64,000 bases of DNA from an uncultured Ectothiorhodospiraceae bacterium (GTDB lineage Bacteria > Pseudomonadota > Gammaproteobacteria > UBA6429 > Thiohalophilaceae). Location of the stretch: contig CAMYMU010000037.1 of NCBI GenBank assembly GCA_947259575.1, positions 1 through 64,000 of the forward strand, read 5' to 3'. The notes beneath the pieces were generated by a model. It made no database searches. It saw nothing but the letters and a program-made list of their open reading frames with translations, and was not told the DNA's origin. This document shows positions 1 to 64,000 of the stretch, in pieces. The translations under genes and the position numbers were made by a program. The number at the start of each line of letters is the position of its first letter. Positions within the stretch are counted from its first letter, which is position 1.

Positions 1-863
1 AACCAATCGTCATAGACCACACCAAAGTTTTCCAGGTCATCACGGATGTCGTCGAGAATGTAATTGAGGCCCAGGTCAAACACCAACCGATATTGATCTG
101 GATGGAGCAGCGATTTCATTTTATTGATGACGGCATCTATATATTGTTCTTTGTCACCCTCTGGGGCGTCGGCGGGTAAGTCCTTACTTACCTCAGACCA
201 GGGATGATGCATCTTATCGTCATTCTCACGGCGTAAGGTTGCAGCAATATCCTGTACGTAATCACCCTTGTAGCCATTGGTTGGGAATGGAAACGCTTCA
301 CCACCCAGCTCCAGATAACGTAACCAGACACTGGCGGCGAGAATGTTCATCTGCCGGCCAGCATCATTCACATAGTATTCACAATGCACTTTATAGCCTA
401 TGGCCTTGAGTAAATTCGCCACAGCCGCACCATAAGCTGCGCCCCGACCATGCCCGACATGCAAAGGCCCGGTAGGGTTTGCCGAAACAAATTCAATCTG
501 GATAGACTTGTCCTTACCAATCTGACAACGCCCAAAATTTTCACCTGCGCTAAGCACATCGGATATCACAGAAAACTGTGCATCGGCCTTGAGATAAAAA
601 TTAATAAAACCCGGCCCAGCGATCTCAACCTTATCGATCACGTCAGTAACAGGTAAATTGGCAACGATCGTCTCAGCAATATCACGAGGCTTCATCTTCG
701 CCGGCTTAGCCAGCGTCATCGCCAGGTTCGAAGCAAAATCACCATGCGACTTATCACGAGCATGATCGACCTGGATTTTCGGTTCGATGTCATCAGGCAA
801 TGAACCTGCTTGCTGGCAAGCCGAAATAGCCTGTTGAAGTGCGTCTGCGATGATCTCTTTCAT
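1..863 (-). CDS. argS: Arginine--tRNA ligase, N-terminal ~287 aa. Start ATG at 863; the C-terminus runs off the window start.
   Basis: Reverse-strand translation begins MKEIIADALQQAISACQQAG and contains ANPTGPLHVGHGRGAAYG, the class I HIGH motif in the ArgS-specific context. The open frame continues to position 1. Confidence 0.9.
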   Translation of the reverse strand, partial: MKEIIADALQQAISACQQAGSLPDDIEPKIQVDHARDKSHGDFASNLAMTLAKPAKMKPRDIAETIVANLPVTDVIDKVEIAGPGFINFYLKADAQFSVISDVLSAGENFGRCQIGKDKSIQIEFVSANPTGPLHVGHGRGAAYGAAVANLLKAIGYKVHCEYYVNDAGRQMNILAASVWLRYLELGGEAFPFPTNGYKGDYVQDIAATLRRENDDKMHHPWSEVSKDLPADAPEGDKEQYIDAVINKMKSLLHPDQYRLVFDLGLNYILDDIRDDLENFGVVYDDW

Positions 864-1640
864 GGGGTGCTTTTAGTGATTTAACCGGGTTTGTTAAAGG
901 GGCGATATTATCAGGGGTGGGTGGTTTTTCCACAAGTTTGATTTGTGATCCACCCTGTAGAGGGGGGGATTTAGACTTAAAAGCTTTCGCCCGCCACTGC
1001 GTGGCTGTGGCGAGGTACTTTTCTTTGCTTGTCATGAGTGTTTTTTCGCTCTCGCCGAGAGCGACCTACTTTCTTGTATCGACAAGAAAGTAGGCAAAGA
1101 AGCTCTTCCCCTGCGCTTGCCATCCATTCGAGTCTTATTGGCTTACTCAGTGAAACTTTGTGATTCGCCTTCCTTGGCTCATCACAAAGGCTCGGCTTCC
1201 CTGCCTCGCCCCATTCGGGTTTCACTTCCGCTTAGCCAAACGCCTCTCATGGCGCGCAAGGGGATTATCCAGTTAGCTATTATATTGAAATAATACACAT
1301 CTTTATCTCTGCTCTAGGTGTGAGCAAAGCTCCCCCATGTGCGGGTGCGTGTGTTTTTGTGGCTTTTGTGAAAAAAAATAGCGCGAGCCAGGGAAGGCGA
1401 GCCCGGTTTTGTTGAGCAGGGAGGCGAATCAAAACCGGACAAGGCAAAAGACAATAAAACTCACAGATTACACCCGCAACGGGGGTGTCGTTTCTTTTGG
1501 ATACTTTTCTTTGGACAAGCAAAGAAAAGCATCTCGCTTCAGCGAAGCGAAATAAAAGTAAAATCATAACCCTGGATTCCGGCTCGTTGGCCGGAATGAC
1601 GATAAGCGTAAGCGAAGCGAAGCGAAATAAAAATATAAAA

Positions 1641-1668
1641 AGCAAAAAAAAGCCCCCTTTCGGGGGCT
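1641..1668 (-). terminator. Rho-independent terminator for the flotillin gene; reads as a hairpin plus T-run on both strands.
   Basis: GCCCCC-TTT-CGGGGGC hairpin (1652-1667). It is flanked by an A8 run upstream (plus strand) and a T-rich stretch downstream. It lies directly 3' of the minus-strand stop at 1675-1677. Confidence 0.6.
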
Positions 1669-1674
1669 TTAAGT

Positions 1675-3339
1675 CTATTTTTGTTTAGTCTGCATCCCTT
1701 TCATACTTTCTATGAGATTAGATGCACCGAGTACCGCGGCGGCGCCTTCGAATCCACTACCGGTTCCGGTGACGAGTACGGTTGGGATCTTAACGATTCC
1801 TGGATTTTTCACTGCGGCGGCGAGTGACATCTCAAGTGCCTGCAGTTGCATGGCGCGGTCTTTACCTAGCACGTTGGCTTGTGCCTGCTGACCTTTGGCT
1901 ATCTCGATCAGTTTGAGTTTTTCACCTTCACCTTCGAGTTTTAGTTGCTGCTTTTTAAATGCGGCCGCTTTCTTGGCGATCTCGGCCCTTACCAGTTGTG
2001 CCTGTTGGTCAGCGGTTGCGCGTTCTCTCTCTACAGAGATACGTTGTTTCTGCGCTTCCTGTTCACGGATGTAGGTTTCTTTTAATTGCGACGCGAGCTG
2101 TTCACGCAGGGTTGCGACTAACAACTCAGGCGGAATCGCGGGTTCACCCATATGCACTTCTTGCACCGAGACACCAGCCTTGGCGGCGATTTTGGAAATT
2201 TCGTCAAGCACTAGCTGATTAATTTCTTCACGCTTCTCTATAAAGTCCAGTACTTTACGATCAGGATGTCCACCGATGGTTCGGAAAATATTTCGAATTG
2301 CGGGTGTAATGATTTTATCTTCAACCTTTTGCAGGTCACCAACTGAGGCAACAACCAGAGGCGCATTCTCAGGATTGACCTGTACGACGATGCGAACATC
2401 GACGGGCACAGTCCAGCCTTCGACTCGCACAATAATAGCTCGATCAGCAGCTGACTCAGGTGTTATCTCCTGTTTGGCGGATTCGACCTGTTGAATCTTG
2501 CCGTTGTCATCCACGCTTAAATCAATCTGGCGTTTGGTATAACCACCTTTATATGACCAGGTCTGAATTCGTGTTGGAATGATGGTGGCTTCATAGGCCT
2601 CACGGTTTAAGTAGTAGGCCTGCGGATTTAGCGGCTCAGCGTGCACACCTTTACAGCCCGTTGGTACAATAACAGCAGTTACCTGATCAGCATCTTTTGC
2701 CTGGACACTGTCATCAGGACAATCGGATCTTTCCTGAACTTTTGAACGTATCACCGCAACGTGTCCGGTTGGTACATCCAGAGCCTTGGCAACTTTTACC
2801 TTGAACAGGTAATTGTTGATACGATATTTACCTGGGCGAAGTACTTGTAACTGAGGGCCCTTCTGGCCTTTACCTTCTGTTAGAAAGTATTTTGCATCCA
2901 GCATTTGCTGGGTTTTGCCCGCTGGCCAGGGATCGGCGATAAACTGATTTTCTCGCATTGGCAGTCCGTCTTGCGCAGTTAGGATGCCATAATGTCCTTC
3001 TGGAATAAGTACCACCGGTGCATATTCGATTACATTCAGGACCCGAATGAAGGGACGAAAATGAAAACCAGGCCCTAGGATCTCAGCCTGGGGTCCTTTT
3101 TCTCCATTGGCAGCAATAATTCGTCCTGGTGGAAGACTGGAGGCAAGAAACTTTCGCTTCATCAAACCAATTTCGTCGGCATCGATGATGACATACGAAG
3201 GCAGGGTGAGAAAAAATAATACCCCAAGAAATAATGTTGCTTGAATGGCACGAGTCACAAGACCGGACTCACGAATCGGGTTTTTGAATAGATACAAAAA
3301 AACACCGAGTAATACAATCGCAATAACTAGATAAAGCAT
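1675..3339 (-). CDS. Flotillin-like SPFH/band-7 protein (YqiK-like), 554 aa.
   Basis: N-terminal TM segment, then an SPFH-like region, then a long Ala/Gln/Glu-rich coiled-coil C-terminus (EQEAQKQRISVERERATADQQAQLVRAEIAKK) typical of bacterial flotillins. ATG start preceded by GGAAGGA. Confidence 0.75.
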   Translation of the reverse strand: MLYLVIAIVLLGVFLYLFKNPIRESGLVTRAIQATLFLGVLFFLTLPSYVIIDADEIGLMKRKFLASSLPPGRIIAANGEKGPQAEILGPGFHFRPFIRVLNVIEYAPVVLIPEGHYGILTAQDGLPMRENQFIADPWPAGKTQQMLDAKYFLTEGKGQKGPQLQVLRPGKYRINNYLFKVKVAKALDVPTGHVAVIRSKVQERSDCPDDSVQAKDADQVTAVIVPTGCKGVHAEPLNPQAYYLNREAYEATIIPTRIQTWSYKGGYTKRQIDLSVDDNGKIQQVESAKQEITPESAADRAIIVRVEGWTVPVDVRIVVQVNPENAPLVVASVGDLQKVEDKIITPAIRNIFRTIGGHPDRKVLDFIEKREEINQLVLDEISKIAAKAGVSVQEVHMGEPAIPPELLVATLREQLASQLKETYIREQEAQKQRISVERERATADQQAQLVRAEIAKKAAAFKKQQLKLEGEGEKLKLIEIAKGQQAQANVLGKDRAMQLQALEMSLAAAVKNPGIVKIPTVLVTGTGSGFEGAAAVLGASNLIESMKGMQTKQK

Positions 3340-3515
3340 ATCCTGTTCCTTCCCGTAGGTGCTACAGAGCTAAGTGAATTAAAACGTTCAAATTTTATTT
3401 GGGGGTTAAAACGTACTTTTATTATTGTTTAATTTATTGTTTTTAATTTATTTTTGTGGGCTTCTAGCTGTTTATCGTTTTTTTATATTGGGCCCGCTTG
3501 ATGCTTTATATCATA

Positions 3516-5729
3516 TTAATAAGTATCGATAGGGTCCACATCTATCGACCATCTGACCTTGTTACTTTTGATGTTGTCGGCAATCGGTAGTCCCTGTGAT
3601 AAAAACTGCTGTAGGGCCGGCCGGGTCGCGGCCGTTACAATCAGCTGGGTCCGAAAACGTCCTGCCCGTTTTTCCATAGGCGCCGGTAGGGGGCCGAATA
3701 GCTGGATTTGTTGGCTAGCCAGGGGGCGAAGTTGCTCGCTAACCTGGCGAAGAAAATCAAGCGGTGCCTGTCGATCGACGGCCTCGGCTCTGAAAATAGC
3801 CATAGCTGTGAAAGGTGGTAAACCTGTTTCCTCTCGCTCTGCGAGTAATACCCGGGCAAATTCAGGGTAGCCATTGTGGATCAGCGTCAGCAGCTGCATG
3901 TGGTCAGGGTGATGAGTCTGGATATAGACCTCACCGGGTCGCTCGGCGCGGCCGGCCCTTCCAGCCACTTGCAGAATGAGTTGGGCCATCCGCTCCGGGG
4001 CGCGAAATTCAGGACTGTGCAGGCCTTGATCGGCATCGACGATGCCGACCATGGTGACGTTAGGGAAGTGATGCCCTTTAGCGAGCATTTGAGTGCCGAT
4101 CAAAATTTGGCGTCGACCATCTTTTACTTTTTCGAGTAATGCCTCGAGGCTGCCTTTGCGACGAGTGGTATCGCGATCAATACGTATCACCTCTACATCC
4201 GGATAACGTTCTTTTAACGCGGCTTCGATTCGCTCGGTACCAGCACCGAGATTGATCAGGTTCTTGCTCTGACAGCTTGGACAACTGTGTTCCGCAGGTC
4301 TTTCTGATCCACAGTGGTGGCAGCGCAGACGTCGGTCCAGTTGGTGATAGGTCATATGAGTGTCGCAACGCTGGCAATGTGCAATCCAGCCACAGTCGTG
4401 GCACATCAGGGTCGGCGAGAAGCCACGTCTATTTAAAAACAACAGGACTTGTTGATCCTTATCCAGGTGCTGGCGCATGACCTGGTGCAGGCGATCGGAT
4501 AACCCCTCTTCGATGGGCTGGCTGCGCATGTCGAGTAAGTGCAGCGTGGGTGGGATAGCCCCACCGGCACGTTCCTGCAAGGTTAATAATTGATAGCGCT
4601 CGCGTTGAACATTACTCAGGCTTTCTAACGACGGTGTTGCTGAGCCGAGCACGATCGGGATCTGGTTTTGGTGAGCACGCCAGATGGCCAGGTCGCGTGC
4701 AGAATAACGAAAGCCATCCTGTTGCTTAAAAGAGGCATCGTGTTCTTCGTCGATTATGATCAAACCTGGTTTGGCTAATGGAGTGAAGATGGCTGAGCGG
4801 GTGCCGAGGATGACATCGAGCTTGCCATCACGTGCGGCGAGCCAGGTGAGGGTGCGCTCACTATCACTCAGCCCTGAGTGCAACACCCCGACCTGGCAGG
4901 CAAGGCGCTGCTGAAAACGTTGGATCATCTGCGGCGTCAGGCCAATCTCGGGGATCAACACCAGGGCCTGTTCACCCCTTGCGACGCAGGCTTGAATGCA
5001 TTGCAGGTAGACCTCGGTCTTACCCGAACCGGTAACACCCTCTAATAAAAAAGCATCATAGTGACCGAGCCGATCAATAATCTTGCTGACAGCCAGTTGC
5101 TGTTCTTCATGTAATTCAGGTCCCGACTCTGAGCTGGTATTTTCATGTGGCTCATAACCTGCAGTCTGGTGGGCGCAGATGAGTTGTTTTTCCTGCAGTC
5201 GTTTTAGAGCATCGTGACAGCCAGGGCATTGTTCTTTTAAGCTTTGATCTTCTATAGCTGCTTCGTCTGCCTGTGATGGGTGATTTCGAAGTAGTTCGAT
5301 AATCGCCTGCTGACGTGGGGCACGTTTCAATTCATCCAGTTCTATAGACTGACCTTCATCGGTCAGCGACCAGCAGGTTTGACTTGGGTACTTAGCAGGT
5401 TTCCCCTGTCGAAGCAGGGCTGGCATAGCGGTACTGAGCACCTCCCCCAGCGGGTGCTGATAGTACTGAGCAGCCCAGTTTAGCATTTTCCACAATTCCT
5501 CAGGCCAGAGATTATGTTCGTCCAGCAGCTCATCGATAGCCTTTAACTTTGCCGTTGGCGCAGTGTTACTGGCGCTGATCGCAGCGATTACTCCCAGCAT
5601 GTGGCGTCGCCCAAACGTGACTTTTACCCGTGCGCCGATCTGTTTTTCAGATAGTTCTTGCTCGCTTGTGTAAGTAAAAAGTTTGCGCAGGGGAGTGGCA
5701 ACAGCGATTTGCAGGTAACTTTTTGGCAT
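3516..5729 (-). CDS. priA: Primosomal protein N' (replication restart helicase PriA), 737 aa.
   Basis: Walker A GVTGSGKT, a DEEH box (IIIDEEHDASFKQQ), the C-terminal Cys cluster CHDCGW...CQRCD...CHHCG...CPSC (PriA zinc-binding domain), and overall length. Confidence 0.9.
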   Translation of the reverse strand: MPKSYLQIAVATPLRKLFTYTSEQELSEKQIGARVKVTFGRRHMLGVIAAISASNTAPTAKLKAIDELLDEHNLWPEELWKMLNWAAQYYQHPLGEVLSTAMPALLRQGKPAKYPSQTCWSLTDEGQSIELDELKRAPRQQAIIELLRNHPSQADEAAIEDQSLKEQCPGCHDALKRLQEKQLICAHQTAGYEPHENTSSESGPELHEEQQLAVSKIIDRLGHYDAFLLEGVTGSGKTEVYLQCIQACVARGEQALVLIPEIGLTPQMIQRFQQRLACQVGVLHSGLSDSERTLTWLAARDGKLDVILGTRSAIFTPLAKPGLIIIDEEHDASFKQQDGFRYSARDLAIWRAHQNQIPIVLGSATPSLESLSNVQRERYQLLTLQERAGGAIPPTLHLLDMRSQPIEEGLSDRLHQVMRQHLDKDQQVLLFLNRRGFSPTLMCHDCGWIAHCQRCDTHMTYHQLDRRLRCHHCGSERPAEHSCPSCQSKNLINLGAGTERIEAALKERYPDVEVIRIDRDTTRRKGSLEALLEKVKDGRRQILIGTQMLAKGHHFPNVTMVGIVDADQGLHSPEFRAPERMAQLILQVAGRAGRAERPGEVYIQTHHPDHMQLLTLIHNGYPEFARVLLAEREETGLPPFTAMAIFRAEAVDRQAPLDFLRQVSEQLRPLASQQIQLFGPLPAPMEKRAGRFRTQLIVTAATRPALQQFLSQGLPIADNIKSNKVRWSIDVDPIDTY

Positions 5730-5892
5730 CAGGCTAGAGTATCAAACTGGGGGATCAAATTGGGGCAGTGCATGCTGTGTTTGGATAAGTGTGTGGTTAT
5801 TTAAAAAGCTGAACGCCCATATTTAGCCTGAATGCTTAAAACCCTTTCTCGGGTATTTGGGCTAAGTGCTTGTCGCTAAATGAGAATGTTTG

Positions 5893-5927
5893 TTATCCAC
5901 AATATCTGTGGATAACTATGTGGATGA
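5893..5927. promoter_or_regulatory. Cluster of three DnaA boxes: TTATCCACA (5893-5901), TGTGGATAA (5907-5915) and TGTGGATGA (5919-5927).
   Basis: Perfect consensus R-box and its inverted copy 5 bp apart, plus a third near-consensus box. They sit in the AT-rich 480-bp spacer just upstream of the priA start. Confidence 0.5.
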
Positions 5928-6209
5928 ATTGTTGTAATCAGCGTTAATGCGGCACCAATGTTACATCTTTATTAAAATGTTTAAAAATTAAACTTGCAAA
6001 ATAATGCATATTAATCAATAGGTTATATTATTTTTTATGATCAAATTGAGTCAAACGCGTGGTTAAGCAGAGTCTTTGCAATAGTGCTAGATCGGCTGTG
6101 TATAAATCAGGGTTCCCTGATATTTGTCTCGGAAAATTTTTAAAAATGTCAACGTTTTTATTTGTGTGGGTAAGTGAGATATAAGTCCATGATAAGTGCT
6201 TTTGATGCG

Positions 6210-6764
6210 CTAATCTGACAGCCCGGGAGCCGGTAATCCATCAATACTCACGGCATTTTTTTTCTGCTGATAGTCCTTGAGTTTGTCTGGGCCTTTTTTT
6301 GACGCCCAGTGAGGTAGTTGTTCTCGTTGAGATTGGAATTGCATAAGTGGGACCCCAAAGCCACATGATGTTTGCACCCGGCTGACGGCCAATTTAAATA
6401 TTTGGCGTACGCCCGGTAGCGTTTCATCGAACAGGGACCGATATTGTGTCCAGTTTTGATCTTCCGTACGAATCACATCACCTTTGCCAAACAGGCGCAG
6501 AATGCGAGGTTCATTTTCGAAGGCACAAAACATGACCGTGAGGCGTCCGTTTTGTTGCAGGTGTGCTGCCGTTTCATTTCCGCTGCCAACCAGGTCCAGT
6601 ATCACCACCTCGTTATCACCGGTGATCCGAAAACTATCCAGTCCCCTTGGCGAAAGGTTGATATGGCTCTCCGCCTCTAATGGTGCTGAGGCCAAAAAGT
6701 ACATTGGTTGCTTTTCAATCCAGTCCTTGAAGTCCTGGCTAATTTTGGGGTGTGTCTTTGCCAT
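6210..6764 (-). CDS. Pyridoxamine 5'-phosphate oxidase-like FMN-binding family protein, 184 aa.
   Basis: Size and overall pattern of the PNPOx-like split-barrel family (recognition by sequence pattern only). Clean ATG start. Confidence 0.55.
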   Translation of the reverse strand: MAKTHPKISQDFKDWIEKQPMYFLASAPLEAESHINLSPRGLDSFRITGDNEVVILDLVGSGNETAAHLQQNGRLTVMFCAFENEPRILRLFGKGDVIRTEDQNWTQYRSLFDETLPGVRQIFKLAVSRVQTSCGFGVPLMQFQSQREQLPHWASKKGPDKLKDYQQKKNAVSIDGLPAPGLSD

Positions 6765-6850
6765 GGCTTATTTAAACATATCGACTCGAAATTGTGTTCT
6801 TCATTTCAATCGAATTTAGACAGTGTTAGATTTAAATTAAGTTAAGGATC

Positions 6851-7750
6851 ATGTTTGGTGCACTCATGAATAAACAGGATATTGAGTCAGCGATAAGTGC
6901 CGCAACTGGCGAAGTATTTGTAATCGATACTCAGAGCCATGTAGGTGGTGGCGATATTAATACCGCAATGAAACTCAGCGGTGTTGGGCATAAAGATTAT
7001 TTTCTTAAGTTAAACAGCGCCAGTCTACTCGATATGTTCGAAGCGGAAGCGGCAGGACTAGCAGATATGGCTGCAGCAGGAGCTGTGCGTGTTCCTGAAC
7101 CGGTATGCACCGGCGTAACTGATTCGCAGGCCTTCATTGTTATTGAGTATCTTGAGATGGGGGGCAGAGGGTCAATGTCTGAATTTGCAGAGCAACTCGC
7201 GCAAATGCACAGGCATACCTATAACCAGGCTCAGTACGGTTGGCACAGGGACAATACGATTGGTTCGACCCCTCAGATTAACGACTGGATGGATAACTGG
7301 ATCGACTTCTGGTCGGAGCATCGTCTGGGTTACCAACTCGAGCTGGCTTCAAGGCGTGGTATTGCTTCCTCTGCTATCAACAAAGGCGAGAGGTTACGCG
7401 AGAGACTGAGCGACTTTTTTACTGGCTATCAACCGGAAGCGTCTTTATTGCATGGTGATCTCTGGTCGGGCAACTATGGTTTTGTTCGTAGCGGTGAGCC
7501 GGTAATTTATGATCCTGCGACTTACTATGGTGATCGGGAAGCCGACCTGGCAATGACTGAATTGTTTGGCGGATTCGGTGGAGAATTTTATGCGGCATAT
7601 AAGGCCAGTTGGCCACTCGATGAAGGATATGCGGTGCGTAAAACGCTATACAACGCCTATCATATCCTTAACCACTTCAATATGTTTGGTGGCGGCTACG
7701 GTAGCCAGGCCGAGTCGATGATGGCTCGATGTCTGGCTGAAGTTGGTTAA
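6851..7750 (+). CDS. Fructosamine/ketosamine-3-kinase family protein (YniA-like), 299 aa.
   Basis: Kinase-like motifs HGDLWSGN and the YDPATYYGDREADLAMT region characteristic of the fructosamine kinase family. RBS AAGGAT precedes the ATG. Confidence 0.75.
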   Translation: MFGALMNKQDIESAISAATGEVFVIDTQSHVGGGDINTAMKLSGVGHKDYFLKLNSASLLDMFEAEAAGLADMAAAGAVRVPEPVCTGVTDSQAFIVIEYLEMGGRGSMSEFAEQLAQMHRHTYNQAQYGWHRDNTIGSTPQINDWMDNWIDFWSEHRLGYQLELASRRGIASSAINKGERLRERLSDFFTGYQPEASLLHGDLWSGNYGFVRSGEPVIYDPATYYGDREADLAMTELFGGFGGEFYAAYKASWPLDEGYAVRKTLYNAYHILNHFNMFGGGYGSQAESMMARCLAEVG

Positions 7751-7766
7751 TAACCAGATTTCTTAG

Positions 7767-7889
7767 CTATCGGCGATGCTTGTCGTTTACCTCGATGGTC
7801 TTGCGGACCATATATCGCATCAGGGCGATGGGTAAGACGACAAACAGTAGCAGAACCAGGGCCCATTTTGCTGCGGTAATTCCTAACAT
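7767..7889 (-). CDS. Small membrane protein (~40 aa; possible upstream start at 7949).
   Basis: Internal ATG preceded by GAGGGA at a 7-nt spacing. The product MLGITAAKWALVLLLFVVLPIALMRYMVRKTIEVNDKHRR is a single TM helix with a basic tail. Confidence 0.3.
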   Translation of the reverse strand: MLGITAAKWALVLLLFVVLPIALMRYMVRKTIEVNDKHRR

Positions 7890-7970
7890 ACCTATTCCCT
7901 CTGTATCCAAATTAGTGTTCGACGAGTTTCTTCCTCTTACTATATTCATCGTTCAATCTCGGAAAAAGTT

Positions 7971-7997
7971 GAGGCCGGCAAGGCCGGCCTCTTTTCC
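7971..7997. terminator. Bidirectional rho-independent terminator.
   Basis: GAGGCCGG-CAAGG-CCGGCCTC perfect 8-bp stem. TTTTCC follows on plus and AACTTTTTCC on minus. It lies directly 3' of the 58-aa minus-strand ORF. Confidence 0.55.
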
Positions 7998-8028
7998 TGT
8001 TATACAGGCATGGCTGTGGGGGGAGTAA

Positions 8029-8205
8029 TTAGCTAAAACACTCTTCTTCCGTGCAGGCGATCTCGCTGCCTGCAGCTTGAGCAATACGCATCAGGGAGAG
8101 GTAGGTTTTCGCCTCTGTGCGAGAATCCATTGGACCGACCCGTCCCTGTGAAGTTTCAACAAACCAGCCCTGGCCTGTTTGCACTACTTTTGCATCGCTA
8201 CTCAT
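8029..8205 (-). CDS. Small hypothetical protein, 58 aa (below the 60-aa cutoff of the ORF track).
   Basis: ATG with GGAGG 9 nt upstream. Product MSSDAKVVQTGQGWFVETSQGRVGPMDSRTEAKTYLSLMRIAQAAGSEIACTEEECFS. Followed by the 7971-7997 terminator. Confidence 0.45.
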   Translation of the reverse strand: MSSDAKVVQTGQGWFVETSQGRVGPMDSRTEAKTYLSLMRIAQAAGSEIACTEEECFS

Positions 8206-8493
8206 CGTTATTTACCTCCATAATCTTTTGGAGTACTAAATTGTGTATTTGTTATTTTCTTATACGAATAGTCGGCAGAATTTTAGTGAGGTTAACAAAA
8301 AAAAGTGTGATATTGAGGTAAAGAACCACTAACATGCATAATAACACTTGAATAATATTAATATTACCCACATATATCCAATATATGCCGAGTTTTAGCA
8401 TTAAATATCCCATACTAGAGGTATTATATTTTCAATTTTGAGTTTTATCTGAATAATTACAAAATGTTATAAATGTGGATAGATATTTGTATA

Positions 8494-9261
8494 TTAAGCG
8501 TCTTTTTTGGAGATAAGTGGTTCCATTGCCCTCAATAAACTCTTAAATAGCTGTTTATTGTGGGATTCCTCTTCAGCTAACAGCTGTTTCATGTGCTCGC
8601 GTTGGGTGGGCATGCCGAAGCAGGCGGGGCAGGAATCGGGAACAACAGGCAGTTTTGCCTGGTTTGCATAGTCCCGGGTCTGTCGTTCTCGGGCATAGAC
8701 TAGGGGGCGGATGATGCGGATATCGCCGTCCTTGTTGGTGTAGTTGGCCTTCATGGTTCGTAGCTGGCCACCATGGAAGGCAGACATTAGAAAGCTCTCA
8801 GCCAGGTCATCCAGGTGCTGGGCCAGGGCCAGGACGTTGTAGCTCTCCCGGCGCAGGGTGGTGTACATAATGCCGCGTTTGATGCGTGAGCAAAATGAGC
8901 AAAACGAGTCCTTTTGCATGTGCTCCTTGGCCTGCTCCTCTATGGGTTGGGACTCAAAAAAATAGGGTATGCCAAGCTCGGCCAGGTGTGGTTTGAGGTT
9001 TTCTGGGTGAAAACCCTCGATCATCGGGTCCACGGTCAGGGCGGCCAGCTCAAATTTGACTGGGGCATAGCTCTGCAGGTGTCGCAGGATATGTAGCAGT
9101 GAGAGTGAGTCCTTACCTCCGGATAGGCCCAGCATGATGCGATCTCCATCATGGATCATGTCGTGATCGACCAGGGCACGGCCGATGACGCGCATCAGGC
9201 TTTTAGGTGGTTTACTGTCATGATGTGGTCTGGGAGTTAGGTTTTCTGCGTGCATTGGCAT
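8494..9261 (-). CDS. ttcA: tRNA 2-thiocytidine(32) synthetase TtcA, 255 aa.
   Basis: PP-loop SGGKDS plus the CSFCSR and CPAC cysteine pairs. Collinear with E. coli TtcA (DGDRIMLGLSGGKDS). Confidence 0.85.
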   Translation of the reverse strand: MPMHAENLTPRPHHDSKPPKSLMRVIGRALVDHDMIHDGDRIMLGLSGGKDSLSLLHILRHLQSYAPVKFELAALTVDPMIEGFHPENLKPHLAELGIPYFFESQPIEEQAKEHMQKDSFCSFCSRIKRGIMYTTLRRESYNVLALAQHLDDLAESFLMSAFHGGQLRTMKANYTNKDGDIRIIRPLVYARERQTRDYANQAKLPVVPDSCPACFGMPTQREHMKQLLAEEESHNKQLFKSLLRAMEPLISKKDA

Positions 9262-9377
9262 ATAGTATCAGCCAGACCCCACTACGCAAGGTAGTGCAGG
9301 TAACCCCCAAATAGAAAACAGACGTTTACAAGGTGTTAGAGAACGTCGCTATAAACAAAACAAGAGAGGGAAATTTC

Positions 9378-10298
9378 ATGGATTTTATTTTTAGCTTTGC
9401 AGGCTTTGTCATCATACTATTGGTTCTGGCCGTTGCGATCATTTTCGCCGGGGTGAAGACAGTGGCACAGGGACATGAATACACAGTAGAACGTTTCGGT
9501 CGTTACACCAAAACCTTACGACCCGGCTTTCATATCATCATGCCTGTCATCGATCAGATTGGTGCCAAGGTCAACATGATGGAACGTGTTTTGGATGTGC
9601 CATCACAGGAAGTTATTACCAAAGATAACGCCATGGTGCAGGTTAATGGCGTCATCTTCTATCAGGTGCTGGATGCAGCACGTGCTTCTTACGAGGTAAA
9701 CCAGTTGGAGCTAGCAATTTTAAATTTAACCATGACCAATATCAGAACGGTTATGGGTTCGATGGACCTGGATGAGCTGTTATCCCTGCGCGATAAAATC
9801 AACGCACAATTACTCGGTGTGGTGGATGACGCGACGCAACCCTGGGGTGTAAAGGCGACCCGAATCGAGATCAAGGATATTACCCCACCGCGTGACCTGG
9901 TTGACTCCATGGCGAGACAAATGAAAGCCGAGCGTGACAAACGTGCAGAAGTACTCGAAGCGGAAGGTTCACGTCAGGCGGCAGTTTTACGTGCTGAAGG
10001 TGAAAAGCAGGCTGCAATTCTTGAGGCGGAAGGTCGCAAAGAAGCGGCGTTCCGTGATGCGGAGGCCCGTGAACGTGAAGCTGAAGCAGAGGCGCGCGCG
10101 ACCCATATGGTATCGACTGCGATTGAGAAGGGTGACATCAATGCGATCAACTACTTCGTTGCGACCAAGTATGTGGATGCGCTTAAGAATATTGCCTCTG
10201 CCGATAACTCTAAAATGGTCTTTATGCCGTTGGAGGCATCCAGTGTTATCGGTTCGATCGGTGGCATCGCCGAACTGGCAAAGAATGTCGGTAAGTAA
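9378..10298 (+). CDS. SPFH/band-7 stomatin-like protein (QmcA/YbbK-like), ~306 aa. Start moved to ATG 9378 from the longer ORF at 9333.
   Basis: N-terminal TM, SPFH core, Glu/Ala-rich C-terminus (EAEGRKEAAFRDAEAREREAEAEARA). RBS GAGAGGGA before 9378. Confidence 0.8.
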   Translation: MDFIFSFAGFVIILLVLAVAIIFAGVKTVAQGHEYTVERFGRYTKTLRPGFHIIMPVIDQIGAKVNMMERVLDVPSQEVITKDNAMVQVNGVIFYQVLDAARASYEVNQLELAILNLTMTNIRTVMGSMDLDELLSLRDKINAQLLGVVDDATQPWGVKATRIEIKDITPPRDLVDSMARQMKAERDKRAEVLEAEGSRQAAVLRAEGEKQAAILEAEGRKEAAFRDAEAREREAEAEARATHMVSTAIEKGDINAINYFVATKYVDALKNIASADNSKMVFMPLEASSVIGSIGGIAELAKNVGK

Positions 10299-10326
10299 GC
10301 ATAAATTTACTAGCGAGATTTTAATT

Positions 10327-10764
10327 ATGGATTTTGAACTAACTTATTGGCACTGGTGGATCGTTGGCATGCTGTTAATTGTGCTCGAGGTCTTTGCGCC
10401 GAGCGCCTTTTTCCTGTGGATGGGTATCTCTGCGGCAGTGGTTGGCTTTGTCGTATTGATTGCACCAGACATGGGCTGGGAATACCAGTTCATGATCTTT
10501 GCGGTTTTCTCGATTGTGTCGATAGCGTTGTGGAAACGCTATGCCAAGACCAGCACCGAGAGCTCGGATCATCCAACCCTTAATCGACGCGGTGAGCAAT
10601 ACGTTGGTCGAACTTTTACCCTGGATGAGCCGATTGTTAACGGCATGGGTAAGATTCGGGTAGATGACTCCACCTGGAAGATTAGTGGTGATGATTGTGA
10701 AGTCGGTGCAAAGGTTAAAGTGGTTGGTATCGATGGCACTATCTTTAAAGTTGAGTGCGAGTAA
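10327..10764 (+). CDS. NfeD-family membrane protein (YbbJ-like), 145 aa, partner of the stomatin gene.
   Basis: Two N-terminal TM helices plus a C-terminal OB-fold-like region (GKIRVDDSTWKISGDD...VKVVGIDGTIFKVE). ATG 28 bp after the stomatin stop. The longer in-frame ORF from 9934 overlaps the stomatin gene and is rejected. Confidence 0.75.
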   Translation: MDFELTYWHWWIVGMLLIVLEVFAPSAFFLWMGISAAVVGFVVLIAPDMGWEYQFMIFAVFSIVSIALWKRYAKTSTESSDHPTLNRRGEQYVGRTFTLDEPIVNGMGKIRVDDSTWKISGDDCEVGAKVKVVGIDGTIFKVECE

Positions 10765-10774
10765 TCAATTACAA

Positions 10775-12127
10775 TTAATTTTTCGCCACAAACTCGACAG
10801 TCACCACCAGGCCGTTGTCAGGGTTGTGGCTTAGATTAATCGTCGCATTATGTAATTCTGCAATACGTTGTGTAATCGATAGTCCTAACCCTGATCCCAA
10901 AATATGTTGGCAGTTTTGACCGCGATAAAATCGTTCAAATACTCGCTTTATATCCTGTTCCGGAATACCCGGCCCACTATCTGATACGCTTAGTTGTACG
11001 CGATCTGAAACCTTTTTGATCGCAACATCTACATGACCTTGTTCTGGGCTATAGCGAATCGCATTTGATAAAAGGTTGCTAATAAGAATTTCGATTGCTG
11101 GTTGGTTTCCTTTGATCTGTATCGATTCTTCACCATCAAGACTTAACTCAATATTTTTTTTATGTGACTCAGCATCAAGCTCACTTATGACAGTTTGCGT
11201 AAGCGAGTATAAGTTCAGATCTGATGTTTCATCTAGACTGGTCAAGGGTTCAAGTCTTGCTAGAGACAGTAATTGTTGAACCATATGAGTGGCACGATCA
11301 ATCCCTTCAACCACTTTTTCTAGTGCATGCCGCTGCGTGTCCTTGTTATCGGAGCGAATCGCAACCTGGGCCTGTGTCTTGATACTGGCCAACGGTGTTT
11401 GTAATTCATGTGACGCATCTGAGGTAAATCGTCGCTCACGTTCGAAGGCGGCTTTAAGTTTACCGAACAGGCTATTTAATGCGGAAAATAAAGGGGTTAT
11501 TTCATTTGGGATTTCAAAATTAACGGATATCGGTTCAAGTTTTTCTGGCGAACGTTGCCTTATTTGCTTTGCCAGCTTTCTGATAGGGCTCAAACCCCGA
11601 TCGATACCCACCCAGATGATAAACAGTAGAATCGGGATCATCAGCGTTAATGGGTACAATGAATTTTTTGTTATTTCGTGAATCAGCTCATTTCTAACAT
11701 CATAACGTTCTGCAGTAATGATTACCTGATTTTGTTCTTTGACATTAAGGCGAAATACACGCCACAAATTATTATTAATGATTTGATCACTAAACCCTGC
11801 TGTATTTGACATGATTGTGGTAGGTGCGTTCGCAGAGTGAAGGTTTAATGTATTGTTACCTAAAATCTGAAAGGCGATTTTCTTCTCATAACGGTGACCA
11901 TAGATATCTTTTTGTAGTTTTGGATCGATCATGGGGTGACTTAGATCGACCACGCTAGCGAACTGCGATAAGACGCCAGCCGCCTGGGCTAGTTCGGAAT
12001 CGAATAATTCTTCAACTTCATGACTGGACTGATAAAAAGTCGCATAGGATATACCCCCCCAAATAGCAAGAAACAGCAGGAACACCCAAACCAGTATTTT
12101 GTTGCGAATAGATTTTATTTTAATCAT
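10775..12127 (-). CDS. Two-component sensor histidine kinase (QseC/PmrB-like), 450 aa.
   Basis: Two TM segments flanking a periplasmic loop, H-box ASHELQTPLASI, C-terminal HATPase with GSGLGLSI. Confidence 0.85.
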   Translation of the reverse strand: MIKIKSIRNKILVWVFLLFLAIWGGISYATFYQSSHEVEELFDSELAQAAGVLSQFASVVDLSHPMIDPKLQKDIYGHRYEKKIAFQILGNNTLNLHSANAPTTIMSNTAGFSDQIINNNLWRVFRLNVKEQNQVIITAERYDVRNELIHEITKNSLYPLTLMIPILLFIIWVGIDRGLSPIRKLAKQIRQRSPEKLEPISVNFEIPNEITPLFSALNSLFGKLKAAFERERRFTSDASHELQTPLASIKTQAQVAIRSDNKDTQRHALEKVVEGIDRATHMVQQLLSLARLEPLTSLDETSDLNLYSLTQTVISELDAESHKKNIELSLDGEESIQIKGNQPAIEILISNLLSNAIRYSPEQGHVDVAIKKVSDRVQLSVSDSGPGIPEQDIKRVFERFYRGQNCQHILGSGLGLSITQRIAELHNATINLSHNPDNGLVVTVEFVAKN

Positions 12128-12783
12128 TGTTTGTCAATGACGTAACCGACACCACGTATCGTACGGATTAAATCATTGCCTAGTTTTTTTCGTAAGTGAT
12201 GAATATGTACTTCTATGGCATTACTGTCGACTTCTTTATTCCAGCCGTAGATATTGTCTTCCATTTGTTTTTTAGGAAAAACCCTGCCTCGGTTCTCAAG
12301 CAATAGTTGTAAAAGCTGGAACTCTACCGGAGAGAGGTCAACAGGTTTGTTGGACATACTCAAAGTATGTTCTACAGGATTTAACTCAAGCTCGCCGTGT
12401 GTCAGAGTTGGAGTTGTGCGGCCTTTACTCCTTCGTAACAATGCTCTAATGCGTGCAAGTAGTTCATCAAGATCAAAAGGTTTGGTGAGATAATCATCTG
12501 CACCCATATCCAGGCCTTTGATTCGATCCTCGGTCGCATCGCGTGCGGTCAGGATGAGTACGGGTAAGGCGTTGCCGGTTTTGCGAATCTGTTTGAGAAT
12601 ATCGATGCCTGATTTAACAGGTAAATTTAAATCGAGTAAAAGTAGATCATAACTGTCAGTTTGCAGTGCCTGCGAAGCCTGGCCACCATCAGTTAGCCAG
12701 TCGACATTATAATGATCTTGTAAAAGACCTGACTTAATGCCGTCACCAAGTATGGGATCGTCTTCGACTAGCAGAATTCGCAC
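12124..12783 (-). CDS. OmpR-family response regulator (QseB/PmrA-like), 219 aa; GTG start; 4-bp overlap with the kinase gene.
   Basis: Receiver residues (VEDD, LDLNLP, ITKP). C-terminal winged helix with the typical tail GVGYVI. Confidence 0.85.
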   Translation of the reverse strand: MRILLVEDDPILGDGIKSGLLQDHYNVDWLTDGGQASQALQTDSYDLLLLDLNLPVKSGIDILKQIRKTGNALPVLILTARDATEDRIKGLDMGADDYLTKPFDLDELLARIRALLRRSKGRTTPTLTHGELELNPVEHTLSMSNKPVDLSPVEFQLLQLLLENRGRVFPKKQMEDNIYGWNKEVDSNAIEVHIHHLRKKLGNDLIRTIRGVGYVIDKQ

Positions 12784-13059
12784 CCTGATCAGGCCCCTAT
12801 CAATGAGTTAACAATTTGGTTTGTGTTGCAGGATAAAATCTCATATTCAAAAAAAATCATAAGCTTTATTTCTTAAGCCAGACTTAAAAATAGACTCCTG
12901 AAACATATCAGCCATACAAAGTGTCAGCATCTCCGGCTATGGCTTGTTTGCTTAAGACTTTGAATGAGCTGTCATTATAGCTTTATTTCCCACCTGTTAA
13001 ATCATTCAGAGTCTGCTAATATACGCCCCTTATATATAGTATGTAGGGATTTAAGCAGT

Positions 13060-16000
13060 ATGGCGACGCTCGAACAACTTCTCAAAGAACGCATCCTGAT
13101 CCTCGATGGTGCCATGGGTAGCATGATTCAGACCTATAAGCTTGGAGAGGAGGAGTACCGTGGTGAGCGTTTTGCCGATTGGCCTTCAGACCTGAAGGGC
13201 AATAATGATCTATTGGTCTTAACTCAGCCGAAAATTATAAAGGATATACACAAAGCTTATCTTGATGCGGGCGCGGACATTATCGAGACCAATACGTTTA
13301 ATGCCAACTCGATATCGATGGCCGATTACAACATGCAGGAACTCGTCTACGAGATGAATGTAGCTGCTGCTAAGTTAGCGAGGGAGGCCTGTGATGATAT
13401 TTCTACACAAGATAAACCTCGTTTTGTTGCTGGTGGTATTGGTCCGTGTAATCGTTCTGCATCAGTAGTGATTGACGTTGATCGTCCTGGTTATCGTAAC
13501 GTTACTTTTGATGAACTAGTTGCAGCTTACAAAGAAGAGACCAAAGCGTTGCTCGATGGTGGAGTCGACCTGATCTTGATCGAAACTATTTTCGACACGC
13601 TAAATGCCAAAGCTGCGGTGTTTGCAGTAAAAGCGGTATTTGAAGATACAGGGAAAGAAGTGCCGATTATGATATCGGGCACGATTACAGATGAAGCCGG
13701 TCGAAATCTTGCGGGCCAAAATGTTGAAGCAGTCTATAACTCATTGCGTCATGCGGAGCCGATCTCATTTGGTCTTAACTGTGCATTTGGACCGGATAAA
13801 ATGAGACCGTATTTAGAGGAAATAGCTTCAATCTGTGATACGCATGTCTCTGCATATTCAAATGCGGGCTTACCAAATGAGTTTGGCGAGTTTGATCTTC
13901 TTGCTGAAGATATGGGGCCAATGATTGGTGAGTGGGCCGAAAGTGGTTTTCTAAATATTGTTGGTGGTTGTTGTGGTACCACGCCTGCACATATCAAAGC
14001 CATAGCCGACGCTGTTAGCAAATATTCGCCACGCAAAGTGAAACAACGAGACTTTACTACTCGCTTAAGTGGTATGGAAGCGTTCAATATCAATGATGAT
14101 TCTTTGTTTGTTAACGTTGGCGAACGCACCAACGTGACCGGTTCAGCTAAATTCAAACGACTCATCCTTGAAGAAAATTATGATGAGGCCCTGACTGTTG
14201 CACGCGAGCAGGTTGATAATGGTGCGCAGGTCATTGATGTCAACATGGATGAAGGTATGTTGGATGGTGTGCATGCCATGAAGACATTTTTGAATCTGAT
14301 TGCAAGCGAACCCGATATTGCTCGTGTTCCCGTTATGATTGATTCTTCAAAATGGGAGATTATCGAGGAAGGTCTAAAATGTATCGCTGGTAAAGGTATT
14401 GTTAACTCGATCTCGTTAAAAGAAGGCGAAGATAAGTTTCTTGAGCAGGCCAAGCTATGCCGTCGTTATGGTGCGGCAGTGATAGTCATGGCCTTTGATG
14501 AAACAGGACAGGCCGATACACAACAACGCAAGATCGAGATTTGTGAGCGCGCCTATAAAATTCTAACCGAGCAAGTTGGTTTCCCGCCGGAAGATATCAT
14601 CTTTGATCCGAATATATTTGCGGTTGCGACCGGTATTGAAGAACACAATAACTATGGCGTCGATTTTATCGAGGCTACCGGTTGGATCAAAAAGAATTTA
14701 CCGCACGCATTGATCAGCGGCGGTGTTAGTAATGTCTCATTCTCTTTCCGTGGGAATAACCCGGTACGTGAGGCTATTCATGCGGTGTTTTTATATCACG
14801 CGATTAAAAATGGTATGGACATGGGCATTGTCAATGCCAGTCAGTTGGCCGTCTATGATGATCTGCCTGGAGAGTTACGTGAAGCGGTTGAGGATGTAGT
14901 TCTTAATCGTCGCGATGATGCAACCGAGCGCTTACTTGATATTGCTGATAAATATAAAGGTGATGGCAAGGCGGTAGAGAAAAAAGAGGACCTGGAATGG
15001 CGAACCTGGGAAGTTGCTAAACGACTTGAACATGCCTTGGTAAAAGGGATCGATGCATTTGTCGTGGAAGACACAGAAGAGGCGCGTCAGCAGTTTGATC
15101 GACCGATCGAGGTAATTGAAGGCCCGTTAATGGATGGTATGAATGTAGTCGGTGATCTGTTTGGGGCTGGTAAAATGTTTTTACCTCAGGTCGTCAAGTC
15201 TGCGCGTGTAATGAAAAAAGCAGTCGCTTATCTATTGCCTTACATAGAAGCCGAGAAAACAGAAGGTGCCAGTAGTAACGGTAAGATCCTGATGGCGACT
15301 GTTAAAGGTGACGTACATGATATCGGTAAGAATATCGTCGGAGTCGTCTTGCAGTGTAATAATTTTGAGGTGATTGATATCGGCGTGATGGTTCCTGCAA
15401 GTAAGATCGTCGAAACAGCGAAAAAAGAAAACGTCGATATTATTGGTCTATCAGGTCTGATTACTCCCTCGTTGGATGAAATGGTGCATATGGCCAAGGA
15501 AATGGAGCGTCTTGAATTTGATATTCCATTACTGATTGGTGGTGCGACGACATCCAAGGCCCACACGGCGGTAAAGATTGAAAAGAACTATCGTGGGCCT
15601 ACCGTCTGGGTGAAAGATGCCTCCCGTGCAGTAGGTGTGGCCCAAAATCTTATTGGTGGTGAATCGAAAGAAAAGTTTGTCGCTGAGTTGCGTGCCGACT
15701 ATGAAAAAGTGCGCGAGGCACATGCTGGTCGTCGTGCGCAGATTAAGTGGTTATCGCTGGAAGCTGCGCGTGCGAATAAACTTGAACTTGACTGGGCGAA
15801 CTATACGCCCCCCGTACCTAAGCAATTAGGCGTGCAATCATTTGATGATATGCCACTGGAATTTTTAGTGCCCTACATAGACTGGACACCTTTCTTTCAT
15901 ACCTGGGAGATAAAAGGTAGCTATCCAAAGGTCTTCGATGACCCGGAAAAAGGTGAAGTCGCAAAACAGTTGTTTGATGATGCGCAGAAGATGTTATCTG

Positions 16001-16746
16001 ACATAATCGATGGCCGTTGGTTAAAGGCGCGCGCAGTGATTGGTTTATTCCCTGCTAACCAGATCAACGACGACGATATTGAACTGGACAATAACGGCAA
16101 AAAAGTGGTTCTGCATCACTTGCGCCAACAGACCGAACGTCCTCCTGGTAAACCGAATCGTTGTATCGGAGACTTTGTTGCACCGAAAGATTCAGGTAAG
16201 CAGGACTACGTAGGTGCTTTTGTAGTAACCATTCATGGCGCAGAAGCTAAGGCCAAGGAGTTTGATGCCAAACATGATGTCGATCACTCGATTATGATTA
16301 AAGCCTTGGCTGATCGATTTGCTGAGGCCTTTGCAGAACATATGCACGATCGTGTGCGCCACATAAACTGGGGCTTTGAAAAAGGTGACTGGTCACCTAG
16401 CCAGGGTATAGAGGACCAAACCTTTAACAACGAAGAGCTTGTCAGAGAAAAATACCAGGGTATCCGTCCGGCGCCCGGCTATCCAGCCTGTCCAGATCAT
16501 ACTGAAAAACCTGTACTTTGGGATCTGCTGGATGCGGAAAACAACTGTGGCGCAAAGTTAACTGAGTCCCAGGCCATGTGGCCGGCGGGATCAGTGAGTG
16601 GCTGGTACTTTAGTCACCCTGAGTCATCGTACTTTGGTCTGGGCAAGATCAATCGTGATCAGGTTGAAGATTATGCCAAGCGTAAAGGTATGAGTATCGA
16701 GGAAGCAGAACGTTGGCTAGCGCCTAATCTTGGGTATGATACTTAG
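13060..16746 (+). CDS. metH: Cobalamin-dependent methionine synthase, ~1228 aa. True ATG at 13060; the ORF-track start at 12964 is an upstream in-frame extension.
   Basis: Hcy-binding, pterin-binding, B12-binding ([14 protein letters not shown]) and AdoMet activation domains in canonical order. Length matches E. coli MetH. Confidence 0.95.
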
Positions 16747-16771
16747 TATTGAGGTGATTATATTCACCCAA

Positions 16772-16806
16772 TAAAAAAGGCCAGTTTATTACTGGCCTTT
16801 TTTTAT
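16772..16806. terminator. Bidirectional rho-independent terminator between the convergent metH and TauE genes.
   Basis: AGGCCAGT-TTATT-ACTGGCCT stem, flanked by an A6 run upstream and a T7 run downstream. Confidence 0.6.
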
Positions 16807-16827
16807 ATTCAACATATTAAAATATAA

Positions 16828-17937
16828 TTATGATTCTGCGCTAGTCACTGCCAGGTCCTTTTCGTATTCACGTATTGCATGTTCGGCAGCTGTTTCTCTG
16901 CGGTGCTCCATCATACCTTTGATTAAAGCAGCAGAGATGGCAACCATTCCGAATATCAATGCAAATGCCAGCGTTGCAAAGCTGAGTTTATCTAGAATAT
17001 CAATCAGTGCTGGATTCAATGCCGAGATAACCTCCAGTTCAGATAGATAGACAGGAAGTTTAATTAGGCGACTGACTAAAACGATTATCATAATCATACC
17101 CATCACATACTTCACTGTATATTCTTTAACGTAGGTAGTACCGATGGCGCCAAGCTGTACACCAAACAATGAACCGGCGAGGATAATCATTGCAAGGCGG
17201 ATATCCACAAAGCCTTCCCATGCATAGAACATGGTACCGCCCAATCCCATAATAAATGCCACTACCAATTCTGTTGCGGTTGCACGAATCGCGGGTACTC
17301 CAATGATGTACATCATCGCTGGGACACCAATGAAACCACCGACTGCAATGGAGGCAGCCAGCATGCCCGTTGCAAAACCGATCGGTGCGATAAACAAAAT
17401 AGAGACTTCTCTGTTTTCGATAGAGGAGAAACGCATCATCGTACCTGGAATACGAATTGACTGGATCCATTGTGCAAAACGGGGTGTCACATGCTCATCG
17501 TCATGTTTACCTTCGCGTTTCATACGCATACCGTCACGCAATACAAATGTACCAACGATGGCGAGTACCACAATAAAAACGAACGACACGTAAAGGTCGG
17601 TACCCGCATTGCCGTGGAGTGCACGAATACCGGTCATAACTTCTTTGCCATAGAACACACCAGCCTCGGCAAAGACACCCATGATGATGCCAAGCTTAAT
17701 ATCAACCTGACCATATTTATGTCGTTTAATCGAACCAACCAAGGCTTTAGGAAATTTGTGCGCCATGTTACTGGCAACAGCAACAATACCTGAAGCACCG
17801 AGACTCATCATGGCTGGTGTCAGAACAAAAGCGCCACCCGAACCAATGAAACCACTGACCATGCCGCCGATGAAACCGACCACAAATAGAATCACCACAG
17901 TGAAAAAGTTCAGGTCTATGAAATTAATTGCGTCCAC
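16828..17937 (-). CDS. TauE/SafE-family (DUF81) anion exporter, 369 aa; GTG start.
   Basis: Repeated GxxxGxxxG-containing TM helices (GFIGGMVSGFIGSGGAF). Duplicated 4-TM architecture with a cytoplasmic insert. Confidence 0.6.
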   Translation of the reverse strand: MDAINFIDLNFFTVVILFVVGFIGGMVSGFIGSGGAFVLTPAMMSLGASGIVAVASNMAHKFPKALVGSIKRHKYGQVDIKLGIIMGVFAEAGVFYGKEVMTGIRALHGNAGTDLYVSFVFIVVLAIVGTFVLRDGMRMKREGKHDDEHVTPRFAQWIQSIRIPGTMMRFSSIENREVSILFIAPIGFATGMLAASIAVGGFIGVPAMMYIIGVPAIRATATELVVAFIMGLGGTMFYAWEGFVDIRLAMIILAGSLFGVQLGAIGTTYVKEYTVKYVMGMIMIIVLVSRLIKLPVYLSELEVISALNPALIDILDKLSFATLAFALIFGMVAISAALIKGMMEHRRETAAEHAIREYEKDLAVTSAES

Positions 17938-17973
17938 TTACGATTTACCCCAATAGAAGAATTGTTTGAAAGA

Positions 17974-18291
17974 TTAGCTCTTGGCTTTTACGCCCAATGC
18001 ATCCCAGAAGTGAGATGTGAAGCTGCCATGAATTATGGAGAAGACCAGGGCAATAACGATGGGCACAAAGAACCAGGTTTTTTCACCGTCATGGGTTGCC
18101 TGGGCGATATGAGTCAGGTCGGTGTTGTAAAAATACAAGAATGCGTAAAGGACGATACTGAAGGCACCAAAACCTGCGGCACATCGGTATTTGTTGACTG
18201 ACTTAAGCGTTGCCATGAACCCCTTAGTCGTGGGTAGTTGCTCAGCTTCAAGGGCTGCTTCTTCACTATGCGCTGGTTCTGTCTTCTGCAT
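17974..18291 (-). CDS. Small membrane protein (DUF1634-like) co-transcribed upstream of the TauE gene, 105 aa.
   Basis: Two predicted TM helices. Stop is 36 bp before the TauE start. This is a typical DUF1634/DUF81 pairing, assigned from pattern memory. Confidence 0.4.
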   Translation of the reverse strand: MQKTEPAHSEEAALEAEQLPTTKGFMATLKSVNKYRCAAGFGAFSIVLYAFLYFYNTDLTHIAQATHDGEKTWFFVPIVIALVFSIIHGSFTSHFWDALGVKAKS

Positions 18292-18476
18292 TTGTACGCT
18301 CCTGATTTTATATTCGAATTATTCATATTTACAATTCTCCCGTTAGACGGTAGAAATAACGGGGTGTGCTATACTTCTCTATCTTATTGTTTAACAATGT
18401 AAATATATTTAGGTGGCGCATTATCAGACAGAATATTAGGGAATGCTAATGAAACTTTTTCTAAGCATATTACCAA

Positions 18477-19379
18477 ATGGAATATACTAATCTCCCCGAT
18501 TTAAGTGGCTGGGCAACCCTGAGGGCCATCGTCGAAAAAGGTGGCGTCAATGAGGCAGCGCGGGCCTTAAAGGTCAGCCAATCGGCTATCTCCAAGCGTT
18601 TACGCAGCCTGGAAAAATGTTATGACATCTCCTTAATGGAGCGGGTCGGGGGGCGTTTGCGCCTGACCGAAGCCGGTGAAAAGGTCTATTTGCTCGCTGC
18701 CCTGACCCTGGACCGGCAACTGGCCCTGCGGGAGGAAATCAATGCGCTGGCCACGGGCAAGACCAGCCTGCGCATGGAGGTGACCTTTGGTATTGGCGAG
18801 CATCTGCTGCCGGATCTGCTGCTTAGTTTCAAAGAACAGTATCCTGACTACAGTATTGATTTTAGGATTGCCTATAGTCGCAACGTAGAAAAGCAGCTGG
18901 CCATGGAGCGTGTCGATATGGTGCTGCTTGAGCATGCCCCCGACCACCCCGATATCCTCGTACAAAAATGGATGGAAGATGAACTATGGTTAGTCTGTGG
19001 TCCCGAGCACTTCTTATTTGCAACCGAGTGGTTGCCAGTTGAAGAACTGACTAATTTGAAATACGTGTTAAGAGAAAAGCGATCGTCCATTACTGAATCG
19101 CTCTATGCAGCCCTATCGCGGATTGGAATTGATAAATTGAATACGGATCTTGAGTTAGGATCGAGCCAGGCCATCATTGATATCCTTTCGCGTGGTAAAC
19201 ATGTGAGTTTTATGCCGCGATTTGCAGTTAATGAACGTGTCAGTCAAGGTGAGTTATTTCACATCAAGATTACTGGATTTAGGATCTTAAGGACATTATG
19301 GATTGCCCGTAATCGAGCTGCGCTCGATCACCCTGTTGCCGAAGCCTTTATTAACTTACTCCGAGACAGCACTGACTAG
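18477..19379 (+). CDS. LysR-family transcriptional regulator, 300 aa, divergent from the TauE operon.
   Basis: N-terminal HTH (LRAIVEKGGVNEAARALKVSQSAISKRLRSLE) and a C-terminal substrate-binding domain. Confidence 0.85.
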   Translation: MEYTNLPDLSGWATLRAIVEKGGVNEAARALKVSQSAISKRLRSLEKCYDISLMERVGGRLRLTEAGEKVYLLAALTLDRQLALREEINALATGKTSLRMEVTFGIGEHLLPDLLLSFKEQYPDYSIDFRIAYSRNVEKQLAMERVDMVLLEHAPDHPDILVQKWMEDELWLVCGPEHFLFATEWLPVEELTNLKYVLREKRSSITESLYAALSRIGIDKLNTDLELGSSQAIIDILSRGKHVSFMPRFAVNERVSQGELFHIKITGFRILRTLWIARNRAALDHPVAEAFINLLRDSTD

Positions 19380-19483
19380 AATATGCGTAGAAGTAAGAAA
19401 TAAGAAATGAGAAATGGAATCCACGAAATCAGGCTAGTTTGTACTATTATTCAATCAGGCCAATGATGAATGACATGCAGTTT

Positions 19484-21193
19484 ATGAAACCAAAACAGCT
19501 TCTTTATTATTTTCTTATCCCCGTACTGATTGCCTGTAGTGAGGACAAGCAGTATGTCAGCATCAATCAGCAAGCAAATAACCAACTACCTGATAGCGCC
19601 GTGTATGAAGGTGATTATAAAGATGGAAAATTCCATGGCGATGGCAAACTAACCTGGCGAAATGGTGATGTTTATATTGGTGAGTTTGAAAACGGACTCA
19701 TGCACGGCGACGGTACCCTGAGCACGGCAACCGGTGATAGTTATGAGGGTGAATATGTTGATGGCCTCTGGGAAGGACAGGGCCATGTTCGTTACAAAGC
19801 AGGCGGAGAATACAAAGGTGAATTCAAGGCTGGGGAATTTAATGGCCAGGGGATATTTACCTCTTATGATGGTGTGATCTACGAAGGTGAATTTCGAGAT
19901 AGTCGCCAACATGGCAAAGGCAAAGTCACTTATAAGACAGGAAACACCTATGAAGGTGACATTGAGAACTGGATACTAGAAGGCAACGGTGTTTATATGA
20001 CGGTTAACGATGGCGTTATTTATTCAGGCCAGTTTGTAAAAGGATCACAAGAGGGTAAAGGGGAAATTAAACGTAAGAATGGAGAGCATTACATAGGAGA
20101 AATTAAGGGTTGGTCAGCGCATGGAATGGGAGTGCTCACAAAAAAGAATGGTGATAAATATACCGGTAGTTTTGAGTATGGCATGTATGAGGGCAAAGGC
20201 GTACTTCACTATAAAAATGGTGATAGTTATGAGGGTGAATTTCAGTCTGGCTCACCACATGGCATGGGAACCTATACCCGTGCAAAGCCGAAAGGGCGGA
20301 AGAAAGTAGAAACGGGTTATTGGGAATATGGCCGCTATCAAGGTCCCAGTAAGCCAGACAAAACGGCGACGAGAAACAACAAGTCTAAACGCCACCAGGC
20401 CAGTAACAAGGTTGATGCCGAAGCCGTATTTTATTCACAAAGTGATTTAATGGAAAAAGCTTTGATTACGCTTCAACCTAATCGACCGGGTATACCTGAT
20501 ATGTATTTTCTGGGTTTTGCCGGATACGGTTCGCAGGATGTCTTTATGAAAGAAACAAACTTTGCCAAGCAAATGTTTGATCGTCATCTTAATACTGAAG
20601 GCCGCTCGTTGGTGCTAGTTAATCATCGCAATGCAGTAACGAAGACACCGTTAGCCTCCGTCACCAACCTGAAAACATCATTGAATAAATTAGCTAAAGT
20701 CATGGATCTAGAAGAGGATATTCTATTTTTATATTTGACCAGTCACGGTTCCAGTAAACACGAATTGGATGTACATTTGAAAGGTTTGCCATTAAACGAC
20801 TTACCTGCAAAATCATTGGCAGAGATGATTAAGCAGAGTGGTATTAAATGGAAAGTGATCGTGGTCTCAGCGTGTTATTCAGGTGGTTTTATCAAAGCAC
20901 TCAAAGATGACTATACCGTAGTTATGACCTCAGCTCGTTCCGACCATGTTTCATTCGGCTGCTCTGATGAAGCAGAATTCACCTATTTTGGGCGCGCCTT
21001 ACTTAAAGAGTCGATACCTAGCACCAACACTTTTTCTGATGCTTTTGAAAAGGCCAGGGGACTGGTCACCGAATGGGAAGACAAGGAAAAATACGACCAC
21101 TCAGACCCTCAATTCTGGAGTGCAGACAAGATAGAGCAACACCTGTCAGCCTGGCGGGCAGCGCTACCAGAGCGTACTGCGCTTAATCCCTAA
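19484..21193 (+). CDS. Lipoprotein with ~12 MORN repeats fused to a C-terminal clan-CD (C13 legumain-like) cysteine peptidase domain, ~569 aa.
   Basis: Lipobox LIAC after MKPKQLLYYFLIPV. Tandem YEGDxxDGKxHGxG MORN units. C-terminal catalytic dyad contexts LYLTSHGS (His) and VIVVSACYSGG (Cys). Confidence 0.7.
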   Translation: MKPKQLLYYFLIPVLIACSEDKQYVSINQQANNQLPDSAVYEGDYKDGKFHGDGKLTWRNGDVYIGEFENGLMHGDGTLSTATGDSYEGEYVDGLWEGQGHVRYKAGGEYKGEFKAGEFNGQGIFTSYDGVIYEGEFRDSRQHGKGKVTYKTGNTYEGDIENWILEGNGVYMTVNDGVIYSGQFVKGSQEGKGEIKRKNGEHYIGEIKGWSAHGMGVLTKKNGDKYTGSFEYGMYEGKGVLHYKNGDSYEGEFQSGSPHGMGTYTRAKPKGRKKVETGYWEYGRYQGPSKPDKTATRNNKSKRHQASNKVDAEAVFYSQSDLMEKALITLQPNRPGIPDMYFLGFAGYGSQDVFMKETNFAKQMFDRHLNTEGRSLVLVNHRNAVTKTPLASVTNLKTSLNKLAKVMDLEEDILFLYLTSHGSSKHELDVHLKGLPLNDLPAKSLAEMIKQSGIKWKVIVVSACYSGGFIKALKDDYTVVMTSARSDHVSFGCSDEAEFTYFGRALLKESIPSTNTFSDAFEKARGLVTEWEDKEKYDHSDPQFWSADKIEQHLSAWRAALPERTALNP

Positions 21194-21328
21194 GCAGTTA
21201 AAAATAAAAGAAATATTGGCCCGCAAAGGTCAAGATCTGCTAGCGTCTGTCCGCTAATAATGGGACAGCACTAATAAAATAAAATTAGTAACAACAAGAC
21301 CCGATTTCGCCCAGGAGTTTTAATAGGC

Positions 21329-22534
21329 ATGAGCAATGTTTTCGTTGGCCGCCAGCCCATTTTTGATCAAAAGTTAAATGTCTATGGCTATGAGTTACTC
21401 TACCGTGCGGCTGAAGCTAATAAAACTTCGGCAGGTATGATAAGTGGTGAACAGGCAACATACACTACCATTATTAACACTTTTGTCGAGATCGGTCTGG
21501 ACCGGTTGGTGCGCGACAAGCAAGCAGCGATTAATCTCACAGAAGAATTCTTACTGGAAGACAACAAGCTACCATTTTCTCCGGATCAGGTTATTCTGGA
21601 AATTCTGGAAGACATATCGGTAACGCCGAAATTGATTGAAGCAGTGCAGCGCCTGGTTGATGCTGGTTATACCATTGCGCTTGATGACTACATTTATAAC
21701 CCTGCTCATGCACCTCTGATTAAGTTGGCAAAGATCGTCAAGATAGACTTGATGGCCCTGGATATGGCGGAGGTTGAGAAGCATGTACATGAGCTCAAAA
21801 AGTATGATGTTAAACTGTTGGCAGAGAAGATTGAAACAGCCGAGGAGTTTATTCAATGTCGAGAAATTGGTTTTGATTATTTTCAAGGTTACTTTTTAAG
21901 TAAACCACAGATTGTTAAAGGTCAGAGCCTACCATCCAATCGTCTTACCATTTTAAATTTGCTTGCAGTTTTACATAATCCTGATTCGGATCCAGATGAT
22001 CTTGCTGAAGCGATTAACACCGACATCACCACGAGTTATAAATTATTAAAATTGATCAATTCGGCAGCGTTTAATCTACAACGTGAAATTGAATCCATCG
22101 AACACGGCGTGATGTTGTTGGGCCGACAGAAACTCTGTGGTTGGGCATCCATGCTTGCGATGAGTACGCTGAGCGACCGTCCTTCTGAGATTCTAAGAAC
22201 AGCGATGACCCGTGCAAAAATGTGTGAATTGTTAGGTGAGAAGCTTGGTGATAAAGCATCTGATCGATATTTTACGGTTGGTATGTTCTCGGCCTTAGAT
22301 CTTTTGTTGCAACGTCCTTTAGAGCAATTATTAGAACCTTTACCACTCAGTGATGATATTACATCGGCACTCCTAGCTCATGAAGGTCAGCTCGGCAACG
22401 TTTTGACTAGTGTTATGGCCTATGAAGTTTCTGATTGGGAAAATGCAAACATAGATGGTCTTGAGGCGAATGATATTTTAGTCGCCAATATCGAAGCTGT
22501 AACCTGGGCAAATGTGATTATGGATATGCTCTAG
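21329..22534 (+). CDS. EAL-domain plus HDOD-domain protein, 401 aa. The EAL domain may be partly degenerate.
   Basis: N-terminal QPIFD...YGYELLYR, EILE, KIDL, GFDYFQGYF. The DFG(T/A)GYSS loop is replaced by DDYIYNPAH. C-terminal HDOD (YKLLKLINSAAFNL...GVMLLG). Confidence 0.75.
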   Translation: MSNVFVGRQPIFDQKLNVYGYELLYRAAEANKTSAGMISGEQATYTTIINTFVEIGLDRLVRDKQAAINLTEEFLLEDNKLPFSPDQVILEILEDISVTPKLIEAVQRLVDAGYTIALDDYIYNPAHAPLIKLAKIVKIDLMALDMAEVEKHVHELKKYDVKLLAEKIETAEEFIQCREIGFDYFQGYFLSKPQIVKGQSLPSNRLTILNLLAVLHNPDSDPDDLAEAINTDITTSYKLLKLINSAAFNLQREIESIEHGVMLLGRQKLCGWASMLAMSTLSDRPSEILRTAMTRAKMCELLGEKLGDKASDRYFTVGMFSALDLLLQRPLEQLLEPLPLSDDITSALLAHEGQLGNVLTSVMAYEVSDWENANIDGLEANDILVANIEAVTWANVIMDML

Positions 22535-22735
22535 TCACGTAAACTAGTCATGACTTTGCACTTTATGTGAGATTTCCGAGCCTTGTTCGGCCAATAATAA
22601 TTTTTTCAGTGCTTAGTATTGAGAGATACTTTGGCTAAGAATACTTATAACGCCTTATTTTAGTGAATTTAAATCCAGGCAAATCTGTTTAAGTAATATC
22701 AGGCATTCGCTTTAAAAACCAACTAATTTGCCTAT

Positions 22736-23623
22736 TTATGCAGGTGTGGCTTGTTTTTCTTGAGGTAGAAATATGGCGCGCATACTCTCAAATTCTTGCC
22801 GCGCGGCCATGATGACAGGCTTAATAACGTCGGCTTTTAAGCCGGCCGTTTCCCAGGCACCGCTATGGATAGGTGGCGCATCGGTTTCTTCGATATTGAG
22901 AGTGTTGAGTTCTGCTAAGACCGCTAGAGTATTTGCAATATGTACGATTGATGTATGCTTTGGAAAGTGTGTCGCTTGTTCGGGAGTGTGGTGGTAACTA
23001 ATGGTTTCGACAAAAATAGCGGGTAAGTGCCAGTGGGCGATCAAAGCACCACCAAGTTGTGCATGATCAAAACCAATAATCTCATTTTCTGATTCCGTTA
23101 TCTCAGGTGCGTCTACCTGGTCCAGCTCACGTAGCAATACCTTAGTTGATGCTTCCGGGAAGTGACGGAACATGATCAACTGGCCTACGTCATGTAACAG
23201 ACCGGCAATAAACAATGAGTCGGATTCTTTGATGCCTGATAGTTCGGCAAGATTTTTTGCAATGATTCCACAAAGTAGACTATGGCTCCAAAAATCATCC
23301 ATAGTGACCAGTTCATTAGGAATGCCTTCAAAGGCTTCAACCGCACTTGTTGCTAGCACCATGTCCCGCAAGCGTTGAGTACCGATAATGGTGATGGCAC
23401 GTGAAACACTATGTATTTCATTGCTCAGACCATAAAAAGGACTATTAGCAACCCGTAACAGACGGATCGTAAGTCCAGGATCTTGACTGATGACAGCAGC
23501 GATATCAGCTGCTGAGCTCCCTTCGGATTCGATCATTTCATTGATACGGACAAAGACGCCAGGCAGGGAGACCAGGTCGTCGACCTGTTTAATGATGTCT
23601 TCTATGGCGGTGGTCATGATCAA
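22736..23623 (-). CDS. HDOD-domain protein, 295 aa.
   Basis: LPGVFVRINEMIES...IAAVISQDPGLTIRLLRVANSPFYG...IIGTQRLRDMV and the HD-like segment LHDVGQL. Confidence 0.7.
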   Translation of the reverse strand: MIMTTAIEDIIKQVDDLVSLPGVFVRINEMIESEGSSAADIAAVISQDPGLTIRLLRVANSPFYGLSNEIHSVSRAITIIGTQRLRDMVLATSAVEAFEGIPNELVTMDDFWSHSLLCGIIAKNLAELSGIKESDSLFIAGLLHDVGQLIMFRHFPEASTKVLLRELDQVDAPEITESENEIIGFDHAQLGGALIAHWHLPAIFVETISYHHTPEQATHFPKHTSIVHIANTLAVLAELNTLNIEETDAPPIHSGAWETAGLKADVIKPVIMAARQEFESMRAIFLPQEKQATPA

Positions 23624-23874
23624 GGTCCTTTTCTCTTATTCCATGCAGTAGGTTTCAAGTCGTGAGATACGGTAACAGGCCTACCCGTACAGTTGTACGT
23701 ATCTACCTCATTTATCGAACAATTCAGGAATAGGTTTAGCCAAAATGAGCATACTGGCTGAGTTTTTTATATAAGGGCGATCTGATATACTCCGCCTCCG
23801 CTGCCTATCGGTACTATTCATCTATTAGGTCAACTTTAGGGGCCACTACTGAGGTCCACTTTCGAGGTTATTTT

Positions 23875-25404
23875 ATGTTTCAGCTTGGATGCGCAAGTCG
23901 TGCATGCTTTAAGAACGAGATTTTGTCCGGACTCACAGTCGCCTTAGCACTGGTGCCCGAGGCAGTGGCCTTTGCATTCGTGGCGGGTGTTGACCCTTTG
24001 GTGGGACTGTATGCGGCCTTTATGGTGGGATTATTGGCAGCTATTTTCGGCGGCCGCCCCGGCATGATTTCTGGAGCAACAGGTGCCATGGCTGTGGTTA
24101 TGGTGGCCTTGGTAGCTGAACACGGTGTGCAGTATTTATTTGCCGCAGTAGTTCTGACCGGAATCATCCAAATTAGCGCAGGAGTTCTAAAGTTAGGTAA
24201 GTTTATTCGTATCGTGCCCCATCCGGTAATGCTGGGTTTCGTTAACGGCTTGGCGATCGTGATCTTTCTTGCACAGATACAGCATTTTGAAGTGAAGTTG
24301 CCAGATGGTGGCACGGAGTGGATGAGTGGTGCCGCGCTGTATATTTTTGCGGGTCTGATTATTTTGACTATGGCTATAATTCATTTTCTACCTAAATTGA
24401 CCGGTGCTTTTCCAGCTTCACTGGCAGCGATCTTGGTGGTTAGTGGTCTTGTAATTGGTTTTGGTCTGCCTACACAAACTGTTGGTGACTTGGCGAGTAT
24501 TAAAGGTGGCTTTCCTGAATTCCATATTCCGTTGGTACCATTTAACTTTGAGACATTAGTGATCATCTTTCCATATGCGATTATTTTGGCAGCGGTGGGT
24601 TTGATTGAATCATTGCTTACCTTAAGTCTGATCGATGAAGTGACCAACACGCGTGGTCGTGGTAATCGTGAATGTATTGGCCAGGGCATTGCCAATACTA
24701 CAACAGGTTTCTTTGGTGGTATGGGTGGGTGTGCCATGATTGGTCAGAGCATGATCAATATCAATTCGGGAGGTCGCCAACGGCTATCTGGTGTCTCTGC
24801 TGCGATATTTTTGCTTATCTTTATCTTATTTGCATCACCTTTGATTGAAAAGATACCTATGGCTGCACTCGTGGGCGTTATGTTTATCGTCGTCCTAGCT
24901 ACATTTGAGTGGTCCAGTTTGCGAATCATCCGCAAGATTCCTCTCACGGATGCTGTTGTGTTAGTACTGGTATCAGCGGTGACGGTGAAATATGACCTGG
25001 CGGTTGCCGTGGTGGTCGGTGTGATTGTCTCGGCACTGGCATTCGCCTGGGAACATGCCAAGCATATCAATGTAAAAGGATATGATGATGAAAATGGTTC
25101 ACGTATTTACGAACTTAATGGGCCATTATTCTTTGGTTCAGTAAAAAGTTTTATGGAGTTGTTTACGCCTGAGGATGATCCTGACGATGTTATTATCGAA
25201 TTTCAAAATTCACGGGTAGCCGATCACTCAGCGATTGAGGCAATCGATACCCTGGCCGAACGCTATATTAAAGCAGGCAAGTCATTACACTTACGGCACT
25301 TGAGTGCCGAGTGCCGGCAGTTACTAAAAAATGCCGGTGATCTTGTCGAGGTGAATGTAATGGAAGATCCTACTTATCATGTCGCCGACGATGAAGTGGC
25401 CTGA
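23875..25404 (+). CDS. SulP-family anion transporter with a C-terminal STAS domain, 509 aa.
   Basis: [22 protein letters not shown] signature, multiple TM helices, C-terminal STAS. Confidence 0.85.
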
Positions 25405-25425
25405 TTAGAATCATTATTATCACTC

Positions 25426-25457
25426 GAAAAAAGCCGTTCTTTGAACGGTTTTTTTTC
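25426..25457 (+). terminator. Rho-independent terminator after the SulP gene.
   Basis: CCGTTC-TTT-GAACGG hairpin followed by T8. Confidence 0.6.
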
Positions 25458-25637
25458 GTCACTAGAATACACAGAACACCCTCTTTAACTAAGGTATTTG
25501 GATTTTTACTCGAAACTGTGAACTGGTTCGCGTGGATTCAGGCTGATCTGTGACGAATTTTTCAATTTAGTTGCTACCGATCATGCAAAAGCTGTCGTTA
25601 TAAATAAGTATATAATTTAATTATTAGGCTGCTCACA

Positions 25638-28013
25638 ATGACTTCTTCTGACAATGTCGTCTCATTTGAAGACGCGAAACAAGACTCGATTACTCGTCGA
25701 GTACTACTGCGTAAGTTACAACCCAAAATTAGGGAGCTAACTAACAAACATATGCTGAATGTGATGCAGGGCATGTTTGATAATGCCGATGACACGCTAT
25801 TTAAAATGGCTGAGAGTGCATCTGAAGGAAATGATAAAAATCTTTACATGGATTCGATGCGCATTGTACGTTTGCAACGCAAGTCTATCGAACAGGCATT
25901 TTTTAAAGAGTTGTCACGCTATTTCGATGACTATGAACAGGATGTCAAACCAAAAACAGAAGGAACTGCTGAGCTCGATTATGCATCGCTTGAATTAATG
26001 CCAGATGCTGATCTTGAGATCCAGCTCGCTGCAGAAAACCTTGTTCAGAAAGTAATTAATCTTTATGGCGCCGATGTAGCGGCAATGGAAAAACGTATCG
26101 CCTGGTTGCATGGTAGTGACGAAGTTGATTCAGAATCAATACCCTTTGGTGCTGAATGTCTTGTCCGAAGTTATACCAAGGCAACAGAGGTCCTGGAGCT
26201 TGCTCTGGAAATCCAGTTAATTCTACTGAAGTTATTTGATCTCCACTGTGTGCATAATCTTGCCGGGTTATACATGTCCATTAACCAGTTGTTGATAGCT
26301 GAAAATGTATTACCCGTTATCAAACATACCGCCGTCAAAAACGATTCATATTCAGCTCCTGGCTCTGCCCAAGCTGGTGTCACTCAGGAAATGACCAACC
26401 AACCGGGTGCCCAGGATTATCCGGGTGGTCCGATGACAAGTCCAGGTGCTAGTCCTATGTGGGGACAATTGCAAAACATGTTAAGTGCACACCGCCAGGA
26501 AACATATGGGGCAGGTTTTGCGCCAGGTGGCCCTGTAATGGGAGGTGCTCCGCAACAAGGAGGTGGTACCGGTCATCATATGGGATTACCCAGTAATGCT
26601 ACTGGCGGTCAGGTACTTGTGCCAATGACGACACAAGATGTGCTTAGTTCCTTGTCTGAAATACAGAGCGGTGCAATTGATCAGTTACCGCAAGGTGGTG
26701 CGCATGCCGTAGGAAATTTTTTAAGAGTACACCTTGAAGCGAGTGCACGTGAAGGTGAGCAGGAGAAAGCAATTAATCCGGTTGATAATGACTTGATTGA
26801 TGTAGTGTGTCTTATTTTTGAATATATTCTGGATGATCCTAACTTACCAGTAGCCGCTAAGGCCAGCATTGGTCGTTTACAAATTCCGATGTTGAAAGTG
26901 GCGATGCTGGATAAAGAGTTTTTTTCGATGAATGGTCATCCGGCCCGATATTTACTTAATTTATTAGCTAGTACGGCAGTAGCGGTTGAAGATAGTGAAC
27001 CACAAGATCAACCCGTATTGGAAAAAATTGATCAGATCGTAGAATACATACTTGAAAATTTCTCTGATGACATAAGCTTGTTTGAACAACAAACTGAAGA
27101 GCTTAATAACTTCATCAGCGAACATAATAGGAAGGAGCAAGAGGCCTATCATGAACTTGGTCAGCAGCTGCAGGAAAAAGAAGAATTAGCTCTGGCCAGA
27201 GCCTGGGTTAAAGAGACATTAAGCCAACACTTAACTGGACGTGAGTTAGCCAAACCCATCGTCGATATTATCTTAGGCCCATGGAAAGATGTAATGCTCG
27301 AGACTTATCTACAAGAAGGTGAGCACAGTCAGTTGTGGAAGACACAGATTCGTTTTATTGATGTGTTGTGTTGGTCTGTGGAGCCAAAAAAACTCAATCT
27401 GGATAAGAAAAAGCTCGGTACTATTATTCAACAGCTTGTTACTACCTTGCGCGATGGGCTGCAAAGGATTAACTGTTCGCAAGAAGATGTGAACCGTATC
27501 TTTAGTACCTTAGAGCCTTACCATCTGGCCAGTGTGCATGGTCTTGATCTTGCTGACTGTGTCGTGATGAGCCAGGAAAAAGAGTCGATTGCTGAAGTGT
27601 TACAAGATAACTCGAAAAAAGATATTTTAAATGAAGAGATAGAGAGAATTATTGCCGACGAAAAAGTGATTCTTGAAGATATTGTTCTGGAAGACTGGGA
27701 GCCAGCCAGTGATTTAGATGAGATCAATGATGAATATCTAATGCTGGCACGTCATATGGAAATGGGTAAGTGGGTAGAGTTTCATAATGCCGCTGGTGAA
27801 ACGAAACGTGCCAAACTTGCCTGGAAGAGTGAGTTGTTAGGCGAGTACACCTTCTTGAACTGGAAATTCGACGTTGTCGCAGACAAGACACTAAACGAGT
27901 TAGCAGAGGACTTACGACAGGGAAATGCCAAGGTTGTCGATGATGTACCGTTAATGGATCGCGCTTTGTCTGCTGTTGTGACCAGCCTGATACCAAAAGA
28001 GAAGGCCCGATAA
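25638..28013 (+). CDS. Large conserved hypothetical protein (DUF1631-like), 791 aa, with a central Gly/Pro/Gln-rich low-complexity region.
   Basis: The N-terminal pattern (RRVLLRKL...NVMQGMFDNADDTLFKMAESA) resembles gammaproteobacterial DUF1631 proteins. No catalytic motif recognised. Confidence 0.45.
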   Translation: MTSSDNVVSFEDAKQDSITRRVLLRKLQPKIRELTNKHMLNVMQGMFDNADDTLFKMAESASEGNDKNLYMDSMRIVRLQRKSIEQAFFKELSRYFDDYEQDVKPKTEGTAELDYASLELMPDADLEIQLAAENLVQKVINLYGADVAAMEKRIAWLHGSDEVDSESIPFGAECLVRSYTKATEVLELALEIQLILLKLFDLHCVHNLAGLYMSINQLLIAENVLPVIKHTAVKNDSYSAPGSAQAGVTQEMTNQPGAQDYPGGPMTSPGASPMWGQLQNMLSAHRQETYGAGFAPGGPVMGGAPQQGGGTGHHMGLPSNATGGQVLVPMTTQDVLSSLSEIQSGAIDQLPQGGAHAVGNFLRVHLEASAREGEQEKAINPVDNDLIDVVCLIFEYILDDPNLPVAAKASIGRLQIPMLKVAMLDKEFFSMNGHPARYLLNLLASTAVAVEDSEPQDQPVLEKIDQIVEYILENFSDDISLFEQQTEELNNFISEHNRKEQEAYHELGQQLQEKEELALARAWVKETLSQHLTGRELAKPIVDIILGPWKDVMLETYLQEGEHSQLWKTQIRFIDVLCWSVEPKKLNLDKKKLGTIIQQLVTTLRDGLQRINCSQEDVNRIFSTLEPYHLASVHGLDLADCVVMSQEKESIAEVLQDNSKKDILNEEIERIIADEKVILEDIVLEDWEPASDLDEINDEYLMLARHMEMGKWVEFHNAAGETKRAKLAWKSELLGEYTFLNWKFDVVADKTLNELAEDLRQGNAKVVDDVPLMDRALSAVVTSLIPKEKAR

Positions 28014-28088
28014 ATAGACTGGTTACCAATTTAAGGCCAGCTCGCATACAATGTGTTTTTTATTTGTATGTGAGAGGGTTTTCTACCG

Positions 28089-28502
28089 ATGAGTAATACT
28101 TTCCTGGTTCGTCCTAACGGTCCGCTTATCGCGCAGGGTAAAATCAGGATTCTTGGTACTGATGGATTAGTACTAATTGAATCTGACGAAGTATTTTTAT
28201 GTCGCTGCGGTCATTCAAACAATAAACCCTTTTGCGATGGTGCGCATAAGCAATCTGGCTTTAGTGACGCAGCTGTATTTAGTGATGATAAGGCAGAGGC
28301 CCTGCAGGAAGACCAAGGCATCGAAATTAGCTTGCGCGAAAATGCCATGTTGATTGCCAAAGGCCCGATGACAATACAGAGTGAAGATGGTTCTTGTAGC
28401 ACAACACGCAATAAGGCAGCACTGTGTCGTTGTGGTGAGTCGGTTAAAAAACCTTTCTGTGATGTCTCACATAAGCGCTGTGGTTTTATTTCAAACGATT
28501 AA
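28089..28502 (+). CDS. CDGSH iron-sulfur domain protein with two CDGSH motifs, 137 aa.
   Basis: CRCGHSNNKPFCDGAH and CRCGESVKKPFCDVSH (mitoNEET-type 3Cys-1His [2Fe-2S] motifs). Confidence 0.8.
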   Translation: MSNTFLVRPNGPLIAQGKIRILGTDGLVLIESDEVFLCRCGHSNNKPFCDGAHKQSGFSDAAVFSDDKAEALQEDQGIEISLRENAMLIAKGPMTIQSEDGSCSTTRNKAALCRCGESVKKPFCDVSHKRCGFISND

Positions 28503-29299
28503 AGGACTGCTTGATTTTGAGCGTTTGCATGGGTGAATACATCTTTCCATGAGGCATAGCTTGCTGCCATCAACACGGGTATCACGACCAGCAATCCCAG
28601 GTAAAATGTGAGTGCCGACAACATAAAGAGCAACATCATAAAAAAACTAAAAACTATAAAGGGTAATATGTTGCGTTTTAATCCTTGTATGCTCATTTTA
28701 AATGCTTCACCAACTGGCAAATCATGCAAAGCAACTAGTGGTGGTCCGAACCAGGATACGGACATCAAGACCAGCATCACGGCTAACATGATGGGAATAC
28801 CGATGAGCAGCAGGATTGTAATAACAACTGGGGATGGACCACCAGACGAATCAAGCGCGCTAACAATGGCTATACCAATAAAGAAAATGATTAGCATCGC
28901 GATCATCATCAAGATGGTAATGCCCAATATTAACGCCCCCAATAAAGCTAGCTTACTTGCCGCTTGATTAAATCCCTCAAACAGGTGTTGTACCTCAAGA
29001 GCCCCACCATTATCCTGATTGTGCAGGCCGATCATTAATCCACCGACGAGCATTGGTTGTAGAATATTTGTCGCAAAGGGTACAAAGGAAGAAAAAATCA
29101 GGATAACAAAGTAGATGATAGTAATAAGGATCCAGACGCCTGCACTTTGCCCGAAGTAACGGAAGCCATCACCAATCCAGCCTAGACCTCGTCCAATTGG
29201 AACTTTCTGTGGTTCTACAAAAGACCAGACATCATCGGTTTTATCCGAAGTGAGTTCAACAGATGTACTAGGGGGTTGGTAGGGATTATCAGAGCTCAT
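28499..29299 (-). CDS. Polytopic inner-membrane protein of unknown function, 266 aa.
   Basis: Cytoplasmic N-terminal tail (NPYQPP), then ~6 TM helices. No recognisable catalytic motif. 4-bp convergent overlap with the CDGSH gene. Confidence 0.5.
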   Translation of the reverse strand: MSSDNPYQPPSTSVELTSDKTDDVWSFVEPQKVPIGRGLGWIGDGFRYFGQSAGVWILITIIYFVILIFSSFVPFATNILQPMLVGGLMIGLHNQDNGGALEVQHLFEGFNQAASKLALLGALILGITILMMIAMLIIFFIGIAIVSALDSSGGPSPVVITILLLIGIPIMLAVMLVLMSVSWFGPPLVALHDLPVGEAFKMSIQGLKRNILPFIVFSFFMMLLFMLSALTFYLGLLVVIPVLMAASYASWKDVFTHANAQNQAVL

Positions 29300-29417
29300 G
29301 ATTATTCCTTTATCATTATTATACTAATAATAGCTTTCGCTTTATTCCATCATAGATTGATGGTTGGACATATTCAAGGCACATAATAGTTTGAGCTCTC
29401 GTTTGAGAGCTAGAATG

Positions 29418-32033
29418 TTACTGTTGAATAGTCACAGGTGAAGCTGTTCCAGGAGATTGAACAGTAAATATTTTACTAACCAATTGTTTGTTACTCAGTT
29501 TGATAATTATTCTGTATTGACCACGAATAAAGGTAGCTTGCGGGTGTTTTAAAGAAAAGATGTGTTCACCGCTTTTTTCAGAGACTATCAGTTTTTTATC
29601 AATCAAGACTTGCTGTTCGTTGATCGACTCGACCTGGACATTAAGAATCGTCGTCTCTTTGGAAAGGTTCGTATAAGTGAAGCCTATATGCAATGTTGGT
29701 GTCACTGAAACTTGCTCCTGCTCAGTAAGCAGAGAGCTGATAGCGTGATCACTGATGATCATGTGGGTTATTCTTGGTGCTCGATTTGCCATTGCCGACT
29801 GAAGTTTTTTACCGGCCTGATCAAGTTTGGCGCTATTAGGGAAATAACGTTGCGCGTTAGTCAGGATGCGCTGGCCAATCGATAATTTATTTTCCCATAT
29901 GGCAGTTTGGATTTGTTTTACCACATAGTTTTCAACATTGCGTGCACCAGTACGTGCTTTTTCATTGTCGGGTTGTTCCTTTAGTACTGCAAAATAGAGA
30001 TCGATGGCACTTTCACCTTTCGGCTCAACAGCTTTGCCAGCCTGGAACTGTGCTTCCGCCTGGATTAATAACGAAAGAATCTTTTCCTGACGTGAAATTT
30101 CCTGTTGTATTGTATCCTTTAGCACATTGAGACGAGCGTGATCGTTAATGACGGTTAAACCAAGTTCTACATTTGCGAGGGCTTCATGTGTTTTACCGGC
30201 TGCAAGTTCATTAGTTGCGATGCCGTGGTAGTGATCGGCTATCGATTGTAATTGATTTTTAGCCCTTGAATTATCAGGATCAATCGATAACACGGCATGC
30301 AGTGAATCGACGGCATTGCTACCTGCTGGTACAACCAGTGCACCTGCATCCATATACTGCTGTGCCTGTTGCATGTGATTTTGTATCGCCTCACGACGTA
30401 GTAGTTGGTTTTCAAGTAGTACCAGTTGCTGTGGGATGAAGGCACGTGGCATGGCATCATTGGCTTGTGCAATCAATAGTCTTGCCAATGCCAGGTCATT
30501 TTTTTCTAAAGCATTATTGGTTTGCAAGACGTACCACTTTGAAATTTCTTCCAGTGCTGATTTTGCTGTCAGATCCTGGGGATTTGCTTGTAACTGTTGG
30601 CGGTAAGCTAGTGCTAATTGTTTGACACCTTCGGGTGTTTGCGCAAGAAGTTGTTCTCGGAGTGGTTGTTCGCTATTGAGGATCTCGGAATTGACCGTTT
30701 CGTTTAATTCAACGCTTGTATCTGTTTGTACAGAGCCGGAGGCAGGTGACGGTGTGTTAATTTGCTCAGTGCCACTAGTAACAGGTGCTTTCCCCTGAAC
30801 AGTATCAGGAGGTGTTTGTGCAGTGGGAGTCGTGCCATTAGTTACATACTTGTCAATCAGTGGATCAATAACTGGAGCCAGTTCAGCTTGGTAATATTGG
30901 TTTAGTTCGACGCGCTTATAGTATCCCACTCCAGCAAGGCACATCAGTAAGAGAACGAAAATCCAGCGCTTGCGTCGATTTAAGCGTTTGAAGTCATCTG
31001 TATCTGTTACATCAAAATTGTCCGGTGGCGGAGAGGTTGGCTCAAGCTTGTTATACCCAGAAGATTTTTGCTTTGGTCTCGCGCTCACGACAGGTGGCAT
31101 GGAACCACTTGCAATTGTTTTTACGTGTTTATTGCTTTCAGATTTTTGGCTAGCAGCAATGTTGGTTTCGATAAAATCGAGGTCTGAATCATTCAATTGT
31201 TCTAGCGCAGCATAAAGATCGTTAGCTGTCTGGTATCGGTGATCAGGGTCTTTTGATAAACAAATATTGATGATTGGTTGAAACAGTTCCAGTCCCTTGG
31301 GTAATTCTGGAATGGGATCAGATAAATGTTTAATACCGATTGCAACAAAAGATGGGCCATCGTAAGGAAGGTATCCAGCCAGGGCCTGAAACAAGACAAT
31401 GCCTAAACTATAGATATCGGAACGATGATCAACCTTTACACCCTTGGTTTGTTCCGGGCTCATGTAATAAGGTGTACCGATAACTTTACCGGTAATCGTC
31501 AAACCTTTTGTGGCGTTTTGGCTGCGCGCAATGCCAAAGTCTGTGAGTATGGCCCGACCATCTTCATGTAATAGTATATTTTCTGGTTTGATATCACGAT
31601 GTACGTAACCTTTCTTGCCGGCATAATCTAATGCCTTTGCAATCTGCTTGATCACATCAACTTTTTGTTTACGCGTCAGCTTGTCGCGTGACTCACGCAG
31701 GCTATTACCCGGCACATATTCCATCGACATGTAGTGGCAGCCCTGGTGGACATTCGCATCATAGACGGTGATGATGTTGGGGTGTGCCAGACTGCTAAGA
31801 ATGCGTGCTTCACGCAAGAAACGATCAGTGAAAGTCTCATCAGTATGATCGGGGGCAAGGATTTTCAGGGCGACCTGGCGGCCGACACTCTCCTGGATCG
31901 CCAGGTACACAACCGCCATGCCCCCTTTGCCGAGGACATCGATGATCTTGTATCCTGGCAGGTTGACGACCGAGGCAACCTGGCTGGTAGTTGAATTCTT
32001 GGGTTGATTATCCATGCTGTTTTCTTTCTGCAA
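29418..32033 (-). CDS. Hanks-type Ser/Thr protein kinase with one TM segment and a large C-terminal TPR-like/periplasmic domain, 871 aa.
   Basis: Gly-loop GKGGMAVVY, VALK, catalytic HRDIKPENIL, DFG, GTPYYMSPE. TM at WIFVLLLMCLAGVGYY. Confidence 0.8.
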   Translation of the reverse strand: MQKENSMDNQPKNSTTSQVASVVNLPGYKIIDVLGKGGMAVVYLAIQESVGRQVALKILAPDHTDETFTDRFLREARILSSLAHPNIITVYDANVHQGCHYMSMEYVPGNSLRESRDKLTRKQKVDVIKQIAKALDYAGKKGYVHRDIKPENILLHEDGRAILTDFGIARSQNATKGLTITGKVIGTPYYMSPEQTKGVKVDHRSDIYSLGIVLFQALAGYLPYDGPSFVAIGIKHLSDPIPELPKGLELFQPIINICLSKDPDHRYQTANDLYAALEQLNDSDLDFIETNIAASQKSESNKHVKTIASGSMPPVVSARPKQKSSGYNKLEPTSPPPDNFDVTDTDDFKRLNRRKRWIFVLLLMCLAGVGYYKRVELNQYYQAELAPVIDPLIDKYVTNGTTPTAQTPPDTVQGKAPVTSGTEQINTPSPASGSVQTDTSVELNETVNSEILNSEQPLREQLLAQTPEGVKQLALAYRQQLQANPQDLTAKSALEEISKWYVLQTNNALEKNDLALARLLIAQANDAMPRAFIPQQLVLLENQLLRREAIQNHMQQAQQYMDAGALVVPAGSNAVDSLHAVLSIDPDNSRAKNQLQSIADHYHGIATNELAAGKTHEALANVELGLTVINDHARLNVLKDTIQQEISRQEKILSLLIQAEAQFQAGKAVEPKGESAIDLYFAVLKEQPDNEKARTGARNVENYVVKQIQTAIWENKLSIGQRILTNAQRYFPNSAKLDQAGKKLQSAMANRAPRITHMIISDHAISSLLTEQEQVSVTPTLHIGFTYTNLSKETTILNVQVESINEQQVLIDKKLIVSEKSGEHIFSLKHPQATFIRGQYRIIIKLSNKQLVSKIFTVQSPGTASPVTIQQ

Positions 32034-32378
32034 TCCCTGTAGTTATCGGCAGGTAAGCCGTATAGTTGCATACGGATTGTGACGCTGATCAAATATTAGC
32101 AGTGAATATTTAACGTAGTTTTTCGTGATCTGCCAATCCACAGGATGCTCGCCATACTGGTTTTTCGCGGTATAGATTGGACATTATAGCGATATAAAAG
32201 AGATTGTCTCAATATTACAATCTATTACCGTAATATTTAGAATGTTTCTAGATGTTTCAAAATGTCAGCATGAACATGGTTAAAATAAAAGCATCTTGAT
32301 AAAATCGATTTAAGTCAGTCGTCAGATTCAAAAAAATAAAATAAAGCACCTCATACAGGAAGGTGGCAAGGTACAAGA

Positions 32379-33677
32379 ATGAAATACATGCAGTTAACGT
32401 TGCTCACTGCGATGAGCATGATGTTGTTACTCGCCAGTCCAGTCCGAGCGGATGGTCTTCCAGCTCAGGATTATTCTCAGCTAGCCATTGCAGAGACACG
32501 ATTTGAATTTTGTGGTCAACAAAAGCCGCCTGCCTACGCAAAAGTGCGCGAGGCGATTCACAAGAAACAATATGACACAGCCTTGGAAAGCCTTGGAGAG
32601 CCTGGCAAAAGCACCAAGGATTCTAACTTTGGTGTCACTAATTATTTGTACGGCAAGATTCTCTATTTGCAAGCCTATCAACGTGTTTACCAGCGCGAAG
32701 CGGAACAACCAGATCTAAACAAACTATCGGAAGCAAAAAAATATATCTCGCTTGCGGCTAAAAGTGGTTTTCCTGAAGCGATCTATGATCAGGCAATGCT
32801 ATTAACGCCACCTGCAGACTCAAAAAAGAAACTTGAGTTATTGAAAGCCGCCGCAGATAAAAAGTTTGTCCCGGCAATGTTAACACTCGCAGAAGAATAT
32901 TTTCACGCGACTAAAACTTTTGAAGATCGTCTGGAAGCACAAGCGCTTGTTCAACAGGCCGCGAGTATTGATACGGCTGCAAAAATCAAACTAGCATCTT
33001 ACTATCTACATGAAGAAAAACCCTTAAACAACCTTACGGGTTATGACAAGGATATTGGTAAGGCAATAACCTTATTGTATGAGGCTGCTGTCGATTGTGA
33101 TGCCAGTGCGGCTTATAAGCTATTCCAGATGTCGGCCTCAGAACATAAGCCAAACGATCTACCGACAGAACGTGGTATTTATTGGTTAGAGACTTCTGCC
33201 AAACTTGGTCTTGCCAAGGCACAAGGTGAACTTGCCGAACACTATTACCAACAAGTTAAAGATAGTGAAAAAGCTACTTACTGGGCATTGTTAGCAGCAG
33301 AGAAAGGAGATCTGAAAGCGTTAATGACAATGGGTAAGATTTATTACCAGGGTGTGGGACTCGAAAAAAATTATTCTAAAGCACTGGAGTACTATGAGCA
33401 GGCGCTATCCATCGATACACAAAACCGTTTGGTCTTGAATCAACTTGGTATTATGTATTACAAAGGCGAGGGTAGTGAGGTCGACTTTCGAAAAGCCGCA
33501 AGCTTGTGTGAGCAAGCAGCAATTAAAGGACAAGCAGGTTGTCAGTATTACCTTGGTCTGATGTATGTAAATGGCGAAGGCGTTACACAGGATATTGATA
33601 CCGGTATTAGTTGGATGAAAAAATCGGCGGCCCAGGATTTTCCTGTGGCTAAAAACTGGTTACGAGAGAACTGGTAA
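32379..33677 (+). CDS. Secreted Sel1-repeat (TPR-like) protein, 432 aa.
   Basis: Signal peptide ending ASPVRA. Repeated Sel1 units (LGxMYxxGxGVxxDxxKAxxWxxKAA). Confidence 0.8.
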   Translation: MKYMQLTLLTAMSMMLLLASPVRADGLPAQDYSQLAIAETRFEFCGQQKPPAYAKVREAIHKKQYDTALESLGEPGKSTKDSNFGVTNYLYGKILYLQAYQRVYQREAEQPDLNKLSEAKKYISLAAKSGFPEAIYDQAMLLTPPADSKKKLELLKAAADKKFVPAMLTLAEEYFHATKTFEDRLEAQALVQQAASIDTAAKIKLASYYLHEEKPLNNLTGYDKDIGKAITLLYEAAVDCDASAAYKLFQMSASEHKPNDLPTERGIYWLETSAKLGLAKAQGELAEHYYQQVKDSEKATYWALLAAEKGDLKALMTMGKIYYQGVGLEKNYSKALEYYEQALSIDTQNRLVLNQLGIMYYKGEGSEVDFRKAASLCEQAAIKGQAGCQYYLGLMYVNGEGVTQDIDTGISWMKKSAAQDFPVAKNWLRENW

Positions 33678-33680
33678 CTA

Positions 33681-33932
33681 ATGGGGCAATGGACGGTCTA
33701 TGTCTTACGCTGTAAAGACGATAGTTTGTATACTGGTGTGACAACCGATATCGAACGACGTATTGATGAGCACAATAACGACAACAAACTGGCCGCTAGC
33801 TATACAAAAAGTCGGCGTCCGGTTAAGCTGGTTTATAGTGAATATTGTGATGATCGAAGTCAGGCGCTTAAACGGGAAATGGGTATAAAAAGACTTACTA
33901 AAAAACAAAAAGAAGCTTTAATCTCCAAATAA
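33681..33932 (+). CDS. GIY-YIG nuclease-family protein (UPF0213/YhbQ-like), 83 aa.
   Basis: VYVLRCKDDSLYTGVTTDIERRIDEHN (GIY-YIG core with conserved R and E). Confidence 0.75.
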   Translation: MGQWTVYVLRCKDDSLYTGVTTDIERRIDEHNNDNKLAASYTKSRRPVKLVYSEYCDDRSQALKREMGIKRLTKKQKEALISK

Positions 33933-33994
33933 TATTTTACAAAAACAAGAAGCGCTCACAATGCATAGCATTCACGGATGATAAAAAGTTAACG

Positions 33995-34363
33995 ATGATA
34001 TTATATTCTATTCTTGAATCCCCTCTACACCCTCAACTAACCAGTCTCTACCAGTCTCTGAGGATAAACGAGATACGTTTGTTGTCTGTGCGTAAAGCGA
34101 TTCAGGAGCTTAAGAAACAACCCCCCGATATTGTGGTAGCAGATTTTATTTATGGTTACGGTAATAATTATGCAGGGGTGAATATTAGTAATCTGGACGT
34201 ATTTCTCTATAGCTTGGCAAAATATGCAACGGACTGTAAGGTGATCGTGTTGTATGAAAAAACCGAGAAAAAATATGTAGAAAAACTAGAGGCTCTGTTT
34301 CCAGCCATTCAAACCCTCGCGTATCCTGTTAGTGAATCATCCATACAGCCATTCCTCAAATAA
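33995..34363 (+). CDS. Hypothetical protein, 122 aa.
   Basis: ORF with ATG start. Its stop overlaps the next gene start (TAATG). No motif recognised. Confidence 0.4.
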   Translation: MILYSILESPLHPQLTSLYQSLRINEIRLLSVRKAIQELKKQPPDIVVADFIYGYGNNYAGVNISNLDVFLYSLAKYATDCKVIVLYEKTEKKYVEKLEALFPAIQTLAYPVSESSIQPFLK

Positions 34364-34707
34364 TGACTGGCTTAACAGCAAAACAATTAAATGCTTTCAG
34401 AGATAAGTTGCTGCAAGAGAGGCAGGATCTATTGGATATAAGCAGGTCGGCAAGCGAGGGGGCCGATATTGTTGAGCTTGATCAGACACGACAGGGAAGA
34501 TTGTCCCGTATGGATGCGATGCAGGGGCAGGCCATGTCGCAGGCTATGCAGGAGAGGAGACAGCTCCATATCAAACAGATCACGGATGCTCTAAAGCGAT
34601 TAGATGATAATGAGTATGGATATTGTTTACGCTGTGATACAGAGATAGCGCTTAAGCGGCTAGAGTACAATCCAGCGGTAACACTCTGTATAAAATGTGC
34701 TGATTAA
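34363..34707 (+). CDS. DksA/TraR-family C4-type zinc-finger protein, 114 aa.
   Basis: C-terminal CLRCDTEIALKRLEYNPAVTLCIKC (CxxC-17-CxxC) plus an N-terminal coiled-coil region. Confidence 0.7.
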   Translation: MTGLTAKQLNAFRDKLLQERQDLLDISRSASEGADIVELDQTRQGRLSRMDAMQGQAMSQAMQERRQLHIKQITDALKRLDDNEYGYCLRCDTEIALKRLEYNPAVTLCIKCAD

Positions 34708-34841
34708 TCTGCCAAAAAAGTTTGCAAAAGTTTTAAATTCAAAATTTCCCTTTCATCTATACTACTCCCAAGCCAGTAGTAACATCTGTACAAACTAGCG
34801 TGGACAGTTATATACATATAAAAGAAATGGATGGAAGGATT

Positions 34842-35057
34842 ATGCCAGCAGATATGTCACTTTATTTTGATGTGGTTAAACAGGTTCAAGACCAGATTAA
34901 TCGTATTACTTATGCAAACCAGTTGAATGAAACCGAGCGTCTGCATCAATTAAACAGGCTAGAGCACGAAATTTCTCAGAAATTTCACTGGGCCCGCCGC
35001 AGTATTGATACCTCTGAGGGGTTTTCTGAGTTAAATCATGAGGTGGATGTTGCCTGA
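34842..35057 (+). CDS. Hypothetical small protein, ~72 aa. Start chosen at the ATG with a GGAAGGA RBS; the ORF track starts at GTG 34800.
   Basis: RBS GGAAGGA 4 nt before ATG 34842. No motif recognised. Confidence 0.35.
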   Translation: MPADMSLYFDVVKQVQDQINRITYANQLNETERLHQLNRLEHEISQKFHWARRSIDTSEGFSELNHEVDVA

Positions 35058-35123
35058 TTCGATATTAATCAGATCAAGACAACATCCAGAATAAGGCATC
35101 ACCCAGAATAAGGCATTATAGGC

Positions 35124-35354
35124 TTAGACCTTTTTGACCAAAAGGGTGTATTCCCCGTCCCAGTCGACAATTTCCATCAGCTTGTGACCTAGCTGAAGGC
35201 ACATTGCCTCAAAGTTAGAGATACTACGAGGCTCGTCTGTTGTCACTTTTAAAACCTGGCCAGAAGCCATTCCTTCTATGGCACGAAGTGCCTTAACCAT
35301 GGGTTGTGGTGCAGGCAAGTTTTGTGCATTTATTTCCATATCGATGTAAGCCAT
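35124..35354 (-). CDS. TusA-like (two-layer alpha/beta) small protein lacking the catalytic Cys, 76 aa.
   Basis: TusA-fold pattern LPAPQPMVKALRAIEGMASGQVLKV, but with LPAP in place of CPxP. Confidence 0.5.
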   Translation of the reverse strand: MAYIDMEINAQNLPAPQPMVKALRAIEGMASGQVLKVTTDEPRSISNFEAMCLQLGHKLMEIVDWDGEYTLLVKKV

Positions 35355-35520
35355 TTTATTTCTCCTTCCCTTGTTTATGCTCTTTGGTGTTAAGCATTTG
35401 TTGTAATGTAGTAATCAACGCTGGAAACAGATTAAAGGGTTATGGCTGAACCGATGCTGAAGGGAATGCAAAAGATGGGGGGGAAATAAACCAGAATATT
35501 ATTATGGAAAAAGGACTATT

Positions 35521-35838
35521 TCAGTCCTTGATTTCTTGTACCAGTACCCAGGGTGATACAACCACGGCCCAGAACACAGGCTCGTTTTCAACCCACTGGC
35601 GGGCATGGTCATCATTGGCTCGAACAATCTCACCAGCATCAATCAACTCGCCAATCATTTTTGCATCGTCCTCGGAGAGTTTTACCGCGATGTCGATAAG
35701 GTCAAGCCCCTGGTTCACCACGATGACAACTCCTCGGGCAAAATGGGTTTGTAGCTCCGACCACTCTAACTTGCCTGTTTCAAGATTAAACTTTTGTTTC
35801 GGATCGAGGTCTTGTTCAGGCTGTTCGTTATCAGACAT
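35521..35838 (-). CDS. Conserved hypothetical protein (DUF2288-like), 105 aa.
   Basis: Non-biased composition. The overlapping plus-strand ORF (35504-35860) is Ser/Thr-rich low complexity and is judged spurious. Confidence 0.45.
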   Translation of the reverse strand: MSDNEQPEQDLDPKQKFNLETGKLEWSELQTHFARGVVIVVNQGLDLIDIAVKLSEDDAKMIGELIDAGEIVRANDDHARQWVENEPVFWAVVVSPWVLVQEIKD

Positions 35839-35999
35839 GATTGTTCGAGTTATTTGTTAAGAAAAATAAGTATCGCATGTTTCATTGTAAGCTGCAGCAT
35901 TCGACTAGTTTTTAGTGTCAAACCAGTATCTTATAATAAGTTTTTAGAAATACTATTCAGATACTTTTATAGAAAAAACCGGTTAACTCTTGTTGCCAG

Positions 36000-36491
36000 G
36001 TGCCGATAATTAATAAAGCAAACAGCTATTCACAAATCAGCCTGGAAAACGATGACATGCATGCAGTAGATTTAGAGAAAAAACAGGGATTTCGCAGGAC
36101 TCTGGATAATATTATTCGCTTTACCTCATCTGTCGGTGAAGGGACATTGTTCACCGGTTCATTCAGTGGCGGCGAGAATATCGTTGTCCGCGGTCAAGTA
36201 CAGGGCAAAAGTGATGTTGATGGTGTGGTTGTAATTGCCAACTCAGGTAAGTGGCTAGGTGAATTATCTGCCGACGTCGTTGTTGTCGCGGGTAGTGTAG
36301 AGGGTGATATTTTTGCCCGTGAAAAGATTGAAGTGCAAGCGGGTGCCAATATTACCGGCAACCTGACCAGCCCGGTAATCGCGATAGAAAGTGGTGCCGT
36401 TCATGTTGGACGGATTGACATGAGAAATATCCAACAGATCAAACATTATGAAGAAAAACGTGAACATCCACGTGATGAGGCTAGCCGTTAA
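36000..36491 (+). CDS. Bactofilin-family polymer-forming protein (CcmA-like), 163 aa from GTG 36000; alternative ATG at 36057.
   Basis: Beta-helical repeat pattern (VVRGQVQGKSDVDGVVVIANSGKWLGELSADVVVVAGSVEGDIFAREKIEVQAGANITGNL). Confidence 0.7.
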   Translation: MPIINKANSYSQISLENDDMHAVDLEKKQGFRRTLDNIIRFTSSVGEGTLFTGSFSGGENIVVRGQVQGKSDVDGVVVIANSGKWLGELSADVVVVAGSVEGDIFAREKIEVQAGANITGNLTSPVIAIESGAVHVGRIDMRNIQQIKHYEEKREHPRDEASR

Positions 36492-36517
36492 ACAACGGCA
36501 AGTTTTTTTAATTCAAA

Positions 36518-36533
36518 AGTTGTATATACAACT
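36518..36533. promoter_or_regulatory. 16-bp perfect palindrome AGTTGTATATACAACT, putative MarR operator, 22 bp upstream of the MarR gene.
   Basis: Perfect dyad. Near-identical second copy at 36992-37006. Confidence 0.55.
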
Positions 36534-36554
36534 GGTTTGAGCTAAGCTGATCTT

Positions 36555-36968
36555 ATGTTTGAAAAGTGTATTTATTTTAATAGCAATGCTTTTGTGCGGC
36601 GTCTCAACCGGATTTGGGATGATGCATATAAAGAGACTGGGTTATCTGCTCCCCATGCTTATTTGTTGCGCCTGGTCTGTCATGAGCCCGATATAACCCA
36701 GAAAGAGGCAGGTCGTCAGTTACAACTCGAGAAGTCGACGATTACGCGGTTTGTGTCGGCATTGGAAGAACAAGGCCTGTTAGTCAGGCTCTCTGGTGAG
36801 ACGGCTAGAGAGGTTCGTTTAAGACCGAGTGCAGCGGGTAAGCGGCTTGGTAAACGACTGGATGAAATTGGTGCTGATCTTTATATAAAGTTACGCAAGC
36901 AACTCGGGGCCAGCCAGTTTGAAGAAATGCTGCAGTTAATGCGGGCAGGTACTGGGATCACATACTAG
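36555..36968 (+). CDS. MarR-family transcriptional regulator, 137 aa.
   Basis: Winged-HTH pattern (ITQKEAGRQLQLEKSTITRFVSALEEQGLLVR). Confidence 0.8.
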   Translation: MFEKCIYFNSNAFVRRLNRIWDDAYKETGLSAPHAYLLRLVCHEPDITQKEAGRQLQLEKSTITRFVSALEEQGLLVRLSGETAREVRLRPSAAGKRLGKRLDEIGADLYIKLRKQLGASQFEEMLQLMRAGTGITY

Positions 36969-36991
36969 ACATCATATTTTTTTACCATAAC

Positions 36992-37006
36992 AGTTGTATA
37001 TACAAC
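36992..37006. promoter_or_regulatory. Second copy of the palindrome (AGTTGTATATACAAC), 24 bp upstream of the NTF2-like gene.
   Basis: 15 of 16 positions identical to the site at 36518-36533. Positioned over the likely promoter of the downstream genes. Confidence 0.55.
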
Positions 37007-37029
37007 AAGAATATATAGGAGACAGAAGC

Positions 37030-37500
37030 ATGAGCTTGGACATCATCAATGGCGAGCAGACCGAAGATGGGACGTCAGCACATATTAAGGCGTTGGCAGA
37101 ATTTTATGCGGGCTTTAATCAGCGTGATGTAAAAAGAAGTATGCAAAGTTGGGCCAGGCAAGATGACGTCATTATGTGTAACCCAATTGGTGGAATTCGA
37201 AAGGGGTGGGACGTTATCGCAGATGCCTACCAGCGTATCATGCAAGGTGACACCCAGGTCTACGTAGAATTCTACGATTATCAAATTAGTCAAGGTTTTG
37301 ACATGTTTTACGCAGTTGGGCGTGAACGTGGCTATGCAAAATTTCAGGATCAGGAGGGTGAGCAATGTCTTGAGCTGGCAATTCGAACCAGCAGGGTGTT
37401 TAGAAAATATGACGATAGATGGAGACAGGTACACCATCATGGATCGATTGATGCCCCCATGTTGTTAAACGAATATCAATCGATTATTAATAGGAGCTAG
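37030..37500 (+). CDS. NTF2-like/SnoaL-like (ketosteroid-isomerase fold) protein, 156 aa. ATG at 37030 with RBS TAGGAGA.
   Basis: Size and the pattern AEFYAGFNQRD...W...D are characteristic of SnoaL-like domains. Confidence 0.5.
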   Translation: MSLDIINGEQTEDGTSAHIKALAEFYAGFNQRDVKRSMQSWARQDDVIMCNPIGGIRKGWDVIADAYQRIMQGDTQVYVEFYDYQISQGFDMFYAVGRERGYAKFQDQEGEQCLELAIRTSRVFRKYDDRWRQVHHHGSIDAPMLLNEYQSIINRS

Positions 37501-37503
37501 GCA

Positions 37504-37905
37504 ATGAGTTTATCATCAGAGATATTTTGGTTAGTACTGAGTTGTATGCTAACGGGACTTTTGTGGGTGCCCTATATTATTAACAGGTTGATAGAAATGC
37601 GCCCGCTACCGGCATTGTGGAACCCAATGCCTGATGTTCGCCCAAGGGCACAGTGGGCTGAGCGACTCATGCGAGCACATGAGAACGCAGTAGAGAACCT
37701 GGTTGTCTTTGCTCCTCTGGTTTTGGTGATTGAGTTATTACATGTTGGAACTGAGTCAACCGCGATGGCTTGCATGGTGTACTTTTTTGCACGTTTTGCA
37801 CATTTCATTGTTTTCACTTTTGCCGTGCCACTGTTTCGCGTGGTTGTTTTTCTAATCGGTTTTGTCGCCCAGATGACCCTGGCTATTCACTTGCTGACAG
37901 GGTAG
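37504..37905 (+). CDS. MAPEG-family membrane protein, 133 aa.
   Basis: Four-helix membrane protein with the MAPEG-like RAHENAVENLVVFAPLV segment. The start lies 4 bp after the previous stop. Confidence 0.55.
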   Translation: MSLSSEIFWLVLSCMLTGLLWVPYIINRLIEMRPLPALWNPMPDVRPRAQWAERLMRAHENAVENLVVFAPLVLVIELLHVGTESTAMACMVYFFARFAHFIVFTFAVPLFRVVVFLIGFVAQMTLAIHLLTG

Positions 37906-37978
37906 CCCAGGCTAGCCATGGCAGGGGAATTATGTACTAGACTTAATGGCACAATATTTCAAAGAGGAATAGTACACC

Positions 37979-38401
37979 TTGGATAAAGTGAAAAGTATCT
38001 CACCGAAACAGGCAATGGACCTGATCAGCAACGAGCCTAAGAGTTTGTTGATTGATGTGCGCTCACATATGGAATTTTTATTTATTGGTCACCCCGTCGG
38101 TGCCGTGCATATTCCCTGGATTGATGAGCCGGACTGGAATATCAATCCACATTTCGTTCGTGACGTGCGCCAGCTTTTATTAGGCGGACTTGCTGATGAT
38201 GGCAGTGGCACCCAGGTACCGATTATCCTGATTTGTCGAAGTGGCAAGCGCTCCTATGAGGCTGGTGAACTGCTGGTCAGTGAAGGGATTGGTAATGTCT
38301 ACAATGTCGATGATGGTTTTGAAGGTGAACTTGACGAACATCACCACCGCAGTACGCTAGGCGGCTGGCGATTTGAAGGACTACCGTGGGAACAATGCTG
38401 A
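37979..38401 (+). CDS. Rhodanese-domain sulfurtransferase, 140 aa; TTG start.
   Basis: Active-site loop ILICRSGKRS, upstream LIDVRS motif, RBS AGAGGA. Confidence 0.7.
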   Translation: MDKVKSISPKQAMDLISNEPKSLLIDVRSHMEFLFIGHPVGAVHIPWIDEPDWNINPHFVRDVRQLLLGGLADDGSGTQVPIILICRSGKRSYEAGELLVSEGIGNVYNVDDGFEGELDEHHHRSTLGGWRFEGLPWEQC

Positions 38402-38422
38402 CAGGCTGTGGTCACAGCTTGT

Positions 38423-39208
38423 ATGAAACAATTACAAAAAATAGCGAACGTGGGTCTACAAAGATTTGCTCTGATATTGGTTTCTGGAATCATAGTTTCC
38501 GAAATCATAGTTTCTGGGGCAGTACATGCAGAAAATAACGCGATACAACAATTTAGCAGTGGTCCTGAGAAAACAACACTCATCGAGCTTTATACCTCGC
38601 AAGGTTGTAGTAGCTGCCCACCGGCCGAAAAATATCTGAATAGCTTGAAGCAACACTCCCAACTCTGGAAAAAATATATTCCCCTTGCTTTACATGTAGA
38701 TTACTGGGACTACATTGGCTGGAAAGATCGCTTTGCCTCACCAGAGAACACATTACGCCAGCGGCAATACGCGCAAGTAAACGCACAACGTTCCATCTAT
38801 ACACCAGGCTTTTTCGTAAACGGTAAACCCTGGCGACGTAATTTTTATAATCGCCACCCGGATACGCAGCATGGAAAAAGTGGTGTGTTGAAGATTAATT
38901 TGCAGGGCAAAAAGCTGCAGGCTAGTTTTAATCCGGTATCCGTTTTTAACGCACCTCTCGTTCTTAATATTGCCATTGCCGGGATGGGGTTTAAGACAGA
39001 CATTGAAGCAGGTGAACGTGAGGGTAGCCATACCATGCATGACTTTATCCTGTTAAATCGAACCCAACACAAAAGCACGGACCTGAACTGGCGTGTACAG
39101 TTACCCAGGATCGATAAAAAAGGGGCAAGCCAACTGGCCCTAATTGCCTGGGTGAGTCAGCAAGGTGATCCGCGACCTCTGCAGACTCTGGGCGGGTACA
39201 TTAATTAG
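38423..39208 (+). CDS. Secreted DUF1223-family thioredoxin-like protein, ~261 aa.
   Basis: Signal peptide, then ELYTSQGCSSCPPAE (CxxC) typical of DUF1223. Confidence 0.55.
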   Translation: MKQLQKIANVGLQRFALILVSGIIVSEIIVSGAVHAENNAIQQFSSGPEKTTLIELYTSQGCSSCPPAEKYLNSLKQHSQLWKKYIPLALHVDYWDYIGWKDRFASPENTLRQRQYAQVNAQRSIYTPGFFVNGKPWRRNFYNRHPDTQHGKSGVLKINLQGKKLQASFNPVSVFNAPLVLNIAIAGMGFKTDIEAGEREGSHTMHDFILLNRTQHKSTDLNWRVQLPRIDKKGASQLALIAWVSQQGDPRPLQTLGGYIN

Positions 39209-39739
39209 TTAAGCTTTTTTACCGAGAAAGCCGGTGACCTTGGAGCCGAGCTTTAATAACTTGATCAAGGTTGGTTTCGGAACTTTACGCATTTGCTCAT
39301 ACCAGCTGGATATGGTTTCCATAAAATCCAGCACGTCGGTGATGCGTTGTTTGATTTCTTCAGGTGTTTCTTTATCGTGTTCGCCTTCAAGTTGACAGGC
39401 ACGTAACATAGTGAGCGTCGGGTCAATTTCTCGACGCTTTCGTTCTTCAATGATGGTGTTGAAGGTTTCCCATAGATCTTTTTGTGACTCAAAGTGATCT
39501 CGACGATCTCCCATGACATGGGAGACGGTGATCAGCCCCCAGCTTTGTAGCTCTTTGAGGCTGGTGCTGACATTTGATCGTGCCACGCTCAGGGTCTCGG
39601 CAATCTCTTCCGCATGCAGTGGCTCAGGCGATAAATACAACAAGGCGTGGATTTGCGCCACAGTTCGATTCACTCCCCAGCGGGTTCCCATTTCACCCCA
39701 GTGAAGAATGTACTTTTGCATTATCGGTGTCAGTTTCAT
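39209..39739 (-). CDS. GbsR/MarR-family transcriptional regulator, 176 aa.
   Basis: N-terminal pattern GEMGTRWGVNRTVAQIHALLYLSPEPLHAEEIAETLSVARSNVSTSLKEL characteristic of GbsR-type regulators. Confidence 0.65.
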   Translation of the reverse strand: MKLTPIMQKYILHWGEMGTRWGVNRTVAQIHALLYLSPEPLHAEEIAETLSVARSNVSTSLKELQSWGLITVSHVMGDRRDHFESQKDLWETFNTIIEERKRREIDPTLTMLRACQLEGEHDKETPEEIKQRITDVLDFMETISSWYEQMRKVPKPTLIKLLKLGSKVTGFLGKKA

Positions 39740-39951
39740 AGTTAATCACTTTTTTCTGTTCATACTGAAATTAGTGAATATATAGTTAGTTGTCAACATG
39801 TTCTGACTGTTGTGTGGTCCAATGGCCCAGCAGAAAAATTGCCAAATTAGTGGTTAAATACCCTTGGCCTCATTTCTTATTGGTGCTGAACTTGTTAAAA
39901 TGTGACTCAGTTCAAAATATCTATTTTCTTCGAAAAAACAGTTTATTTTCT

Positions 39952-40146
39952 ATGCTGAAACCGCCTCTACAGTCGATCGTCGATGAGCTTTGTAACCATG
40001 GCTGCCGCCAGGTCAATAACTCAATTAATCAAATAGAGGCAGGCAAGCTACCGCCAGCGATGATGAAGCTGTCAGCAAAAGATCAGCAGGCGGTGTTGGG
40101 CGAGCTGAAGTCGATCATGTCTGTTTATGATCGGTGTGGTAATTAA
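39952..40146 (+). CDS. Hypothetical small Cys-containing protein, ~64 aa, within the longer 39790 ORF.
   Basis: Complex composition (MLKPPLQSIVDELCNHGCRQV...VYDRCGN). The upstream extension of the ORF is judged non-coding. Confidence 0.3.
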   Translation: MLKPPLQSIVDELCNHGCRQVNNSINQIEAGKLPPAMMKLSAKDQQAVLGELKSIMSVYDRCGN

Positions 40147-40943
40147 AGAAAGTCGGCCCAGTTTTCCTGGGTATCTCCAAAAACAAAAAAGTGTGGATTC
40201 AACAAGCTCTCTTTGGTGTTGTAAGCGAGGGTTTGCATATTGGTGTCAGTGAGAAAGCCACCGGCTTCCTCGACTATGCAATGCGCAGCACCCGTATCCC
40301 ATTCCGAGGTTGGTCCAAGTCGTGCGTAAATATCGGCTTTGCCCTCAGCGACGAGGCAAGACTTCAGTGAGCTACCCATACTTAGCAATTCATAATCAGG
40401 CAGGTTAGCAAGGAAACGTTTAAGCTCTTCGCTTTGATGCGATCGGCTGCCGGCAACAATGATTTTATCGCGGTGCTTTTTTGCGACCTCGATGCGTTCG
40501 GGCTCTTTTTCCGGTTCCTGCTTGAAAGCGCCTAGTCCCTTGGCGGCGTAATAACTAACACCCAGTACAGGCGCGTAGATGACACCGAGGATGGGTTGGT
40601 GGTTGTCGATCAGTGCGATGTTTACGGTGAATTCACCATTACGTTTAATAAACTCGCGGGTACCGTCCAGTGGGTCGACCAACCAGTAGGTTTCCCAACG
40701 TGCGCGGTCTTCAAATGGGATAGAAGTGGATTCCTCTGAGAGTACCGGATATTCGGCGGCAATTTCTTCAAGTCCATCATCAATGATGGCATGCGCAGCC
40801 ATATCTGCCTCGGTGACCGGGGTTTCATCGACTTTTTTCAGGATAGAGAAATCCTGTGTATATATAGTCATGATCCGTTCACCAGCTTGTATAGCTAGTT
40901 GTACGATAGCAGGTAGTAACTTTTCCAGATCAAGTTGAGGCAT
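40143..40943 (-). CDS. cysQ: 3'(2'),5'-bisphosphate nucleotidase CysQ, 266 aa.
   Basis: Inositol-monophosphatase family motifs WLVDPLDGTREF and DTGAAHCI. Confidence 0.8.
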   Translation of the reverse strand: MPQLDLEKLLPAIVQLAIQAGERIMTIYTQDFSILKKVDETPVTEADMAAHAIIDDGLEEIAAEYPVLSEESTSIPFEDRARWETYWLVDPLDGTREFIKRNGEFTVNIALIDNHQPILGVIYAPVLGVSYYAAKGLGAFKQEPEKEPERIEVAKKHRDKIIVAGSRSHQSEELKRFLANLPDYELLSMGSSLKSCLVAEGKADIYARLGPTSEWDTGAAHCIVEEAGGFLTDTNMQTLAYNTKESLLNPHFFVFGDTQENWADFL

Positions 40944-41034
40944 GGTTTTGGGCGATGCAGATTTCTACGACAATCACTAAATCTGATTGTGCCAGCTTCG
41001 AGCCTCGATTGCTACGTTACTACTCTGTTTGGCA

Positions 41035-41739
41035 TTAGAGCTTTTTGGTCCGGAAGTGGAATTCTGTGTGCAACCGACCTTCAAACACGGTATTTATCTT
41101 GATTTCACCGGTGCCTTGTTTTACTTCAAATCCTTTCTGGCTTTCAGGTGTGAAACTGGTGAGTTCCAGGTCAGTTTGAGCATAATTTAGCTCGAACGAG
41201 ACATGTAGTGGGAAATAGCCGTCCAGGAAACGGCGCATGAAAGGGCCATTTCGTAAACTATAGGTGCCATTATCAAGTAGTTTTAACGAATGTGTATTTG
41301 CCTGAATACATAGCTTGGCGTTCTCTTTGACATTTTCAAATTGAACCGTGGCGCCCTCAACCCAGGCTTTCTCAATATTTTCCGAGGAAATGATTTTGAT
41401 ATTTCTCACCCGGTTTTTCTTAAAAACGATTTGTGCGGCGGCGACTTTATCAATGTTGGAATGGCATTGTTCGATCAGGATCCAGCCATCACTTAGACTT
41501 GCGGGCAAAATAGTAACCGCATTGTGATGGTGGTGCAGGTTTTTGTCCGGTGCGGTACTAATGAAAACAAGGTTACCTTCGTTGACATCTCTGGCATCTT
41601 TATATCTTGGTGGTTCCAGGGTATTGCTGTTAAACCAGCGCTCTAGTTCTTCTGGTGATATCTCATTTGCAATAGCGGTAGTGGTGATAGCCCCAATGAA
41701 AAGAAACATGAAAGAAATCGTCAGATTTTTTACTGTCAT
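41035..41739 (-). CDS. Secreted hypothetical protein, 234 aa.
   Basis: Signal peptide MTVKNLTISFMFLFIGAITTTAIA. His4 run. No motif recognised. Confidence 0.5.
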   Translation of the reverse strand: MTVKNLTISFMFLFIGAITTTAIANEISPEELERWFNSNTLEPPRYKDARDVNEGNLVFISTAPDKNLHHHHNAVTILPASLSDGWILIEQCHSNIDKVAAAQIVFKKNRVRNIKIISSENIEKAWVEGATVQFENVKENAKLCIQANTHSLKLLDNGTYSLRNGPFMRRFLDGYFPLHVSFELNYAQTDLELTSFTPESQKGFEVKQGTGEIKINTVFEGRLHTEFHFRTKKL

Positions 41740-41921
41740 GATGGCACCTCATTCATTCTGATTATTTATTATCTCTGCTTTAGTTATAAGAGATAGCATA
41801 GACTATGCCAGTTCGCAGCCAAGGCTTTGCATGGGCTTAACAGGCTGAATGCATTGCTCTCGTGTTATCATGTGCTCCCATTGATAACTCACTAACAGCA
41901 TTGCAGCTAACTTATTGAATT

Positions 41922-42575
41922 ATGGTAAATTGGCAACAAATAGATAGCGTCTTACTGGACATGGATGGCACCTTGTTAGACTTGTATTTTGATAACTATT
42001 TTTGGCGAGAACACGTGCCTCAGCGTTATGCCGAGAAGCATAATTTAAGCATAGATGATGCAAAACGCACTCTTTTCCCAAAATTTCGCAATAAAGAAGG
42101 TACCATGGACTGGTACTGTGTGGATTACTGGTCAGAGACTCTCGAGCTGGATATTGCCCAGCTCAAAGCTGAAGTTGATCACCTGATTGCCATTCACCCC
42201 TATGTTATTGAGTTTTTGGATAAATTACACGGGATGAACAAACAAGTCGCACTGGTGACTAATGCGCACCAGAAAAGTCTGATGCTAAAAATGGATCGCA
42301 CGGCATTGCATAATCACATTGAAACTATCATTTGTGCGCATGACTTTGGGATGCCAAAAGAGAACCCGGATTTCTGGGGAAAACTTCAGACACGGTTACC
42401 CTTTGAAAAGCAGCGTACCTTATTAATAGATGATAGCTTGTCGGTGTTGCGTTCAGCAAAAGACTATGGGATTGCCAAGCTACTCGCCGTATATCATCCT
42501 GATAGTAAGGACTCACGACGTAACGTAGAAGAGTTCGAAGCGATTGAGGACTTTGATCAAATTATGCCGAAATAA
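41922..42575 (+). CDS. yrfG: HAD-family GMP/IMP nucleotidase (YrfG-like), 217 aa.
   Basis: Motif I LLDMDGTLLDL. Collinear with E. coli YrfG (WQDVDTVLLDMDGTLLDLAFDNYFW, LVTNAH, LIDDS). Confidence 0.75.
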   Translation: MVNWQQIDSVLLDMDGTLLDLYFDNYFWREHVPQRYAEKHNLSIDDAKRTLFPKFRNKEGTMDWYCVDYWSETLELDIAQLKAEVDHLIAIHPYVIEFLDKLHGMNKQVALVTNAHQKSLMLKMDRTALHNHIETIICAHDFGMPKENPDFWGKLQTRLPFEKQRTLLIDDSLSVLRSAKDYGIAKLLAVYHPDSKDSRRNVEEFEAIEDFDQIMPK

Positions 42576-42627
42576 AAATAACAGCGAGAATAAAGGTGGT
42601 AGCTACGCTGGATGTCACGTTGGAGTG

Positions 42628-43047
42628 TCATTCAGCGGTAAAACGAGTATCCCAACGCTTAAAACGTTTCTGACAATATTTAAGAAGTGAGTCATAACCA
42701 TCAAAGAAGAGTTCAAAGCCTTCCTCTGCTGGTGCATCGTATTCGCAGTAATCGTTGGTGTAGTCACGACACATCTGTGGTCGGGTTTCATAAATACCAC
42801 AGCGTCCATCGTCTTGAAGAAACTGACATTTAGTATAGACAAGTAGAAACCAGCCATCTTCATCTTTGTAAGCCTGGTTGTTTTTATGTGCTAATTGCCA
42901 TAACAGAGTATCGAATTCATCCATAGATCGGGGTGTATCGATTTCCTGGGTTATGTAATTACAACACTTAGACCCTTCACACAGGTCACATTTGTTGTCA
43001 GAATTTACTTCAACTTCGATAGATGGGGTATTTAGTTCGTCGGTCAT
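42628..43047 (-). CDS. YkgJ-family (UPF0153) cysteine-cluster protein, 139 aa.
   Basis: CDLCEGSKCC...C...C cluster typical of the YkgJ/FliB-like zinc/iron chelating domain. Confidence 0.7.
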   Translation of the reverse strand: MTDELNTPSIEVEVNSDNKCDLCEGSKCCNYITQEIDTPRSMDEFDTLLWQLAHKNNQAYKDEDGWFLLVYTKCQFLQDDGRCGIYETRPQMCRDYTNDYCEYDAPAEEGFELFFDGYDSLLKYCQKRFKRWDTRFTAE

Positions 43048-43112
43048 GCTTTCGCCCGCAATTTAAGGACACTGTATGGTTAAGAGATGCGCGTAGATTA
43101 TCAGGAAAAGGT

Positions 43113-45176
43113 ATGAAAATAAACTTTAAAGAAGTCAAGGAAAGCCCGGAGTACATGTCAGCCATTATTCGCTATGGCTTTGCGATATTGTCGTCCGTGT
43201 TCCTTGGAGTGGCAATGAAGACGGGTTATTACGAACCGGTCTGGGATTTTTATATTATTTTTTTACTGTCGTTCTTTCTCTATGCGACGATCATTTTTGT
43301 TAGCGTGTTACTGGTACCGCGTGTCTCATATCGCCCGTATATAACAATACCCTTTGATGTTGCTGCGATCAGTATCTCCATGCTGTTTACCGATGATGGG
43401 CCGTTTAGCCCATTTTTTCTTTTTTATGCCTGGTATTTTGTCAGTTATGCACTGCGTTATGGACGTGGCCCGCTCATCGCATCAACTTTCTTCAGTATTA
43501 CAGCCTTCATTATCGTCTTGACCATAACTGATGGTTGGTATTCACATGTCTATGACGTAGTCATGTATCTGGTCTTTTTAGTAGTGATGCCTGTCTATCT
43601 TGACGCAATGCTAAGGCGTATTAATCGTGCGCGTGATGATGCAAACAAGGCGAATCTGGCCAAGAGTGAATTTTTGGCTGCAATGAGTCACGAAATACGT
43701 ACGCCGATGAGTGGCATCGTAGGTGTGACCAGTCTACTCGAACAGACTGAATTGGATAATAATCAGCGTGAATATGTTTCTGCATTGCAAGAATCTTCAG
43801 TTGCTCTAAATGCTTTAATAGATGATGTGCTTGATTTGTCCAAGATCGAGGCTGACAAATATACCTTGGAAGAAGATCGATTTGATCTAGCCAAGACACT
43901 ATTTGGTGTTGCACAGATGTTCACTGCCAGTGCGAATGCCAAAGGACTTGAACTTTTTCTTAATTATTCGCCAGACTTACCTGAATATGTACATGGTGAT
44001 GGTAAACGTCTACGCCAGATAGTTCTTAACCTGGTGAGTAATGCGGTGAAGTTTACTGAGCGTGGTGAAGTGGTTGTCAATGCCTTCGCTGTAGAGACGG
44101 ACAGCGCGACACGTAAAATGACTATACGTATCGAAGTTGTTGATACTGGGCCAGGTTTGAGCGAGGAAGAAATAAAGCAGATCTTTGAGCCTTTTTATCA
44201 GGCGACGAATAAAAAGCGTTATAAGCAGGAACAGTCCGGAACCGGATTGGGTACGACGATTTCATCAAACCTGGTTAGGTTAATGAATGGAAAAATCGGC
44301 GTAGATAGTGAACGCAATAAAGGCTCCTGCTTCTGGCTGGAAATTCCATGGCAGTATGAAGCAAAAGCAGAGCCTGTCGTGATACCCGAAGACAGGCCAC
44401 TTATTATTTATGAGTCAAACTCTACATCGGCAAAGATCCTGGAGAGCTATTGTGTTGGGATTGATTGGCCGTACACAATTACCAGTGAACAAACCGCGTT
44501 GTTCAATTTTATTCAACAGAACCTTGATAGTGGTCAACAGCCAATTGTTTTATTGAGTGAACTGAGTTGTGGCGAGCAGTGTACCCAGTTGGCAAAACAA
44601 CTAAAAGAAATGAGTTCAGAACTCAAACTGTGTAAGCTTCTACACCTTTCACAGCTGCATACTATTGACGACAAACAAAAGGCGTACTTTGATCATTTCT
44701 TACCACTACCAATTACACCACGCAGGCTATGTAAGGCGTTACTCAGTTGTATAGGGCTTAGTGAAAAAATTGAAATTGAGGCAAAGGAACTTGGTACGAC
44801 AACGATTTCCCGTTTTTTGCATGTGTTGGTTGCAGAAGATAGTCCTATCAATGCCAAAGTCATCACAACATTCCTGGAACAGGACGGACACCGAGTGACA
44901 CATGTTGAAAATGGCCAGTTGGCTGTTGATGCACTGCAGTCAGGCCAGTTTGATCTTGTCTTTATGGATATGCGTATGCCCGAGATGGATGGACTGGAGG
45001 CAACCCGTACCTGGCGTGAAAATGAAAAAGATGATCAGCACGTGCCAATTATTGCCTTAACTGCTAATGCAACCCCGGAGGATAAAACGAATTGCATGTC
45101 AGCAGGCATGGATAACTTTTTGAGTAAGCCTGTGAATAAGGAGCAACTCAGGGAAATTATTCGTGGTATCGGCTAG
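43113..45176 (+). CDS. Hybrid sensor histidine kinase/response regulator with an N-terminal ~5-TM membrane sensor, ~687 aa. ATG 43113 chosen; the ORF-track start at 43023 would overlap the divergent YkgJ gene.
   Basis: H-box AMSHEIRTPMSG. HATPase (GTGLG). C-terminal receiver (LVAEDSPIN...LVFMDMRMPEMDG...KP). RBS AGGAAAAGG. Confidence 0.85.
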   Translation: MKINFKEVKESPEYMSAIIRYGFAILSSVFLGVAMKTGYYEPVWDFYIIFLLSFFLYATIIFVSVLLVPRVSYRPYITIPFDVAAISISMLFTDDGPFSPFFLFYAWYFVSYALRYGRGPLIASTFFSITAFIIVLTITDGWYSHVYDVVMYLVFLVVMPVYLDAMLRRINRARDDANKANLAKSEFLAAMSHEIRTPMSGIVGVTSLLEQTELDNNQREYVSALQESSVALNALIDDVLDLSKIEADKYTLEEDRFDLAKTLFGVAQMFTASANAKGLELFLNYSPDLPEYVHGDGKRLRQIVLNLVSNAVKFTERGEVVVNAFAVETDSATRKMTIRIEVVDTGPGLSEEEIKQIFEPFYQATNKKRYKQEQSGTGLGTTISSNLVRLMNGKIGVDSERNKGSCFWLEIPWQYEAKAEPVVIPEDRPLIIYESNSTSAKILESYCVGIDWPYTITSEQTALFNFIQQNLDSGQQPIVLLSELSCGEQCTQLAKQLKEMSSELKLCKLLHLSQLHTIDDKQKAYFDHFLPLPITPRRLCKALLSCIGLSEKIEIEAKELGTTTISRFLHVLVAEDSPINAKVITTFLEQDGHRVTHVENGQLAVDALQSGQFDLVFMDMRMPEMDGLEATRTWRENEKDDQHVPIIALTANATPEDKTNCMSAGMDNFLSKPVNKEQLREIIRGIG

Positions 45177-45230
45177 GATGGTATCGTCTAAGCTGACATA
45201 GACCAAAGAATGCATACAAGAGAAAATAGT

Positions 45231-45668
45231 TTAGACCTGCAACCAGAAGGTGACAGGCCCATCATTTAATAAACTAACTTTCATGTTAGCGCCAAATTGA
45301 CCTGTAGCGACGGTTTTGTATTTCTGCCTGGTTGTTGCCACTATATAGTCAAAGAGTTGTTGGCCCATCTCAGGTGGGGCTGCGGAGGAAAAACTGGGGC
45401 GACAGCCTTTGCGGGTATCCGCGGCCAGCGTAAACTGAGGAACCAGTAAGACACCACCGGCAATGTCTTTAACGCTTAAGTTCATTTTATCCTGTTCATC
45501 GGAAAAAACACGATAAGATAAATAGCGTTCGCAAAGACGAGTTGCTTTATCTTCATTGTCATCTTTCTCGACACCGATGAAAAGTAAAATACCCTTATCG
45601 ATTTCACCAATGATACTATTCTCAACTTCAACACTAGCGTGTTGAACGCGTTGCAGTAATGCGATCAT
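45231..45668 (-). CDS. dtd: D-aminoacyl-tRNA deacylase, 145 aa.
   Basis: MIALLQRV...SVEV start. SQFTL-type motif ([13 protein letters not shown]). C-terminal NDGPVT. Confidence 0.85.
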
Positions 45669-46627
45669 TTACGGTCTTTTTCAATCGTATGTGCAAGGTC
45701 ATCACAAGTTTTAACAAGCTCAGAGACAATACCAGGTTCCGATGCAGCATGGCCTGCATCAGGAATTATTTTTAGTATTGAATTAGGCCAGGCCTGATGA
45801 AGTTCCCAGGCACTCTCCATCGGACAGATCATATCGTAACGTCCTTGAATAATGGTACCAGGAATGTCGGTAAGCCTGTTTGTATTTTCCAATATCTGAT
45901 TCGGTTTTAAAAATGAATCATGTTTGAAATAATGGCATTCGATGCGAGCCAGACTCAAAGCCGTGTGTGCATCACCAAAATGATCAACGATTCGTTGGCT
46001 ACTGGTCAGGCTTGCTGTTCGGCCTTCCCATAGTGACCAGGCCTTAGCCGCCTGCATTCTGGTAAATTCATCATTGCTGGTCAGACGCTTATAATAAGCA
46101 TCTACCATATCACTGCGTTCATCTTCAGGTATAGGCGCGAGATATTTTTCCCATATGTCAGGAAATATACGACTTGCGCCTTCTTGATAAAACCAGTCTA
46201 TCTCTTTTTGCCGACATAAAAATATGCCACGCAAAATTAGATGGAAGACATGTTCAGGGTGTGTTTGTGCATAGACTAAAGCAAGAGTCGAACCCCATGA
46301 GCCACCAAAAACAAGCCAGCGCTCTATTCTCAGGTGTTCGCGAATAGTTTCGATATCCGCGACCAGATCCTGGGTGGTGTTGTTCTCTAGTTCAGCATGT
46401 GGGGTGGAACGCCCGGCACCACGCTGATCAAACAGGATGATGCGATATTTTTCAGGATTAAAAAACTGGCGATGGTAGTTCTCACATCCTGAACCTGGAC
46501 CACCATGTAAAAAGATCACGGGAATACCATCTGGCTTGCCACATTCCTCCACATAAAGTTTATGTGGAGGTGTGACATCAAGTTCTAACTGGTTATACGG
46601 TTTTATTGATGGGTAGAGGACGTGCAC
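45665..46627 (-). CDS. pip: Proline iminopeptidase (alpha/beta hydrolase), 320 aa; 4-bp overlap with dtd.
   Basis: HGGPGSG oxyanion motif, nucleophile elbow [10 protein letters not shown], catalytic His near the C-terminus. Confidence 0.8.
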
Positions 46628-46633
46628 GTTGTT

Positions 46634-47185
46634 TTAGTCGTCTTTAACAACTTCACTGCGGAAATCCATTATCGCTGCAATTCCGATTAGCAATAGCGAA
46701 GCCAAGACTAACCAGGGGCCTACTTGTAAGGGAGTAAAAGCCCAACTCTGACCAAATGCAGCCAGGTACAACATTCCAGAATGCAGGACTGCCCCTGCGA
46801 TAAACAAATAACTAATCACTTGCTTAAACGCTTTTGCTACACCAATGAAGCAAAGTGCAAGACCGGCAAGTATATTCAGGACTGCTTCAAGGTTACCGTG
46901 AGCATGCACGCTACGCATAAAACCCTGCGGGTTTTGAAGATTCATAATATTATTGATTGCCAGAATGCCATCGAGGTTTGCTTTCGCAATCGTATCAGCG
47001 TTAACTGGTTCCAGTTCTTCTTCGTAGTCATTGGTTTTCAGATCTTGTAGACGTTGAACAGGTGGTTGTTTATCTATATAGGCTTGTTCTATATCGCCAA
47101 CAGTGCTTACGAGCATATAAGGACCGAGTGCGGCGGTCGCAACAAGGTATAGGAATCCAAAAACAATATTCTTTTTCCCAATCAT
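46634..47185 (-). CDS. Hypothetical inner-membrane protein, 183 aa.
   Basis: Four predicted TM helices. No motif recognised. Confidence 0.45.
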   Translation of the reverse strand: MIGKKNIVFGFLYLVATAALGPYMLVSTVGDIEQAYIDKQPPVQRLQDLKTNDYEEELEPVNADTIAKANLDGILAINNIMNLQNPQGFMRSVHAHGNLEAVLNILAGLALCFIGVAKAFKQVISYLFIAGAVLHSGMLYLAAFGQSWAFTPLQVGPWLVLASLLLIGIAAIMDFRSEVVKDD

Positions 47186-47240
47186 AAGATCCTCCTTACG
47201 TTGAAAATATTTTTATAGTGATAGATAGAAGAGAGTAAAT

Positions 47241-47996
47241 CTATGTTTGTTCTTGCTCTTCTACATCGACTTGTTCCAGTCGATAACCTTGATGATAAAT
47301 TGCGCTGAGTTTCCAGCCATGCTCAGGAACTAATTCTAGCTTTTTGCGAATCCGGCTGATGTGGGTATCGACGGTACGGGTTGTGAATTCTGAACCATGA
47401 CCCCAGACCGAAGATAGTATGTGTCCGCGTGAAAGGAGACGACCAATGTTTCTAAACATAAATGAAACTAGCTCGAATTCTTTCTGCGTTAGCTTCACAG
47501 GCTTGTCATCTTTATAAAGAGTATGTGAGCTTAAATTAATTTTATAAGGCGGTGTTTCGATAATTTCTTTTTGTGCACTGCCACCCTGGCTCCGTCGAGT
47601 AACGGCCGCGATGCGGGCGAGCAATTCTTTCTGTCTGAGTGGTTTGGTAATGTAGTCGTCAGCGCCCTGATTAAGGATTTTGGCAATATCCTCTTCGCTA
47701 TCGCGCTGGGTGACGAAGATTACAGGGGTGTCGTGTTCAGATTGTTCGCTTAGCCAACTCAGGACTTGTTCGCCATCGAAGTCAGGCATCACCCAGTCGA
47801 GTATATAGAGGTCAAAACTTTCTTTACGTAACGCGTTTGTGAAATCCCTACCATTGGCGAAGTGAACAACATCGTACTGCTGTTCCTCCATCCATAGCTT
47901 CATTGCCTGGGCCAGGTGGACATCATCATCGACTAAGGCAATTCGCAATTCACTCTCCCTTATTATTTGAAATAGCTCAATAGTGTTAAAGTTCAA
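47241..47996 (-). CDS. OmpR/PhoB-family response regulator, 251 aa from TTG 47996; alternative TTG at 47948 with a strong RBS.
   Basis: Receiver (LVDDD, ILDWVMPDFDG, VIFVT, ITKP) plus winged helix (TRTVDTHISRIRKKL). AGGGAGAG lies 4 nt before the TTG at 47948. Confidence 0.75.
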   Translation of the reverse strand: MNFNTIELFQIIRESELRIALVDDDVHLAQAMKLWMEEQQYDVVHFANGRDFTNALRKESFDLYILDWVMPDFDGEQVLSWLSEQSEHDTPVIFVTQRDSEEDIAKILNQGADDYITKPLRQKELLARIAAVTRRSQGGSAQKEIIETPPYKINLSSHTLYKDDKPVKLTQKEFELVSFMFRNIGRLLSRGHILSSVWGHGSEFTTRTVDTHISRIRKKLELVPEHGWKLSAIYHQGYRLEQVDVEEQEQT

Positions 47997-48137
47997 GAGC
48001 TTAGGTATATAAGCGGATATTGTGACACAGGCTGTTTCAATGTGCCATTTCTATGAAGAGACAAAGTCAAACGACAAGGTCACATATCCCTCATTTGTAG
48101 TGCGGTCAAAAACCTCTACAAAATCGCAACTGATTGT

Positions 48138-49277
48138 TTAGTCGGCTAAAAATTGCTCCAGCATGGCTTGTTCCTGCATTGCATCCTGATAACCAAGCCG
48201 GATTAATTCACGGCAATAACCTTTTTCAAACAAGAGGTAGCTCGCCAGCCCAGATCCTTGCTTGCTAGAAGATCCGATACCTTTGAGCAGATAGCGTATA
48301 GTTCTAGGTAGTTCATGTACGTAGTCTTGTGCCAGTTCCCCGATATCGATACTTGGTGAGAGCACAAAAGCATCGACACGCCGCAGTGGCACTTCACTTT
48401 TTTTCAGGTGGCGATCCGGGATGACATCAATAGTTTTATTGATGCGGTGCAGGCGCTCAAGATCAGTTTCCAGACTATCCAGAAAAATACTATCAAGAAT
48501 GTGCCCCGCAATTTGTGCGAAGTTTGGATACTCACTTGTATCACTTCGTTCGCGATGTTTTTCATCTTCGCGTTGGTTGCCGATCACCAATAACCGGTCA
48601 GCACCCAGATGGAGTGAGGCGCTAAGTGGCGACATTTGCCGCATTGAGCCATCGCCAAAATATTCGCGGTGTAATTTGACTGCCTCAAACAAAACAGGAA
48701 TCGCGGATGAGGCCATTAGATGATCGATGGTGATAGGACTATGACTTCCGAAGCGGCGCACGCGAGACCAGGGAACTATGTCATCAGTGCCTTGATAAAA
48801 GGTAACTGACTGGCCCGTGCTATAGCCCGAGGCAGTGATACTGATGGCATGCAAGTGGCCTTCATCGATTACGTGCTGGATACGGGTAAAGTCCAGGCGG
48901 CGCAATAACAATTCTCGTAACGGCTTCCTGTTTAATAAGGAGACGGGATTGTGTTTGCCAAGTCCACCCAGGCTCAAGGCGACTAACCAGCGTAGTGCAT
49001 TTTTGCTAATGCTTTTAACATCACTTTGGAAAACTTGCGGTACACGAAAATTACCCCAGACACGCAGCATCTGCGCAACCGCGAAATGGTAATTATCTGC
49101 CATAGTTGCAAGCGAGATCGCATTGATCGCACCCGCTGAAGTACCACAGATTATTTTGAAGGGGCTTGGACTACCTCGTGGGTGCAGTTCGGCAACGGCT
49201 TTCATCACGCCGATTTGGTAGGCAGCACGGGCACCCCCACCCATTAATATGAGTCCTCGCTTTATGTCTTTACTCAA
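48138..49277 (-). CDS. Patatin-like phospholipase, 379 aa.
   Basis: GGGARAAYQIG (oxyanion), GTSAGA (nucleophilic Ser), DG(S/A) catalytic Asp region. Confidence 0.8.
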   Translation of the reverse strand: MSKDIKRGLILMGGGARAAYQIGVMKAVAELHPRGSPSPFKIICGTSAGAINAISLATMADNYHFAVAQMLRVWGNFRVPQVFQSDVKSISKNALRWLVALSLGGLGKHNPVSLLNRKPLRELLLRRLDFTRIQHVIDEGHLHAISITASGYSTGQSVTFYQGTDDIVPWSRVRRFGSHSPITIDHLMASSAIPVLFEAVKLHREYFGDGSMRQMSPLSASLHLGADRLLVIGNQREDEKHRERSDTSEYPNFAQIAGHILDSIFLDSLETDLERLHRINKTIDVIPDRHLKKSEVPLRRVDAFVLSPSIDIGELAQDYVHELPRTIRYLLKGIGSSSKQGSGLASYLLFEKGYCRELIRLGYQDAMQEQAMLEQFLAD

Positions 49278-49423
49278 AGTGGCTAATCCTTAGGCATCCT
49301 GTCCATATTCTACGTAAGGTTCCTACAACTATAGGTTATCAACGCTATCCATCAATAACTTTAATAGGGCTGTTTTGCCAATTCCGTCTAAAGGCGTGAT
49401 TCGCCAGGGCCGAAATAGAAGAT

Positions 49424-51097
49424 ATGTCCACCTCGCTTGCCCTTGAGAGTATCAAACCATCTGATTTGCCTGCACCTCCTCAGGCAGCATTGGAAATGCT
49501 ACGTGCCTGCTCGAACGAGGACACAGACAACCGCACCCTGGCAGGTTTTGCTGAGTCTGATCCGGTTCTCACTGCTGAGATATTGCGAGTCGTTAATACA
49601 CCCTTATTTGGTATCGGCAAGGAGGTTACTTCGGTGCGCGGTGCCATTACCTTGCTAGGTTCACGTGCACTACGCAATATTATTCTTTGTCTAATGGTGC
49701 GCGAGGCTGCACAGAATCACACCAGAGAAAATTTTGATATCACTCTTTTTTGGGAAGACAGTTTGCGTCGCGCAGTCGCGGCCAGTATCTTGGCAAGGGC
49801 CTGCAAACTAGACAAGGATGATGCCTTTACTGCAGCGATAATGCAGGACTTCGGTTTATTAGTACTTTTTTATCTTAATCCAGATACCGAGGTAAGCTAC
49901 TCAGAGCTACGCCAAATGAACCCACAAGCGCGTCGTGACAAAGAAATGCTTTTATTCGGATTAGGCCATGATGAGCTTATCAGTGTTATGGCACAAAATT
50001 GGTGTTTGCCGAATGAACTGGCTGAACCGTTAACCACACACCATCAGATAGAGAGCAGCTCATCAACAATGGCGAAAATTTTATACTGTGTGGATTGGGT
50101 TGATGCGGTATTTAATGTGGCGAATATCAACCAGACCATTCAACAGTGTCGCGAATTACTCGATCAGCTTTTAGATATAGATGAAGATCAATTGCAGGAA
50201 ATTTTCGTCGCCTTACCGGAAAAGGTCGCACAAGCAGCCCATGCGATGGGTTTGAGAATTAAGCAACAATCCGATTTTGAGCAACTGATGCGTCAGGCCA
50301 ACAGTATGTTGGCAAAGGAGAACATCAGTTATCAGGAGCTGACCTGGAAGTTGGAAAAAACCATTGCTGAACGCGATCAGCTTTCTGCTGAGCTCAATCG
50401 TGAGATAGAAATTGCGCAACAAGTCCAACGTAAATTAATGCCGGAAGCGAGAGATGCCAGTTTTCCTATACACGGACTAAACCTTCCCGCCCGAACTATC
50501 TCGGGTGATTTTTATGATGTCGTTGAGCTTCAGAATGGCAACATCTGGTTTACCATTGGTGATGTCTCTGGAAAAGGGATTAATGCTGGCATTACGATGG
50601 CGAAGACCGTGAGTTTGTTTCATTGCCTGGCAAAACATACCCAGGATCCTGCGACACTGATTCGGATGCTTAATAATGAAATATGTGAGTCGACGACGCG
50701 TGGGATTTTTGTTTCGATGGTGCTCGGGATATATAACCCGGCAGATAAAACGGTACAGCTCGTCAATGCTGGACATCTACCGGTAATAATCGATGATCTT
50801 AATAAGGGTATCATCACTTATCCTTCGTCGGATCAACCGATAGGTATCCTCGCCAACACTGACTATCAGGCCTATCCGCCTATTTCCTTGCAAAAGGGTA
50901 CGCTCTATTTATATAGTGACGGAGTAACAGAATCGAGAATGGAAGACGGTGAGATGTTACGGCAAGCTGGATTGATCGAATTAATTGACAGACATCGTGA
51001 TATACCGGTGCATGAACGCCTTGAGGTCATGGTCGATGAAATACTAACTGAGACTTCATTGCACGACGACCTGACTTTATTATTATTGGAGCCCTGA
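49424..51097 (+). CDS. HDOD-domain plus PP2C (SpoIIE/RsbU-type) Ser phosphatase fusion, 557 aa.
   Basis: N-terminal HDOD (DPVLTAEILRVVNTPLFG...ITLLGSRALRNII). Central coiled coil. C-terminal PP2C motifs SGDFYDVV, GDVSGKG, LYSDGVTE. Confidence 0.8.
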   Translation: MSTSLALESIKPSDLPAPPQAALEMLRACSNEDTDNRTLAGFAESDPVLTAEILRVVNTPLFGIGKEVTSVRGAITLLGSRALRNIILCLMVREAAQNHTRENFDITLFWEDSLRRAVAASILARACKLDKDDAFTAAIMQDFGLLVLFYLNPDTEVSYSELRQMNPQARRDKEMLLFGLGHDELISVMAQNWCLPNELAEPLTTHHQIESSSSTMAKILYCVDWVDAVFNVANINQTIQQCRELLDQLLDIDEDQLQEIFVALPEKVAQAAHAMGLRIKQQSDFEQLMRQANSMLAKENISYQELTWKLEKTIAERDQLSAELNREIEIAQQVQRKLMPEARDASFPIHGLNLPARTISGDFYDVVELQNGNIWFTIGDVSGKGINAGITMAKTVSLFHCLAKHTQDPATLIRMLNNEICESTTRGIFVSMVLGIYNPADKTVQLVNAGHLPVIIDDLNKGIITYPSSDQPIGILANTDYQAYPPISLQKGTLYLYSDGVTESRMEDGEMLRQAGLIELIDRHRDIPVHERLEVMVDEILTETSLHDDLTLLLLEP

Positions 51098-51110
51098 TTA
51101 AATTAAAGAA

Positions 51111-51521
51111 ATGAGCCAGACACTGATTAAAAAAAGATTTAAGGCTCACACCTATCAATTAAAACAGTTAAGAGATTGGGTCCGTGAATCTGCTGGCAAG
51201 GCGGGTTTGACGGATGAGCGGATAGAACAAGTAGTGATTGGTGTTAACGAGGCGTGCATGAATATTATTGAACACGCCTACAATGAAACATCAGGCGATA
51301 TAATTTTTGAAGTCATACAAGCGCCTGGGGAAATTATTTTCCAATTAACAGATTTTGCCGAAGCCGTTGATAGCAGTTGCATTAAGTCACGAGAGCTCGA
51401 TGACATTCGACCGGGCGGGCTGGGTGTACACTTTATTCACGAAGTTATGGACAAGGTCGAGTATCTATCTGGCAAGAACGGTAAAGGAAATACAATTAAA
51501 ATGATAATTACATTAACTTAA
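51111..51521 (+). CDS. RsbW/SpoIIAB-like GHKL anti-sigma-factor-type Ser kinase, 136 aa.
   Basis: N-box VNEACMNIIEHAY and G-box GGLGVHFIHEVMDKVEY. Typical size. Confidence 0.7.
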   Translation: MSQTLIKKRFKAHTYQLKQLRDWVRESAGKAGLTDERIEQVVIGVNEACMNIIEHAYNETSGDIIFEVIQAPGEIIFQLTDFAEAVDSSCIKSRELDDIRPGGLGVHFIHEVMDKVEYLSGKNGKGNTIKMIITLT

Positions 51522-51534
51522 CCTGGAAACCAGC

Positions 51535-51861
51535 ATGGAATGTTCGACACGACAGGAAGGTAAATTCATGATTGTAACGCTGGCTGGCGAAGTAGATCTA
51601 CATTACTCACCGGAAGCACGAAAACAAATATTGGCGCAATTAAATGATAAGAACCATGTGTTAGTTGATTTGTCAGGTGTGGAATATATCGATAGCTCAG
51701 GTATTGCCAGCCTGGTTGAAGGTTTTCAATTAGCAAGAAGTAAGCAGCTAGAATTTGGTCTGGTTGGCGTAAGCGAAGCGGCACGTCAGGTTCTCGAATT
51801 AGCAAGGCTAGATAAAGTGTTCCAGATTAAAGCAACTATTGCTGAGTTTATTGATCACTAA
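51535..51861 (+). CDS. STAS-domain anti-sigma-factor antagonist (RsbV/SpoIIAA/MlaB-like), 108 aa.
   Basis: VDLSGVEYIDSSGIASLVE, which includes the conserved phosphorylatable Ser in its DSSG context. Confidence 0.75.
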   Translation: MECSTRQEGKFMIVTLAGEVDLHYSPEARKQILAQLNDKNHVLVDLSGVEYIDSSGIASLVEGFQLARSKQLEFGLVGVSEAARQVLELARLDKVFQIKATIAEFIDH

Positions 51862-51878
51862 TTCAATCAGAAAATATT

Positions 51879-52703
51879 ATGGCTGAGCCCTCTAACATTA
51901 CACCTACCTCACAATTGCGCAAGCGAATTGAACAACTAGGTCTTGTCGTTGTACGGGGCATTGAAGAAATCGGTTATATGTTTCGTTTGTTATACGAAGC
52001 GCTTGAATGGGTTGTGTTAGGGAGGCAGCGTCAACAACCAGTACGGGTGAGTAGTGTATTTAGCGAAACGATGCAGATCGGTATTCAGGCTGTTCCGATC
52101 ATCGCAATTCTGTGTTTTTCGATTGGAGTAATGTTGGCGATACAGGGAATTGAAACGCTGAAAACATTCGGCGCCGAGGCCCAGGTTGTGTTGGGTATCG
52201 CCTTATCTGTTACCCGTGAATTTTCTCCTTTAATCGTCAGCATATTAGTCGCGGGTCGATCTGGCTCGGCGATCGCGGCAAGAATCGGCACTATGCTGGA
52301 ATCACAGGAGATTGATGCCTTAAGAGTCATCGGGATCAATCCGGTGCGATATTTAGTCGCACCAATTATGTTAGCAATGCTTATTAGTTTGCCTTGCCTG
52401 GTTATCTTAGGTGATGTGGTGGGCTTACTCGGTGGTGCTGTGTATACCAAGATTGATTTGAATCTACCGCTGTCGGTTTATTTTGATCGGACCTTTGAAA
52501 TACTTGTTGTCGACGATGTGATGCAGGGATTAATCAAGAGTGTTGTCTTTGCTCTAATTATTTCACTGGTTGGTTTAGCTAATGGCTTTCAGGTACAAGG
52601 TGGTGCTGAAGGCGTAGGTCGTGCAACAACGCGTTCTGTGGTTATGTCCATCAGTTTAATAGTTATAGCCGACATGGTTTTTACATATTTCCTAAATCGT
52701 TAA
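51879..52703 (+). CDS. MlaE-family ABC transporter permease, 274 aa.
   Basis: Conserved ESQEIDALRVIGINP motif. Five TM helices. Confidence 0.8.
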   Translation: MAEPSNITPTSQLRKRIEQLGLVVVRGIEEIGYMFRLLYEALEWVVLGRQRQQPVRVSSVFSETMQIGIQAVPIIAILCFSIGVMLAIQGIETLKTFGAEAQVVLGIALSVTREFSPLIVSILVAGRSGSAIAARIGTMLESQEIDALRVIGINPVRYLVAPIMLAMLISLPCLVILGDVVGLLGGAVYTKIDLNLPLSVYFDRTFEILVVDDVMQGLIKSVVFALIISLVGLANGFQVQGGAEGVGRATTRSVVMSISLIVIADMVFTYFLNR

Positions 52704-52708
52704 AAAAA

Positions 52709-53515
52709 ATGACTGATAACGCAGAAAAAATACCTGTCGTAGAAGTGGAGAATCTGGTTACCCACTATGGCGATCGCATGATCTTAAAAGGCGTATCGCT
52801 CAAGATTTACCAGGGAGAGATCATTGTTATTATGGGCGGTAGTGGTTCAGGCAAGAGTACCTTGTTGCGTCACTTACTCGGTCTACACAAACCAACATCG
52901 GGTTGTATTCGCTTATTAGGTAAGGACATCACCAAACTAAATAATCAGGAGATGTATGAGATTCGTCGTCACATGGGAGTGGCGTTTCAGGGGGGGGCAT
53001 TATTTGGCTCAATGACGGTGGGTGAAAACGTCATGCTGCCATTACGGGAGCACACCGATCTTGATGAGCAGACCATGCAGATCATGACACGATTAAAATT
53101 AGAGGTTGTTAACCTGGCCGGTTTTGAAAATCTCATGCCTTCCGAATTGTCTGGTGGCATGATCAAACGCGCGGCACTTGCGCGAGCGGTGGTAATGGAT
53201 CCAAAATTATTATTCTTTGATGAGCCTTCAGCAGGTTTGGATCCCGTCGCTGCGGTTGAACTAGATGAGCTGATTCTTAAACTACGTTCAGCATTAAAAA
53301 TGAGTATGGTGGTCGTGACTCACGAGCTGGATAGTGCATTTAAAATTGCAGATCGGATTACAGTACTCGATCAGGGTGATATATTAATGACCGATACAGT
53401 TGAGAATGTTCGTAATAGCGATAATCAGCGCATTCAAAGTCTGCTTAACCGGATGCCGCGAGATGATGCTGTTGATACTGATGAGTATCTCAGACGCCTG
53501 ACAGGATACAATTAA
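52709..53515 (+). CDS. MlaF-like ABC transporter ATP-binding protein, 268 aa.
   Basis: Walker A GGSGSGKST. Signature LSGGMIKRAALARA. Walker B LLFFDEPSAGLD. Confidence 0.85.
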   Translation: MTDNAEKIPVVEVENLVTHYGDRMILKGVSLKIYQGEIIVIMGGSGSGKSTLLRHLLGLHKPTSGCIRLLGKDITKLNNQEMYEIRRHMGVAFQGGALFGSMTVGENVMLPLREHTDLDEQTMQIMTRLKLEVVNLAGFENLMPSELSGGMIKRAALARAVVMDPKLLFFDEPSAGLDPVAAVELDELILKLRSALKMSMVVVTHELDSAFKIADRITVLDQGDILMTDTVENVRNSDNQRIQSLLNRMPRDDAVDTDEYLRRLTGYN

Positions 53516-53516
53516 A

Positions 53517-54437
53517 ATGAAACAGGACAATATCAATTATTTTGCAGTTGGCCTATTTGTTATAGCTGCGATACTGATCTTGTTTTTTGCGCTCTATCAG
53601 ATAACGGGTGGTGGTGCTGATGCAGATGAGTATTACGTAGAAATCAAAAATGTTGCGGGAATCAGGGCAGGTAGCCCGGTCAGCTATGCTGGTTTTCAGA
53701 TCGGACAGTTGGTCGATATCGATCCGGTAAGAACAAATGGTCAGACCCGTTATCGAATCAAAATGTTGATAAAGTCAGGTTGGCCAATTCCAACAGATTC
53801 AGTCGCACAGATTGTGACACCGAGTTTGCTTGGCGAAAAACAGATCGATATCGCCGAGGGGCAGAGCAAAGAGTTTTTAAAAGTTGGTGACACCTTGCTG
53901 GGCAAAGAATCGGCGGATGTATTTGTGCTGGTAGAACAAATTTCCAGTGAGTTTCAGAAGTTATCTGATCAAGGTTTAAAGCCATTATTGAAAACACTCA
54001 ATACAGAGTTTGTTGGCACACTGCCTGAGCTAGTTGGGCAAACCTCCACCTTACTCACAAACCTCAACAAGAGCGCTGAAGAATTACAAAGCCTGCTAAC
54101 AACGGTTGACCGAAAAAGAATTGATGGCATTGTTGGTAACACCCAACAGGTCACAGAAAATCTTTTGGAAGTCTCTACCAAACTCGATCATGCCGCACTC
54201 GAGGTTGATAAACTGGTCAATACGACCTCGAGCATGATGGGCTCGAATAATGAAGATTTACGCAAGGCATTACTTGATTTACGTACAACTATGGGTGTGA
54301 TTGAAGAGAACATGAGTAGTATTATGTATAACATTGATACTTCGTCACGAAACCTGAATGAATTTACGCGCCAATTACGTGATAACCCCTCGGTTATATT
54401 AAATAGTAAAGCACCCAAGGATGCGGCAAAACAATGA
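53517..54437 (+). CDS. MCE-domain (MlaD/PqiB-like) periplasmic substrate-binding protein with an extended helical C-terminus, 306 aa.
   Basis: N-terminal TM, then MCE core (YYVEIKNVAGIRAGSPVSYAGFQIGQLVDI), then ~150 aa of predicted coiled-coil. Confidence 0.8.
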   Translation: MKQDNINYFAVGLFVIAAILILFFALYQITGGGADADEYYVEIKNVAGIRAGSPVSYAGFQIGQLVDIDPVRTNGQTRYRIKMLIKSGWPIPTDSVAQIVTPSLLGEKQIDIAEGQSKEFLKVGDTLLGKESADVFVLVEQISSEFQKLSDQGLKPLLKTLNTEFVGTLPELVGQTSTLLTNLNKSAEELQSLLTTVDRKRIDGIVGNTQQVTENLLEVSTKLDHAALEVDKLVNTTSSMMGSNNEDLRKALLDLRTTMGVIEENMSSIMYNIDTSSRNLNEFTRQLRDNPSVILNSKAPKDAAKQ

Positions 54438-55036
54438 TAAAAAAAATCTTGCTCGTATGCTCAATTCTTACGTTATCAGCCTGTTTTGGTGGTGGTGCCG
54501 AAATCCCAAAAGATAATTTCTATCGTCTTAACGATATAAGTCAGGCGAAAAAAACAGAGGCATCCCCCTTTAAAGTGGTGGCAGTCACAAGCATGAAGAG
54601 TGATGCTTTACACCGTGAACGTGCCATTCTTCATACTGATAAACGCGAACCACTGCATATCCAACGTTATAATTACCACCATTGGACACAAGTTCCTAAT
54701 GAATTAATTCAGGAGCACTTGATCGATTATTTGCGCAAGGCCGAGTTTGCACCGCAGATCGTTCGTTATGGTGAGGTAGTACAGGTTGATGCCAGAGTGA
54801 GTGGTTATATAAAGCGATTTGAACGTGTGATTGACAGCGGTGAAGTCAAGGTGCAAGTGCGGCTTGAGTTACATCTGGAATCCCTTGGCAACAACTGGCA
54901 GCACTATCAATTTATTTATGATGCTGAGCAGGCGACCCAGGGCGCAAGTATGCATGCCACTGTTAATGCATTTAGCCTGGCGCTTGAAAATATCTATCAA
55001 CAATTCCTGACGGATCTCACTAAGGCTAAGCTCTAG
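54434..55036 (+). CDS. ABC-type transport auxiliary lipoprotein (DUF330/PqiC-like), 200 aa; 4-bp overlap with the MCE gene.
   Basis: Lipobox LSAC. Typical size and position after an MCE gene. Confidence 0.6.
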   Translation: MIKKILLVCSILTLSACFGGGAEIPKDNFYRLNDISQAKKTEASPFKVVAVTSMKSDALHRERAILHTDKREPLHIQRYNYHHWTQVPNELIQEHLIDYLRKAEFAPQIVRYGEVVQVDARVSGYIKRFERVIDSGEVKVQVRLELHLESLGNNWQHYQFIYDAEQATQGASMHATVNAFSLALENIYQQFLTDLTKAKL

Positions 55037-55059
55037 TAGCCATATATCTACCTTATGCT

Positions 55060-55923
55060 TTAAAGGTCAAGTCTCTCTTTGCACCAGGCCTCGATGATGG
55101 TGCGTGCTTCTACCGGTTTTTCAGTGAGTAGCCAGTGGTCGGCATGAATGGTTTTGATTTCCAGATCGGGAATTTGGCTGAGGATTTTCCTGTTGGTCTT
55201 GACATTGCTAGTGCTTGCACCGGAAGAAAGTAGTACCAACACTGGTACATCAATGTCTGCAAGTGATGGTAATTTTCGGGAGACCTCAACTAGATCTTTT
55301 AAATAATTGGCTATGGGCATGTACCTGAGATCAGTAAATGGGTTCATGTAGAGATCGGCGATATCTTTGTCAGGGTTTTCGGCGAGAAAGGTACGTGTTT
55401 TTAGATCCAGTTTTTGTAAGTCACGGTAAGGATAATGACGTTTATGGATGCCCATTCTATTAAGGGCCCCCAGGCTGAAGGCGACGAGATTAAACAGCCA
55501 GCGAAAATGGGCAACATTTTTTAGCACCCCGGTCAGTGCCTGCGGAAAAACCGGATCAATAAGTAACAGGCCACGTAAATGAGTCTGGTCTTGTGCCGCA
55601 TAATCAAGTGCTATCTGTGCGCCCATGCTGTGTCCAACTAAAATCGTGGGCTTGTTTAGTATTTCAATTAGCGTGCCGACGTCTGTGCACCAATCCCGAC
55701 GCTGATAGTGTTGAAAAGTCATCGAGTGGCCATGACCCCGTAAATCCATCGCAAGCAGATAGCTTTTGTCTCTTAAGCTAAAGTTTGAAGTAAGCTCACG
55801 CCAGCGAGTGGCATTGCTGGCAAGGCCATGCAAAAAAATAATCGCGCTGTCACTGCTTACCGAACCCATGGTTTCACAATGGATAGGTAGCCCCTTACTG
55901 TCAAACTGATACGAGTCAATCAT
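55060..55923 (-). CDS. Alpha/beta-fold hydrolase, 287 aa.
   Basis: HG oxyanion (IIFLHGLASN). Nucleophile elbow GHSMGAQ. C-terminal His. Confidence 0.75.
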   Translation of the reverse strand: MIDSYQFDSKGLPIHCETMGSVSSDSAIIFLHGLASNATRWRELTSNFSLRDKSYLLAMDLRGHGHSMTFQHYQRRDWCTDVGTLIEILNKPTILVGHSMGAQIALDYAAQDQTHLRGLLLIDPVFPQALTGVLKNVAHFRWLFNLVAFSLGALNRMGIHKRHYPYRDLQKLDLKTRTFLAENPDKDIADLYMNPFTDLRYMPIANYLKDLVEVSRKLPSLADIDVPVLVLLSSGASTSNVKTNRKILSQIPDLEIKTIHADHWLLTEKPVEARTIIEAWCKERLDL

Positions 55924-56263
55924 GTTTTACAATTTATTTCTTTTTTTTGTTTTGGTGTAGTTTATTTGTAATTAGACGTTGCTAATCTTCGTGGTGAGAG
56001 TATGAAATAGATGAAACCTTTTTTGTATTTGTAACGTTAATTTGTACAGTTTCTCATTAGAAAATAGAGCATTAAGTGTGTGGTTTTGTTAAAAATTGTT
56101 AACAAGCAACCATTTATCGCCTGTAAGCATCCTCCTACACGAATATGCGAGTTTTCTGACAAGACTTGTAAGTACAGTTGGCTTAGAATTCTATCCCTCA
56201 CAGATGAGTCGATATCTCTGTGAAATTGAGCTCTAGAATGCCATTTAATTTAGGACAAAAACC

Positions 56264-56431
56264 ATGAAAGCTATGTTAAGAAAATACGTCTCACTTGCGA
56301 TTATGCTGTTATTGCTAGTCCTTATTATCAGCTGGCTACCTGTAGAAGGTACGCTAGAGACTTCTGATGGCTACAAAGATTCTAAGAATGATGTTCAGTT
56401 GGCGAGCTTTAGTGCTCGTGATATGGATTAA
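56264..56431 (+). CDS. Possible small membrane-anchored peptide, 55 aa.
   Basis: ATG with a weak AGGAC RBS. One hydrophobic helix. Followed by a weak terminator-like hairpin at 56471-56500. Confidence 0.25.
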   Translation: MKAMLRKYVSLAIMLLLLVLIISWLPVEGTLETSDGYKDSKNDVQLASFSARDMD

Positions 56432-56514
56432 CTATTAACAGGGTTATTTTAAATAGTCAGGTTAGAAAAGAAACGCTTGGAGAGATCCGGGCGTTTTTTT
56501 ATGCAGGCTGAAAA

Positions 56515-56838
56515 TTAATTTGCTGCTCTAACTACCAGTCCGTTTTCAATTCCGGTTACCCCGGAAACGCTACTGGCGATCATGGTGGCCTGCTTCTTTT
56601 CCTGGTCTGAGTTGACGAAGCCGGACAGGTAGACCACACCTTTGTAAGTGCTCACTTTGATTCGGAAGCCTCCCGTGATTCTGTCATCAACCAGTTTGGC
56701 TTTAACCTTGGCTGTAATCAAGCTGCTGTCAAAGAACTCACCGGTGCTCTCACGGTAGGGGGTAGAGCTACAGCCGCTTAGGCTGATAATGGCTACGAAG
56801 GCAATGATTACGGGTGTTAGTCTGTTGTTATTCATCAA
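56515..56838 (-). CDS. BON-domain (OsmY-like) lipoprotein, 107 aa.
   Basis: Lipobox LSGC. BON pattern (ITAKVKAKLVDDRITGGFRIKVSTYKGVVYLSGFVNSDQEK...). Confidence 0.7.
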   Translation of the reverse strand: MMNNNRLTPVIIAFVAIISLSGCSSTPYRESTGEFFDSSLITAKVKAKLVDDRITGGFRIKVSTYKGVVYLSGFVNSDQEKKQATMIASSVSGVTGIENGLVVRAAN

Positions 56839-56850
56839 CTGCGTTATCTT

Positions 56851-57270
56851 CTATTTCTCAAATACTTGTTCATCGTCACGAAAGGCTTTGATTTCTATCG
56901 CATTTCCAGAAGGGTCTCTGAAAAACATCGTTGCTTGCTCGCCTTTCTGCCCTTTAAATCTTATATATGGGCTAATTTCGAATTTTACATTAATTCTGCG
57001 TAGTTTTTGCTCGATTAATTCCCATTCTGACCATTCAAGAATGACGCCAAAGTGTGGAATCGGTACCTCTTTATTATCCACTAAATTTGCCTGCTTGGGA
57101 TCTACTGATTTTGTGAGGTGGGCAACAATTTGGTGGCCGAAAAAATCAAAATCGATCCAGTGCTCTGCACTGCGTCCCTGGCGGCAACCCAGGATATCGC
57201 AATAGAAGGCCCTGGCAGCCTCTAAGTCATTGACAGGAAAGGCATAATGGAAGCGAGGGCGGTCAGGCAC
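56851..57270 (-). CDS. VOC (glyoxalase/bleomycin-resistance/dioxygenase) family protein, ~139 aa. GTG start overlaps the upstream stop (GTGCCTGA).
   Basis: FHYAFPVNDLEAARAFYCDILG...HFGV...FFRDPSGNAIE (VOC fold). The longer ORF to 57483 would overlap the upstream gene by over 200 nt and is rejected. Confidence 0.6.
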   Translation of the reverse strand: MPDRPRFHYAFPVNDLEAARAFYCDILGCRQGRSAEHWIDFDFFGHQIVAHLTKSVDPKQANLVDNKEVPIPHFGVILEWSEWELIEQKLRRINVKFEISPYIRFKGQKGEQATMFFRDPSGNAIEIKAFRDDEQVFEK

Positions 57271-57814
57271 GACGGCGTACCATGAGCCAATAGCGAACCC
57301 CAATGCTAACCAGTAGCAGGGCCAGGCTAGGTAAGACAATCCATTTGAATTCATTGCTGAGCACCCGCCAACCACCCCACTCAAGGAAATCGCGCAGCCC
57401 AATAGGGGATACCTGGATCGGACGAAGCGGCAAGAAATACCGGGCATCATCGAAAGGTGAGAAAAACGCAATCCCCAGGCCACCGTTGGTCATGGAATCA
57501 AACAGGCCATGGGAGGCGGTCACCAGGAAGAAAAAAACGACCAGGCGGAGGCGTAGTGGACGGTATTGTTCCTGATAAAAGGCCAGTAATACCACCAGCA
57601 GGCTGGTAGCCAGGGCGAAGGTGAGAGAGTGGCTAAAGCCCCTGTGTCCCCAAAATTCGCCATATTTCACACCTAAAGAAAATCCTATCACGTCGATGTC
57701 CGGTAGCATCGAGCAGCCCAGTGCCAGGACCCAGAAACGTAGCGGCAGACTCGTATGCTTGAATACGTGAGCTAGTGAAACGGCAAATACACTATGGGCG
57801 ATAATGGTAGGCAC
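57263..57814 (-). CDS. Membrane-bound metal-dependent hydrolase, YdjM/DUF457 family, 183 aa.
   Basis: His-rich TM protein (HS..., DIDVIG, HRGFSHSL) matching the YdjM-like pattern. Confidence 0.6.
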   Translation of the reverse strand: MPTIIAHSVFAVSLAHVFKHTSLPLRFWVLALGCSMLPDIDVIGFSLGVKYGEFWGHRGFSHSLTFALATSLLVVLLAFYQEQYRPLRLRLVVFFFLVTASHGLFDSMTNGGLGIAFFSPFDDARYFLPLRPIQVSPIGLRDFLEWGGWRVLSNEFKWIVLPSLALLLVSIGVRYWLMVRRRA

Positions 57815-57928
57815 GTCATTTTCCTTAATATTGTTACGCTATCTACACATTTTTAGCAAATTCCTAAAGGCAAGGTCAAAAAAGCCGAGCTAGACTGTAA
57901 GTTTGGAGCCAAATTTAAAAGGAAATCT

Positions 57929-58789
57929 ATGTCAGCAGCAGTGCAGGCGTTGGTCGATGATATCGGTGAGCTGATTTCATTGCCAGAAGTCGTTCTTAAA
58001 ATTAATGAGATGGTCAACAGTGAGGATACCAGTGCTGCGGAGATTGCTGAGGTTATCAGCCATGACCCCGCAATTGCCACGCGTATCCTGAAAGTAGCCA
58101 ATAGCTCGATGTATGGTGGTCAGCGTCAAATAGAGTCCATTACCCGAGCCGTGACTGTACTAGGTACCAAGCAGATTCGTGATCTGGTGCTGACCACAAC
58201 GGCCGCGCGCGTGTTTGATGGAATATCGAATGAGGTCATCTCGGTCGAGGATTTCTGGCATCACAGTCTTTACTGCGCGCTACTTGCCAGTGAGCTGGCC
58301 AAGGTCTCCAAACGAGCAAATGCAGATACCATGTTTACCGCTGGTTTACTGCATGATATTGGCCACCTGGTGATGTTTAACCAGATTCCGGAAGAGTCAA
58401 CAGCGGCTATCTTATTGACCATTCAGGGTGAATCGAGTCTTGAACCCTATCAGGCAGAGCAACAAATACTCGGTTATGACCATGCCGATGTAGGCGCAAG
58501 CCTGGCGAAGCAATGGCACCTGCCAGAAATCCTGGTGAGTTGTATCGGCTTTCACCACAATATGGATGCCTGCGAGGAGCACTGCGAGGCAGTAGCGCAT
58601 ATTCACATTGCCAACGTCATTGCATCCCTGCCTTATAGCGATATTCCCGATGCCAATGATTTAGAGCGTATTTCAGCAAAAGCCTGGGCGCTGGCGCACC
58701 TTAATCCTGACGAGATTGGTGATGCGATTCGGGAAGCTCAGGCCCACATTAGCGAGACGCAGTCGCTACTGTTTGGGAATGGGGATTAG
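57929..58789 (+). CDS. HDOD-domain protein, 286 aa.
   Basis: LPEVVLKINEMVNS...IAEVISHDPAIATRILKVANSSMYG...VLGTKQIRDLV, and LHDIGHLV. Confidence 0.7.
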   Translation: MSAAVQALVDDIGELISLPEVVLKINEMVNSEDTSAAEIAEVISHDPAIATRILKVANSSMYGGQRQIESITRAVTVLGTKQIRDLVLTTTAARVFDGISNEVISVEDFWHHSLYCALLASELAKVSKRANADTMFTAGLLHDIGHLVMFNQIPEESTAAILLTIQGESSLEPYQAEQQILGYDHADVGASLAKQWHLPEILVSCIGFHHNMDACEEHCEAVAHIHIANVIASLPYSDIPDANDLERISAKAWALAHLNPDEIGDAIREAQAHISETQSLLFGNGD

Positions 58790-58799
58790 TTAACGACGA

Positions 58800-59888
58800 C
58801 TAGGCGTTACGGCGTTTTTGCACGGCCTTGGCCAAGGTCTCGAGTACTGGCAGGCTGTCTTCCCAGCTGATGCAGGCATCGGTGATGCTTTTTCCATAGA
58901 CCAGTTCTTTGTCGGGACTAACGTCCTGGCGGCCTTCCTGTAAGTGACTCTCAATCATCGCGCCGATAATGCGGTGATCACCCGCAGCGATTTGCTGTGC
59001 GATATCGTTGGCAACCTCGATCTGGCGGCGGTGTTGTTTACTGCTATTGGCATGCGAGCAATCGATCATCAAACGCGCGGGCAGGTTGGCGGCCTCTAGC
59101 TCTTCTGCAGCCTGTTGCACGGAAGCGGAATCGTAGTTTGGCTTTTTACCACCGCGTAAAATAATGTGGCAGTCATCGTTTCCAGCGGTCGAAAAAATCG
59201 CGGAGTGACCGGCCTTGGTCAGTGACAGGAAATTATGTGGTCGGCTGGCAGCCCCAATCGCATCAACCGCAATTTTCAGTGTGCCATCGGTGCCATTTTT
59301 AAAACCGACGGGGCAAGATAGGCCCGAGGCTAATTCGCGGTGTACCTGGCTTTCGGTGGTACGTGCGCCAATGGCCCCCCAACTGATCAGGTCAGCGACA
59401 TACTGTGGGGTAATCAGGTCGAGGTATTCGGTAGCGGCTGGTACACCCATGTTATTGATGTTCAGCAATAGTTCACGGGCGATGCGCAGTCCCTTGTTGA
59501 TGTGGCAGCTATCATCCAGATCAGGGTCATTGATCAAACCCTTCCAGCCAACGGTGGTGCGTGGTTTCTCAAAATAGACACGCATCACGATTAACAGGTC
59601 GTTACCAAATTGTTCGCGGGCTGCTTTTAGTTTCTCTGCATATTCCAGTGCTGCTTTAGGATCGTGGATCGAGCAGGGGCCAATCACCACCAGGAAGCGA
59701 TCATCCTCGCCATGCAGAATATGATGGATGGCGTTTCGCGTTGTGCAAATGGTCTCGCTGGCGGTATCAGTGACCGGCAATTCAGCGTGAACCTGATCAG
59801 GTGGACTGACTTCCTTGATGCCAAGGATGCGAAGATCATCTGTCTGGTATTTCATATTGATGACACTGTCTTTAGTCGAACTGGACAT
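58800..59888 (-). CDS. Class I 3-deoxy-7-phosphoheptulonate (DAHP) synthase; likely true start ATG at 59855 (MKYQTDDLRI), ~351 aa.
   Basis: Collinear with E. coli AroG (MNYQNDDLRIKEIKELLPP...KGNDDRLLVVIGPCSIHD). The paralogue (G/F/H) cannot be assigned. Confidence 0.9.
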   Translation of the reverse strand: MSSSTKDSVINMKYQTDDLRILGIKEVSPPDQVHAELPVTDTASETICTTRNAIHHILHGEDDRFLVVIGPCSIHDPKAALEYAEKLKAAREQFGNDLLIVMRVYFEKPRTTVGWKGLINDPDLDDSCHINKGLRIARELLLNINNMGVPAATEYLDLITPQYVADLISWGAIGARTTESQVHRELASGLSCPVGFKNGTDGTLKIAVDAIGAASRPHNFLSLTKAGHSAIFSTAGNDDCHIILRGGKKPNYDSASVQQAAEELEAANLPARLMIDCSHANSSKQHRRQIEVANDIAQQIAAGDHRIIGAMIESHLQEGRQDVSPDKELVYGKSITDACISWEDSLPVLETLAKAVQKRRNA

Positions 59889-60047
59889 ATCTTGTAAATT
59901 CTTTATAAAACATTAAGTTACTGGTCACATGCAGTGGCCCGATCATCTCAGATGGCCTCCCAGCTGCACAAGGCGTGCTATTCTACGTCATCAGGGTAGG
60001 TGAATTGAAGCAGAAACCTGTAAAGCTGCGAGTTATGAGCTGCCGAT

Positions 60048-60407
60048 TCAGCCTTTCATCAGATTCAGCTGCTGGATAGCAACGCGGGTGACATCGAAAA
60101 GCTCACTCAGTTGATTTGTTTGCTGCCTGACTTCATCGAGTTTTTGCTCACGGGCCAGACTTTCCAGTGTCCTGGCAAGTTCTGATATCTGGATAGCCCC
60201 GACATTGGCACTGGTTGATTTCAAACTATGTACCAGCCGGGTTGCTTCCTCTGCATTGTCATTTTGCAGGGCATCATCTAGTTGGTGAAGTAACTTTTCA
60301 CTATCATCGATATAGCAAACCAGCAATGTCTGTAATTTATCCGGGCTTATAAACATGGCCAGGTTGTCCAGCACAGTATGTTCGAGTGTTTTTCCTTCTG
60401 TACTCAT
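60048..60407 (-). CDS. Hpt (histidine phosphotransfer) domain protein, 119 aa.
   Basis: HSLKSTSANVGA (Hpt HxxKG-like motif with the phospho-accepting His). Confidence 0.7.
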   Translation of the reverse strand: MSTEGKTLEHTVLDNLAMFISPDKLQTLLVCYIDDSEKLLHQLDDALQNDNAEEATRLVHSLKSTSANVGAIQISELARTLESLAREQKLDEVRQQTNQLSELFDVTRVAIQQLNLMKG

Positions 60408-60536
60408 AAACTGAATCCCGTGTTTTGTTTTCTTTGTTCAGTGACTGACTTGAGATGAAATCCCATTTTTGAATTATCGGACAAATTCCAGAATTTTTTA
60501 TAGTTTAGATTTTTAATTTTAAGACGGACTTTAACT

Positions 60537-61796
60537 TTAGTCGTAACGTTTGATGCGTGCTTTGATCAGTTTACGTTCGATTAGCTGATTTGCGAATGAC
60601 TCAAAGTCGAGGGGTTGATCTGGTTTTGAATTTACTAATGGCTGTAACGTCAGAATGTAATCCAGGATCGGCGTGTATAGTTTCATCACACGAACTTGTT
60701 TCAATCGTTCAATGATCTGGGCGGTTGTTTGGTCACTTTCTTTATGGCTGCCCGTAATAGCAAGCCGATAAAACAAATAAACAAGTTTACGGCTGTTATC
60801 ACAGAGTTGTCCGTAACGATCTTCTTGAGGAGTAATCTTGGGCGCGATGATACGCAACAGGACTGCCAGGGTTTGTGCCTCGGATTTGAGACGTTGGTTA
60901 TTCACATCGCTTAGAGCTAGAAACACAAAGTCGACCAGTGGAATAATTTTTTCTTTGGTACGCCCCGTGTAGTTAAGCAACTGTGTTTCGTATATTTTCG
61001 GGGCTAGTAAGAAAGCAGTGGCGAGCCATAATATATAGCGGCGTGGCTCGGCCTGATTCCAGGTCGATAAGGCCGATTCACAAACCTTGAGCAGCTCATC
61101 ATGATTCGTTGTGCGCAGCGCGGTGAGTAGTAGTTTGGAAAGTATTTTTTTTCTGACACTGGTCCAACTATTAAGAACGGGTAGTAACACATCGCTAGAA
61201 AGCGAGTCGTAGTCACTGTGATCGATGAATTGATACAAACCCGGCAGGTGGTCGGTGCCATGTTCGATCATGGCCTGCCAGAACGTGGTGAAGGCCGTTA
61301 TAGTTTCCTGCTTGCGTTGTTGCATAACCAAGCTTAACCACTTGTCATGTATCTCGGTTTTGTACGCGTAATGAAAACAAATCGCAGCTATCACTGTCTG
61401 TGAAGGAAGTTCAGTAACAGCATAGCGTGGGTCATCGGCAAACAGATCAAGTGCGGCGAGTAAGATATAACCCTCTGGTCGCTCCTCAGTAAACATCGAA
61501 TCCGTGATTTCCTGCACGGAGGGGAAAACGGCCTGGTTAAGTACAGCGTCAAAACCGGTGATGATGTCTTCGGCCAGGCTCGGGTTAGCCAGTATCTTGA
61601 TGCGATGTTGCGGCGGAATTGTATTATCGATATCAAGATACATACCGAGATAAGCCTTGGCAAATCGCTCAAGCTGCTCGATATTTTGACCTGATTTTAT
61701 CTTATTAATGACCGGTAGTAGCAACTGATCATTTTCGAACCGGGTGCGCTCGTGTTCACGATAATCGAGAGGATATAAGGTTTCGATAGCGGTCAT
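60537..61796 (-). CDS. Hypothetical protein, 419 aa.
   Basis: Long clean ORF with complex composition. No motif recognised. Confidence 0.5.
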   Translation of the reverse strand: MTAIETLYPLDYREHERTRFENDQLLLPVINKIKSGQNIEQLERFAKAYLGMYLDIDNTIPPQHRIKILANPSLAEDIITGFDAVLNQAVFPSVQEITDSMFTEERPEGYILLAALDLFADDPRYAVTELPSQTVIAAICFHYAYKTEIHDKWLSLVMQQRKQETITAFTTFWQAMIEHGTDHLPGLYQFIDHSDYDSLSSDVLLPVLNSWTSVRKKILSKLLLTALRTTNHDELLKVCESALSTWNQAEPRRYILWLATAFLLAPKIYETQLLNYTGRTKEKIIPLVDFVFLALSDVNNQRLKSEAQTLAVLLRIIAPKITPQEDRYGQLCDNSRKLVYLFYRLAITGSHKESDQTTAQIIERLKQVRVMKLYTPILDYILTLQPLVNSKPDQPLDFESFANQLIERKLIKARIKRYD

Positions 61797-61875
61797 GTGC
61801 TGAGTTTAACATAGCCAAGGTGGTGAAAGAGATCAGCACCCGTCGCGGCTAAATCGATCGAGGTTCAAATATAAG

Positions 61876-61901
61876 CCCCGCACATCCTGCGGGGTTTTTT
61901 T
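61876..61901 (+). terminator. Orphan plus-strand rho-independent terminator in the 550-bp spacer.
   Basis: CCCCGCA-CATCC-TGCGGGG followed by T7. No plus-strand CDS upstream. Confidence 0.5.
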
Positions 61902-62345
61902 ATATATAAACTTTTACATCCTACAGGCTTATATTGTTTCGACGATTCGGCACCCACAATATCTAAATAGAACTTTAATGTCATAAATTCTCTGTAGAAT
62001 TAGCATTTCAAATTAGATTAAATTTGAAATAAGTGCGCCTATAAACATGCATTTTTTTAGTGCCAACTATATTGGCTAAATATTGTCACTATGTGGATTT
62101 AGACTAAGTGTAAAAACTAGACAAAAACATGATCTAGATCATTCACTTACGGTAGAATAAGCGCATTATTAGAAGCAAGTTTAGGTGTGTTAGATAATAA
62201 AAAGTTGTACAAATAACCACTGGAAGAAGCAAATGCCCGTAAGAGGCAGCGCATAGGAAGTTCAGTATTAAATTCTTCTTTTCAGTGTGAGATGGGTGTC
62301 TAGCACTACTTCAGTGAGCTATATGGAATGTGACTGGAGGGTGTC

Positions 62346-64000
62346 ATGAATACTATAATCAGAAGCTTTTCGAGCGCTGGCATCTTTTTGCTAACTCTGG
62401 TTTATACCCAGAGTGTATTTGGATTTAGTTCAGGCGTTAATGGTTACTCAACTAATCCTGCAACAAATGCCGGAAATTCTTGCGCCTTATGCCACTCTGG
62501 CGGTACGGCGCCAACTATCACCCTGACTGGTCCCGTCTCGGTTCAGCCTGGTACCGTTAATACCTATACATTGACGATTTCTGGTGGCCAGGCAAATTCT
62601 GGTGGCCTGGATGTGAGTGTTGATGCGGGCACTTTAATCAGCACATTAGCCAATACAAAACTGCAGTCGGGTGAGGTTACACATACCCAGCGTGCGTTGG
62701 CCGATCCAAATGGGGATGTTGCCTGGAGCTTCGATTGGCAGGCACCTACTACACTCGGTGATTACACTATATATAGTGCTGGGCTTTCAACCAACGCCGA
62801 TAGCAGTACGACGGGGGATGCGGTTGCTAGTCTGGCAACAACGGTAACTGTCTCAGCCGGGGCTGCTCAGCCACCGGTTGCGGTCATCATGGCCCCACAA
62901 ACTGCCCAGGTTGACACCGTCGTCGACTTTGATGGTTCAAATTCCCAGGATCCCGATAGCACGATTGTTTCTTATGAGTGGGATTTTGGAGATGGCAGCA
63001 CGGCTACCGGAGCATTAACCAACCATATCTATACGGCTGCAGGTACCTATACGGTAACCCTGACGGTTACTGATGACACCAATTTAAGCGATACCACTTT
63101 CCGCGATATCAGTGTAGGTGGTGTGATGATACCGATTGCCAACCCAGGTGGTCCTTATGTTGGCATTGAAGGACAACCCGTTGACTTTGATGGTTCCCAG
63201 TCTACACATGTTAGTCCCATCACCAATTACATCTGGGACTTTGGGGATGGATCGCCCGTTGAGGCATATGCGGTATCTACCGTCAGTCACACTTATGCTC
63301 AGCCTGGTGCCTACACTGTGACCCTGGCAGTTCAAGATGCCAATAATATTACCGGTGCTGCCAGCACGACTGTAGTGATTGACTCAATCACACCACCCCC
63401 TCCACCACCGGAGACGGACGGCCCAACGCTGTATAGCAACAACTGCATGGCCTGCCACGGAGCACTGGCCACCAGCAGTAAACTTAACCGCACAGCAGCG
63501 CAGATCCAGGGTGCTATTGATGCCAACACCGGTGGCATGGGTGGACTAAGTACTTTGTCGGCAATCCAGGTTCAGGCGATCGCTGATGCCCTGGTCAGTA
63601 CAACTCCACCACCTCCACCACCAACCGATGGCCCCACGCTATATGCTAATAACTGTATGGCTTGCCATGGACCACTGGCTACCAGCGCAAAATTGAATCG
63701 TAGTGCTAGCCAGATCCAGGCGGCGATTGATGCCAACACCGGTGGTATGGGTGGACTTAGTGGCTTAACTTCAACCGAAGTGCAGGCCATTGCAGATGCC
63801 CTGGTGACGACTACACCTCCACCACCACCTCCAACTGATGGTCCTACCTTATATGACAACAATTGCATGGCTTGTCATGGGCCACTGGCCAGCAGTACGA
63901 AACTGAATCGTACCGCTGTACAGATCCAGGCGGCGATTGATGCCAACACCGGTGGTATGGGCGGGCTCACTTTGACGATAACGGAGGTTCAGGCGATTGC
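62346..64000 (+). CDS. Secreted multidomain protein (partial; the 3' end runs off the window). Domain order: signal peptide, N-terminal region with CALCH, two PKD domains, then at least three 70-aa CxxCH heme-motif repeats joined by poly-Pro linkers.
   Basis: GGAGGG RBS. Signal peptide. Two WDFGDGS PKD cores. The repeated unit TDGPTLY-NNCMACHG-LA-S-KLNR-A-QIQ-AIDANTGGMGGL...QAIADAL looks like a class I c-type cytochrome, with CxxCH plus a downstream Met. PPPPPPP linkers. Confidence 0.75.
   Translation, partial: MNTIIRSFSSAGIFLLTLVYTQSVFGFSSGVNGYSTNPATNAGNSCALCHSGGTAPTITLTGPVSVQPGTVNTYTLTISGGQANSGGLDVSVDAGTLISTLANTKLQSGEVTHTQRALADPNGDVAWSFDWQAPTTLGDYTIYSAGLSTNADSSTTGDAVASLATTVTVSAGAAQPPVAVIMAPQTAQVDTVVDFDGSNSQDPDSTIVSYEWDFGDGSTATGALTNHIYTAAGTYTVTLTVTDDTNLSDTTFRDISVGGVMIPIANPGGPYVGIEGQPVDFDGSQSTHVSPITNYIWDFGDGSPVEAYAVSTVSHTYAQPGAYTVTLAVQDANNITGAASTTVVIDSITPPPPPPETDGPTLYSNNCMACHGALATSSKLNRTAAQIQGAIDANTGGMGGLSTLSAIQVQAIADALVSTTPPPPPPTDGPTLYANNCMACHGPLATSAKLNRSASQIQAAIDANTGGMGGLSGLTSTEVQAIADALVTTTPPPPPPTDGPTLYDNNCMACHGPLASSTKLNRTAVQIQAAIDANTGGMGGLTLTITEVQAI
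63393..64000 (+). repeat. 210-bp in-frame tandem repeat, at least 2.9 copies (starts about 63393, 63603, 63813), continuing beyond the window.
   Basis: Copies are about 80-85% identical. Each begins with the Pro-codon run CCACCnCCTCCACCACC and contains AACTGCATGGCCTGCCACGG. The minus-strand ORFs at 63332-63538 and 63572-63868 are antisense artefacts of the Pro/Gly codon runs. Confidence 0.8.

Follow-up and report, generated by a model that had tools for sequence, protein, structure and literature searches.

The window, a stretch of DNA of 64,000 nucleotides, contains a sole long open reading frame at the locus described here, from 19439 to 21193 on the plus strand. The ATG at 19484, which was taken as the start in the initial annotation, gives a protein of 569 residues. 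An identical NCBI protein (P0001, 575 residues) begins at the ATG at 19466, so the start is ambiguous within 7 codons; the further in-frame starts are at 19463, 19466 and 19475 (+). The initial annotation described an exported lipoprotein with a LIAC lipobox, and the signal peptide and lipobox (MKPKQLLYYFLIPVLIAC, 19484–19537, +, read from the sequence) are indeed present and are unchanged whichever start is used. Bacterial lipoprotein signals have a positively charged n-region, a hydrophobic h-region and a lipobox of the form [LVI][ASTVI][GAS]C; MKPKQLLYYFLIPVLIA-C matches this pattern, which predicts lipidation and a membrane destination, and Cys18 (codon 19535–19537, +) is the predicted lipidated residue 1 of the mature protein. 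The closest homologues with a lipobox have LIAC, VVSC, LLSC or LSGC. In Escherichia coli, Ser at position +2 directs lipoproteins to the outer membrane. The residue that follows Cys18 is also Ser, which suggests that this lipoprotein may be sorted to the outer membrane. Residues 19–39 (19538–19600, +) form an N-terminal tether that appears unstructured (pLDDT is below 50 at residues 17–31 of the AlphaFold model) and that ends in a conserved LPDS motif, in which Pro36 is invariant and Leu35 and Asp37 are nearly so in the homologue alignment. An Rfam search gave no match over the window, and scans for promoters and terminators near the gene gave background levels only.

The tether leads into an array of MORN repeats, residues 40–287 (19601–20344, +), that was delineated with Pfam, an HMM derived from the repeats of this protein and the AlphaFold model. 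MORN proteins (Pfam PF02493) contain tandem 23-residue repeats with GxG at positions 12–14 that form β-hairpins in an extended sheet, and these characteristics are found here. The Pfam MORN profile matches eight stretches (E = 3.6e-33), the HMM from the protein's own repeats identifies 10 repeats, and the model has 11 β-hairpins over residues 40–287. We read the 11 hairpins as 10 canonical repeats of 23–24 residues, beginning at residues 41, 64, 87, 110, 133, 156, 180, 203, 226 and 249; the remaining hairpin is a degenerate cap that carries the invariant Trp280. The array recognized in the initial annotation is therefore real, but its extent, given there as about 12 repeats over about 300 residues, is reduced to 10 canonical repeats and one degenerate repeat over about 250. 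The array is followed by a basic low-complexity linker, residues 288–311 (PSKPDKTATRNNKSKRHQASNK..., 20345–20416, +), which is largely disordered by pLDDT (below 50 at residues 296–307 of the model) and by alignment, and which varies in sequence and length between homologues. The AlphaFold model (mean pLDDT 88.2) comprises the 11 hairpins, the disordered linker and an α/β domain; because the pTM is 0.50, the relative arrangement of the domains is undefined. The MORN1 proteins of Trypanosoma, Toxoplasma and Plasmodium (PDB 6T4R/6T6Q/6T4D), junctophilins and radial-spoke proteins are cytoplasmic eukaryotic scaffolds, whereas in the window protein the array is bacterial, exported and joined to an enzyme domain. 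The view that MORN repeats usually bind lipid or membrane, which was adopted in the initial annotation, is contested, as TbMORN1 binds neither membranes nor vesicles and a scaffold and dimerization role has been described for its MORN repeats (PMC7725318).

Residues 312–569, together with the stop codon (20417–21193, +), correspond to a cysteine peptidase domain of clan CD (caspase-haemoglobinase fold), Pfam family C13, with a size of 257 residues. The Pfam Peptidase_C13 profile (PF01650) matches residues 405–543 with E = 6.1e-26 and 91.9 bits, significantly above the curated cutoff of 22.8, in a match that spans only profile positions 102–249 of 258, and a profile of the domain retrieved only legumains from the PDB. 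Members of clan CD have an α/β structure with a central six-stranded sheet, a His and then a Cys after successive strands, and H-G and A/S-C motifs, and the window protein shares these features. The predicted catalytic residues are His421 in LYLTSHGS (20744–20746, +) and Cys464 in VVSACYSGG (20873–20875, +), which align with His148 and Cys189 of legumain; the segments LTSHGSS and VSACYSGGF lie where the initial annotation had placed the clan-CD dyad, in SHG and ACYSG. Neither residue varies among the 35 aligned homologues, and both are kept in all sequences checked individually. Nineteen sequences failed a regular expression for the His or the Cys motif, but 18 of the 19 show both His-Gly and Cys on checking; P0172, one of those 19, matches the Cys motif and lacks the SFGC anchor, and its His position is not assessable. 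The SFGC motif, Ser490–Cys493 (20951–20962, +), corresponds to Ser216-Tyr-Ala-Cys219 of legumain in the hhalign alignment, where Ser216 is a residue of the S1 pocket (PMC4357240). It is invariant in the 35 aligned homologues and occurs in all 126 homologues that are 500 residues or longer. The invariant columns, in addition to the dyad, are Ser420, Gly422, Ser462, Tyr465, Gly467, SFGC490–493, Thr500, Phe502 and Asn380. The helix at residues 312–328, with Glu313 and Gln319, is also conserved. Cys464 and Cys493 are both invariant, and a disulfide between them is possible in principle. A catalytic thiol needs protection in the oxidizing periplasm, which counts against the endopeptidase reading given below.

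The architecture proposed in the initial annotation holds: the MORN repeats and the C13 domain are both found, with all signals far beyond chance, and none of the grounds for doubt listed there was encountered, namely a C-terminal domain from a non-peptidase family, a dyad out of register with that of clan CD, or homologues lacking the dyad. The design of the fusion is thus real; its kind is already known, and the window protein is a further member. The same annotation had regarded the combination as not commonly annotated, but it is shared by 120 of 120 homologues among the matches listed, relatives are encoded by 473 species-representative genomes of Gamma- and Betaproteobacteria, and NCBI and UniProt already name the homologues “C13 family peptidase,” “Peptidase C13” or “MORN repeat family protein.” Given its wide occurrence in proteobacteria and its existing database labels, the architecture is ordinary, and the window gene taken alone is an ordinary member of a catalogued architecture. 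The best named relatives, from uncultured Gammaproteobacteria and Thioalkalispiraceae, have 51–53% identity. Collimonas fungivorans Ter331 also encodes a homologue (WP_014006552.1). In the literature searched there is no paper naming both MORN and peptidase C13, and no biochemistry (activity, substrate or specificity) or structure for bacterial C13 members.

Every full-length MORN-form homologue has an export signal, whether a lipobox, a cleavable signal peptide or an N-terminal transmembrane anchor. Only about 40–50% of the MORN-form homologues carry a lipobox, which is accordingly no constant of the family, and the rest have a plain signal peptide or an N-terminal transmembrane anchor. The +2 residue also varies among the lipoprotein homologues (Ser, Asp, Glu or Gly), and others are soluble or transmembrane-anchored. 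Because the anchoring varies, a precise role of the MORN array as a ruler from the outer membrane is unlikely to be general.

The catalytic module itself is more widespread: 2868 clusters at 50% identity match it at E < 1e-3 and 1398 at E < 1e-30. The best 138 new representatives include 92 polytopic proteins and 25 MORN forms, and some members of the family carry Sel1/TPR or YcxB-like modules. As read from their sequences, most members of the subfamily have a predicted polytopic membrane N terminus in place of the MORN array, and the commonest relatives have a membrane domain of about five helices where the window protein has a lipobox and MORN repeats. In polytopic relatives such as P0133, the positive-inside pattern, as we read it, indicates a C13 domain outside the cytoplasm. 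The same catalytic module can be anchored in several interchangeable ways, of which the MORN form is one. In a rough neighbor-joining tree of 265 C13 domains the MORN and polytopic forms are interleaved, with 25 parsimony changes; the tree is un-bootstrapped and includes fragments and therefore allows no firm conclusion on repeated domain swapping. The subfamily, informally designated Abrp-type, has a signature consisting of an AE..(F/L)Y.Q helix, QDVF, (L/I)(V/I)N(N/H/S), TSHG, W..(V/I)..SACYSG, SFGC, TYFG and S.PQ, and the full signature is present in the window protein, the Acinetobacter baumannii protein described below and polytopic representatives.

Acinetobacter baumannii has a single C13 homologue, with 40% identity over 243 residues (E = 2e-56). 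This protein, a “peptidase C13 family protein” of 483 residues, has the same catalytic module, and the motifs AE..FY.Q, QDVF, LVNN, TSHG, SACYSG, SFGC, TYFGRA and S.PQ are common to it and the window protein. It is a gammaproteobacterial envelope protein, but where the window protein has a lipobox and MORN repeats, the A. baumannii protein begins with a polytopic membrane domain about 200 residues long. Its annotation and single-copy status, the sole grounds for the equation, make it very probably Abrp. The abrp gene was reportedly described originally by Li et al. in 2016 (PMID 27220329). Three papers (PMC5346588, PMC10203620 and PMC8768575) state that abrp encodes “the peptidase C13 family” and that the deletion mutant has greater membrane permeability, slower growth and altered antibiotic susceptibility. 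No relative other than the A. baumannii protein, very probably Abrp, has a genetic phenotype.

The residue equivalences between the window protein and legumain are taken from HMM and hhalign alignments and column counts. The comparators are the legumains and asparaginyl endopeptidases of MEROPS C13, including human legumain (PDB 4AW9) and OaAEP1 (PDB 5H0I). In legumain, Asn42 is the third member of the catalytic triad, the active site also includes Asp147 (succinimide), Glu190 and Ser215, and the S1 pocket that confers Asn/Asp P1 specificity consists of Arg44, His45, Ser216 and Asp231 (PMC8491156, PMC4357240). The counterparts of Asp147 and Glu190 here are Ser420 and Tyr465 (each 35 of 35), that of Glu187 is a Ser, that of Ser215 is Val or Thr at position 489, and that of Asp231 is Arg or Lys at position 504 (28 of 35; Arg504 in the window protein). 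Among Asp147, Glu190, Ser215, Ser216 and Asp231, Ser216 alone is kept, as Ser490, and the set of active-site residues specific to legumain is not found. Sequence alignment did not extend to the N-terminal half of the domain, and HMM methods gave no alignment for the region of Asn42, Arg44 and His45; a guess guided by secondary structure is that Asp352, Val353, Phe354 and Met355 occupy it. Candidates for lining the S1 pocket are Ser462, Tyr465, Ser490, Arg504, Lys356, Phe354 and Asp487 or Asp495. The C-terminal prodomain of legumain (activation peptide and LSAM) is also absent, because the protein stops at residue 569, with a last helix at 548–559 in the model, and the aligned homologues likewise have no extra C-terminal domain. 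In legumain the prodomain is responsible for zymogenicity and pH-dependent activation. Given the absence of the prodomain and of Asp147, Glu190 and Asp231, Asn/Asp-P1 specificity is not to be assumed, and the premise of the initial annotation that it applies does not carry over to an enzyme with Ser420, Tyr465 and Arg504 at these positions. Legumain is lysosomal or vacuolar, whereas the window protein is bacterial, periplasmic by prediction and fused to MORN repeats. Identity with metacaspases and GPI8 is lower (12–14%), Pfam Peptidase_C14 is matched by only some homologues and weakly, and the position 2 before the catalytic Cys is an invariant Ser in this family as compared with an acidic residue in the Arg/Lys-specific enzymes of clan CD.

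Open reading frames were called and clustered in 80 homologous loci. No gene neighbor is conserved across them; the top neighbor cluster occurs in nine loci and reflects lineage synteny. The neighbors in the window (TauE, LysR, EAL-HDOD, HDOD and SulP) are unconserved, and near relatives retain only metH upstream. Gene context consequently lends no support to a function. A circuit combining the c-di-GMP neighbors with a LapG-like protease was dropped on the same lack of conservation across the 80 loci. A role in a defense system was rejected; PADLOC gave no hit and the NCBIfam model caspase_w_EACC1 scored 35.7 bits as compared with a cutoff of 140.

We consider it probable that the protein is an exported, membrane-tethered cysteine endopeptidase of clan CD, from a bacterial C13 subfamily, that faces the periplasm and functions in envelope maintenance. 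The precursor would be exported by the Sec pathway and lipidated at Cys18, and Ser at +2 would probably lead to sorting to the inner leaflet of the outer membrane. The mature protein would comprise a short tether, a rigid, elongated β-sheet rod of 10–11 MORN hairpins and, at the end of a flexible basic linker some 25 residues long, the 257-residue caspase/legumain-fold domain. His421 and Cys464, aligned and conserved as described, would act as the catalytic dyad, and the targets may be envelope proteins in the periplasm. The MORN rod is most likely a protein-binding or spacing module that would place the protease relative to the membrane; lipid binding appears less likely. The involvement in envelope maintenance or protein processing is considered probable from the A. 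baumannii relative, very probably Abrp, and the leakier membrane that results from its loss, and the description “membrane-targeted processing protease” in the initial annotation is plausible. A wider proposal, that bacterial C13 proteins of the MORN and Abrp types constitute an unrecognized periplasmic envelope-maintenance system, in which a caspase-fold Cys-His enzyme of non-legumain specificity carries out processing or GPI8-like transpeptidation of envelope proteins, with a MORN rod lipid-anchored in the outer membrane that sets the depth of the active site in the periplasm, is doubtful.

A surface-bound or released degradative protease, similar to gingipains or secreted C11 enzymes, which would act in nutrition or attack with the MORN rod on the target surface, is unlikely. 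In most relatives the catalytic module is joined to a polytopic inner-membrane domain or a single transmembrane anchor, which indicates a cell-bound, periplasmic site of action; secretion-system genes are not consistently adjacent, and the permeability and growth phenotype of the A. baumannii relative is cell-intrinsic (PMC5346588). GPI8 and the plant asparaginyl ligases belong to the same Pfam family. The window protein could by this kinship be a transpeptidase or ligase, in which an amine resolves the acyl-enzyme so that envelope proteins are attached or cyclized in a sortase-like manner, but we regard this as quite unlikely: the residues that control ligase and transpeptidase activity in legumain, Asp147 with its succinimide, Glu190 and Ser215 (PMC8491156), are replaced by Ser420, Tyr465 and Val/Thr489, there are no partner subunits or conserved adjacent substrate gene in the 80 loci, and no recognizable sorting-signal family is associated. 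The legumain S1 residues are not conserved and no family member has a known activity, as would suit a pseudo-protease that retains the fold solely for binding as a noncatalytic scaffold, but His421, Gly422, Cys464 and their flanking motifs are invariant down to 36% identity, polytopic forms included, so an active enzyme is expected and a pseudo-enzyme is highly improbable.

The endopeptidase that we favor would belong to a subfamily that is large (about 1400 clusters at 50% identity, E < 1e-30) yet biochemically unstudied, and whose pathogen member, very probably Abrp, affects membrane permeability and susceptibility to tigecycline, tetracyclines, chloramphenicol and fosfomycin, according to the papers on abrp. 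The MORN form is a soluble-domain version without the polytopic part and would be much easier to express and crystallize than the Abrp-type proteins; it could therefore open a practical way to study the entire subfamily biochemically. The MORN form also provides a bacterial, exported setting for testing what MORN repeats bind.

The protein encoded at 19484-21193 is a further member of a family that is annotated in databases and has no biochemical characterization. The initial annotation, a lipoprotein joining MORN repeats to a C13 (clan CD) cysteine peptidase domain, holds up as a description; the discovery itself is an ordinary one. The gene is the only long open reading frame of the region (19439..21193, forward strand). 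Translation from the ATG at 19484, the start chosen originally, gives a product of 569 residues, the numbering used here; the identical NCBI protein (P0001, 575 residues) begins at the ATG at 19466, and metagenome variants start at further ATGs close by. The signal peptide and the lipobox that had been claimed, MKPKQLLYYFLIPVLIA-C, are unchanged whichever start is chosen, with the codon of the lipobox Cys18 at 19535-19537 (forward strand). A lipobox is present in about 40-50% of the MORN forms (export signal, MORN array and C13 domain), with Ser, Asp, Glu, Gly or Asn as the +2 residue; MORN forms that lack it have a cleavable signal peptide or a single transmembrane anchor instead.

The Pfam Peptidase_C13 model matches residues 405-543, scoring 91.9 bits where the cutoff is 22.8 (E = 6.1e-26), and LTSHGSS and VSACYSGGF lie where they had been placed. 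Apart from MORN proteins, a sequence search of the PDB returned legumains only, as did a profile made from the domain alone (alignment A2; E about 5e-7), and no non-peptidase family was matched. Residue correspondences were taken from the A2 profile alignment and from hhalign against human legumain: TSH421G corresponds to legumain TDH148G, SAC464YSG to EAC189ESG, SFGC493 to SYAC219, and TYFGR504 to TYLGD231. The domain can be assigned firmly to clan CD because both alignments place its motifs, including the putative His421/Cys464 dyad, on those of legumain (His148/Cys189) at the sequence level. Its assignment to C13 rather than C14 comes from the Pfam match and sequence identity, not from the fold. 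Both dyad residues are invariant in 35 diverse homologues, as are Ser420, Gly422, Ser462, Tyr465, Gly467, Ser490-Phe-Gly-Cys493, Thr500, Phe502, Asn380, Asp412, and Trp456. Eighteen of the 19 sequences that failed the motif regular expressions still show His-Gly and Cys; the remaining one (P0172) matches the Cys motif and lacks the SFGC anchor, so its His cannot be checked. No homologue was thus shown to lack the predicted dyad.

The surroundings of the dyad depart from legumain, in which Asn specificity is attributed to Arg44, His45, Ser216, and Asp231 (PMC4357240), and Asn42, Asp147 (succinimide), Glu190, and Ser215 are documented as active-site or ligase-tuning residues (PMC8491156). According to hhalign and column counts, legumain Asp147, Glu187, and Glu190 are replaced in the MORN-C13 family by the invariant Ser420, Ser462, and Tyr465, Ser215 by Val/Thr489, and Asp231 by Arg/Lys504 in 28 of 35 sequences; Ser216 (Ser490) is the sole one of the mapped residues to be retained. 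The Pfam match spans only profile positions 102-249, and because the N-terminal half is too divergent for HMM alignment, the placing of Asn42, Arg44, and His45 at roughly Asp352, Val353, Phe354, and Met355 is a guess from secondary structure. The C-terminal LSAM prodomain of legumain is absent from the homologue alignment and the AlphaFold model, the window protein stopping with the catalytic domain. With most of the mapped specificity residues and the prodomain missing, the P1 preference of legumain should not be assumed, and an assay with Asn/Asp-P1 substrates could read negative even if the enzyme were active. Residues 356 and 504, which are mostly basic, may hint at an acidic, caspase-like P1, a speculative reading given that position 504 varies.

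The MORN array is present (Pfam MORN, E = 3.6e-33, eight stretches), but with fewer repeats than the "about 12" first counted: an HMM made from the repeats of the protein itself identifies 10 canonical units, to which one degenerate unit is added. The AlphaFold model, computed from the 35-sequence alignment (mean pLDDT 88.2), places 11 β-hairpins at residues 40-287 and an α/β domain at residues 312-560; the basic linker between them is disordered, with pLDDT under 50 over residues 296-307. In PDB comparisons, the array resembles eukaryotic MORN1, junctophilin, and radial-spoke structures. In a structural study, MORN1 dimerized via its C-terminal repeats and did not bind membranes or vesicles (PMC7725318), and the premise that MORN repeats imply lipid binding is therefore weak. 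Only structural Gly and Tyr residues of the array are invariant among homologues, and repeat number differs through insertions of whole repeats, a pattern that would fit a spacer, a scaffold, or a diverged binding surface. A basic loop, AKPKGRKK, lies in the last hairpins (about residues 266-275; window 20282-20308) and is followed by a likewise Lys/Arg-rich linker; it is conserved among the closer homologues, with a degenerate version in distant ones, and could be a contact site for anionic surfaces (anionic lipid or peptidoglycan).

The architecture had been thought not to be commonly annotated. However, a homologue search returned 2588 proteins, and all 120 listed carry MORN and C13 (36-71% identity over >90% of the length) under names such as "C13 family peptidase," "peptidase C13," "MORN repeat family protein," and "caspase family protein", with entries in RefSeq and UniProt (for example, Collimonas fungivorans WP_014006552.1/G0A9D7). 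In a set with one genome for each species, which does not include the window's own, relatives are encoded at 473 loci; the 80 best of these are full-length matches, all in Gamma- and Betaproteobacteria, among them Chromatiales, Methylococcales, Thioalkalispiraceae, Kangiella, Collimonas, Janthinobacterium, Massilia, Thauera, and Rhodocyclaceae. The architecture is thus frequent and already on record.

The C13 domain alone, searched against 1.84 billion cluster representatives, gave 2868 matches at E<1e-3, of which 1398 pass E<1e-30. Of the 138 best new representatives, 92 have at least three predicted N-terminal transmembrane helices and are typically about 450-490 residues long. A further 25 belong to the MORN form, and those remaining are short or fragmentary. 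Pfam scans also found fusions to YcxB-like (membrane/PH-like) N termini and to C-terminal Sel1/TPR arrays (examples are P0222, P0233, P0162, P0242, and P0154), so that the C13 module appears to have been joined repeatedly to protein-interaction repeats. On inspection, P0133 and P0147 have about five transmembrane helices, and from the alternation of positively charged loops we read their C13 domains as periplasmic. MORN and polytopic forms are interleaved in a rough, non-robust neighbor-joining tree. The constant of the family would be a periplasm-facing, usually membrane-tethered C13 domain, with MORN apparently one among several interchangeable N-terminal modules.

A tblastn search of a plasmid collection found one match apiece in Acinetobacter baumannii records, annotated "peptidase C13 family protein." This relative (483 residues) has all the signature motifs of the window protein and is 40% identical to it throughout the catalytic domain (E = 2e-56), but has a polytopic N terminus in place of the MORN array. 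From its annotation and single-copy status, it is very probably Abrp. The gene, at 4389-5840 of locus L084 (from A. baumannii CP035931.1), adjoins tsaB, a methyltransferase gene, and fghA; like several further "plasmid" records of the species (0.66-4.1 Mb), CP035931.1 is apparently a mislabelled chromosome or chromosome fragment. Passages in reviews describe abrp as encoding a peptidase of the C13 family, its deletion as increasing membrane permeability and slowing growth, and the wild-type gene as linked to lower susceptibility to tetracyclines, tigecycline, chloramphenicol, and fosfomycin (PMC5346588, PMC10203620, PMC8768575). By analogy, this phenotype is the sole functional lead for the window protein, which would most likely be a membrane-tethered Cys-His endopeptidase of the periplasm with a part in envelope maintenance, a specificity unlike that of legumain, and no legumain-type prodomain. 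Less supported are a transpeptidase instead of an endopeptidase, a protease degrading material at the surface, and a pseudo-enzyme. The value of the MORN form is mainly practical: because it lacks the polytopic domain, it offers a tractable entry point to Abrp-type C13 peptidases.

The window neighbors are metH, a TauE-family exporter, a small unannotated ORF, a LysR regulator, EAL-HDOD, HDOD, and a SulP permease. Across 80 homologous loci no neighbor recurs beyond lineage synteny, and the gene therefore stands alone. Promoter and terminator scans around it were at background, Rfam found nothing in the window, and PADLOC gave no match. A 55%-identical homologue (locus L083) directly follows metH (B12-dependent methionine synthase; 12964-16746, forward strand, in the window), the only neighbor in common; its downstream genes differ, and its locus lacks the TauE, small-ORF, and LysR genes, suggesting that three genes were inserted or deleted between metH and the C13 gene. 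The small ORF (105 residues; 17974-18291, reverse strand), called as a gene between the TauE-family and LysR genes, has no Pfam match, looks membrane-associated, and is conserved in two related, near-identical metagenome contigs (L081 and L082). The EAL-HDOD (21329-22534, forward) and HDOD/HD (22736-23623, reverse) genes adjoin in the window (21329-23623), whereas in L081 and L082 (7865-12459) a GGDEF-EAL gene (677 residues) and a YgaP-like small gene intervene, an indel of about 2.4 kb between strains within a c-di-GMP signalling cluster.

Follow-up and report, generated by a model that had tools for sequence, protein, structure and literature searches.

A partner-switching-type kinase, phosphatase and STAS protein encoded in the operon of an MCE-family lipid ABC transporter, with proposed post-translational control of the transporter

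Described systems closest to the operon

ABC transporters of the Sphingobium LinKLMN type consist of a permease, an ATPase, a periplasmic MCE protein and a lipoprotein, as does the transporter encoded by the operon studied here (nt 49424-55036 of the window, that is, of the whole 64-kb stretch of DNA analysed); unlike here, no STAS, kinase or phosphatase genes are, to our knowledge, associated with them. In E. coli MlaFEDB (6XGY/6XGZ, 6XBD; PMC7367683, PMC5016091), as in this operon, the MlaE/MlaF/MCE transporter is accompanied by one small single-domain STAS protein, a Ser/Thr residue is located at the N-terminus of its helix alpha2 (Thr52 in MlaB, Ser54 here), and MlaF has a C-terminal extension with a Y-x-x-x-L motif. 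Association of E. coli MlaF with the complex needs MlaB, whose Thr52 is centrally placed in the interface; the substitution T52E reduces binding (PMC7367683). T52A eliminates ATPase activity (PMC5016091) but retains binding, so that the sign of a phosphorylation effect is not simple. The operon differs from that of E. coli in having the STAS gene upstream of the permease or ATPase gene instead of at the operon end, and in possessing a long MCE protein and a PqiC-like lipoprotein without MlaC or MlaA. Moreover, genes for a dedicated kinase and for a sensor phosphatase accompany the STAS gene here, whereas neither enzyme is known for MlaB. The first-pass annotation knew of no described system matching this one, and indeed no prior description of such a kinase-phosphatase-STAS-transporter system was found in the searchable literature, although phosphoregulation of MlaB, for which there was no known kinase, had already been hypothesized in 2016 and 2020 (PMC5016091, PMC7367683).

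MpcE of Brucella abortus was reported as a STAS-MlaE fusion and MpcEFDA as a Mla-Pqi chimeric system (PMC12436622). MpcEFDA and two Azospirillum operons (L089 and L090; STAS-MlaE fusion, ATPase, long MlaD, ABC_trans_aux) share with the present operon, in the same order, an MlaE-type permease, an MlaF-type ATPase, a long MCE protein whose C-terminus is helical, and a lipoprotein of the PqiC/ABC_trans_aux type, and the Azospirillum MlaE proteins were 40-45% identical to that of the window. However, in Mpc-type operons the permease carries the STAS domain as an N-terminal fusion, and no kinase or phosphatase gene lies nearby, whereas a separate RsbV-like STAS gene was located here 17 bp upstream of MlaE, after the kinase and sensor phosphatase genes.

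The three upstream genes correspond to those of the B. subtilis RsbU-RsbV-RsbW-SigB and SpoIIE-SpoIIAA-SpoIIAB-SigF modules, which comprise a PP2C phosphatase with an N-terminal sensor, a GHKL serine kinase (HATPase_c_2) and a STAS protein with the DSSG motif; B. subtilis-type partner-switching proteins were the top sequence and structure matches of our kinase and STAS protein. Unlike these modules, the operon encodes an ABC transporter and no sigma factor, and in the output proposed here STAS itself would bind an ATPase, where in B. subtilis the kinase releases a sigma factor. SypE of Vibrio fischeri is a kinase-receiver-phosphatase fusion. In the SypE/SypA system (PMC10120452, PMC4517449) and in the Anabaena HenR/STAS/glycosyltransferase system (PMC13555669), the STAS protein itself is reported to be the output, with a kinase and a PP2C phosphatase determining its phosphorylation and with an envelope or polysaccharide function, instead of transcription, as the target. 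The reported targets are biofilm polysaccharide production or a glycosyltransferase and, unlike here, include neither the ATPase of an ABC transporter nor lipid trafficking; the gene architectures also differ from that of our operon.

Organization of the operon and its products

The seven genes encoded, in order, an HDOD-PP2C protein, an RsbW-like kinase, an RsbV-like STAS protein, MlaE, MlaF, a long MCE protein and a PqiC-like lipoprotein (Table 1). They were separated by 13, 13, 17, 5 and 1 bp, with a final overlap of 4 bp, and the ORF list returned exactly the order, strand and spacing given in the first-pass annotation. The domains assigned there were also all matched in Pfam (HDOD, SpoIIE, HATPase_c_2, STAS, MlaE, ABC_tran, MlaD and ABC_trans_aux). 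Since the flanking genes are divergent and convergent, respectively, the unit ends where its limits had been placed. A profile scan found no sigma-70-family ORF and no second STAS ORF anywhere in the window.

Table 1. Features of the seven-gene operon and its neighbours, with nucleotide positions in the window
Feature	Position	Strand	Remarks
Patatin-like gene	48138..49277	-	Upstream neighbour, divergent
Sensor phosphatase	49424..51097	+	N-terminal HDOD, residues 15-208 (Pfam E 1.1e-43); C-terminal PP2C/SpoIIE, residues 371-556 (Pfam SpoIIE E 7.4e-40)
RsbW/SpoIIAB-type GHKL serine kinase, 136 aa	51111..51521	+	Pfam HATPase_c_2 E 5.3e-26
RsbV/SpoIIAA-type single-domain STAS protein, 108 aa	51535..51861	+	Pfam STAS E 1.8e-20
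Ser54 codon, predicted phospho-acceptor	51694..51696	+	Motif YIDSSG, N-terminus of helix alpha2
MlaE-family ABC permease, 274 aa	51879..52703	+	Pfam MlaE E 5.2e-69; unfused, without N-terminal STAS domain
MlaF-type ABC ATPase, 268 aa	52709..53515	+	Pfam ABC_tran E 5.5e-35
MlaF C-terminal extension (LLNRMPRDDAVDTDEYLRRLTGYN) with Y-x-x-x-L motif	53441..53512	+	Aligns with E. coli MlaF GDYHADLL
MCE protein, 306 aa	53517..54437	+	N-terminal membrane helix, one MCE domain, long C-terminal helical region; Pfam MlaD E 3.9e-15 (residues 37-115), TIGR00996 E 5e-29 (residues 14-264)
PqiC/ABC_trans_aux-family lipoprotein, 200 aa	54434..55036	+	Start overlaps MCE stop codon by 4 bp
Alpha/beta hydrolase gene	55060..55923	-	Downstream neighbour, convergent

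The HDOD-PP2C protein is the predicted phosphatase of phospho-STAS; its PP2C metal-binding motifs GDFYD, DVSGKG, DG.TE and DD.TL were kept across the family. For the RsbW-like protein, the putative kinase of STAS Ser54, the sole PDB sequence match was B. subtilis RsbW (6m36), and the N-box NEACMNIIxHAY, the G1 Asp and the G2 box PGGLGVHF were retained family-wide. Its G1 box read D-F-A instead of the usual D-x-G, and kinase activity is therefore not certain.

The STAS protein scored 75.9 bits with TIGR00377 (cut-off 53.45) but 29 bits with mlaB_1 (cut-off 90), and 64 bits with TM1442 versus only 19 bits with MlaB. Its AF2 model (pLDDT 92) showed a complete SpoIIAA-type fold, with TM scores of about 0.85 to RsbV/SpoIIAA proteins (TM1442 included) against 0.65-0.76 to MlaB, and contained the beta5-alpha4 elements that are absent from MlaB. 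Judged by sequence and modelled fold, it is a typical, full-length anti-sigma-factor antagonist of the RsbV/SpoIIAA type and not an orthologue of MlaB. The first-pass suggestion that this protein is the MlaB of the transporter did not hold at the family level; we propose that the expression can denote functional replacement only. The DSSG serine it had pointed out was present in the translation as Y-I-D-S-S-G. Helix alpha2 of the model begins at this residue, Ser54, which was invariant in the family together with the surrounding motif. In alignments it occupied the place of the phospho-serine in SpoIIAA/RsbV, of Thr52 in E. coli MlaB and of the Ser/Thr in the STAS domains fused to MlaE. The family as a whole was strongly conserved (57-78% identity across 80 species, 35% of positions being at least 95% conserved).

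Among the transporter proteins, MlaE matched TIGR00056 with 214.8 bits (cut-off 212.2). The top NCBIfam match of the ATPase was MlaF PRK11831 (207 bits, under the equivalog cut-off of 441), its top PDB matches were the MlaF chains of MlaFEDB structures, and it was the most conserved protein of the cluster, with 62-83% identity across loci including those with a different permease (type B, see below). Its C-terminal extension had the family consensus D.D.YL.RLTG; in the aligned extension of E. coli MlaF, Tyr261 and Leu265 dock in the MlaF-MlaB groove. Because Veillonella MlaF also has the extension though MlaB is absent there (PMC10665443), the motif is no proof of a STAS partner, and conservation of the helical subdomain, general to MlaF proteins, does not discriminate between hypotheses. 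The long helical extension previously noted in the MCE protein was borne out on weaker evidence than the other claims, namely its length (306 aa versus 183 aa in E. coli MlaD), the TIGR00996 match and a single-sequence AF2 model in which residues 114-295 were helical with low confidence (pLDDT 48). The lipoprotein passed the Pfam ABC_trans_aux cut-off (27.9 versus 26 bits), had a lipobox-like LSAC in its N-terminus (MIKKILLVCSILTLSAC), and had a counterpart at the equivalent position in 63 related loci.

Conservation of the linkage and fusion of STAS to MlaE

The STAS family was found in at least 597 species genomes, of which the best 80 matches were examined and 79 were evaluable. MlaF-type transporter genes lay directly 3′ of the STAS gene in 69 of these 79 loci (87%, a figure that holds for the closer relatives): 63 had the order kinase-STAS-MlaE-MlaF-MCE-lipoprotein, one ended inside MlaE, and five had MlaF immediately after STAS, the permease being either of another (canonical Mla) type or missing. 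These five included the loci designated type B, in which STAS-MlaF preceded a canonical MlaE (33-36% identical to that of the window), a short MlaD and MlaC, without mlaB at the end, and L027, which had PP2C-kinase-STAS-MlaF and no permease. The gap between STAS and MlaE did not exceed 30 bp in 64 of the 69, and the cluster was kept between unrelated flanking genes in L005. A kinase gene was adjacent in 76 of the 80 species loci by automated count, with a partial match in a further one (L079). The sensor of the phosphatase varied between HDOD, GAF, a receiver domain or none while the kinase-STAS-MlaF core was constant; in some loci the kinase was fused with GAF-PP2C as one polypeptide. The same gene order recurred in 63 of the 80 species-level loci, far more than chance would produce, and the linkage on which the first-pass annotation had built is conserved.

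The absence of a sigma factor and of a separate mlaB, observed there for the single locus, extended to its relatives. A search of 1.34 Mb with FliA, RpoS and RpoE, which recovered rpoH as positive control, detected no sigma factor within 10 kb in any of 85 related loci, nor was there a second STAS/MlaB gene in any of them. The module, or the STAS gene alone, had no transporter within 10 kb in 10 of the 79 loci and can thus exist without a linked transporter; some of these adjoined a CHASE2 cyclase (three loci) or FHA/PP2C genes. They were nested among transporter-linked ones in a neighbour-joining tree without support values, a position that suggests secondary separation.

Evidence beyond the first-pass annotation came from the permease. 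An N-terminal extension was present in 102 of the 150 nearest MlaE relatives (50%-identity representatives), at least 82 of which had a Pfam STAS domain in it, whereas MlaE was never fused (261-287 aa) in the 69 loci that have STAS as a separate gene. Profile comparison related the free STAS family to the fused domains with 99% probability (E 3.5e-18). Mean evolutionary distances were 0.57 for STAS, 0.58 for MlaE and 0.41 for MlaF versus 1.06 for the kinase and 1.04 for PP2C, that is, STAS evolves at the slow rate of MlaE/MlaF and not at that of kinase and PP2C. Residual co-variation differed little between pairs (STAS-MlaE 0.27, STAS-MlaF 0.25, STAS-kinase 0.20, kinase-MlaF 0.28).

Proposed regulation and alternative explanations

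It seems fairly probable that the partner-switching-type phospho-module controls the MCE-family lipid ABC transporter post-translationally and not via a sigma factor. The MlaE fusion pattern, the five loci with STAS directly before MlaF, and the variable sensor beside a constant kinase-STAS-MlaF core point to MlaF as the likely output, and recurrence of the trio in the transporter operon suggests that the motor of the transporter may be switched on and off by phosphorylation. In the proposed scheme, unphosphorylated STAS would bind MlaF at its helical subdomain, in the manner of E. coli MlaB, and stabilize or activate the ATPase on the permease (transporter ON). The RsbW-like kinase would phosphorylate Ser54 at the centre of the STAS-MlaF interface, the phosphate would repel MlaF (transporter OFF), and HDOD-PP2C would remove it upon a cytoplasmic signal, with GAF or receiver domains giving the input in other species. 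The component that switches partners, moving between kinase and MlaF, would be the STAS protein and not the kinase. What we infer here comprises phosphorylation of Ser54 by the kinase, STAS-MlaF binding and the sign of regulation, as well as the signal, the lipid substrate and the direction of transport.

The canonical output-binder of such modules is the kinase, and the RsbW-like protein might itself bind and inhibit MlaF (or MlaE), with unphosphorylated STAS sequestering the kinase and never touching MlaF. The RsbW-/RsbV-like nature of the two proteins in sequence and structure agrees with this, kinase-MlaF co-variation was as high as that of STAS-MlaF, and the conserved operon linkage fits equally well. 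Such a role is nonetheless unlikely, given that most of the nearest relatives have STAS fused to MlaE in operons without a kinase, which shows that this type of transporter has a STAS domain in its own right; that MlaB binds MlaF directly in E. coli; that the evolutionary rate of the kinase is about double that of STAS and MlaF; and that its fusion with GAF-PP2C suits a modifier better than a stoichiometric ATPase inhibitor. Somewhat more credence, while still a low one, is due to an unlinked target (a sigma factor, an anti-sigma factor like FlgM, a cyclase or another enzyme), the module being merely co-transcribed with a transporter that needs no STAS subunit. Many Gram-negative partner-switch modules have unlinked or non-sigma targets, SypE/SypA and HenR/STAS/glycosyltransferase among them (PMC13555669 for the latter), Veillonella MlaEFD functions without MlaB (PMC10665443), the STAS protein is of a typical RsbV type, and the transporter-less loci, three of them beside a CHASE2 cyclase, would be in line with it. 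Against it stand the linkage in 87% of loci, with two transporter gene orders, an MlaF-only locus and varied flanks and sensors; the complementary distributions of free STAS gene and fused STAS domain; the lack of sigma factors within 10 kb in the 85 loci; the nesting of the transporter-less modules in the tree lacking support values; and the evolutionary rate that STAS shares with the transporter core.

Alternatively, STAS could be a constitutive structural subunit replacing MlaB, with kinase and phosphatase acting elsewhere or no longer modifying it and hence no phospho-gating. This is quite improbable: the departure of the G1 box from D-x-G and the function of E. coli MlaB without a known kinase would suit it, but Ser54 and YIDSSG are invariant, the other kinase motifs and the PP2C metal ligands are kept across the family, the kinase gene is nearly always adjacent, and almost every locus still has a sensor-phosphatase gene whose sensor is exchangeable, as is typical of live signalling modules. 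As for an ordinary partner-switching module and an ordinary MCE transporter having come to lie together by chance, nothing speaks for this beyond both gene sets being common in Proteobacteria, and recurrence of the same order with tight spacing across species-level loci, also with different flanking genes, refutes it to near certainty.

Gating of MlaF by STAS in place of a sigma factor, as the first-pass annotation had read the operon, is supported by these sequence comparisons. The system is a real, conserved, variant form of partner switching not previously described in the searchable literature. If the proposed control is true, a lipid-trafficking ABC transporter would be placed, in hundreds of species, under a phospho-switch that normally controls a transcription factor.

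Gene organization of the cluster

The seven genes that the first-pass annotation had placed on one strand were recovered in the ORF list with identical coordinates (see the table) and with the spacing it had reported, i.e., gaps of 13, 13, 17, 5, and 1 bp and, between the last two genes, an overlap of 4 bp. Its domain assignments were all reproduced by Pfam, namely HDOD plus SpoIIE/PP2C for the phosphatase, HATPase_c_2 for the kinase, STAS for the third product, and MlaE, ABC_tran, MlaD, and ABC_trans_aux for the permease, ATPase, MCE protein, and PqiC-like lipoprotein, respectively. The unit is delimited at seven genes because its 5' neighbour is divergent and its 3' neighbour convergent. Annotation of the window gave the surroundings of the cluster a lipid/envelope theme, and the flanking synteny was the same in the related loci L001-L004 and not in L005. 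Two more HDOD-domain genes were present in the 64-kb window, one 2.9 kb 3' of the cluster and syntenic in relatives, the other about 26 kb 5' of it. No Rfam family reached its gathering score anywhere in window 1-64000, and a promoter/terminator scan of 49000-55400 gave no informative site, the counts (17 versus 13.2±3.2, and 9 versus 5.3±2.2) being within chance.

Coordinates of the features in the window and in related loci (L, numbered locus of a related genome)
Feature	Location	Coordinates	Strand	Remark
HDOD-PP2C phosphatase gene	window	49424-51097	+	gene 1
RsbW-like kinase gene	window	51111-51521	+	gene 2
RsbV-like STAS gene	window	51535-51861	+	gene 3
Ser54 codon of STAS gene	window	51694-51696		predicted phospho-acceptor
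MlaE gene	window	51879-52703	+	gene 4
MlaF gene	window	52709-53515	+	gene 5
MCE protein gene	window	53517-54437	+	gene 6
PqiC-like lipoprotein gene	window	54434-55036	+	gene 7
Patatin-like phospholipase gene	window	48138-49277	-	divergent, 5' of cluster
Alpha/beta hydrolase gene	window	55060-55923	-	convergent, 3' of cluster
BON-domain protein, YdjM membrane protein, and OmpR-type response regulator	window	among 56515-56838, 57263-57814, 47241-47996	-	lipid/envelope theme
HDOD+HD protein gene	window	57929-58789	+	
HDOD-like match	window	about 22970-23578	-	
Bare PP2C gene	L008	6683-7420		
Bare PP2C gene	L020	13607-14359		
GAF-SpoIIE-HATPase_c_2 fusion	L024	8259-9956		566 aa
HDOD-PP2C, kinase, STAS, MlaF	L027	7867-11244		
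Short MlaE	L060	8739-9149		
Second Mla permease set	L005	10119-13265		
Second Mla permease set	L009	13704-14465		
STAS gene, transporter-less	L059, L065, L082	about 10001		
CHASE2 cyclase gene	L065	10404-12650		748 aa

All structural parts of a partner-switching module (RsbU/RsbW/RsbV or SpoIIE/SpoIIAB/SpoIIAA) were present except the sigma factor. The phosphatase matched Pfam SpoIIE with an E value of 7.4e-40, and the PP2C metal-binding motifs GDFYD, DVSGKG, DG.TE, and DD.TL were kept in 48 family members. The kinase matched HATPase_c_2 (E 5.3e-26), had B. subtilis RsbW as its sole PDB sequence match, and shared a family-wide conserved N-box, G1 Asp, and G2 box; since it scored under the NCBIfam equivalog cut-offs for RsbW and SpoIIAB, it is a member of the superfamily and not an RsbW orthologue. 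Its G1 box (residues about 80-88) reads D-F-A-x-x-V-D, not D-x-G-x-G, throughout the family, and that of B. subtilis RsbW likewise has only one glycine; the motif alignment with Bacillus SpoIIAB and RsbW was re-checked against the PDB RsbW chain 6m36.

Against the Mla equivalogs of NCBIfam, MlaF scored 207 bits (PRK11831, cut-off 441), MlaE 168 (perm_MlaE_1, cut-off 315), and the MCE protein 73 (MlaD TIGR04430, cut-off 135), the only model passed by the transporter proteins being that of the broad MlaE subfamily (TIGR00056, 214.8 versus 212.2). Compared with E. coli Mla, therefore, equivalog-level orthologues of MlaF, MlaE, and MlaD are absent, as is a short MlaD, the MCE protein being 306 aa long. 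A helical tail is tentatively predicted for the latter from its size, low-scoring family matches, and a single-sequence AF2 model of low confidence (pLDDT 48) in which residues 114-295 were helical. MlaE, of 274 aa, lacked a STAS domain in Pfam, the STAS gene lying separately 17 bp 5' of it, and no match to MlaC or MlaA was found in the cluster or the 64-kb window. The order permease-ATPase-long MCE-PqiC-like lipoprotein is that of Brucella MpcEFDA (PMC12436622), and the same four-gene order was found in the Azospirillum operons L089 and L090.

A sigma factor and a terminal mlaB had both been described as missing, and both absences stood up to dedicated searches. With E. coli FliA, RpoS, and RpoE as phmmer queries against every ORF of 60 aa or more (1.34 Mb), no match at E<=0.1 was obtained in the window or 85 related loci; the positive control, an annotated rpoH in a control locus, was recovered (E 5e-34). 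The STAS profile and E. coli MlaB detected a single STAS ORF per locus, and L047 left no room for a trailing mlaB.

Conservation of the linkage

The 85 loci were fetched and the seven window proteins mapped onto each, start codons being chosen heuristically; the species-level tally covers the 80 top-scoring species out of 597 or more genome matches, and the carriers among the matches listed were nearly all metagenome-assembled genomes. The arrangement pointed out in the first-pass annotation, RsbW-like kinase and STAS genes in front of MlaE with no trailing mlaB, recurred in 63 of the 80 species-level loci (type A, kinase-STAS-MlaE-MlaF-MCE-lipoprotein). One further locus ended inside MlaE, five had MlaF directly after the STAS gene (type B), ten were without a transporter within the available flank, and one was not judgeable. 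Among these 80 top matches, the transporter was thus linked in 69 of the 79 evaluable species loci (87%). STAS and MlaE lay no more than 30 bp apart in 64 of 69 loci, and in L005 the cluster was kept between unrelated flanking genes. Chance juxtaposition was therefore excluded, a negligible probability being left to it.

The sensor domain of the phosphatase was HDOD in 44 loci, GAF in about 30, and a receiver domain in L047, and was lacking in L008 and L020, where a bare PP2C of about 250 aa is placed after the lipoprotein gene and not before the kinase. GAF-PP2C and kinase form one polypeptide in some loci; a GAF-SpoIIE-HATPase_c_2 fusion was confirmed by Pfam in L024, and an HDOD-PP2C-kinase fusion was deduced from ORF length in L016 (713 aa, -2141 to 0 relative to STAS). 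The phosphatase input is thus variable and the core constant.

Several loci departed from these arrangements. L027 contained the HDOD-PP2C, kinase, STAS, and MlaF genes only; the 9 kb 3' of them were devoid of permease, MCE protein, and lipoprotein genes, and an msrA-like gene came next on the opposite strand. In L060, whose cluster is otherwise intact, MlaE aligned with the window protein over residues 9-56 and 220-274 only, which represents an assembly error, a pseudogene, or an internal deletion. L005 (MlaE-MlaD-MlaA-MlaC) and L009 had another permease set, of the canonical Mla kind, 3-4 kb 3' of the cluster, in neither case with a dedicated MlaF or STAS gene, and a single regulated MlaF-STAS pair may there energise two different MCE permeases. 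The transporter-less modules (L059, L065, L082, L031, L039, and L072) consisted of GAF-PP2C, kinase, and STAS genes, with a CHASE2 adenylate/guanylate cyclase gene after them in some and convergent genes for FHA and PP2C proteins in others; these could be alternative switch outputs or mere neighbours.

The STAS family itself is tight, with more than 120 clusters at 65-100% identity, all of about 108 aa and STAS-only. Two of its motifs were matched by at least 597 species-level genomes, and the relatives were labelled Gammaproteobacteria, Thiohalobacter, Thiogranum, Chromatiales, Ectothiorhodospiraceae, and Methylococcaceae. A tblastn search with the STAS protein had no match among 72,556 plasmids and so yielded no example on a plasmid from culture.

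The STAS protein and its relation to MlaF

The first-pass annotation had equated the RsbV-like STAS protein with the MlaB of this transporter, an equation that failed at the family level in both sequence and fold. The protein scored 75.9 bits against TIGR00377, the anti-sigma-factor-antagonist superfamily (cut-off 53.45), but 29.1 against the MlaB family model NF033618 (cut-off 90); its family profile matched MlaB in the PDB with 19 bits (E 0.009), and hhalign of the family with EcMlaB gave 83% probability. The AF2 model (pLDDT 92) had the complete topology of the SpoIIAA type, with both beta5 (residues 97-99) and alpha4 (residues 102-107), whereas MlaB is a minimal STAS fold without the fifth strand and last helix (PMC7367683). 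Since TM1442, RsbV, and SpoIIAA ranked first in Foldseek (TM about 0.85) and MlaB chains only at ranks 43-48 (TM 0.65-0.76), the protein is of RsbV type and not an MlaB orthologue. A merely displaced mlaB was ruled out by the failed family model and the full SpoIIAA fold. The motif YIDSSG was invariant in the family, and Ser54, in D-S-S-G, sits at the start of helix alpha2 and aligns with Thr52 of E. coli MlaB. Despite its non-MlaB sequence and fold, the protein plausibly works in an MlaB-like manner.

In E. coli, MlaF needs MlaB to join the complex and Thr52 forms the centre of the interface (PMC7367683); T52E weakens MlaF binding (PMC7367683) and T52A abolishes ATPase activity (PMC5016091). 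The C-terminal extension of the window MlaF keeps the Y-x-x-x-L motif, which aligns with Tyr261 and Leu265 of the E. coli protein, the residues that dock in the groove between MlaF and MlaB. That the helical subdomain of MlaF is conserved was rejected as specific evidence, since this conservation is general and extends to E. coli. By analogy with MlaB, helices alpha1-alpha3 of the STAS protein are proposed to bind the helical subdomain of MlaF, with Ser54 in a central position.

A connection between STAS and transporter is also seen in gene fusions. The Brucella Mpc permease carries a fused STAS, reported as an N-terminal domain of MpcE (PMC12436622), whereas here the STAS is a separate gene; the MlaE proteins of the Azospirillum operons with the same four genes (378-384 aa) had Pfam STAS and MlaE domains. 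Such STAS-MlaE fusions had already been noted by Thong et al. (PMC5016091). Among the 150 nearest MlaE relatives from an exhaustive search of 1.84 billion representatives, 102 were extended at the N-terminus, and a STAS domain was detected in at least 82 of these. The 69 MlaE proteins from free-STAS loci were all 261-287 aa long, and none of them is therefore fused. STAS-MlaE is the order both of the genes here and of the domains in the fusions. BLASTP did not connect the window STAS with the Azospirillum fusion (E 8.3), and free and fused domains were linked only by profile-profile comparison, at 99% probability (E 3.5e-18); Ser or Thr was kept at the Ser54 site in most fused STAS domains with a recognisable motif.

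In the type B loci, the MlaF directly 3' of STAS was 65-71% identical to the window MlaF, while the permease was a canonical MlaE, 33-36% identical to that of the window and 38-39% to E. coli MlaE, and was followed by a short MlaD and MlaC, with no mlaB. MlaF also adjoins STAS in the permease-less L027, and it is the constant partner of STAS across these loci. STAS evolved at a rate like those of MlaE and MlaF and unlike those of kinase and PP2C, the mean distances being 0.57, 0.58, 0.41, 1.06, and 1.04, respectively. Mirror-tree co-variation, taken as the residual after removal of the shared phylogenetic signal, was highest for MlaE-MCE (0.51) and MCE-lipoprotein (0.35), which are known contacts and therefore validate the method. 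For STAS it was 0.27 with MlaE, 0.25 with MlaF, 0.20 with the kinase, and 0.01 with PP2C, so weak a separation of MlaF from the kinase that the mirror-tree was set aside as a decider; rates and co-variation are no more than suggestive of a STAS-transporter link.

Proposed regulation and its implications

The cluster probably encodes a partner-switch module that gates an MCE transporter through STAS and MlaF under the control of phospho-Ser54. Unphosphorylated STAS would sit on MlaF and allow or stimulate transport, phosphorylation of Ser54 by the kinase would release it from MlaF, and the sensor phosphatase would undo this phosphorylation on a cytoplasmic signal. The direct basis of the mechanism is gene content, motifs, and the comparative pattern, from which we infer the phosphorylation and binding steps, whether control is positive or negative, and also the signal and the substrate. 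With a little better than even odds, MlaF would be the switch output in the place of a sigma factor, STAS moving between kinase and MlaF, so that cytoplasmic signals read by HDOD, GAF, or receiver domains would turn lipid transport between the membranes on or off within seconds and without new transcription; in some species, one MlaF-STAS pair may drive both Mpc-type and canonical Mla-type permeases.

The output could instead be an unlinked target, with module and transporter genes merely co-transcribed. In its favour are the resemblance of the STAS protein to RsbV and the ten loci without a transporter, some of them beside CHASE2 cyclase or FHA/PP2C genes. This appears unlikely in view of the fusions, the complementary distribution of free and fused STAS, the constant MlaF partner, and the variable input with a constant core; moreover, a neighbour-joining tree lacking support values nested the transporter-less loci among the linked ones. 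Slightly less probable still is classical partner switching in which the kinase, and not STAS, contacts MlaF in the sigma factor's place, against which STAS-MlaE fusions occur without any kinase. That STAS is a constitutive subunit beside a vestigial kinase was considered improbable. Gating of the transporter by STAS on MlaF is the preferred reading.

Mla is the best-studied MCE system, and partner switching is known mainly for sigma factors. To our knowledge, the regulation of phospholipid traffic between bacterial membranes is largely unknown, and we know of no kinase or phosphatase ever found for MlaB. Phosphoregulation of MlaB at Thr52 was proposed by two groups, in 2016 and 2020 (PMC5016091; PMC7367683), and MlaB is a known case of STAS control of an ABC ATPase (PMC7367683). 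Partner-switching modules with non-sigma outputs, SypA/SypE and HenR/STAS, have been described. The earlier statement that no described system matches the cluster agreed with the literature covered, which included few subscription journals and linked no RsbW/RsbU-type genes to Mla/MCE; such a linkage was likewise absent from a STAS-only review, a PPM phosphatase survey, and a phylogenomic Mla survey. Relative to that literature, the combination of partner switching with a STAS-controlled ABC ATPase is new.

The cluster, which is conserved across hundreds of gammaproteobacterial species, provides a natural system that places a dedicated serine kinase and sensor phosphatase beside STAS and ATPase, and the phosphoregulation hypothesis is now directly testable with four purified proteins. 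If true, the proposal would extend partner switching to direct control of an ABC transporter, be a rare case of post-translational gating of an envelope-biogenesis machine, and supply the first natural kinase/phosphatase pair for an Mla-type STAS subunit, answering the question raised in 2016 of whether and how the Mla-type STAS site is phosphoregulated. The exchangeable sensors offer a way to the signals that govern outer-membrane lipid homeostasis.

Follow-up and report, generated by a model that had tools for sequence, protein, structure and literature searches.

A predicted secreted string of PgcA-type haem modules as a candidate outer partner of an MtrAB-type conduit in an uncultured gammaproteobacterium

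What kind of protein joins a signal peptide and PKD domains to a row of c-type haem motifs, and where would it carry electrons? The question is raised by an open reading frame that runs off the end of the window, here the whole 64,000-nucleotide stretch of DNA from an uncultured gammaproteobacterium that was analysed. An earlier note, made from the letters alone, had described a signal peptide, a CALCH-containing N-terminal region, two PKD domains and at least three CxxCH repeats, each with a downstream Met, and had read them as cytochrome-like beads forming an electron conduit. All of these elements are present, as follows (all on the forward strand).

62336-62340, +: Shine-Dalgarno-like GGAGG, 5 nt 5' of the ATG at 62346 (read from the sequence)
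62346-64000, +: partial open reading frame of the predicted secreted multi-haem string cytochrome (translation; 551 codons, no stop, open at the window end)
62346-62423, +: Sec-type signal peptide, aa 1-26, ...SVFG|FSSG (read by eye; no lipobox cysteine)
62424-62855, +: N-terminal choice-of-anchor V beta-sandwich, predicted to bind haem; CALCH at 62481-62495 (NF041895, AlphaFold2)
62868-63098, +: PKD domain 1, aa 175-251 (PF18911 and PF00801; all-beta, pLDDT ~90 in the model)
63135-63380, +: PKD domain 2, aa ~264-345 (second PF18911 stretch; TIGR00864 at aa 264-343; model)
63393-63602, +: haem module 1, aa 350-419 (PF13442, PF00034); PPPPPP 63393-63410, CMACH 63444-63458, Met398 63537-63539
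63603-63812, +: haem module 2, aa 420-489 (PgcA domain I/II match); PPPPPP 63606-63623, CMACH 63654-63668, Met468 63747-63749
63813-64000, +: haem module 3, aa 490-551, cut by the window end; PPPPPP 63816-63833, CMACH 63864-63878, Met538 63957-63959

The protein runs from the signal peptide through a CxxCH-bearing beta-sandwich and two PKD domains into an array of class-I cytochrome c domains on six-proline linkers, of which the window covers 2.9 modules. The same signal-peptide layout recurs in 45 family members. The cytochrome and PKD profiles all scored above their gathering thresholds: PF13442 (67.7 bits, cut-off 27, E 1.1e-18) and PF00034 (53.3 bits, cut-off 21.3) over three stretches each, and PF18911 (145.6 bits, cut-off 27, E 4.6e-43) over two stretches with the motifs YEWDFGDG and YIWDFGDG. 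The N-terminal domain belongs to the NCBIfam family choice_anch_V (NF041895, aa 17-162, E 1.4e-39, 135.5 bits, cut-off 42); with 125 bits, a related equivalog, MXAN_6652, fell short of its own cut-off of 200, and this identity was rejected. Profile searches of Pfam and NCBIfam found no enzyme domain in the protein, and an Rfam search of the whole window gave no match.

The nature of the beads was settled by comparison with solved structures. The three 70-aa repeats carry CMACH at aa 367-371, 437-441 and 507-511, each with a Met at His+27, and a single 71-aa unit (module 2) searched against the PDB matched 8qj6_A (E 1.7e-16) and 8qjg_A (E 3.6e-15) through residues 8-69, that is, end to end. These two entries are domains I and II of Geobacter PgcA, liganded by His274/Met301 with the same +27 spacing; domain III (8qk0) matched the same unit weakly (E 0.89). 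The match to the solved PgcA domains is far beyond chance, and its full length sets aside the possibility, raised beforehand, that the repeats belong to a non-haem family despite their CxxCH. Array modules are ~64-aa class-I cytochromes c with predicted His/Met ligation, the Met lying at the PgcA distal-ligand position; a Met is found at a distal-ligand position in 133 of the 137 modules from 30 family proteins, and a His candidate in one module only. The AlphaFold model of aa 27-551 (pTM 0.41) consists of confident separate domains; its three proline runs, like the model's first six residues, have pLDDT values under 50, so that no fixed structure is predicted for the six-proline linkers.

PgcA (GSU1761) of Geobacter sulfurreducens is an extracellular trihaem cytochrome and the founding member of the "haems on a string" type (PMC5732950, PMC10570954, PMC11520253; PDB 8QJ6, 8QJG, 8QK0), so that the bead-string reading is supported by a kind of protein that was already known. 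The window protein shares with it ~65-aa monohaem class-I modules homologous over their full length (about half identical in the aligned stretch, by eye), the His/Met spacing, proline-rich structure-less linkers between modules, a module number that varies among relatives and, for the window family by gene context, an association with extracellular electron transfer. Unlike PgcA, it has neither the LAGC lipobox nor the cleaved N-terminal "secretion domain", in place of which stand the CxxCH beta-sandwich and the two PKD domains; its linkers are short PPPPPP runs instead of long (PT)x stretches; it contains no His/His module of the type of domain III, the terminal, low-potential mineral reductase of PgcA; at His+7, where PgcA has an acidic residue (Glu281/Asp372), its modules carry Ser, Ala or Thr; and it comes from a gammaproteobacterial host in a gene family set inside an MtrAB-type cluster. 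The polyproline spacers described in the earlier note do separate the repeats, with six residues each and not seven, but its "rigid rods" find no support, as these runs are short and the proline-rich linkers of PgcA behave as flexible tethers (PMC11520253). Likewise, the arrangement was called unusual, which is true only in part: the class was described between 2017 and 2024, and the module turned up in 1084 of the 1.84 billion representative proteins scanned.

Scans of genome and metagenome contigs found no contig of the same genome, the best match (L088, 1354 bp long) sharing 92% aa identity over aa 1-170 and 87% nt identity; the collinear locus L089 was therefore used as a proxy for the rest of the gene. 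L089 is collinear with the window over at least five upstream genes at 62-88% aa identity, and its string protein carries 11 CxxCH motifs. There, the string cytochrome opens a cluster in which a monohaem lipoprotein cytochrome of 118 aa, a decahaem cytochrome of the MtrA/DmsE family and an MtrB/PioB porin come next, while a dihaem (PdsA-like) and a tetrahaem (CymA/NapC-like) cytochrome lie opposite. Judging from L089, the full product of the window gene would have ~10 modules (11 CxxCH); the remainder of this gene and adjoining MtrAB-type genes are predicted from relatives at 72-77% identity.

More than 40 proteins share this architecture, with 1 to 10 modules each, and full-length homologues measure 485-1092 aa; some family members have 0-2 modules and more PKD domains. 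MtrA/MtrB-type genes adjoin the string gene in nine of the 11 related loci (L083/L084, L085, L086, L087, L089, L090, L094 and L095, plus L081, which ends inside MtrA), usually along with PdsA-like and CymA-like cytochromes; the neighbour genes were assigned to TIGR03508 (E 2e-89), TIGR03509 (E 1e-131), PdsA (E 1.8e-47) and NapC/NirT (E 6.5e-92). The linkage is kept in L094 and L095 despite a different, divergent gene order and only 34-36% identity. An MtrC-like decahaem cytochrome was found in none of the nine MtrAB-linked loci. Two homologues are labelled "Kaarinaea lacus", a label that we do not follow: Kaarinaea lacus is a cyanobacterium, and the homologue contig thus probably comes from a contaminant. 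The nearest named relatives of these gammaproteobacteria are sulfur oxidisers (Thiohalophilus, Thiohalomonadales).

This context invites comparison with known outer-membrane conduits. As with MtrC/OmcA of the Shewanella MtrCAB system, the string gene lies directly upstream of mtrA-mtrB in relatives, and its product is a predicted outward-facing partner of the conduit. The two are not homologous (TIGR03507, 21.5 bits against a cut-off of 209.3), and they differ in build: the haems of the string sit on separate tethered domains, whereas those of MtrC/OmcA form a packed staggered-cross wire, and the string protein is not a lipoprotein, this feature being found instead in the separate monohaem cytochrome encoded beside it in L089. 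The clustering of an MtrA/DmsE decahaem, an MtrB/PioB porin, a periplasmic shuttle and a CymA/NapC quinol dehydrogenase is also that of MtoAB/PioAB (Sideroxydans, Gallionella, Rhodopseudomonas) and of mtrCAB-pdsA-cymA (Aeromonas, Vibrio; PMC8805035). MtoAB/PioAB clusters are described as being without an MtrC-like outer component (PMC8805035); unlike them, the string-bearing loci place the string and lipoprotein monohaem genes ahead of mtrA, an arrangement for which we found no paper. The name MtoC was not adopted for the string gene, since in the literature it designates a CymA-like inner-membrane protein. A further likeness is to UetJ (bioRxiv 10.1101/2022.05.06.490989), an 11-haem cytochrome of the uncultured gammaproteobacterial lithoautotroph "Ca. 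Tenderia electrophaga" that is predicted to be extracellular and has a porin-type conduit encoded beside it. Unlike the string protein, UetJ is described as a rigid bar of packed haems with no other domains; it has no PgcA-type module, no PKD and no MtrAB.

Altogether, these findings lead us to propose, with a probability of roughly 60%, that the open reading frame at 62346-64000 is the 5' part of a secreted PgcA-type multi-haem string cytochrome acting as the outer partner of an MtrAB-type conduit. The string protein would be exported and held near the conduit by its N-terminal haem domain and PKD stalk, by the lipoprotein cytochrome, or by both. The string would then carry electrons between MtrA, at its outer end, and donors or acceptors outside the cell, with neighbouring tethered modules colliding and exchanging electrons, as measured for PgcA; with ~10 modules, the reach could be tens of nanometres. 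An extracellular location is suggested by the PKD domains and by the choice-of-anchor family, named for varied cell-surface anchors. As for the direction of flow, we lean towards electron uptake or partners of higher potential, because all modules are of the His/Met type and no His/His mineral reductase resembling PgcA domain III is present. Nevertheless, the His/Met domains of PgcA lie at -48 and -65 mV (PMC10570954), so that His/Met ligation is compatible with either direction.

The alternative that survives best, although we consider it unlikely, is a periplasmic string that would span or patrol the periplasm, moving electrons between an inner-membrane quinol dehydrogenase of the CymA type and MtrA, beside or in place of small soluble shuttles. 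A periplasmic location is possible in that a Sec signal peptide is the only export signal visible, with no lipobox in the window protein. Full-length homologues stop after short tails rich in Gly, His and Asp that include no hydrophobic anchor, and they show no C-terminal signal for sorting or anchoring, such as MYXO-CTERM or PEP-CTERM. Class-I His/Met cytochromes are also typically periplasmic proteins. Three PgcA domains measure 18 nm (PMC11520253), from which a string of ~10 modules could, by extrapolation, bridge a periplasm of 20-25 nm. However, a periplasmic dihaem shuttle of the PdsA type is already present in the clusters, and the string gene occupies the mtrC position. Moreover, PKD and choice-of-anchor domains typify proteins that are secreted or displayed at the surface, and PgcA, the characterised protein to which the modules are most closely related, is found outside the cell (PMC5732950).

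Less probable still, at about one chance in ten, is a redox-linked adhesin or a donor for another extracellular enzyme or process (e.g., peroxide or metal detoxification), in which case the MtrAB neighbourhood would be incidental or regulatory. Such a role would account for the family members in L082 and L096, which have no adjacent MtrAB, and for those with few modules and additional PKD domains, and the Gly/His/Asp-rich tails of homologues might bind metal ions. It sits poorly with a linkage to MtrAB that holds in nine of 11 loci and across two gene orders, and with a protein devoid of any enzyme domain found.

The idea of a hypervariable or contingency surface protein with fast repeat turnover, or of a collapsed-repeat artefact with incidental CxxCH, draws on the spread of module number from 1 to 10 between lineages and on proline runs that are largely CCA-rich simple-repeat DNA (Tandem Repeats Finder consensus), and it is already contradicted by the divergence, order, conservation and full-length haem-domain match of the modules. 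Indeed, the repeats (period 210 bp, 2.7 copies, 78% matches, 63390-63961; Tandem Repeats Finder) had been taken for a recent duplication, and they turn out to be old: units within the gene share 65-72% nt and 71-80% aa identity, thus differing at 28-35% of DNA positions, with 20-27 identical residues per pair encoded by different codons, and orthologous units are closer (89-91% aa identity) than paralogous ones. Module 1 shares 89% identity with its counterpart in L090 and 88% with that in P0001, and module 2 is 91% identical to module 2 of both L089 and L090. Module order is shared with independent assemblies, even down to a one-residue deletion (GGLTLT) common to module 3 of the window and of L090, which rejects a collapsed-repeat artefact. 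Far from being hypervariable, as the note had offered as its alternative, the protein is best conserved in its haem units (81-90%) and less so in the N-terminal and PKD parts (66-79%).

The preferred reading, a secreted string serving an MtrAB-type conduit, leaves the base of the stalk to be considered. CALCH lies at aa 46-50, ~20 residues past the predicted mature N terminus, in a domain modelled by AlphaFold2 with a pLDDT of 90.9, and C20, C23 and H24 are invariant. The resemblance to the large domain of cytochrome f (PetA) lies in the spacing of CxxCH from the mature N terminus, followed by the first strands in register. No conserved side-chain sixth ligand was found in the N-terminal domain, which is consistent with a haem ligand supplied by the N-terminal amino group, the arrangement in cytochrome f (Tyr1, Cys21, Cys24, His25). 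The window domain differs from cytochrome f in having no small domain and no membrane anchor. Neither a single-sequence nor a profile search of PDB sequences with the domain returned anything significant, and cytochrome f was absent from the profile search at E<=10; hhalign gave a probability of 5.5% with an approximate cytochrome f sequence; and Foldseek ranked generic Ig-like folds at the top. The N-terminal haem domain is possibly cytochrome f-like. A broader model, which we put forward tentatively and regard as somewhat doubtful, would have MtrC-less MtrAB conduits in uncultured gammaproteobacteria equipped with a two-part outer module, made of a lipid-anchored monohaem cytochrome and a secreted PKD-stalk string with up to 11 haems, the base of the stalk being a cytochrome f-fold domain whose own N-terminal amino group serves as a haem ligand. 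If true, the outer end of the Mtr conduit would have a second solution, not homologous to the first, and the stalk base would be the first cytochrome f-like domain outside b6f complexes.

What looks new here is the uncultured gammaproteobacterial host, the N-terminal half unlike that of PgcA, and the MtrAB gene context. Literature searches on MtoA, MtoB and PKD, on PKD, multihaem and extracellular electron transfer, and on choice-of-anchor and cytochrome returned nothing relevant; those on PgcA and MtoA and on Thiohalomonadales and extracellular electron transfer found papers, none of which describes this architecture. Tethered-haem cytochromes, first recognised as such in 2023-24, have so far rested on one Geobacter protein, with only Desulfuromonadia paralogues named, and our study finds the PgcA-type module built into another chassis, in a lineage that differs at the phylum level. 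In relatives, the string gene is coupled to MtrAB, the best-understood outer-membrane conduit, in the slot usually taken by MtrC. The possible cytochrome f-like domain would bear separately on the evolution of the cytochrome f fold. The string is a testable candidate for how MtrC-less (Mto/Pio-type) conduits might reach solid or distant redox partners, and the natural series of 1 to 10 modules could show how reach scales with string length.

The string gene, a partial open reading frame (ORF) for a secreted multihaem protein with haem modules on proline linkers, was recovered by translation and domain searches as the earlier note had described it but for two corrections given below, with the following layout.

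62346 to 64000, +: string ORF from its ATG, 551 codons by translation, open at the window end
Five bases before ATG 62346, +: GGAGG
aa 1-26, +: Sec-type signal peptide without lipobox
CALCH at aa 46-50, +: within a "choice-of-anchor V" domain (NCBIfam NF041895, E 1.4e-39, 135.5 bits for a cut-off of 42)
Next, +: two PKD domains (PF18911, E 4.6e-43)
Next, +: three 70-residue units by translation, the third truncated by the window end
63393-63410, 63606-63623 and 63816-63833, +: proline linkers of six codons each

All three units run in the same order (PPPPPP, TDGPTLYxNNCMACHG, a Met at haem His+27 and a QAIADAL helix), with a period of 210 bp and 2.7 copies according to Tandem Repeats Finder. 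They match Pfam Cytochrome_CBB3 (E 1.1e-18, three stretches) and also Cytochrom_C, so that with PKD all the families proposed for checking were found. The announced polyproline spacers are present, with runs of six prolines instead of seven, and the three runs of the window use mostly CCA codons. Translation of a full gene with ~10 such runs should lean heavily on EF-P, and the simple-repeat DNA of the linkers could permit in-frame changes of linker length. Upstream, a 419-aa ORF (60537-61796, - strand) without Pfam match is divergent from the cytochrome gene. The 549-bp intergenic region between them (61797-62345) holds a strong terminator-like hairpin (61873-61897, +; 10-pair stem, 6 of the pairs G-C, followed by a T run), and the annotation has no + strand gene upstream of it; the hairpin could be the end of a small transcript, or a bidirectional or insulating element before the cytochrome gene.

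Searched against all PDB sequences, a 71-aa unit matched over its full length 8QJ6 (E 1.7e-16) and 8QJG (E 3.6e-15), which are monohaem domains I and II of the Geobacter sulfurreducens cytochrome PgcA, with ligands His274/Met301 and His365/Met392 (PDB entries; PMC11520253). The modules are thus PgcA homologues, and their His-to-Met spacing, +27, is identical. PgcA is an extracellular trihaem cytochrome required to reduce Fe(III) and Mn(IV) oxides (PMC5732950), whose domains, separated by (PT)x linkers, tumble independently, reach up to 18 nm and pass electrons by "tethered diffusion" rather than along a packed haem wire; its authors defined "haem-tethered redox strings" as a new class, with paralogues of 3 to 14 haems in other Desulfuromonadia (PMC10570954, PMC11520253). 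A structure prediction with AlphaFold2 on aa 27-551 returned confident domains (block means about 75-96); the three proline runs and the first six model residues have pLDDT below 50. The pTM of 0.41 indicates no fixed interdomain arrangement in the model, and the predicted beads-on-a-string form fits the PgcA picture.

The array is old and under purifying selection. Unit pairs share only 65-72% DNA identity for 71-80% protein identity, and 20 to 27 identical residues per pair use different codons. Moreover, units at the equivalent position in other genomes resemble each unit more closely than its neighbours do: for module 1, identity to its counterpart is 89% in L090 (a related locus) and 88% in P0001 (a homologous protein), for module 2 it is 91% in both L089 and L090, and a one-residue deletion is common to module 3 of the window and of L090. 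This divergence, together with module positions and a deletion matched in other genomes, led us to reject a collapsed-repeat assembly artefact. The same values contradict a recent duplication, the DNA likeness of the units being below what had been implied. Nor does a hypervariable surface protein agree with the comparison to L089 and L090, in which the haem units are the best conserved part (81-90%, with the N-terminal and PKD parts at 66-79%). These two side inferences of the earlier note are wrong.

A search of 5.8 billion proteins returned same-architecture proteins of 485 to 936 aa with up to 72% identity, the named sources being uncultured Gammaproteobacteria, e.g., an Acidiferrobacterales MAG. 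The N-terminal domain is common to more than 40 proteins, and family members carry 1 to 10 modules of two kinds, type A (PgcA-like, as in the window) and type B (CxxCHGPGGTGG...EPLMNSISL), with Met at a distal-ligand position in 133 of 137 modules. At their C-termini, full-length homologues have short tails that are rich in Gly/His/Asp or consist of poly-Asp, e.g., GYGGYGGHGGHGGHD, GNDGHDGGDHGDGHGDD and DDDDDDDDDDDEKD (L089 about 13200-13276; C-termini of P0001, P0007, P0014, P0017 and P0018), which bear no recognizable sorting signal and might bind metal ions. With module 2 as query, HMMER found 1084 proteins at E<=1e-3 (433 at E<=1e-10) in a complete scan of 1.84 billion representatives; they show several architectures, some with up to 15 matching stretches, so neither the module nor the string principle is rare, and both are widespread. 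Two homologues, P0047 and P0075 (L094, assembly GCA_975971605.1), are labelled "Kaarinaea lacus", a Nostocales cyanobacterium; since the contig bears MtrA and MtrB/PioB, it probably derives from an associated proteobacterium in the assembly.

Since the window stops within the string gene, its context was taken from relatives. L089, a 254-kb metagenome contig, is collinear with the window over at least five upstream genes, and the string gene there, likewise in L090, encodes 1092 aa with 11 CxxCH and modules A A A A B B A A B B.

Amino acid identity of upstream genes, L089 versus window
DAHP synthase: 87.5%
HDOD protein: 81%
Hydrolase: 78%
419-aa ORF of unknown function, same place in both: 64%
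Hpt protein: 62%

Cluster around the string gene in L089 and L090
Directly after it: 118-aa lipoprotein (LAGC lipobox, then Pro-rich tether, one CxxCH)
319-aa decahaem: TIGR03508 DmsE/MtrA family, E 2e-89; PDB 6r2q chain A, E 6.8e-94
MtrB/PioB porin: TIGR03509, E 1e-131
Opposite strand: PdsA-like dihaem cytochrome, E 1.8e-47, under that model's cut-off
Opposite strand: NapC/NirT (CymA-type) tetrahaem, E 6.5e-92

The best PDB match of the decahaem, 6r2q chain A, is named "Cystathionine beta-synthase" in the local copy; this label looks wrong, because we take the chain to be MtrA of the Shewanella baltica MtrCAB complex.

The gene order of L089 recurs in L083/L084, L085, L086 and L087, and the L081 contig terminates within the MtrA gene. 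Distant members (34-36% identity) in L094 and L095 are divergent from, and adjoin, MtrA and MtrB, so the linkage between the string gene and the MtrAB conduit outlasted a rearrangement. MtrAB is absent from loci L082 and L096. No relative locus examined holds an MtrC-like decahaem, and the string protein itself was rejected as MtrC (TIGR03507, 21.5 bits for a cut-off of 209). A conserved small lipoprotein of 118 to 132 aa always comes next after the string gene in the following loci.

Small lipoprotein cytochrome
L081 12871-13230; L082 12075-12440; L083 11747-12106; L085 10017-10415
L086 11709-12098; L087 12220-12588; L089 13339-13695; L090 13216-13572

It combines a lipobox (L-A/T/S-G/S/T/N-C), a Pro-rich tether and one class-I cytochrome c domain (YYQxNCxxCHK), has no NCBIfam match and only weak PDB matches (cytochrome c6, c555), and may be a lipid-anchored adaptor. 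Its place is taken in L094 (12494-13171) and L095 (12480-13187) by a 225- to 235-aa cadherin/Big_9-domain protein with a single CxxCH. Clusters of the MtoAB/PioAB type in iron oxidizers also lack MtrC, "MtoC" being a CymA-like protein and "MtoD" a periplasmic cytochrome, and the direction of electron flow is not readable from such genes (PMC8805035). Our literature search found no description of this string gene beside MtrAB.

The N-terminal domain is a predicted beta-sandwich (AlphaFold2, 45-sequence alignment; pLDDT 90.9, pTM 0.87). In cytochrome f, haem is held by Cys21, Cys24 and His25, and the sixth ligand is the amino group of Tyr1. The likeness lies in a CxxCH ~20 residues past the predicted mature N-terminus, behind residues conserved family-wide just after the signal peptide ([FYL]-[SNP]-x-G-[IV]-x-G-[YFH]-S-G), and the family alignment has no conserved His, Met or Lys in the domain besides the CxxCH histidine. 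Against this, Foldseek favours cohesin, SoxY and Ig folds, and sequence methods gave no support for the relation. We put a cytochrome-f-like domain at about even odds and treat it as a lead.

We propose that the window's string gene would continue as in L089 and that its product would leave the periplasm, given the PKD domains, the family named for a surface anchor, the extracellular PgcA and the position in the mtrC slot. The string would be coupled to the outer end of MtrA by the N-terminal haem domain, the lipoprotein monohaem cytochrome or both, and electrons would hop as tethered modules collide, with external partners as donors or acceptors. Extrapolating from three PgcA domains at 18 nm, ~10 modules with linkers of ~12 to 14 residues could reach some tens of nm. 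As judged from sequence, the modules lean to higher potentials and electron uptake, because all are His/Met and, unlike PgcA, they have neither the acidic His+7, tied there to Fe(III) stabilization (Nash et al.), nor a His/His domain-III-type mineral reductase; yet the His/Met domains of PgcA are only at -48 and -65 mV (PMC10570954). By MetH, the host has its nearest named relatives in Thiohalophilus, Thiohalomonadales and Woeseiaceae (~75% identity).

Altogether, the string gene is real and well conserved. Within the recently defined PgcA-type tethered-haem cytochromes it represents a variant that is new in architecture and gene context, and it is not categorically new. Its product probably acts as outward-facing partner to an MtrAB conduit that lacks MtrC, and this coupling, with the possible cytochrome-f-like base, makes an experiment worthwhile.
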